IMG/VR virus record: IMGVR_UViG_2548876940_000005
Coordinates: 1 to 6,482 of that record
DNA from: a virus
Lineage: Duplodnaviria > Heunggongvirae > Uroviricota > Caudoviricetes
DNA length: 6,482 nucleotides
Reading direction: 5' to 3' (one strand)
Within the stretch, counting starts at the first letter, position 1. Every line of letters starts with the position of its first letter. The position numbers were made by a program, and so were the translations under genes. Below the pieces are notes generated by a model. The model was not told the DNA's origin and did not search any database. It saw nothing but the letters and a program-made list of their open reading frames with translations. This document shows, piece by piece, positions 1-6,482 of the stretch.

Positions 1-302
1 GCCCCCACCAGGCTCTGCAGGTCCTCCGCCATCCCGGTGACCAGACCAAACAGATTCGACACCGTCAGCGACGGTCTGGCACTGCTGCCCTTCCCGTTCA
101 TCTCAAAACCGCTGCCGTCAATCGGGTATGCCTGATATTGCCGCCCCTGCCAGGTGACCGCCTCCCCTTTTTCATTCAGCTCATTACAGAAAAAATACCG
201 CTCACCGCCCTGCACCGTCAGGTCAATTTCCCAGAGCACCACCCGCGGTGACTGCTCTGATTTAACCGACTCGTTCAGACTTTCTTCGTGAATATCCTGC
301 AT
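1..302 (-). CDS. L: Minor tail protein L, N-terminal ~100 codons; the gene continues past the window start
   Basis: ATG at 302..300 on the minus strand opens a frame that runs without a stop to coordinate 1 (my translation: MQDIHEESLNESVKSEQSPRVVLWEIDLTVQGGERYFFCNELNEKGEAVTWQGRQYQAYPIDGSGFEMNGKGSSARPSLTVSNLFGLVTGMAEDLQSLVG). It is colinear with the lambda gpL N-terminus as I recall it. The start overlaps the M stop by 1 nt (TGATG), as in lambda. It sits immediately downstream of M. Confidence 0.9.
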   Translation of the reverse strand, partial: MQDIHEESLNESVKSEQSPRVVLWEIDLTVQGGERYFFCNELNEKGEAVTWQGRQYQAYPIDGSGFEMNGKGSSARPSLTVSNLFGLVTGMAEDLQSLVG

Positions 303-631
303 CAGTTCACCACCTGCTTAAACTCGGCACTGAATTCAACCCGCAGCATGCGAACCCGTGATGACCAGGCGGCACAGGTCACCTTTATCTGCCGCCAGGC
401 ATAAGGCGGTGTCCACAGAAACGCCTTCCAGCCACCGTGCTCTGCCAGGAATGCCTCCAGATGTCGGGCCTCCTCCCGGGTCACGGAAAGCGTCACACGG
501 TATGTTTTCAGGTCAGCATTCAGCCCCGCCGCCATACGCTGCGAATACCCGTCACCAAAACGCACTTCACGCACCGATGGCTGCGAGTTCACCTCCATAT
601 CCGGCTTCACTTTCCAGCGAAAGGTTTTCAT
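302..631 (-). CDS. M: Minor tail protein M
   Basis: 109-aa ORF (MKTFRWKVKPDMEVNSQPSVREVRFGDGYSQR...RVEFSAEFKQVVN), the same length as lambda gpM and near-colinear with it from memory. Its ATG (631..629) overlaps the H stop (630..628) as ATGA, as in lambda. Synteny H-M-L. Confidence 0.93.
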   Translation of the reverse strand: MKTFRWKVKPDMEVNSQPSVREVRFGDGYSQRMAAGLNADLKTYRVTLSVTREEARHLEAFLAEHGGWKAFLWTPPYAWRQIKVTCAAWSSRVRMLRVEFSAEFKQVVN

Positions 632-3138
632 CGCCTGCCTCCGGAAAAGACGCCGCCATCACGCATCTGCGCCTGAATCTCATCCTGCGCCCCCTTGCGG
701 GCCATGTCATACACCGCCTTCATCAGCTGCGGCCCCGCCTGTCCGTTGGAGCCGTCGTTCTGAATCACCACGTGATTGTTCTGATTAAAATTAATGCCTT
801 CCGTCCGCCGCATCTGCGCCGGACTTCCGGCACCGCCCACATAACCACCTTCCGCATACCCGCGCATCAGACGATACAGGTTGCCGACGCCAATCCGGCT
901 GGTTGCCTCCTTCGTGAAGACAAACTCACCACGGTGAACAATCCCCGCAGGCTCGTATTTGCCGCCAGTACCTGTAAAACCACCACCGGCAAACCCAATG
1001 GCACTACCGATACTCCCGACAATCCCCACCATCGCCTGCTTCAGAAAAATCTCTGTCAGCATGGAGAGCACCGAACGGGTGAAACCACGCCAGTTCTGTT
1101 CGCTGCCGGTCAGCATCGCTGCCATATTCTGTGCAATACCGTCAAAGGTCTGCGTGGCCACGCTTTTAACCTGCGAAAAACTGTCCATGACACTTTCCGC
1201 CCACTCCCCCCAGCCGGATTTCAGCCCGGCCATCCAGCTTCCACGAAGCTGCTCCTCCGCAGACCAGGTGTTCTTCAGTGCAGATGTGGCCTTCGCCAGC
1301 GCAGCCGGATTATCACCGTACACGTCACGAAGGCGCTGCTCTTCCGACTCCCGCTGCGCCTGACGGTCGGTGAGTCCGCGGGCTTTTGCGCTGATTGCCG
1401 CCTGCTTCGCACTCTGCTGCTGTTCAAACCGCGCAGCCTGCTGTGCCAGCTCATTCAGCCGTTTCTGGTGTTCAACTTTGTCTCCCAGCTCAGCCAGCTG
1501 GCGTTTGTACTCCAGCGTCTCTTTCTCATGGGTCAGCAGGGATTTTTCCTGCTCAGATAACTGCCGTTTCGTGGCTGCCTCTTTCAGGACCGCATACTGA
1601 TTTTCCGCTTTCCATAAATCGCGACGCTGCTGGCTGATTTTCTCATTCGCACCGCTGTGTTTTTCCAGCGTCCGGAGCTCGGTTTCAAGCGCCAGCAGGG
1701 CAGCATGCGCCTGGTCTTCCTGACGCTCACCGGCTGACACTTTGACTCCTGACGACTTCGGCTTTTTCAGCGTCGATTCATAATCCTTTTTCGCCGCCGC
1801 CATCAGCGTGTTGTAATCCGCCTGCAGGATTTTCCCGTCTTTCAGGGCCTTATTCAGTTCTTCCTGACGGGCGGTATATTTCTCCAGCGGCGTCAGCAGA
1901 CGCTCATACGCCTTCTGCGCCTCTCCGGTATACTTCAGCTGTGATGCGTCCCGTTCGGCCCGGTCCCTGGCGGCCAGTTCACCGGCTTTTTCCATATCCG
2001 ACTGCAGCGTGGCCGCTGCCAGCCCCAGACGGGCATTTTCCCGGTCATTCCATGCGCCCTGAAGGTTGGCCCGGAAAGAGGCGGTTTTTCCCCGGCGCTG
2101 GCTCCGGCTCTGGTACCACTGCCATTTTTTATCCGCCTCATCAAATGCCTTCTGTGCACTGGCGAGCATATCCGCTGAGGACTCAGGACGACCGATATCC
2201 AGAATGGCATCCCACATCGATTTGAATGCCTTCCCTGTTTTATCCGCCCAGGTCTCCAGTGTTCCCATGTTTTCTTTCAGGCGACGGGTCTGCTCATCAA
2301 AGCCTTTCGTGGCGATATCGTTCGCCGCCTGCAATGCCCCGGCCTCGTCTCCGGAACGCTGCAGCTGTGCAACATACGCAATCTGCTCTGCCGTCACGTT
2401 ACGGAACTGGCGCGCCATCGCCATCAGTCCCGACGTCGGGTCGGTAGTCAGTTTTCCGAAAGCCTCTGCAACCTTGTCCACCTCCACACCGGATGCAGAA
2501 GCAAAACGCGCGACACTCTGGTTGATGGCATCAAACTGTTCACCACCACGCACACCGGCATTCACCAGGGCTGCCAGTGACTCACTCGCCTGGTTAAACG
2601 TCAGCCCTGCGGCCTGTCCGGCTCTGGAGAGCGTCAGCATGCGATCGGCAGTCAGTCCGGACTGATTACCGGAAAGAACCAGGGTTTTATTAAACGCTGA
2701 AAGCGTGGAATCCCCCTGGTACCAGGCGTACGCCAGCGCACCTGTCGCCACCGCCAGCGAGGTGACCCCGACCATCGGCAGGGTGATCGCACCGGCAAGT
2801 CCCCTGAACATGGGGATCATCCCGCCGAAGGAGTCCTTCACCTGACCGCCCTGTTGCAGCAGGATCAGCCAGGGATTCTGACCACCGGCAAGCTGCGTGG
2901 CGATATCCGTAAACTGTGCGGGCAGGGTTCGCATGGCCGCTTTATACTGCCCGACGGAAATCCCGGCTTTTTGTGCAGCCAGCGCCTGACGACTCAGGTT
3001 CTGCTCAACAACACCGGCGGTTTTTCTGGCGTCAGTCTCCAGTCCGGAAAAATGACGCCTTACCCGGCTCATCTGCTCATCGAAACGGACCGCATCCAGA
3101 CTCAGGTCAATAACAAGATCACCAACCGGCTGGGACAT
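628..3138 (-). CDS. H: Tail tape measure protein H
   Basis: 836-aa ORF. The N-terminus (MSQPVGDLVIDLSLDAVRFDEQMSRVRRHFSG...) and C-terminus (...NNHVVIQNDGSNGQAGPQLMKAVYDMARKGAQDEIQAQMRDGGVFSGG) align with lambda gpH as recalled. It has a long Q/A/E/K/R-rich helical middle typical of tape measure proteins, and hydrophobic segments at about aa 112-140 and 689-720. A GGAGGTG Shine-Dalgarno lies upstream of the ATG at 3138. Position between G-T and M. Confidence 0.95.
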   Translation of the reverse strand: MSQPVGDLVIDLSLDAVRFDEQMSRVRRHFSGLETDARKTAGVVEQNLSRQALAAQKAGISVGQYKAAMRTLPAQFTDIATQLAGGQNPWLILLQQGGQVKDSFGGMIPMFRGLAGAITLPMVGVTSLAVATGALAYAWYQGDSTLSAFNKTLVLSGNQSGLTADRMLTLSRAGQAAGLTFNQASESLAALVNAGVRGGEQFDAINQSVARFASASGVEVDKVAEAFGKLTTDPTSGLMAMARQFRNVTAEQIAYVAQLQRSGDEAGALQAANDIATKGFDEQTRRLKENMGTLETWADKTGKAFKSMWDAILDIGRPESSADMLASAQKAFDEADKKWQWYQSRSQRRGKTASFRANLQGAWNDRENARLGLAAATLQSDMEKAGELAARDRAERDASQLKYTGEAQKAYERLLTPLEKYTARQEELNKALKDGKILQADYNTLMAAAKKDYESTLKKPKSSGVKVSAGERQEDQAHAALLALETELRTLEKHSGANEKISQQRRDLWKAENQYAVLKEAATKRQLSEQEKSLLTHEKETLEYKRQLAELGDKVEHQKRLNELAQQAARFEQQQSAKQAAISAKARGLTDRQAQRESEEQRLRDVYGDNPAALAKATSALKNTWSAEEQLRGSWMAGLKSGWGEWAESVMDSFSQVKSVATQTFDGIAQNMAAMLTGSEQNWRGFTRSVLSMLTEIFLKQAMVGIVGSIGSAIGFAGGGFTGTGGKYEPAGIVHRGEFVFTKEATSRIGVGNLYRLMRGYAEGGYVGGAGSPAQMRRTEGINFNQNNHVVIQNDGSNGQAGPQLMKAVYDMARKGAQDEIQAQMRDGGVFSGGRR

Positions 3139-3990
3139 ATCTCACACCTCCGGAAATCCCCGCTGAAGCCATCATTAATGCGACATCATCCTCGCTGACA
3201 TCCGCCACATCCGCAGACGATAAAATCTCACGCCCTCCGTCCCCACCAAACCGGACGCCTCCGGCAAGTCCTGCCGCTTTCTGCATCAGCATTTTTTCCT
3301 CATCCGGCATCTCCGTCTGCGCTTCCTCACGCCGGGGGGCAAGCAGACTGAAATCAGAGGGATGCATATCCGGATCGCAAAAAAACAGGCTGAGTACGGC
3401 GTACGTCAGCCCGGAAAAATGCATATCCAGTTGGGTATCGAGAAAATAATGCGTACGGTAAAAATGTCGCCAGTCGGCATATTCGGTGGATGTCATCCCG
3501 GCAAGCATGGCGCGCCAGTCAGGCCTCCCCATCTCACGCGCCAGTCTGAGGGCAAAATTCAGCTCGCCGTCGAAGACTTTCCCGCAGAAAAATCATCATC
3601 AGTCAGCGCGTTATTTTTCGCCACTTCGGTGCTGTCAGTATCCGCATGAACAGCCCCGCTCATCCCGGACAGACGCAACACCACATCTTCCGCCCGGGCA
3701 ATGGCATCCGCAGGCCAGGTGGTGAGCACCTCCTGTTCGATCTGCATCACAGCCTCATTCATTGACGGTGATGCCGTTTTCTGCGGATGGTTATGCCACA
3801 GGGACATCGCCACCAGAAACGCGCCGGTTCTGACGAGATCTTCCACGCTTACCTGCAGGTTGCCGCTGGATTCTGCCTGTTCTGCACGCCGTTTCAGGAG
3901 GGCAAGATGCTCAATACGCTGCAGCGCAGACAATTCGGAAAGCGTGACGGACACACCGTTATATTCAAATTGTTCTGTTTTCAGAAACAT
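3119..3990 (-). CDS. T: Tail assembly chaperone G-T fusion, made by programmed -1 ribosomal frameshift (G frame 3990..3577, then T frame 3577..3119)
   Basis: The T-frame ORF is in the -1 frame relative to G and is open from the slippery site down to the TGA at 3121..3119. T-frame translation from the slip site reads GKVFDGELNFALRLAREMGRPDWRAMLAGMTSTEYADW..., which matches the lambda gpGT junction and gpT sequence as recalled. There is no convincing independent RBS for the internal Met at 3532. Predicted fusion is about 290 aa. Confidence 0.82.
3559..3990 (-). CDS. G: Tail assembly chaperone G
   Basis: 143-aa ORF (MFLKTEQFEYNGVSVTLSELSALQRIEHLALLKRRAEQAE...SAGKSSTAS), near-colinear with lambda gpG from memory. 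GGAGGT Shine-Dalgarno 7 nt upstream of the ATG at 3990. It contains the GGGAAAG slippery heptamer near its 3' end. Position between V and H. Confidence 0.92.
   Translation of the reverse strand: MFLKTEQFEYNGVSVTLSELSALQRIEHLALLKRRAEQAESSGNLQVSVEDLVRTGAFLVAMSLWHNHPQKTASPSMNEAVMQIEQEVLTTWPADAIARAEDVVLRLSGMSGAVHADTDSTEVAKNNALTDDDFSAGKSSTAS
3577..3583 (-). other. Slippery heptanucleotide G GGA AAG (programmed -1 frameshift signal for G-T)
   Basis: Plus-strand 3577..3583 is ctttccc, so the minus strand reads GGGAAAG. In the G frame the codons are GCG GGA AAG (A-G-K of ...FSAGKSSTAS), which is the X XXY YYZ arrangement of the lambda G-T slip site. The -1 frame is open into T. Confidence 0.85.
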
Positions 3991-4003
3991 GTATTACCTC
4001 CGT

Positions 4004-4756
4004 TTACCCTGCAGCGCCCGCTTCAGTAACGGTGACTTCAGCCACTGCGGCGAACTGACCATTTCCGCTCACCACAGGGATCTGCACCTTACCTGTCGCC
4101 ACGCCGTTTACCGTAATTGTCATATCTTTCACACTAATGGTGGCTTTCGACGGATCGGCGGAAACCGCTCTGAACGTCTTGTCGGTTGCACTTTCCGGCT
4201 CAAAAGAAACCGTCAGGGTGGTTGTTTTCCCTTTTGCCACCGTACCGGATGTCGGCGTCACCTTAATCGCACTGACCGGCGTAATTTTGCTGCGTTCTTC
4301 CGCTACAGAAGGTTTACCCACGTTAGTGACTTTCACCGTGCGGGTGATCACTTCTTTCGCCGTCACGGCCTTACCGATACTGCTGACCCAGCCACGAAAC
4401 ACATCCACCGTGCCATTCGGAAAACGGATTTTATAGGCCCGGACATCGCCGCTTTCAAACCAGCCTATAAGCCCTTTCTGGCCTTCCTCTCCCGGTTTCC
4501 AGGCCAGCGTAAAACTGGTATCACCTGCAGATTTCTGCCCCTGCCCGGTCGCGGTCCAGTCCGCGTCTTCATCATCCAGGTAGTTATCATCGTAGGATTC
4601 TGCCGTCATCTCGCCCGGCGTCAGATCCTTCACCTTAGCCAGTCGCTGCCAGTCATCGTCTGACAACGGGTTTGCATAAGCATCACCCTTGCCGTTGTAA
4701 ACCCACAGAGTGGTACCGGCACCTTTTACCGGCTCAAGGGGATTTGGTGTTGCCAT
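4004..4756 (-). CDS. V: Major tail (tube) protein V
   Basis: 250-aa ORF ([49 protein letters not shown]...), highly similar to lambda gpV across the N-terminal tube domain from memory. The C-terminal ~90 aa look like an Ig-like (Big_2-type) domain, as in lambda gpV. A GAGGA Shine-Dalgarno overlaps the U stop. Position between U and G. Confidence 0.95.
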
Positions 4757-4763
4757 ATCGTCC

Positions 4764-5159
4764 TCACATCTCGTATGTAATGGAATAAGTCAGATCTGCA
4801 GAACTCCATAACGCCATATCGTCATCACGACGATACTCATAGCCCTGCGTAACCATCGTGGTAATCAGTCCTGCCAGTGCCGGGATCGCGGTCATCGCCG
4901 GGTAAATCCGGCTTTCCATCCACTGATCAAGCTCTGAATCCGGTACCTGTGCCGGTAAAAACACCTCAATATGCAGCGTGGCCCGCCAGGTATCTGCATC
5001 CAGCTCTTCACCGGTATACTCTGCATCCGTCAGATAAACCGCGATCGCAGGAAAATCCTCTTCGTCAAAAACAACGGGGCGACCATCAAACAGCGTCGCC
5101 CCGTGTTCATGCTGCTCGAGTGCATCCAGCACTGCGGCACGAATGTCAGTGTGTTTCAT
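4764..5159 (-). CDS. U: Tail terminator protein U
   Basis: 131-aa ORF ([54 protein letters not shown]...[10 protein letters not shown]), the same length as lambda gpU and near-identical to it from memory. Its ATG overlaps the Z stop as ATGA (5159..5156), as in lambda. Confidence 0.93.
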
Positions 5160-5689
5160 CGTTTTATTGCAATCCTCAGTTGTTGTTTCAGCGCGTATGC
5201 CAGTTCTTTAGGCAGGCGTTCACGCCGGATACGGTCAACATTCTCATCAAATGCCTGTTTCAGTGGGGCCGCCATCGGGATTTTCACCACATCAATGGGG
5301 TAACGGTTTTTCCCGGCCACACGCTGCATGACATGCCAGCGACCATTTTTTAATCGCTGAATAAATGCCCGCTGATACCGATGCTGACCGGCTTTAAGTA
5401 TGCTGTTCGGGCGACGCCCCGGCATCCTGATCCCCAGCTTAATCACAGGGAGATCACCGCGGTTAACGATAATTCTGGCATTCGGATTTCTGACCGTCGC
5501 CCGTTTCAGTCTGGACCGTTCCTTAACCAGTTTCCGGCGAACCTTTGTCTCCCGGGCAACCTGTGATGAAGACTGATTAATCGCCGTTGTGGCCACGCGG
5601 TTAATGGCCATTGCTGAAGCCGCCGGAATGGCGTTTTTACGAACCCGGCTCAGATTGTCAATCGCCTGATCAAGCCCTTTTATCGTCAT
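5156..5689 (-). CDS. Z: Tail completion protein Z
   Basis: 177-aa ORF (MTIKGLDQAIDNLSRVRKNAIPAASAMAINRVATTAINQSSSQVARETKVRRKLVKER...). The N- and C-terminal regions match lambda gpZ as recalled. AGGGTGA Shine-Dalgarno upstream. Position between FII and U. Confidence 0.9.
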   Translation of the reverse strand: MTIKGLDQAIDNLSRVRKNAIPAASAMAINRVATTAINQSSSQVARETKVRRKLVKERSRLKRATVRNPNARIIVNRGDLPVIKLGIRMPGRRPNSILKAGQHRYQRAFIQRLKNGRWHVMQRVAGKNRYPIDVVKIPMAAPLKQAFDENVDRIRRERLPKELAYALKQQLRIAIKR

Positions 5690-5704
5690 AATTTCACCCT
5701 GCGT

Positions 5705-6058
5705 TTATCGTCGCCGGTTAACTGCGGGTGGTTGACCACGGTTGAGCCAGAGATAACAGCTGCCCCCGTCATCCGGAGAAACACGATCCACCCAGAATAT
5801 CTCACCATTAATGGTCAGCGTGTCACCACGCCGCACGGCACGAACCGTATCCGTCCGCACAAATAATGACGGGCTGCTTCCTTCAATACGGACCCCGCTA
5901 CCGGCAAACCCCAGCGACTCCGGATCGTCAAAAACCCCCTGAACTTCGCTGCCACACTGTGCCCCCGAGGTGAACTGCGCACAGAGCCCCATCACTTCAA
6001 CAATCGTGCTGTCCACCCCGGCGAGGGCAGCATCAAAGGCATTCTGAAAATCACGCAT
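5705..6058 (-). CDS. FII: Head-tail joining protein FII
   Basis: 117-aa ORF (MRDFQNAFDAALAGVDSTIVEVMG...GEIFWVDRVSPDDGGSCYLWLNRGQPPAVNRRR), the same length as lambda gpFII and near-colinear with it, with a near-identical C-terminus from memory. Position between FI and Z. Confidence 0.9.
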   Translation of the reverse strand: MRDFQNAFDAALAGVDSTIVEVMGLCAQFTSGAQCGSEVQGVFDDPESLGFAGSGVRIEGSSPSLFVRTDTVRAVRRGDTLTINGEIFWVDRVSPDDGGSCYLWLNRGQPPAVNRRR

Positions 6059-6434
6059 GCTCAGCCGTTCCGTGCTGTATCATGGCTGTCGCCAGTGGTA
6101 ATGGCACCAGAACACGCATGCCCCGGTACGTCAGTTCAACGGGACGGCCTGTCTCCGGGCAATACCCCATCACATGCAGGCATTTCCGCACACGGACCGC
6201 TTTAACATCATCCGTAGCATCAGTGTTGTGCAACTGCTCACCATCGTCTGTGTGATTTTGCTCAGGCCCGCTCTCATCACCAGGCATAATGCCCTCCCGG
6301 GAAGCAGCAAGCTCCTCTTCCCACTCAGACACACGTTGCGCAATATCCGCAGCACTCCCCGCCATATCCGCCTCGCGCCCCAGCAGGCCAGCCAGTTGAC
6401 GAAGACGTTTCTGATTTTCTTCTTTTGTTGCCAT
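6051..6434 (-). CDS. FI: Putative DNA-packaging / head assembly protein FI (divergent allele)
   Basis: Assigned by position (between the end of the capsid gene and FII) and by architecture: a helical N-terminal region (MATKEENQKRLRQLAGLLGREADMAGSAADIAQRVSEWEEEL), an acidic low-complexity linker (PGDESGPEQNHTDDGEQLHNTDATDD) and a small C-terminal domain, as described for lambda gpFI. The sequence does not closely match lambda gpFI as I recall it. I prefer the ATG at 6434, which has an AGGGGG Shine-Dalgarno 5 nt upstream, over the GTG at the window edge used by the ORF track. Confidence 0.6.
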   Translation of the reverse strand: MATKEENQKRLRQLAGLLGREADMAGSAADIAQRVSEWEEELAASREGIMPGDESGPEQNHTDDGEQLHNTDATDDVKAVRVRKCLHVMGYCPETGRPVELTYRGMRVLVPLPLATAMIQHGTAEHA

Positions 6435-6438
6435 ATCA

Positions 6439-6477
6439 GCCCCCTGTGAAAAAAGACACGGGGGCATTTCGCCCCCG
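6439..6477 (-). promoter_or_regulatory. Two mutually exclusive GC-rich RNA hairpins in the leader of FI: the upstream one is followed by a U6 tract, the downstream one occludes the FI Shine-Dalgarno
   Basis: Minus-strand RNA 6477..6439 reads CGGGGGC-GAAAU-GCCCCCG-UGUC-UUUUUU-CACAGGGGGC. The central GCCCCCG can pair with the upstream CGGGGGC (7 bp, 5-nt loop, followed by UGUCUUUUUU) or, extended by UG, with the downstream CACAGGGGGC (9 bp with one bulged A, 8-nt loop), which contains the FI Shine-Dalgarno. Base pairing was checked by hand only; function is not established. Confidence 0.35.
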
Positions 6478-6482
6478 CTCAC

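What the first reader, a model, noticed from the sequence alone, without database searches (positions are those of the whole stretch)
3119..3990. Conserved lambda-type G / G-T programmed -1 frameshift
The heptamer GGGAAAG sits near the 3' end of G (3583..3577, minus strand) in exactly the G GGA AAG register, and the -1 frame is open from there for 152 codons to a TGA at 3121..3119. The product would be a G-T fusion of about 290 aa whose junction (..SAGK / VFDGELNFALRLAREMGRPDWRAMLAG..) matches the lambda gpGT junction as recalled. In lambda the frameshift sets a fixed G:GT ratio needed for tail assembly, so T should not be annotated as an independent gene starting at the internal Met at 3532.
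Basis: partly seen in the sequence, partly recalled or inferred. Interest (0 to 1): 0.35.

Follow-up and report, generated by a model that had tools for sequence, protein, structure and literature searches.

The report
Lambda-type G/GT tail-chaperone frameshift site
This is the textbook programmed -1 ribosomal frameshift of phage lambda's tail-assembly genes G and T, intact in a lambda-like E. coli prophage; it is real, but it is ordinary and already well described.

Summary
On the minus strand, GGGAAAG lies at 3583..3577 in the G GGA AAG register, 7 codons before the stop of G (3990..3559). The -1 frame is open from there for 152 codons to the TGA at 3121..3119. The result is a 290-aa G-T fusion, 70% identical to lambda gpGT, with the junction SAGK|VFDGEL unchanged.

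The genes lie between the major tail gene V and the tape-measure gene H, as in lambda. They meet the curated G and T family models.

Comparative evidence is strong. All 79 close loci keep GGGAAAG. All 28 diverse Enterobacterales genomic loci, and phages N15, phi80, mEp460, Gifsy-2 and VT1-Sakai, keep a shifty ...A AAG heptamer 2 to 7 codons before the G stop.

Codon-position variability follows the -1 frame from the slip site onward. The internal Met at 3532 is Phe or Leu in 16 of 20 relatives and has the weakest Shine-Dalgarno match of 8 starts in the window. So T is not a separately initiated gene, although RefSeq annotates it that way.

A downstream RNA stimulator is not established.

Verdict: already known biology, and a valid point about annotation. 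Low interest.

The parts
3559..3990 (-). Gene G, the tail assembly chaperone and zero-frame product: 143 aa, 15.5 kDa, stop TGA 3561..3559
   Evidence: ORF. PF06894 at 1.4e-50. TIGR01674 at 163.9 bits against a cut-off of 74.45. Mass.
3996..4001 (-). Shine-Dalgarno GGAGGT of G, ending 5 nt before ATG 3990
   Evidence: Sequence. Hybrid with the anti-SD is -10.8 kcal/mol.
3577..3583 (-). Slippery heptamer G GGA AAG, where tRNA-Gly and tRNA-Lys re-pair on GGG AAA
   Evidence: Identical to the lambda site (PMC3296357 Table 1). Kept in 79 of 79 close loci. Kept, or replaced by G GAA AAG or A AAA AAG, in all distant relatives examined.
3119..3577 (-). T segment in the -1 frame: 152 codons plus the TGA at 3121..3119. 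Translated only as the C-terminal half of the GT fusion.
   Evidence: PF06223. TIGR01715 at 199.1 bits, aligned from fusion residue 143, which is 11 residues upstream of the internal Met. Codon-position entropy of 0.63/0.45/1.11 in the -1 frame between the slip site and the ATG equivalent.
3119..3990 (-). Complete G-T fusion coding region: 138 zero-frame codons plus 152 codons in the -1 frame, giving 290 aa and 32.0 kDa
   Evidence: PHROG 32165 (profile length 290) matches G at positions 1-142 and the T frame at 140-290.
3530..3532 (-). Internal ATG (fusion residue M154), used as the T start in RefSeq annotation. Probably not a real initiation site.
   Evidence: Annotation. Weakest SD of 8 starts at -2.3 kcal/mol. 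Phe in 15 and Leu in 1 of 20 relatives.
3499..3569 (-). Predicted but unproven RNA structure. The outer helix 3569-3562 with 3506-3499 starts 7 nt after the heptamer. It encloses the inner GC-rich hairpin 3543-3508.
   Evidence: MFE -42.7 kcal/mol, z = -2.3 against dinucleotide shuffles, but z = -1.4 against a synonymous-codon null. 81% of cells paired in 20 relatives. No RNAalifold consensus on those 20.
3119..3138 (-). 20-nt overlap between the end of T and the start of tape-measure gene H (ATG 3138..3136, with its own strong SD)
   Evidence: SD hybrid -10.8 kcal/mol.

Best explanation
The window carries, on its minus strand, the tail module of a lambda-like E. coli prophage: FI, FII, Z, U, V, G, T, H, M. 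G and T are expressed as in lambda.

Most ribosomes that start at ATG 3990 stop at TGA 3561..3559 and make the 143-aa chaperone gpG. A small fraction slip back one base when tRNA-Gly and tRNA-Lys occupy GGA AAG (3582..3577), and re-pair on GGG AAA. In lambda this fraction is about 3-4%. These ribosomes read GTC at 3577 as the next codon and continue for 152 codons to TGA 3121..3119. The product is the 290-aa fusion gpGT.

The G part, present in both proteins, binds the tape-measure protein H. The T part recruits the major tail protein V. The slip frequency fixes the G:GT ratio needed for correct tail assembly.

Shown here: the sequence anatomy, the homology, conservation of the slip site, purifying selection in the -1 frame directly after the site, and the absence of an independent start.

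Inferred from lambda: that the shift actually happens, how often it happens, and what the two proteins do.
For: - Anatomy: heptamer, register, distance to the stop and the 152-codon -1 ORF.
- The -1 frame is closed by three stops 4 codons upstream of the heptamer.
- Synteny: V (PF16461) - G (PF06894) - T (PF06223) - H (PF06791, PF09718).
- NCBIfam equivalogs for G and T, both well above their cut-offs.
- 70% identity to lambda gpGT, with an identical SAGK|VFDGEL junction and an identical TTTCTGCGGGAAAGT core. The roughly 20 codons of G just upstream of that core are unalignable between the two phages.
- Conservation: 79 of 79 close loci carry GGGAAAG, 7 codons before the stop. All 28 diverse genomic loci from about ten Enterobacterales genera, and N15, phi80, Flotzy, mEp460 and Gifsy-2, carry G GGA AAG or G GAA AAG. 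VT1-Sakai carries A AAA AAG. Each site lies 2-7 codons before the stop and is followed by a T homologue in the -1 frame. AAAG is invariant in a 7-phage alignment whose upstream columns are nearly random.
- N15's depositors annotated the equivalent heptamer as the slippery sequence. Gifsy-2's depositors call their T the frameshift hybrid.
- Selection: between the slip site and the ATG equivalent, column entropy by -1-frame codon position is 0.63/0.45/1.11, the same pattern as further into T (0.58/0.27/1.18).
- No independent start: the internal Met is Phe or Leu in 16 of 20 relatives, and its SD hybrid of -2.3 kcal/mol is the weakest of 8 starts.
- Literature: PMC3296357 names the lambda slippery sequence GGGAAAG and gives about 96% zero frame. 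PMC5009743 gives the 30:1 ratio, describes the G-H and T-V binding model, and states that G_GGA_AAG and A_AAG are highly shift-prone in E. coli. PMC7618472 gives G_GGA_AAG.
Against: There is no direct evidence of expression for this allele. The exact 290-aa fusion is absent from a 15-billion-protein collection, because annotation pipelines split it into two genes.

The shift efficiency here is unknown. The nucleotide two positions after the heptamer differs from lambda (GTC against GTG).

No canonical stimulator could be established.

Whether the host prophage is still inducible cannot be judged from 6.5 kb.
Confidence: 0.93

Rival explanations
1. T is a separate gene, initiated at the internal ATG 3532 either directly or by re-initiation after the G stop 26 nt upstream. 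It gives a free 137-aa T protein, as RefSeq annotates, and the heptamer is incidental.
For: - PGAP annotates exactly this in the closest E. coli genomes.
- The 137-aa sequence is recorded on about 1000 contigs under the name 'phage tail assembly protein T'.
- The ATG lies close enough to the G stop for termination-reinitiation to be conceivable.
Against: - The ATG has the weakest anti-SD match of the 8 starts in the window: -2.3 against -10.8 kcal/mol for G and H.
- The Met is Phe or Leu in 16 of 20 relatives, and no other start is conserved.
- The 15 codons upstream of it are conserved as protein, show -1-frame codon periodicity, and are covered by the T equivalog profile from fusion residue 143.
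- The heptamer is conserved in every relative examined.
Confidence: 0.03
2. The shift into the T frame is made by RNA polymerase slippage on the A run, giving an mRNA with one base more or less. It is not made by the ribosome.
For: The heptamer contains a short homopolymer (AAA), and VT1-Sakai has AAAAAA at the same place. Transcriptional slippage is a known alternative route to fusion proteins (PMC5009743).
Against: From general knowledge, three As are far shorter than the runs of about 6-9 or more that productive transcriptional slippage needs. The conserved feature across relatives is the tRNA re-pairing pattern X XXY YYZ / A AAG in a fixed register, not the length of the run. In lambda, changing the tRNA-Lys modification changes the G:GT ratio, which points to the ribosome (PMC3296357).
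Confidence: 0.01
3. The signal is an intact but idle relic. The window belongs to a cryptic or defective prophage whose tail genes are no longer expressed, so the frameshift has no present function in this genome.
For: E. coli genomes hold a median of 2 and up to 14 copies of related modules, and many lambdoid prophages are defective (general knowledge). H has a 23-aa deletion relative to its closest relative.
Against: All nine reading frames in the window are intact and match their family profiles full-length. The substitution pattern among relatives shows continued purifying selection. Near-identical modules sit in inducible Stx2a-converting phages.
Confidence: 0.08

Closest known systems
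Bacteriophage lambda G / G-T programmed -1 frameshift (Levin, Hendrix & Casjens 1993; Xu, Hendrix & Duda 2004, 2013, 2014, as cited in PMC5009743 and PMC7618472)
   Same: Same heptamer G GGA AAG, same register, same 7-codon distance to the G stop, same junction peptide SAGK|VFDGEL, same V-G-T-H gene order, and 70% protein identity over the fusion.
   Different: - The fusion is 290 aa against 279 aa in lambda.
- The last ~20 residues of G before the conserved SAGK are unrelated in sequence.
- The codon after the heptamer is GTC here and GTG in lambda. The GTG that lambda's GenBank record uses as a nominal 'T start' therefore does not exist here.
- The T/H overlap is 20 nt here and 8 nt in lambda.
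N15 gp14/gp15 and the phi80, mEp460 and Gifsy-2 G/T pairs (lambdoid relatives)
   Same: Homologous G and T, with a -1 shift at the equivalent position just before the G stop. The site is annotated as a slippery sequence in N15 and as a frameshift hybrid in Gifsy-2.
   Different: These phages use G GAA AAG, where only the A-site tRNA-Lys re-pairs perfectly. In mEp460 and Gifsy-2 the G stop comes 2 codons after the GAA codon rather than 7. They have Phe where the window has the internal Met.
E. coli dnaX A AAA AAG -1 frameshift
   Same: The same A-site A AAG slip on the single E. coli tRNA-Lys. VT1-Sakai's G/T even uses the identical heptamer A AAA AAG (PMC5009743).
   Different: From general knowledge, dnaX reaches about 50% efficiency with an upstream SD-like element and a strong downstream hairpin. 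Here there is no SD-like element within 20 nt upstream and no established downstream structure. That fits a low-efficiency shift.

Membership tests
Lambda-type gpG/gpGT tail assembly chaperone with programmed -1 frameshift | Two overlapping ORFs lying between the major tail (tube) protein gene and the tape-measure gene | tested here: met
   The order is V (PF16461, 4004-4756), G (3559-3990), T frame (3119-3577), H (PF06791 and PF09718, 628-3138).
Lambda-type gpG/gpGT tail assembly chaperone with programmed -1 frameshift | The upstream ORF is homologous to lambda gpG | tested here: met
   PF06894 at 1.4e-50. TIGR01674 equivalog at 163.9 bits against a cut-off of 74.45. 68.8% identity to lambda G by tblastn.
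Lambda-type gpG/gpGT tail assembly chaperone with programmed -1 frameshift | The downstream ORF, in the -1 frame, is homologous to lambda T | tested here: met
   PF06223 at 47.6 bits against a cut-off of 25.9. TIGR01715 equivalog at 199.1 bits against a cut-off of 77.35. PHROG 39 and the fused-protein PHROG 32165 also match.
Lambda-type gpG/gpGT tail assembly chaperone with programmed -1 frameshift | A slippery heptamer X XXY YYZ, in the zero-frame register, within the G/T overlap near the 3' end of G | tested here: met
   G GGA AAG at 3583..3577, 7 codons before the stop. It is the only heptamer in the window followed by a long -1 ORF.
Lambda-type gpG/gpGT tail assembly chaperone with programmed -1 frameshift | The -1 ORF has no start or ribosome-binding site of its own, and is conserved as protein right from the slip site | tested here: met
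   Stops close the frame 4 codons upstream of the heptamer. The first ATG is 15 codons downstream, with an SD hybrid of -2.3 kcal/mol. That Met is not conserved. Codon periodicity follows the -1 frame upstream of it.
Lambda-type gpG/gpGT tail assembly chaperone with programmed -1 frameshift | The slip site is conserved in position among homologues | tested here: met
   79 of 79 close loci. 28 of 28 genomic loci in other species. Seven named phages.
Lambda-type gpG/gpGT tail assembly chaperone with programmed -1 frameshift | The fusion protein is produced at a few percent of G. Both proteins are needed for tail assembly and both are absent from virions. | not testable with these tools
   Known for lambda only (PMC5009743, PMC3296357). 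For this allele it needs a western blot, mass spectrometry or genetics.
Stimulated -1 PRF signals (dnaX / IS element / retroviral type) | A stable stem-loop or pseudoknot about 5-9 nt 3' of the heptamer, supported by covariation | tested here: inconclusive
   A predicted two-helix structure starts 7 nt downstream, with z = -2.3 against dinucleotide shuffles and 81% of cells paired in 20 relatives, against 21-49% in the slid controls. Against that, z is only -1.4 under a synonymous-codon null, RNAalifold finds no consensus on the 20 sequences, and the structure is absent in the Phytobacter, Xenorhabdus and Serratia relatives.
Stimulated -1 PRF signals (dnaX / IS element / retroviral type) | An upstream internal Shine-Dalgarno-like stimulator about 10-14 nt 5' of the heptamer | tested here: not met
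   The 20 nt upstream read CTGATGATGATTTTTCTGC. They contain no GGAG or AGGA motif, and the stretch is not conserved among relatives.

The most novel reading that the evidence does not exclude
In the lambda, N15 and phi80 branches of this family, a two-helix RNA structure tunes the low frameshift efficiency. In the window its outer helix is 3569-3562 with 3506-3499 and starts 7 nt after the heptamer, and it encloses the GC-rich hairpin 3543-3508. The structure would be maintained by covariation between a Gly/Ser codon and the third position of an Ala codon 66 nt downstream: GC in 5, AU in 8, CG in 2 and GU in 2 of 20 sequences. The lambda G-T shift is usually described as needing only the slippery sequence, so a conserved stimulator would be a small addition to a classic system.
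Probability: 0.15. Interest if true: 0.3.

Novelty: already known. Interest (0 to 1): 0.08.

Why it matters
Biologically this adds nothing new. The G/GT frameshift is one of the classic recoding events, and it is known to be conserved across long-tailed phages.

The practical value lies in annotation. For this very common E. coli prophage allele, public records hold G and an ATG-started 137-aa 'T' on about 1000 contigs each (the tool stops counting at 1000). The true 290-aa GT product is absent from a 15-billion-protein collection. Proteomic searches, structure predictions and defence-system studies that sense phage tail chaperones would therefore miss the real protein. It should be annotated as a joined CDS with ribosomal slippage at 3577..3583.

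Tried and rejected
- **Downstream RNA stimulator.** A single-sequence fold gave z = -2.3, and a 7-sequence alifold gave a plausible structure. With 20 diverse sequences RNAalifold found nothing. Against a null that keeps the protein sequence, the window's fold is not unusual: z = -1.4, with 7.7% of nulls as stable. Pair counts on the imposed structure look good, but that structure was derived from these same sequences. I left it as unproven.
- **Rfam.** A scan of the whole window found no family at the gathering threshold.
- **PDB.** A sequence search with the fusion found no solved relative at E <= 0.01.
- **Xu et al. 2013.** I tried to read it (PMC3762263), but it is not held. Levin et al. 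1993 is not in the library either. What those papers say about downstream sequences could therefore not be checked and is not used.
- **First locus search.** The first related-loci run returned only relatives 92-100% identical. Diversity had to come from tblastn against phage records and from a profile scan of one genome per species.
- **Transcriptional slippage and independent initiation of T.** Both were considered and rejected; see the rival explanations.
Full report
**What is in the window**

All long ORFs with family support lie on the minus strand. They follow the order of the lambda tail module: FI (cut by the window end), FII, Z, U, V, G, T, H, M. Each matches the corresponding Pfam family.

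The window is 98.6% identical over its full length to prophages in E. coli O55:H7 and related strains. The G-T region is about 98% identical to Stx2a-converting phages. Lambda itself has the same gene order.

**Checking the observation**

The minus strand reads ...GAT TTT TCT GCG GGA AAG TCT TCG ACG GCG AGC TGA in the frame set by ATG 3990.

- GGGAAAG occupies 3583..3577, and GGA and AAG are zero-frame codons.
- The G stop is TGA 3561..3559, 7 codons after GGA.
- Read from 3577, the -1 frame gives VFDGELNFALRLAREMGRPDW... and stays open for 152 codons to TGA 3121..3119.
- Upstream of the heptamer the -1 frame reads ...*RAD***FFCGK, so it is closed four codons before the site.
- The fusion is 290 aa.

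**Is it more than chance?**

- The eight genes contain only 4 in-frame X XXY YYZ heptamers in 1914 codons. Codon shuffles give 6.9 +/- 2.6.
- The other three heptamers are followed by -1 runs of 4, 13 and 17 codons.
- None of 1749 positions in the other genes has a -1 run of 152 codons or more (median 9, maximum 147).
- A heptamer in the last 15 codons of G appears in 2.85% of codon shuffles.

**Comparison with lambda**

Lambda's GGGAAAG lies at NC_001416 10109-10115, also 7 codons before the G stop. It is the experimentally defined slippery sequence (PMC3296357 Table 1; PMC7618472).

The two GT fusions are 70% identical over 291 aligned columns, and the junction SAGK|VFDGEL is identical. At the DNA level the core TTTCTGCGGGAAAGT is identical, while the roughly 20 codons of G just upstream of that core are essentially unalignable.

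Between the heptamer and the G stop the two phages differ at two bases, GTC/GTG and GGC/GGT. Both changes are synonymous in the -1 frame and non-synonymous in the G frame (S to C, A to V). This can be read directly.

**Wider conservation**

- All 79 close loci, including lambda and the closest E. coli prophage, carry GGGAAAG 7 codons before the stop.
- Among phages whose G is 30-48% identical, VT1-Sakai has A AAA AAG at the same place. N15, phi80, Flotzy, mEp460 and Gifsy-2 have G GAA AAG. In each, the T homologue continues in the -1 frame.
- N15's depositors annotated that heptamer as the slippery sequence. Gifsy-2's depositors describe T as part of a frameshift hybrid.
- A scan of one genome per species gave 28 further loci, in Escherichia albertii, Trabulsiella, Superficieibacter, Pluralibacter, Enterobacter, Atlantibacter, Pseudocitrobacter, Phytobacter, Xenorhabdus, Symbiopectobacterium and Serratia. 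All have G GGA AAG or G GAA AAG 2 to 7 codons before the stop, and a -1 ORF of 79-152 codons beginning (V/A)(F/L)...LAREF.
- In a 7-phage DNA alignment AAAG is invariant, although the upstream columns are nearly random.

The A AAG core is the known shift-prone tetranucleotide for E. coli's single tRNA-Lys. G_GGA_AAG is listed among the most shift-prone heptamers in E. coli (PMC5009743).

**Is T a separate gene?**

RefSeq annotates T as a 137-aa CDS starting at the ATG that corresponds to window 3532. That exact sequence is on about 1000 contigs, while the 290-aa fusion is absent from the collection. Four lines of evidence argue against independent initiation:

1. The Met is present in only 4 of 20 diverse sequences. 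It is Phe in 15 and Leu in 1.
2. The 14 codons between the slip site and the ATG equivalent have per-position entropies of 0.63/0.45/1.11 in the -1 frame. That is the same pattern as in the next 17 codons, 0.58/0.27/1.18.
3. The curated T equivalog TIGR01715 aligns from fusion residue 143, 11 residues before the Met at 154.
4. The ATG has the weakest anti-SD complementarity of the 8 starts tested, -2.3 kcal/mol. G and H each have -10.8.

PHROG 32165, a profile of length 290, matches G at positions 1-142 and the T frame at 140-290. Fused GT proteins of this subtype are therefore already deposited for some phages.

**Mechanism**

By homology with lambda, most ribosomes terminate at the G stop. 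A few percent slip -1 on G GGA AAG and make gpGT. The shared G domain binds the tape-measure protein, the T domain recruits the major tail protein, and a G:GT ratio of about 30:1 is required for tail assembly. Neither protein is in the virion (PMC5009743; PMC3296357 gives about 96% zero frame).

The anatomy, conservation and selection are shown here. The occurrence of the shift, its rate and the protein functions are inferred from lambda.

**Stimulatory elements**

There is no SD-like motif within 20 nt upstream of the heptamer.

Downstream, the window folds into an outer helix (3569-3562 with 3506-3499) that starts 7 nt after the heptamer and encloses a GC-rich hairpin (3543-3508). The evidence is mixed:

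- MFE is -42.7 kcal/mol, z = -2.3 against dinucleotide shuffles.
- A 7-sequence alifold supported the structure.
- On 20 sequences the imposed structure has 81% of cells paired, against 21-49% for the slid controls. There is some double-sided change, for example at pair 16-84: AU 8, GC 5, CG 2, GU 2.
- RNAalifold on the same 20 sequences finds no consensus.
- Against a null that keeps the protein sequence and resamples synonymous codons, the window gives only z = -1.4 and lambda -1.7.
- Under the same null, N15, phi80, Trabulsiella and Pluralibacter give -2.3 to -2.7 and Gifsy-2 gives -3.8.
- Phytobacter, Xenorhabdus and Serratia show nothing under that null (for all three points).

I treat this as an unproven, clade-limited possibility.

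**Verdict**

The finding is real and correctly interpreted, but it is the classic lambda G/GT recoding site in a common E. coli prophage. Its only practical consequence is that T should be annotated as part of a joined CDS.

Noticed in passing
window 628-3138 (minus), about residue 715 of H: The tape-measure protein H is 836 aa here and 859 aa in the closest E. coli prophage. The difference is a single 23-aa gap in the Gly/Ala-rich stretch after the hydrophobic segment (GSAMGGAFGGGASASTGTAIQAAAANFHFATGG becomes GSAIGFAGGG); the rest is about 99% identical. Tape-measure length sets tail length, but this stretch lies in the C-terminal part, so the effect is unknown.
   Followed up: partly
loci L092-L104, L106-L108, L114, L115; MW057783.1: Short or roughly 1x-coverage contigs carry a G identical, or nearly so, to lambda's. 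They sit in assemblies labelled Neobacillus, Oceanobacillus, Kitasatospora, Shewanella, Pseudomonas, Paenibacillus, Bradyrhizobium, Enterococcus and others. A 48,361-bp record called 'Campylobacter phage CJLB-4' has lambda-like G at lambda-like coordinates. These look like lambda DNA contamination or mislabelling, not real host range.
   Followed up: no
window 3119-3990 (minus): The exact G (143 aa) and the ATG-started T (137 aa) are each on about 1000 public contigs (the tool counts only up to 1000). The exact 290-aa GT fusion is absent from a 15-billion-protein collection. The real product is systematically missing from protein databases for this allele.
   Followed up: yes
window 3584-3650 (minus), the C-terminal tail of G: The last ~20 residues of G before the SAGK junction are hypervariable in sequence and length between relatives, and acidic or low-complexity. 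Conservation resumes abruptly about 9 nt before the heptamer. This could be a flexible linker, a mosaic recombination boundary, or both.
   Followed up: partly
L084 868-885 and L085 861-884, compared with window 3991-4003: N15 and mEp460 have an annotated rho-independent terminator between the major tail gene and G. The window has a 13-nt V-G spacer and lambda a 15-nt one, neither with room for a terminator. The relative dosage of V and G must therefore be set differently in the two groups.
   Followed up: no
window 358-1560 (+) and 3701-4663 (+): There are long ORFs of 400 and 320 aa antisense to H and to V/G. Their translations look Arg-, Pro- and Ser-rich and of low complexity. They were not searched against any family library and were taken as by-products of the codon bias of the sense genes.
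   Followed up: no
window 4004-4756 (minus), residues 161-241 of V: The major tail protein carries a C-terminal Big_2 Ig-like domain at 2.9e-18, as lambda gpV does. One member of the G protein cluster in the public collection is named 'Ig-like domain-containing protein, partial'. That name probably comes from a mis-called ORF running from V into G.
   Followed up: no

What the first reader, a model, noticed from the sequence alone, without database searches (positions are those of the whole stretch)
6051..6434. Divergent FI allele in an otherwise lambda-like module
Every other gene in the window translates to a protein I can align nearly residue for residue with its lambda counterpart. The ORF in the FI position keeps the expected size and layout (helical N-terminal region, acidic unstructured linker, small C-terminal domain) but its primary sequence looks unrelated or only distantly related to lambda gpFI as I recall it. 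That points to mosaic exchange of the FI gene, which has to match the terminase and capsid of its phage. The FI stop (6053..6051) also lies 8 nt inside FII (ATG 6058..6056), whereas from memory lambda has a short gap there, so the recombination joint may sit at the FI/FII boundary.
Basis: partly seen in the sequence, partly recalled or inferred. Interest (0 to 1): 0.45.

Follow-up and report, generated by a model that had tools for sequence, protein, structure and literature searches.

The report
Common FI packaging-chaperone allele in prophage
The gene is an ordinary, already-annotated member of the phage lambda FI DNA-packaging chaperone family, whose middle and C-terminal part is a swappable cassette that differs sharply between otherwise near-identical E. 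coli prophages.

Summary
The ORF at 6434..6051 (- strand, 127 aa) is real and is a true FI family member: Pfam PF14000 at 52 bits against a cut-off of 27, PHROG 92 at E 2.8e-45, and a predicted C-terminal domain whose best PDB match is lambda gpFI (2LSM). It is 28% identical to lambda gpFI. The other eight genes are 69-83% identical to lambda, not "residue for residue".

The module is not simply lambda-like. The nearest prophage with its head genes in view has a phage-21-type head (A-E 92-99% identical to 21). FII is 88% identical to 21. The tail is about 68-85% identical to both lambda and 21.

FI is a hypervariable island between conserved flanks. Against phage 21, nucleotide identity runs 100% (spacer), 74% (N-terminal domain), 35-44% (linker and C-terminal domain), 81% (last 21 nt) and 89% (FII). 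Synonymous divergence is also 3-8 times that of the flanks, which argues for exchange of old alleles rather than fast protein drift alone.

Relatives show another inside FI, at the conserved EEEL motif.

The 8-nt FI/FII overlap is shared with phage 21 and is not a recombination scar. C-terminal domain type does not track the capsid protein. The exact protein is already in public databases, named FI. Low interest.

The parts
6051..6434 (-). FI gene (127 aa), DNA-packaging chaperone of the lambda gpFI family
   Evidence: ORF. Pfam PF14000 Packaging_FI at E 1.3e-13, 52 bits against a cut-off of 27, covering 3-122 of the protein and 1-129 of 131 profile positions. PHROG 92 at E 2.8e-45. The exact sequence is in public databases as 'DNA-packaging protein FI' on 59 contigs.
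6306..6434 (-). FI N-terminal helical domain (codons 1-43), the conserved part of the gene
   Evidence: 74 of 75 near-full-length FI proteins fall in one cluster at >=60% identity; only lambda's own N-terminus is the outlier. Alignment A1 has 13 invariant columns here. Nucleotide identity is 74% to phage 21, 91% to L008 and 98% to L006. The AF2 model has helices 4-18 and 28-47 at pLDDT 81-88.
6308..6320 (-). GAAGAGGAGCTTG (E-E-E-L), a conserved motif at the end of the N-terminal domain that serves as an intragenic crossover point in relatives
   Evidence: L006 is 98-100% identical to the window up to this motif, then switches to lambda-type sequence. Megablast matches of L011 E-FI to phages break at FI nt ~93-126 on either side.
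6204..6305 (-). Acidic, disordered linker (codons 44-77), hypervariable in sequence and length
   Evidence: pLDDT is below 50 for residues 48-74. 10 of 34 residues are D or E (read from the sequence). Nucleotide identity to 21, L008, L010 and lambda is 31-42%. dN/dS against PhiR12 is about 1.2, on very small counts of 2 synonymous and 9 non-synonymous differences.
6054..6203 (-). FI C-terminal domain (codons 78-127), one of at least 6 discrete allele types
   Evidence: Predicted four strands, a helix and a final strand at pLDDT 83-87. The best PDB match is 2LSM, the lambda gpFI C-terminal domain: TM 0.73 normalised on the target, rmsd 2.5 A over 54 columns, 22% identity. The domain types are 16-48% identical to one another. 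dN/dS within the type is 0.20.
6051..6058 (-). 8-nt overlap ATGCGTGA between the FI stop and the FII start
   Evidence: Read directly. The same overlap is present in phage 21 (7800-7807), PhiR12, L008, L010 and PhiR5_1. Lambda-type alleles (lambda, L006, L011) have an 11-nt gap.
5705..6058 (-). FII head-tail joining gene, the downstream conserved flank (21-type)
   Evidence: Pfam PF05354. 88% aa identity to phage 21 and 69% to lambda. Nucleotide identity to 21 is 86-92% along the gene, then drops to about 75% at the FII/Z boundary near 5732.
6435..6482 (-). E-FI intergenic spacer, the upstream conserved flank, with a GC-rich hairpin plus T-run and an AGGGGG ribosome-binding site
   Evidence: 100% identical to phage 21 and L006. 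Terminator-like hairpin at 6478..6458. Folding energy -20.6 kcal/mol, z-score only -1.87.

Best explanation
The ORF is the FI DNA-packaging chaperone gene of a lambdoid E. coli prophage. That prophage combines a phage-21-type head with a lambda-related tail.

The protein has the standard gpFI architecture: a conserved two-helix N-terminal domain, a disordered acidic linker, and a small C-terminal domain with the gpFI fold.

Inferred function, from what is reported for lambda gpFI: the C-terminal domain docks on the prohead's major-capsid-protein lattice. The rest of the protein helps the terminase-DNA complex engage the prohead, which stimulates cos cleavage and packaging initiation.

The low identity to lambda has two layers:
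1. The whole head region belongs to the 21 lineage, which is about 46-65% identical to lambda in A-E (Nu1 only about 31%).
2. Within that lineage, the linker and C-terminal domain of FI (about 6305..6072) form a replaceable cassette. It exists in several old, discrete allele types. These are shuffled by homologous recombination at the conserved flanks, namely the N-terminal domain/EEEL motif and the FI 3' end/FII start.

The window carries one common type. Cassette type is not tied to capsid allele, so the capsid interaction is probably low in specificity.
For: Shown:
- Family membership: Pfam PF14000 at 52 bits against a cut-off of 27; PHROG 92 at E 2.8e-45, similar to lambda and 21 FI themselves; 2LSM is the top fold hit; position between E and FII in all relatives.
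- 21-type head in the proxy L004: A 92%, W 99%, B 99%, C 98%, D 96% and E 95% identical to phage 21, against 46-65% to lambda. FI is 41% to 21 and 29% to lambda.
- Island pattern against phage 21: spacer 100%, N-terminal domain 74%, linker 35%, C-terminal domain 44%, FI 3' end 81%, FII 89%.
- Synonymous divergence from 21: E 0.34 and FII 0.43, against N-terminal domain 1.0, linker 2.6 and C-terminal domain 1.67.
- Domain modularity: one N-terminal cluster but at least 6 C-terminal types among 75 proteins.
- Recombinants L006 and L011 join a consensus-type N-terminal domain to a lambda-type linker and C-terminal domain.
- Uncoupling from the capsid: L004 vs L006 have E 100% identical and C-terminal domains 22% identical. 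Isolated phages PhiR12 vs PhiR5_1 have E 95%, FII 97%, Z 99% and C-terminal domains 38%.
- Purifying selection within the type (C-terminal domain dN/dS 0.20) and a near-neutral linker.
- Commonness: the FI region matches 1544 of 5426 complete E. coli genomes, 155 records at >=99%, and PGAP annotates it gpFI.

Inferred from literature: the biochemical role (prohead gpE binding, non-specific DNA binding, bridging to terminase, bypass by terminase and capsid suppressors), as summarised in PMC4856287 and PMC13595911.
Against: - No functional data exist for this allele.
- The head genes are outside the window, so the 21-type head is inferred from relatives. L004 is 96.3% and 93.8% identical to the window in two BLAST segments and 99.8% identical in the FI region.
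- dS estimates in FI rest on 29-50 codons, are saturated, and depend on a low-identity alignment.
- The combination of 21-type E with a lambda-type C-terminal domain was found only in prophages (L006, L011, L012). It was not found in any isolated phage of the INPHARED set, so its viability is unproven.
- The Foldseek E-value to 2LSM is modest (4.3e-3) because the domain is small.
- A faster substitution rate in FI cannot be fully separated from older allele age.
Confidence: 0.85

Rival explanations
1. In-situ rapid divergence. FI has not been exchanged. It simply evolves much faster than its neighbours, because the chaperone is weakly constrained: a disordered linker, and a function that single terminase or capsid mutations can bypass.
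For: Linker dN/dS is about 1.2, and FI has the highest gene-wide dN/dS in the window (0.40) in the comparison with PhiR12. FI is dispensable in vitro and bypassable by suppressors (PMC13595911).
Against: Synonymous divergence is also 3-8 times higher in FI than in E or FII. The C-terminal domain is under purifying selection within its type, with dN/dS 0.20. C-terminal domains fall into discrete types rather than a continuum. Clear recombinants exist with sharp breakpoints at the EEEL motif.
Confidence: 0.1
2. Diversifying selection. The C-terminal domain and linker are diversified because a host defence system or a competing element recognises FI, so rare alleles are favoured and old alleles are maintained.
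For: Several old, discrete allele types persist on near-identical backbones. This pattern is compatible with balancing or frequency-dependent selection.
Against: No dN/dS above 1 was seen in the folded domain. No defence-related gene or signal is linked to FI in the loci examined. I know of no report of FI as a defence trigger. The pattern is equally explained by neutral shuffling of old alleles.
Confidence: 0.04
3. The ORF is not FI but an unrelated gene occupying the FI slot.
For: Only 28% identity to lambda gpFI. No PDB hit by sequence. No NCBIfam model hit.
Against: Pfam and PHROG hits over the full length. Lambda and 21 FI also have no NCBIfam hit. The top fold match is 2LSM. A continuous chain of intermediate alleles links it to phage 21 and lambda FI.
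Confidence: 0.01

Closest known systems
Bacteriophage lambda gpFI (NP_040588; C-terminal domain structure PDB 2LSM)
   Same: Same Pfam and PHROG family. Same gene position between E and FII. Same three-part layout of helical N-terminus, acidic flexible linker and small C-terminal domain. Predicted C-terminal fold superposes on 2LSM at 2.5 A.
   Different: Only 28% identical overall: N-terminal domain 41%, linker 16%, C-terminal domain 22%. 127 vs 132 aa. An 8-nt overlap with FII instead of an 11-nt gap.
Phage 21 FI homologue (UMO75424; 'ORF1' in M81255)
   Same: Identical upstream spacer. N-terminal domain 70% identical. The same ...A-x-Y/H-A C-terminus and 8-nt overlap with FII. The 21-type E capsid gene sits upstream in the window's close relatives.
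   Different: The linker (17%) and C-terminal domain (34%) are of a different allele type.
FI of isolated phages PhiR12_1/2/4/5 (PV340549-54) and E. coli prophage alleles (WP_001299692, P0001 cluster of 789 sequences)
   Same: Same allele type, 86-99% identical. Annotated 'DNA packaging protein FI'. Same genomic context.
   Different: A few substitutions, concentrated in the linker.

Membership tests
gpFI / Packaging_FI (Pfam PF14000; PHROG 92) | Significant full-length match to the family profile above the curated threshold | tested here: met
   PF14000 at 52 bits against a gathering score of 27, profile positions 1-129 of 131. PHROG 92 at E 2.8e-45 over 1-126.
gpFI / Packaging_FI (Pfam PF14000; PHROG 92) | Gene position between the major capsid gene E and the head-tail joining gene FII in a lambda-type late operon | tested here: met
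   FII lies immediately downstream in the window. E lies immediately upstream in relatives with an identical spacer. E itself is outside the window.
gpFI / Packaging_FI (Pfam PF14000; PHROG 92) | Two-domain architecture: helical N-terminal region, flexible linker, folded C-terminal domain with the 2LSM fold | tested here: met
   AF2 model. 2LSM is the top Foldseek hit: TM 0.73 on the target, rmsd 2.5 A, probability 1.00, E 4.3e-3. This is a prediction, not an experimental structure.
gpFI / Packaging_FI (Pfam PF14000; PHROG 92) | C-terminal domain binds the major capsid protein on proheads | not testable with these tools
   Known for lambda only, as summarised in PMC4856287. The comparative data here show no allele-level co-variation between the C-terminal domain and E.
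gpFI / Packaging_FI (Pfam PF14000; PHROG 92) | Stimulates terminase-prohead engagement, cos cleavage and DNA packaging | not testable with these tools
   Needs complementation of an FI amber mutant or an in-vitro packaging assay.
Lambda-type FI allele (lambda sensu stricto) | High identity to lambda gpFI, and an 11-nt FI-FII gap | tested here: not met
   28% identity. An 8-nt overlap instead of a gap.

The most novel reading that the evidence does not exclude
The FI linker and C-terminal-domain cassette segregates independently of the capsid protein it is reported to bind. Identical E proteins are paired with C-terminal domains only 22% identical. The lambda-type cassette travels with the lambda-type FII/Z genes downstream. 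This could mean that the C-terminal domain's specificity-determining partner is not gpE, or not only gpE, but something encoded downstream. Alternatively, several old FI alleles may be maintained by frequency-dependent selection, for example through recognition by a host defence system.
Probability: 0.07. Interest if true: 0.5.

Novelty: already known. Interest (0 to 1): 0.15.

Why it matters
It matters little for discovery. The exact protein is already deposited and named FI, its family, fold and role are established, and mosaicism of lambdoid phages is textbook.

The useful by-products are descriptive:
- FI behaves as a constant N-terminal domain joined to a swappable linker and C-terminal cassette, with recombination joints at the EEEL motif and at the FII start.
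- Cassette type is uncoupled from capsid allele.

If that uncoupling were confirmed experimentally, it would suggest that the gpFI-capsid contact tolerates very different C-terminal sequences. That fits FI acting as a low-specificity chaperone rather than a lock-and-key adaptor.

Tried and rejected
- A sequence search of PDB with the window FI gave only a spurious 0.62 E-value hit. Lambda FI does find 2LSM, so the link was made by fold instead.
- NCBIfam has no model that hits this FI, lambda FI or 21 FI, so that result is uninformative.
- Popovic et al. 2012 (JBC; PMC3442539) could not be read, by DOI or by PMC id. Its content is cited only through secondary summaries and my memory.
- A paper search for gpFI plus phage 21 found nothing. 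The lambdoid co-transfer paper PMC9836094 had no match for the terms searched (FII, 'packaging chaperone', terminase).
- I looked for co-variation of the FI N-terminal domain with Nu1 (terminase small subunit). There is none. L004 vs L008 are 36% in Nu1 but 86% in the N-terminal domain. Phage 21 vs L009 are 93% in Nu1 but 79% in the N-terminal domain.
- I looked for an isolated phage that combines a 21-type E with a lambda-type FI C-terminal domain. None was found in INPHARED at megablast sensitivity.
- GC content does not mark the cassette as foreign: 54-60% against 56% for the window.
- The + strand ORFs that overlap FI (6082..6255 and 6174..6449) are mechanical ORFs with no supporting evidence. 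I did not pursue them.

Full report
**1. What is in the window**

On the - strand the window carries a contiguous late-operon segment:
- FI (6434..6051)
- FII (6058..5705)
- Z (5689..5156)
- U (5159..4764)
- V (4756..4004, with a C-terminal Big_2 domain)
- G (3990..3559)
- T (3532..3119)
- H (3138..628)
- M (631..302)

Each product hits the expected Pfam family.

The FI ORF starts at ATG 6434, behind an AGGGGG ribosome-binding site. It ends at TGA 6053..6051, inside the FII start codon region. The overlap is ATGCGTGA, 8 nt.

**2. Checking the observation**

BLASTP against the lambda proteins (NC_001416) gives these identities:

| Gene | Identity to lambda |
|---|---|
| FI | 27.8% (full length, E 5e-9) |
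| FII | 70% |
| Z | 69% |
| U | 80% |
| V | 79% |
| G | 69% |
| T | 73% |
| H | 76% |
| M | 83% |

FI is therefore a strong outlier. The other genes are moderately diverged, not near-identical, and Z and H differ from lambda in length. Lambda does have an 11-nt FI-FII gap (7600 to 7612).

**3. Is it FI?**

Yes.
- Pfam PF14000 Packaging_FI: 52 bits against a gathering score of 27, covering almost the whole profile.
- PHROG 92 'DNA packaging chaperone FI': E 2.8e-45. Lambda FI scores 3.2e-51 and phage 21 FI 1.4e-43.
- An AlphaFold2 model built on 26 homologues has mean pLDDT 74. It shows helices at 4-18 and 28-47, a disordered stretch at 48-74, and a strand-rich domain at 77-126.
- The best PDB match of that model is 2LSM, the NMR structure of the lambda gpFI C-terminal domain. 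TM-score is 0.73 normalised on the target, rmsd 2.5 A over 54 columns, 22% identity.
- The exact 127-aa sequence is already in NCBI, UniRef and ENA on 59 contigs as 'DNA-packaging protein FI'. It belongs to a 90%-identity cluster of 789 sequences.
- The FI region matches 1544 of 5426 complete E. coli genomes, with 155 records at >=99% identity. PGAP labels the gene gpFI.
- The whole window is 98.6% identical to prophages of O55:H7 strains and related E. coli.

**4. The backbone is not lambda**

The head genes lie outside the window, so I used a proxy: a prophage of E. coli 13E0767 (L004). It is 96.3% and 93.8% identical to the window in two BLAST segments, and 99.8% identical across the FI region.

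Identities of the proxy (L004) proteins:

| Protein(s) | vs phage 21 | vs lambda |
|---|---|---|
| A, W, B, C, D, E | 92, 99, 99, 98, 96, 95% | 46-65% |
| FI | 41% | 29% |
| FII | 88% | 69% |
| Z to M | about 68-85% | about 69-81% |
| Nu1 | 29% | 31% |

Lambda FI and phage 21 FI are themselves only 24% identical. Lambda and 21 have nearly identical tails. Nu1 is a second outlier.

The phage therefore has a 21-type head, a 21-type FII, and a tail of a third lineage related to lambda and 21.

**5. Where identity drops**

A MAFFT alignment of the E-FI-FII region (A3) was scored by segment.

| Segment (window coordinates) | vs phage 21 | vs L006 |
|---|---|---|
| E-FI spacer 6482-6435 | 100% | 100% |
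| FI N-terminal domain 6434-6306 | 74% | 98% |
| Linker 6305-6204 | 35% | 32% |
| C-terminal domain 6203-6072 | 44% | 39% |
| Last 21 nt of FI 6071-6051 | 81% | 25% |
| First 90 nt of FII | 89% | 51% |

Identity to phage 21 stays at 86-92% through FII. It then falls to about 75% at the FII/Z boundary near 5732. From there the profiles against 21 and lambda coincide.

Relative to its 21-type flanks, the variable segment is about 6305..6072.

The 8-nt overlap, however, is present in phage 21, PhiR12, PhiR5_1, L008 and L010. It is an inherited feature of the 21-type FI-FII junction. Lambda-type alleles (lambda, L006, L011) have the 11-nt gap.

**6. Modular structure of FI alleles**

A database search returned 109 homologues. 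In the alignment (A1) the N-terminal 43 residues are strongly conserved. The consensus is MATKEENLKRLRELAGxLGREPDxSGSAADIAQRVAEWEEEL. Lambda's own N-terminus is the outlier. The linker varies in both sequence and length.

Clustering 75 near-full-length proteins at 60% identity gave:
- one N-terminal cluster plus lambda;
- four main C-terminal domain types (window type, lambda type, 21 type, and a Citrobacter/E. coli type);
- two singletons that look like further real types;
- a few frameshifted entries.

The C-terminal domain types are 16-48% identical to one another.

Recombinant alleles exist. P0072 (locus L006) has an N-terminal domain 95% identical to that of the window's proxy L004 (98% nt identity to the window itself). 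This is joined to a lambda-type linker and a C-terminal domain 98% identical to lambda's, followed by lambda-type FII and Z. The switch occurs exactly at GAAGAGGAGCTTG, window 6320..6308. Megablast matches of another such prophage (L011) to isolated phages break on either side of the same motif.

**7. Exchange or fast drift?**

*Against phage 21:*

| Region | dS |
|---|---|
| E (from the proxy) | 0.34 |
| FII | 0.43 |
| FI N-terminal domain | 1.0 |
| FI linker | 2.6 |
| FI C-terminal domain | 1.67 |

The excess divergence is not confined to amino-acid changes. This points to older alleles brought in by recombination, not just relaxed protein constraint.

*Against PhiR12, which has the same allele type:*
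- FI has the highest dN/dS in the window, 0.40.
- That value is driven by the linker, at about 1.2 (2 synonymous and 9 non-synonymous changes).
- The C-terminal domain is at 0.20, so it is under purifying selection.

There is no sign of positive selection. The counts are small and the between-type comparisons are saturated, so this is supportive rather than conclusive.

**8. Does FI have to match capsid and terminase?**

The comparative data say no, at least at allele level.
- L004 and L006 have 100% identical E proteins, but FI C-terminal domains only 22% identical.
- L011 pairs a 21-type E (95% to 21, 62% to lambda) with a lambda-type C-terminal domain (94%).
- Among phages isolated on E. 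coli C or K-12, PhiR12 and PhiR5_1 have E 95%, FII 97% and Z 99% identical. Their FI linkers are 24% identical and their C-terminal domains 38%.
- N-terminal domain identity does not track Nu1 identity either.

One caveat applies. The specific pairing of a 21-type E with a lambda-type C-terminal domain was seen only in prophages, not in an isolated phage.

**9. Mechanism**

*Shown here:* family, architecture, fold, genomic position and mosaic boundaries.

*Inferred from lambda work*, as summarised in PMC4856287 and PMC13595911:
- gpFI binds the gpE lattice of proheads.
- It helps the terminase-DNA complex engage the prohead, through non-specific DNA binding or bridging.
- It stimulates cos cleavage in vivo, and raises in-vitro packaging about 200-fold.

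From memory of Popovic et al. 2012, which I could not read here, the C-terminal domain is the head-binding part.

The free shuffling of C-terminal cassettes on constant capsids fits a low-specificity chaperone contact.

**10. Verdict**

This is a real but ordinary feature: a common, already-annotated FI allele in a 21-headed lambdoid E. coli prophage. The framing was not right on three points: the lambda-like backbone, the overlap as a recombination scar, and the requirement to match the capsid. Interest is low and novelty is 'already known'.

Noticed in passing
window 6458-6478 (- strand): A GC-rich hairpin (9 pairs, 7 of them G-C) followed by TCTTTTTT sits between the capsid gene E (outside the window) and FI. 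It is 100% conserved in phage 21 and L006. Lambda has a different hairpin at the same place. It looks like an intrinsic terminator or an mRNA-stabilising stem inside the late operon. The folding z-score is only -1.87.
   Followed up: partly
window 3577-3583 (- strand): GGGAAAG, the lambda G-T -1 frameshift heptamer, lies 16 nt upstream of the G stop codon. The tail assembly chaperone G/GT frameshift therefore appears to be conserved.
   Followed up: partly
window ~984-995 (H gene): The tape-measure protein H is 836 aa here, against 859 aa in the closest proxy prophage (L004) and 853 aa in lambda. The BLAST alignment to the proxy breaks here with 69 nt (23 codons) missing from the window. This implies a slightly shorter tail.
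   Followed up: no
window 5283-5332 (Z gene): A 50-nt block is 98-100% identical to both lambda and phage 21, amid flanks at about 72%. It may be a small gene-conversion patch or a strongly constrained segment. Z is also 15 aa shorter (177 aa) than in lambda and 21 (192 aa).
   Followed up: no
L004 4844-5353 (Nu1 of the proxy prophage, outside the window): The terminase small subunit Nu1 is a second sharp outlier in the 21-type head module: 29% identical to phage 21 and 31% to lambda, while the adjacent large subunit A is 92% identical to 21. At least five Nu1 types occur among nine related loci. This suggests swapping of cos-recognition specificity independent of FI type.
   Followed up: partly
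FI model m5d23f1c86345, residues ~77-127 (window 6054-6203): After 2LSM, the next Foldseek PDB hits are B-domains of archaeal and eukaryotic GINS subunits (5GHS/5GHR, 2EHO, 9MOJ), with probability 0.95-1.0 over about 50 residues. This may be a coincidental small-fold similarity.
   Followed up: no
FI protein vs PHROGs: The last ~120 positions of the 481-position profile phrog_2353 ('major head protein') match FI (E 2e-12). phrog_15460 ('terminase', 80 positions) matches the FI N-terminal half. These suggest E-FI fusions or read-through annotations, and mislabelled FI fragments, in phage databases. FI-FII fusion ORFs also occur (P0050, 192 aa, with PF14000 and PF05354).
   Followed up: no
L009 10987-18402: In one relative (E. 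coli GCA_036931565.1), a Mu-like transposable prophage (repressor, transposase A, MuB, Kil, Gam, GemA) is inserted right after gene U of the lambdoid prophage and interrupts its tail module.
   Followed up: no

What the first reader, a model, noticed from the sequence alone, without database searches (positions are those of the whole stretch)
6439..6482. Alternative hairpin switch in the capsid-gene / FI intergenic leader
In the roughly 44-nt leader of FI, a C-rich element (GCCCCCG, 6465..6459) is flanked by two G-rich partners. Pairing with the upstream CGGGGGC (6477..6471) gives a 7-bp GC hairpin followed after 4 nt by UUUUUU (6454..6449), which resembles a weak intrinsic terminator in the direction of late transcription. 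Pairing with the downstream AGGGGGC (6445..6439) instead buries the FI Shine-Dalgarno in a 9-bp stem. Only one structure can form at a time. A stop codon for the upstream gene is available either at 6481..6479 (which would leave a ~44-nt gap, close to the ~41-nt E-FI gap I recall for lambda) or at 6438..6436 (1 nt before the FI ATG). Ribosomes finishing the capsid gene could therefore decide which hairpin forms and so set FI translation relative to the highly expressed capsid protein. This is a hypothesis, not a described mechanism as far as I know.
Basis: seen in the sequence. Interest (0 to 1): 0.5.

Follow-up and report, generated by a model that had tools for sequence, protein, structure and literature searches.

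The report
Terminator-like hairpin after capsid gene
The flagged sequence is an ordinary, evolutionarily conserved terminator-type RNA hairpin that sits just after the major capsid gene of a phage-21-like prophage, and the proposed second hairpin that would switch off the next gene (FI) is real on paper in this particular allele but is not conserved in close or distant relatives.

Summary
The window's minus strand is the late operon of a phage-21-like lambdoid prophage. In every relative it is a TAA just off the window (virtual 6488..6486), which gives a 51-nt spacer.

Hairpin H1 (6478..6458, -17 kcal/mol, then GUC+U6) is under selection:
- 198/198 pair cells are kept in 25 distinct leaders.
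- All one-sided changes are to G·U, and there is one compensatory G-C to A-U change.
- Sequence-unrelated hairpins occupy the same position after E-family capsid genes in about 20 classes (lambda, phi80, N15, Chi and others).
- The N15 GenBank record already annotates its counterpart as a "putative rho-indep. transcription terminator".

The alternative helix H2 (6465..6457 with 6448..6439) hides the FI Shine-Dalgarno. In this allele it is nearly isoenergetic with H1 (-16.8 kcal/mol). However:
- Uncompensated G-to-A changes weaken it to -10.6 kcal/mol or worse in about half of the closely related leaders.
- It has no counterpart in other classes.
- A ribosome at the true stop barely reaches H1.

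Verdict: a known kind of intra-operon terminator or stabiliser hairpin. The switch is an allele-specific by-product with a small residual chance of being functional.

The parts
6458..6478 (-). H1, the conserved terminator-type hairpin. 5' arm 6478..6471 (GCGGGGGC), loop 6470..6466 (GAAAU), 3' arm 6465..6458 (GCCCCCGU).
   Evidence: -16.8 to -17.3 kcal/mol. Flagged by the terminator scan. 198/198 pair cells kept in 25 distinct leaders, with one compensatory change. It is the RNAalifold consensus.
6449..6457 (-). U-rich tail after H1: GUC spacer (6457..6455) then U6 (6454..6449).
   Evidence: Nearly invariant in the 21-like class. 6 of the first 8 nt after the stem are U.
6439..6448 (-). 3' strand of the alternative helix H2 (CAC-A-GGGGGC). 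It contains the FI Shine-Dalgarno AGGGGG (6445..6440).
   Evidence: H2 pairs 6465..6457 with 6448..6439 at -15.6 to -16.8 kcal/mol. This strand varies at 5 of 6 SD positions among relatives without compensation.
6051..6434 (-). FI (DNA-packaging protein) coding sequence. ATG at 6434..6432.
   Evidence: Pfam PF14000, E = 1.3e-13. The same start is annotated in relatives.
6479..6482 (-). First four bases (GUGA) of the part of the capsid-FI spacer held in the window. The capsid stop TAA and the next 3 nt (TCC) lie just beyond the window end (virtual 6488..6483).
   Evidence: All 111 distinct contexts of this class read GTGAAATAA + (T/G)CC + G(T/G)GAG.

Best explanation
The element is a conserved intrinsic-terminator-type RNA hairpin (H1: 8 pairs, GAAAU loop, then GUC-U6). 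It sits 7 nt downstream of the TAA stop of the major capsid gene, in the 51-nt capsid-FI spacer of a phage-21-like late operon.

Shown here:
- The helix is under purifying selection for pairing.
- A hairpin at this position is a near-universal feature of E-family capsid genes, even where the sequence is unrelated.
- The equivalent stem-loop in N15 is already annotated as a putative rho-independent terminator.

Inferred:
- During Q-antiterminated late transcription the hairpin is mostly read through.
- It then folds behind the polymerase.
- It acts as a leaky terminator or insulator for RNA polymerase that lacks Q, and/or as a 3'-exonuclease barrier that protects the abundant head-gene (D, E) message.
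- FI is translated from its own SD.

The second helix (H2) exists because the C-run of the hairpin's 3' arm happens to be complementary to the unusually G-rich SD (AGGGGGC) of this allele. It is an allele-specific by-product, not a conserved switch.
For: Selection on H1 within the 21-like class:
- 25 distinct leaders from 111 contexts keep 198/198 pair cells.
- All 8 one-sided variant cells are C-to-U opposite G.
- There is one G-C to A-U double change.
- The RNAalifold consensus is H1 only.
- H1 stays at -11.7 to -17.5 kcal/mol in every allele.

Positional conservation:
- All 60 unique post-stop segments from 336 loci carry a hairpin of -5.2 to -21.7 kcal/mol (median -13.8).
- These hairpins start 0-17 nt after the stop, and 83% beat 95% of shuffles.
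- Lambda has AUGGCCC-UUCG-GGGCCAU.
- N15, phi80, Aeromonas PhAER-5, Chi, Xylella Bacata, Vibrio K245, Pseudomonas SS2019XI and Rhodobacter RcAqua all have one, at capsid identity down to 24%.
- Lambda and N15 differ by A-U to G-C at the stem base, and a G·U intermediate is found in lambda-like contigs.

Prior annotation and literature:
- NC_001901 (N15) marks stem_loops described as 'putative rho-indep. transcription terminator' between D and E and between E and FI.
- PMC8022706 describes an intra-late-operon terminator at the end of the procapsid module of phage L. It proposes partial termination, or blocking of transcription that starts without antitermination.
- PMC9163698 notes that weak terminators balance expression in T7 and LUZ7.

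U-rich tails: I counted these by eye from the sequences printed. At least 5 U in the 8 nt after the core stem occurs in about 10 of 20 classes. My own binomial figure for chance is about 3% at 25% U.

Against H2 as a designed element: (see the rival explanation).
Against: - No transcript 3' ends, termination assays or RNA half-lives were available, so the function of H1 is inferred.
- The proximal U-tract is interrupted (UGUC before U6), and about half of the classes lack a U-rich tail. Termination therefore cannot be the universal role.
- A canonical terminator also lies between D and E (lambda GGCCGC-CUGU-GCGGC+U7), although E is needed in amounts equal to D. This argues that such sites are read through late in infection.
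- From memory, not checked here: Sampson et al. 1988 (PNAS) reported roughly uniform late mRNA levels in lambda. That would limit any role in transcriptional polarity.
- In this allele H2 is energetically competitive, so some effect on FI translation cannot be excluded.
Confidence: 0.75

Rival explanations
1. H1 and H2 form a ribosome-sensitive switch. Ribosomes terminating on the capsid gene melt the 5' arm of H1. This frees the C-run to pair with the FI Shine-Dalgarno (H2), so FI translation is set relative to capsid translation.
For: In the window/phage-21 allele, H1 (-17.3 kcal/mol) and H2 (-16.8) are nearly isoenergetic. Equilibrium P(H2) is 0.03 when the leader is free. It rises to 0.63 if the mRNA is occluded through 6477 and to 0.98 through 6476. 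A GUG/CAC toehold (6459..6457 with 6448..6446) would allow strand displacement. The RBS opening cost rises from 6.2 to 17.5 kcal/mol if 13 nt after the stop are blocked. This exact allele is the best match in 779 of 1527 matching E. coli records, so it is not rare. In one natural allele (GAGUGGGGGC with an intact SD run), H2 at -16.8 is predicted to beat H1 at -13.9.
Against:
- With 9 nt after the stop blocked (about +15 from the P site), the RBS opening cost changes by 0.3 kcal/mol. With the helicase limit (about +11), P(H2) stays at 0.03.
- H2 has 23 broken cells from uncompensated changes in the SD run: GGAGGC, GAGGGC, GGGAGC, GGGGGA, GGAGAC, GGGAAC and GAGGCC. The 5' arm G-run has none.
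- H2 is -10.6 kcal/mol or weaker in 54 of 111 contexts while H1 is unchanged.
- In 17 other class representatives the blocked-state structure is unremarkable against shuffles (fraction of shuffles at least as stable 0.12-0.93). The change in RBS opening energy with 13 nt blocked ranges from -3.6 to +6.2 kcal/mol and has no consistent sign.
- Even for the window allele, 5.5% of composition-preserving shuffles do as well.
- H1 forms first during transcription.
Confidence: 0.08
2. H1 is purely an mRNA decay or processing barrier. It would stabilise the 3' end of the segment that carries the highly expressed D and E cistrons, with no role in termination. The U-tract would be incidental.
For: The hairpin is universal, but a U-rich tail is present in only about half of the classes. 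It is absent in L011/L267, L185, L193, Chi, Bacata, K245, SS2019XI and RcAqua. Both abundant head genes (D and E) are followed by hairpins, whereas the tightly packed junctions of low-copy genes have none. Q-modified polymerase is known to ignore terminators (established knowledge on lambda and 21 Q).
Against: U-rich tails are enriched roughly 20-fold over chance, and they are canonical in several classes (U7 after GAGCC-GAAA-GGCUC; UUUUUCUUU after GGCGGGAUAUUCCCGCC). A pure exonuclease block does not need them. No decay data were available.
Confidence: 0.15
3. There is no function. On this view the hairpin is a chance palindrome or a recombination-junction relic in one of the few non-coding gaps of the operon.
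For: The whole-window terminator scan found no excess of sites (5 found against 5.8 expected). The E-FI junction is a mosaic boundary, since FI diverges while the leader is kept.
Against: Pairing is kept in 100% of cells, with wobble-only and compensatory changes. Unrelated hairpins recur at the same position in about 20 classes.
Confidence: 0.03

Closest known systems
Stem-loops annotated as 'putative rho-indep. transcription terminator' between genes 7/8 (D/E) and 8/9 (E/FI) of phage N15 (NC_001901), and the equivalent lambda and phi80 E-FI hairpins
   Same: The position is the same: immediately after the E-family major capsid gene and before FI. The architecture is also the same: a 7-8 bp GC stem, a 4-5 nt loop and a pyrimidine- or U-rich tail.
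   Different: The stem sequence is unrelated (GCGGGGGC/GCCCCCG here, GUGGCCC/GGGCCAC in N15). The C-rich strand is the 3' arm here, and that is what creates the extra complementarity to the G-rich SD. N15 and lambda have no comparable H2.
Intra-late-operon terminator at the end of the procapsid gene module of P22-like phage L (PMC8022706)
   Same: It is a predicted intrinsic terminator inside a single-promoter, antiterminated late operon, just after the capsid-assembly genes. Its role is stated as unknown, with partial termination or blocking of non-antiterminated transcription proposed.
   Different: The capsid family (P22 coat) and the neighbouring genes are different. That element was also only predicted in silico.
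T7 T-phi terminator downstream of capsid gene 10, and weak terminators that balance phage gene expression (recalled knowledge; general point in PMC9163698)
   Same: A hairpin terminator directly after the most highly expressed structural gene, with partial read-through into downstream genes.
   Different: T-phi acts on T7 RNA polymerase and has measured efficiency. Here the polymerase is host RNAP modified by Q, and nothing has been measured.
Ribosome-dependent alternative-hairpin attenuators (trp, pyrBI leaders) and SD-sequestering translational switches
   Same: Two mutually exclusive helices share one strand. One conformer is terminator-like and the other hides an SD. A ribosome is the proposed selector.
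   Different: In true attenuators both helices are conserved and the ribosome stalling site overlaps one arm. Here only H1 is conserved, and the stop codon lies 7-9 nt short of the stem.

Membership tests
Intrinsic (rho-independent) terminator | GC-rich stem of about 5-14 bp with a 3-8 nt loop | tested here: met
   8 pairs (7 G-C plus G·U), 5-nt loop, -16.8 to -17.3 kcal/mol.
Intrinsic (rho-independent) terminator | U-rich tract immediately 3' of the stem | tested here: inconclusive
   GUC then U6, so 6 of the first 8 nt after the stem are U. It passes the scan's rule. The proximal positions are interrupted by G and C, which suggests a weak terminator.
Intrinsic (rho-independent) terminator | Located downstream of a stop codon on the transcribed strand, in the direction of transcription | tested here: met
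   It lies 7 nt after the capsid TAA in relatives. The reverse strand has no T-tract after the stem.
Intrinsic (rho-independent) terminator | Transcripts actually end there, or RNAP is released in vitro | not testable with these tools
   No transcript-end data could be found or computed. This needs Term-seq or single-round transcription with and without Q.
Conserved post-capsid-gene stem-loop of E-family (lambda-like) head modules | Stable hairpin within about 20 nt after the major capsid gene stop, before FI or the next head gene | tested here: met
   Present in all 60 unique leaders and in 8 distant phages. Annotated at the same site in N15.
Conserved post-capsid-gene stem-loop of E-family (lambda-like) head modules | Pairing maintained by wobble or compensatory substitutions | tested here: met
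   198/198 cells paired, with one G-C to A-U double change. Lambda A-U, G·U and N15 G-C occur at the stem base.
Alternative-hairpin translational switch or attenuator | Two mutually exclusive helices of comparable stability, one of which sequesters the SD | tested here: met
   -17.3 against -16.8 kcal/mol, sharing the C-run 6465..6459. True for this allele only.
Alternative-hairpin translational switch or attenuator | Both helices conserved, with covariation, in relatives | tested here: not met
   H2 is 89.6% paired with 23 uncompensated breaks. It falls to -10.6 kcal/mol or weaker in 54 of 111 contexts. It has no analogue in other classes.
Alternative-hairpin translational switch or attenuator | A selector (ribosome) positioned so as to occlude one arm | tested here: inconclusive
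   The true stop is 7 nt from the stem. At a +15 footprint only G6478 and C6477 are covered, giving P(H2) = 0.63 but a change in RBS opening energy of only 0.3 kcal/mol. At +11 there is no effect.
Rfam-described RNA families | Match at or above the gathering score | tested here: not met
   The best overlapping hit is RF02866 at 15.2 bits against a gathering score of 48, E = 2.7.

The most novel reading that the evidence does not exclude
In the phage-21 allele, which is also the window's allele and is carried by hundreds of E. coli prophages, the near-isoenergetic H1/H2 pair might be a working translational 'anti-coupling' device. On this reading, each ribosome terminating on the very heavily translated capsid gene nudges the C-run onto the FI Shine-Dalgarno. 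FI output would then be held down in proportion to capsid translation. The AGGAGGC alleles would be a second regulatory morph with constitutively higher FI.
Probability: 0.08. Interest if true: 0.5.

Novelty: new member of a known kind. Interest (0 to 1): 0.2.

Why it matters
As it stands this is routine. It adds one more case, and a broad comparative survey, of the terminator-type stem-loop that follows the major capsid gene in lambda-like head modules. The role of that stem-loop inside antiterminated late operons is still described as unknown (PMC8022706).

The survey gives one useful pointer. The hairpin is universal across about 20 unrelated sequence classes, but the U-tract is present in only about half. 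A second such hairpin separates D from E. Together these suggest the conserved function is at the RNA level (segment stabilisation or insulation) rather than transcriptional polarity.

If the H2 switch were real, it would be a new way of setting the stoichiometry between a structural protein and a catalytic assembly factor. The comparative data argue against it.

Tried and rejected
- **Rfam.** A scan of 5900..6482 at E <= 10 gave only sub-threshold noise.
- **Literature on this hairpin.** Searches for a described lambda or phage 21 E-FI hairpin or switch found nothing specific. The lambda ribosome-profiling paper and Sampson et al. 1988 are not held, so statements about uniform late mRNA levels rest on memory.
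- **Lambda Hfq-sRNA preprint.** I checked it in case the hairpin was the 3' end of an sRNA. Its late-operon sRNAs (LPR2, 6S) lie near pR', not at this site.
- **Stop-codon read-through.** I considered a capsid-FI fusion, because the TAA, the spacer and FI share a frame with no stop, and there is an in-frame AUG in the H1 loop. I rejected it because natural 52-nt spacers break the frame.
- **Upstream start for FI.** The GTG at 6482 (the 143-aa ORF) is an artefact of the window end. Relatives and the Pfam alignment support ATG 6434.
- **RNase III site.** Rejected because the stem is only 8 bp.
- **Bidirectional terminator.** Rejected because there is no T-tract on the plus strand.

Full report
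**Context**

The minus strand of the window carries a lambda-type late operon. It reads FI (6434..6051), then FII, Z, U, V, G, T, H and M.

- FI matches Pfam PF14000, and the upstream gene in relatives matches PF03864, major capsid protein E.
- The closest public relatives are E. coli prophages, up to 99.7% identity over 783 nt. Induced phages PhiR12_x and phage 21 also match.
- Phage 21's capsid-FI spacer is identical to the window's.

**Checking the observation**

- H1 pairs 6478..6471 with 6465..6458. It has 7 G-C pairs plus one G·U and a GAAAU loop, and it folds at -16.8 to -17.3 kcal/mol.
- H2 pairs 6465..6457 with 6448..6439. It has six G-C pairs, a bulged A6445, then G-C, U-A and G-C, and it folds at -15.6 to -16.8 kcal/mol.
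- The two helices compete for the same C-run. The anatomy and the claim of comparable stability are therefore right.

Both proposed capsid stop codons are wrong.

- In every relative the capsid gene ends ...GTG AAA TAA. Then come TCC (rarely GCC) and the base that corresponds to window 6482.
- The stop is therefore at virtual 6488..6486, just outside the window.
- The spacer is 51 nt. TGA 6481..6479 is out of the capsid frame.

**Is H1 real?**

I collected 459 loci. They came from E-protein searches of GTDB genomes and IMG/VR, and from a pattern anchored in the flanking coding sequence.

Within the 21-like class there are 111 distinct contexts and 25 distinct leaders.

- On that alignment H1 keeps 198 of 198 pair cells.
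- All eight one-sided variant cells are C-to-U opposite G, giving G·U.
- One lineage (L007 type) has a G-C to A-U double change.
- RNAalifold returns H1 alone.

Beyond this class, all 60 unique post-stop segments carry a hairpin.

- They start 0-17 nt after the capsid stop, at -5.2 to -21.7 kcal/mol (median -13.8).
- 83% fold better than 95% of shuffles.
- The stems are not related in sequence. Examples:
  - lambda: AUGGCCC-UUCG-GGGCCAU
  - Providencia-type: GGCGGG-GAAA-CCCGCC
  - GGCGGGA-UAU-UCCCGCC
  - GAGCC-GAAA-GGCUC
  - Serratia-type: AGGGGCC-UAC-GGCCCCU
  - and others

Eight further phages whose capsid proteins are only 24-60% identical also have one. They are N15, phi80, Aeromonas PhAER-5, Chi, Xylella Bacata, Vibrio K245, Pseudomonas SS2019XI and Rhodobacter RcAqua.

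The N15 record annotates its copy as a "putative rho-indep. transcription terminator". It annotates a second one between the decoration gene and the capsid gene. The window's relative and lambda also have a strong hairpin in the D-E gap.

**Is H2 conserved?**

No, on four counts.

- *Pairing.* On the same alignment H2 is 89.6% paired with 23 broken cells.
  - The breaks are G-to-A or C-to-A changes in the SD run: GGAGGC, GAGGGC, GGGAGC, GGGGGA, GGAGAC, GGGAAC and GAGGCC.
  - None is compensated in the C-run.
  - The G-run of H1's 5' arm shows no uncompensated change.
- *Energy by allele*.
  - H2 is about -16.5 to -16.8 kcal/mol in 46 contexts.
  - It is -12 to -15 kcal/mol in 11 contexts.
  - It is -10.6 kcal/mol or weaker in 54 contexts.
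  - H1 stays at -17.5 kcal/mol in most alleles.
- *Frequency in complete E. coli genomes.* The leader class occurs in 1,524 of 5,426 genomes. The exact window allele is the best match in 779 records, and a 1-3-mismatch variant in 715.
- *Other classes.*
  - I blocked the 5' arm in 18 class representatives and compared the resulting structure with composition-preserving shuffles of the RBS segment. The window allele sits at 0.055 and the others at 0.12-0.93.
  - The change in RBS opening energy when the mRNA after the stop is occluded has no consistent sign in the other leader classes (-3.6 to +3.0 kcal/mol). The two other 21-like alleles, L001 and L007, show +4.7 and +6.2.

The complementarity is what one expects when a C-rich terminator arm lies near a G-rich SD. 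Here the SD happens to be GGGGG.

**Could a ribosome flip it anyway?**

In the window allele the balance is delicate.

| mRNA occluded | P(H2) at equilibrium |
|---|---|
| None (free leader) | 0.03 |
| Through 6477 | 0.63 |
| Through 6476 | 0.98 |

A ribosome with the TAA in its A site covers the mRNA to about +15 from the P site, which is through 6477. Its helicase point at about +11 reaches only 6481. These footprint values are established knowledge that I did not test here.

At the +15 limit the predicted RBS opening cost changes by only 0.3 kcal/mol. The reason is that in the H1 state the U-tract already wobble-pairs with the G-run. The mechanism is therefore not physically impossible in this allele. 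It sits at the edge of the ribosome's reach, and evolution has not maintained it.

**Most likely function**

H1 is a terminator-type hairpin placed after the most abundantly expressed gene of the operon. Three points bear on what it does.

- A U-rich tail (at least 5 U in the 8 nt after the core stem) follows about 10 of the 20 hairpin classes. I counted this by eye from the sequences, and my binomial figure for chance is about 3%. Termination is therefore selected in many lineages, but not in all.
- A canonical terminator also lies between D and E, and these two proteins are needed in equal amounts. Q-modified polymerase ignores terminators (established knowledge). These sites must therefore be largely read through during late infection.
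- The literature on the analogous element in phage L says the role is unknown. It proposes partial termination, or stopping transcription that begins without antitermination (PMC8022706). Weak terminators are known to balance expression in T7 and LUZ7 (PMC9163698).

From these I infer two roles that can coexist:
- an insulator or leaky terminator for polymerase that lacks Q;
- after read-through, a stable 3' hairpin that protects the D-E message from exonucleases.

None of this was measured.

**Verdict**

The feature is an ordinary member of a known and already annotated kind. Interest is low.

Noticed in passing
L004:1909-1971 (D-E gap of the 99.7% relative, outside the window); L005:378-438 (lambda); L460:363-387 (N15): The gap between the decoration gene (D) and the capsid gene (E) also carries a strong hairpin. 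In the relative it is UCAGGCCACC-GCGG-GGUGGCCUGA at -19.4 kcal/mol, z = -3.4. In lambda it is GGCCGC-CUGU-GCGGC+U7. In N15 it is annotated as a putative terminator. Both abundant head genes are therefore bracketed by terminator-type hairpins.
   Followed up: partly
window 6482..6432 minus strand (plus virtual 6488..6483): The capsid TAA, the whole 51-nt spacer and FI share one reading frame with no further stop. An AUG (6467..6465) in the H1 loop is in frame with FI. This is probably chance, since natural 52-nt spacers (the L198 and L059 alleles) break the frame.
   Followed up: partly
L461:1436 (phi80, NC_021190 position 7196): The phi80 record starts its FI homologue at a GTG that lies in the 5' arm of the post-capsid hairpin (GUGGCCC-UGUC-GGGCCAC), 9 nt after the capsid stop. 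An AUG with a GGAG SD lies 36 nt downstream and gives MTEKEKLIA, which resembles lambda and N15 FI. The start is probably mis-annotated.
   Followed up: partly
L053 / L322 allele (IMG/VR contigs); alignment A1 row L053: One natural allele combines a weakened H1 (GAGUGGGGGC, -13.9 kcal/mol) with an intact SD G-run, so H2 (-16.8 kcal/mol) is predicted to be the more stable helix. This would be the best natural test case for whether H2 ever forms.
   Followed up: no
L383, L340 alleles (alignment A1): Three contexts have one C missing from the C-run (GCCCCG) opposite an unchanged GCGGGGGC arm, which bulges H1 (-11.7 kcal/mol). This could be homopolymer sequencing error or real variation.
   Followed up: no
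window 6457..6439 minus strand: In the H1 state the model pairs GUCUUUU (6457..6451) with AGGGGGC (6445..6439), mostly through G·U wobbles. The FI RBS therefore already costs about 6 kcal/mol to open, even without H2.
   Followed up: partly
window 6051..6434 compared with phage 21 / lambda-like records (one search hits H7-H17): Matches to many phages split into two pieces, with the middle of FI unaligned, while the capsid end, the spacer and FII stay similar. The capsid-FI spacer therefore sits next to a mosaic (recombination) boundary inside FI.
   Followed up: no
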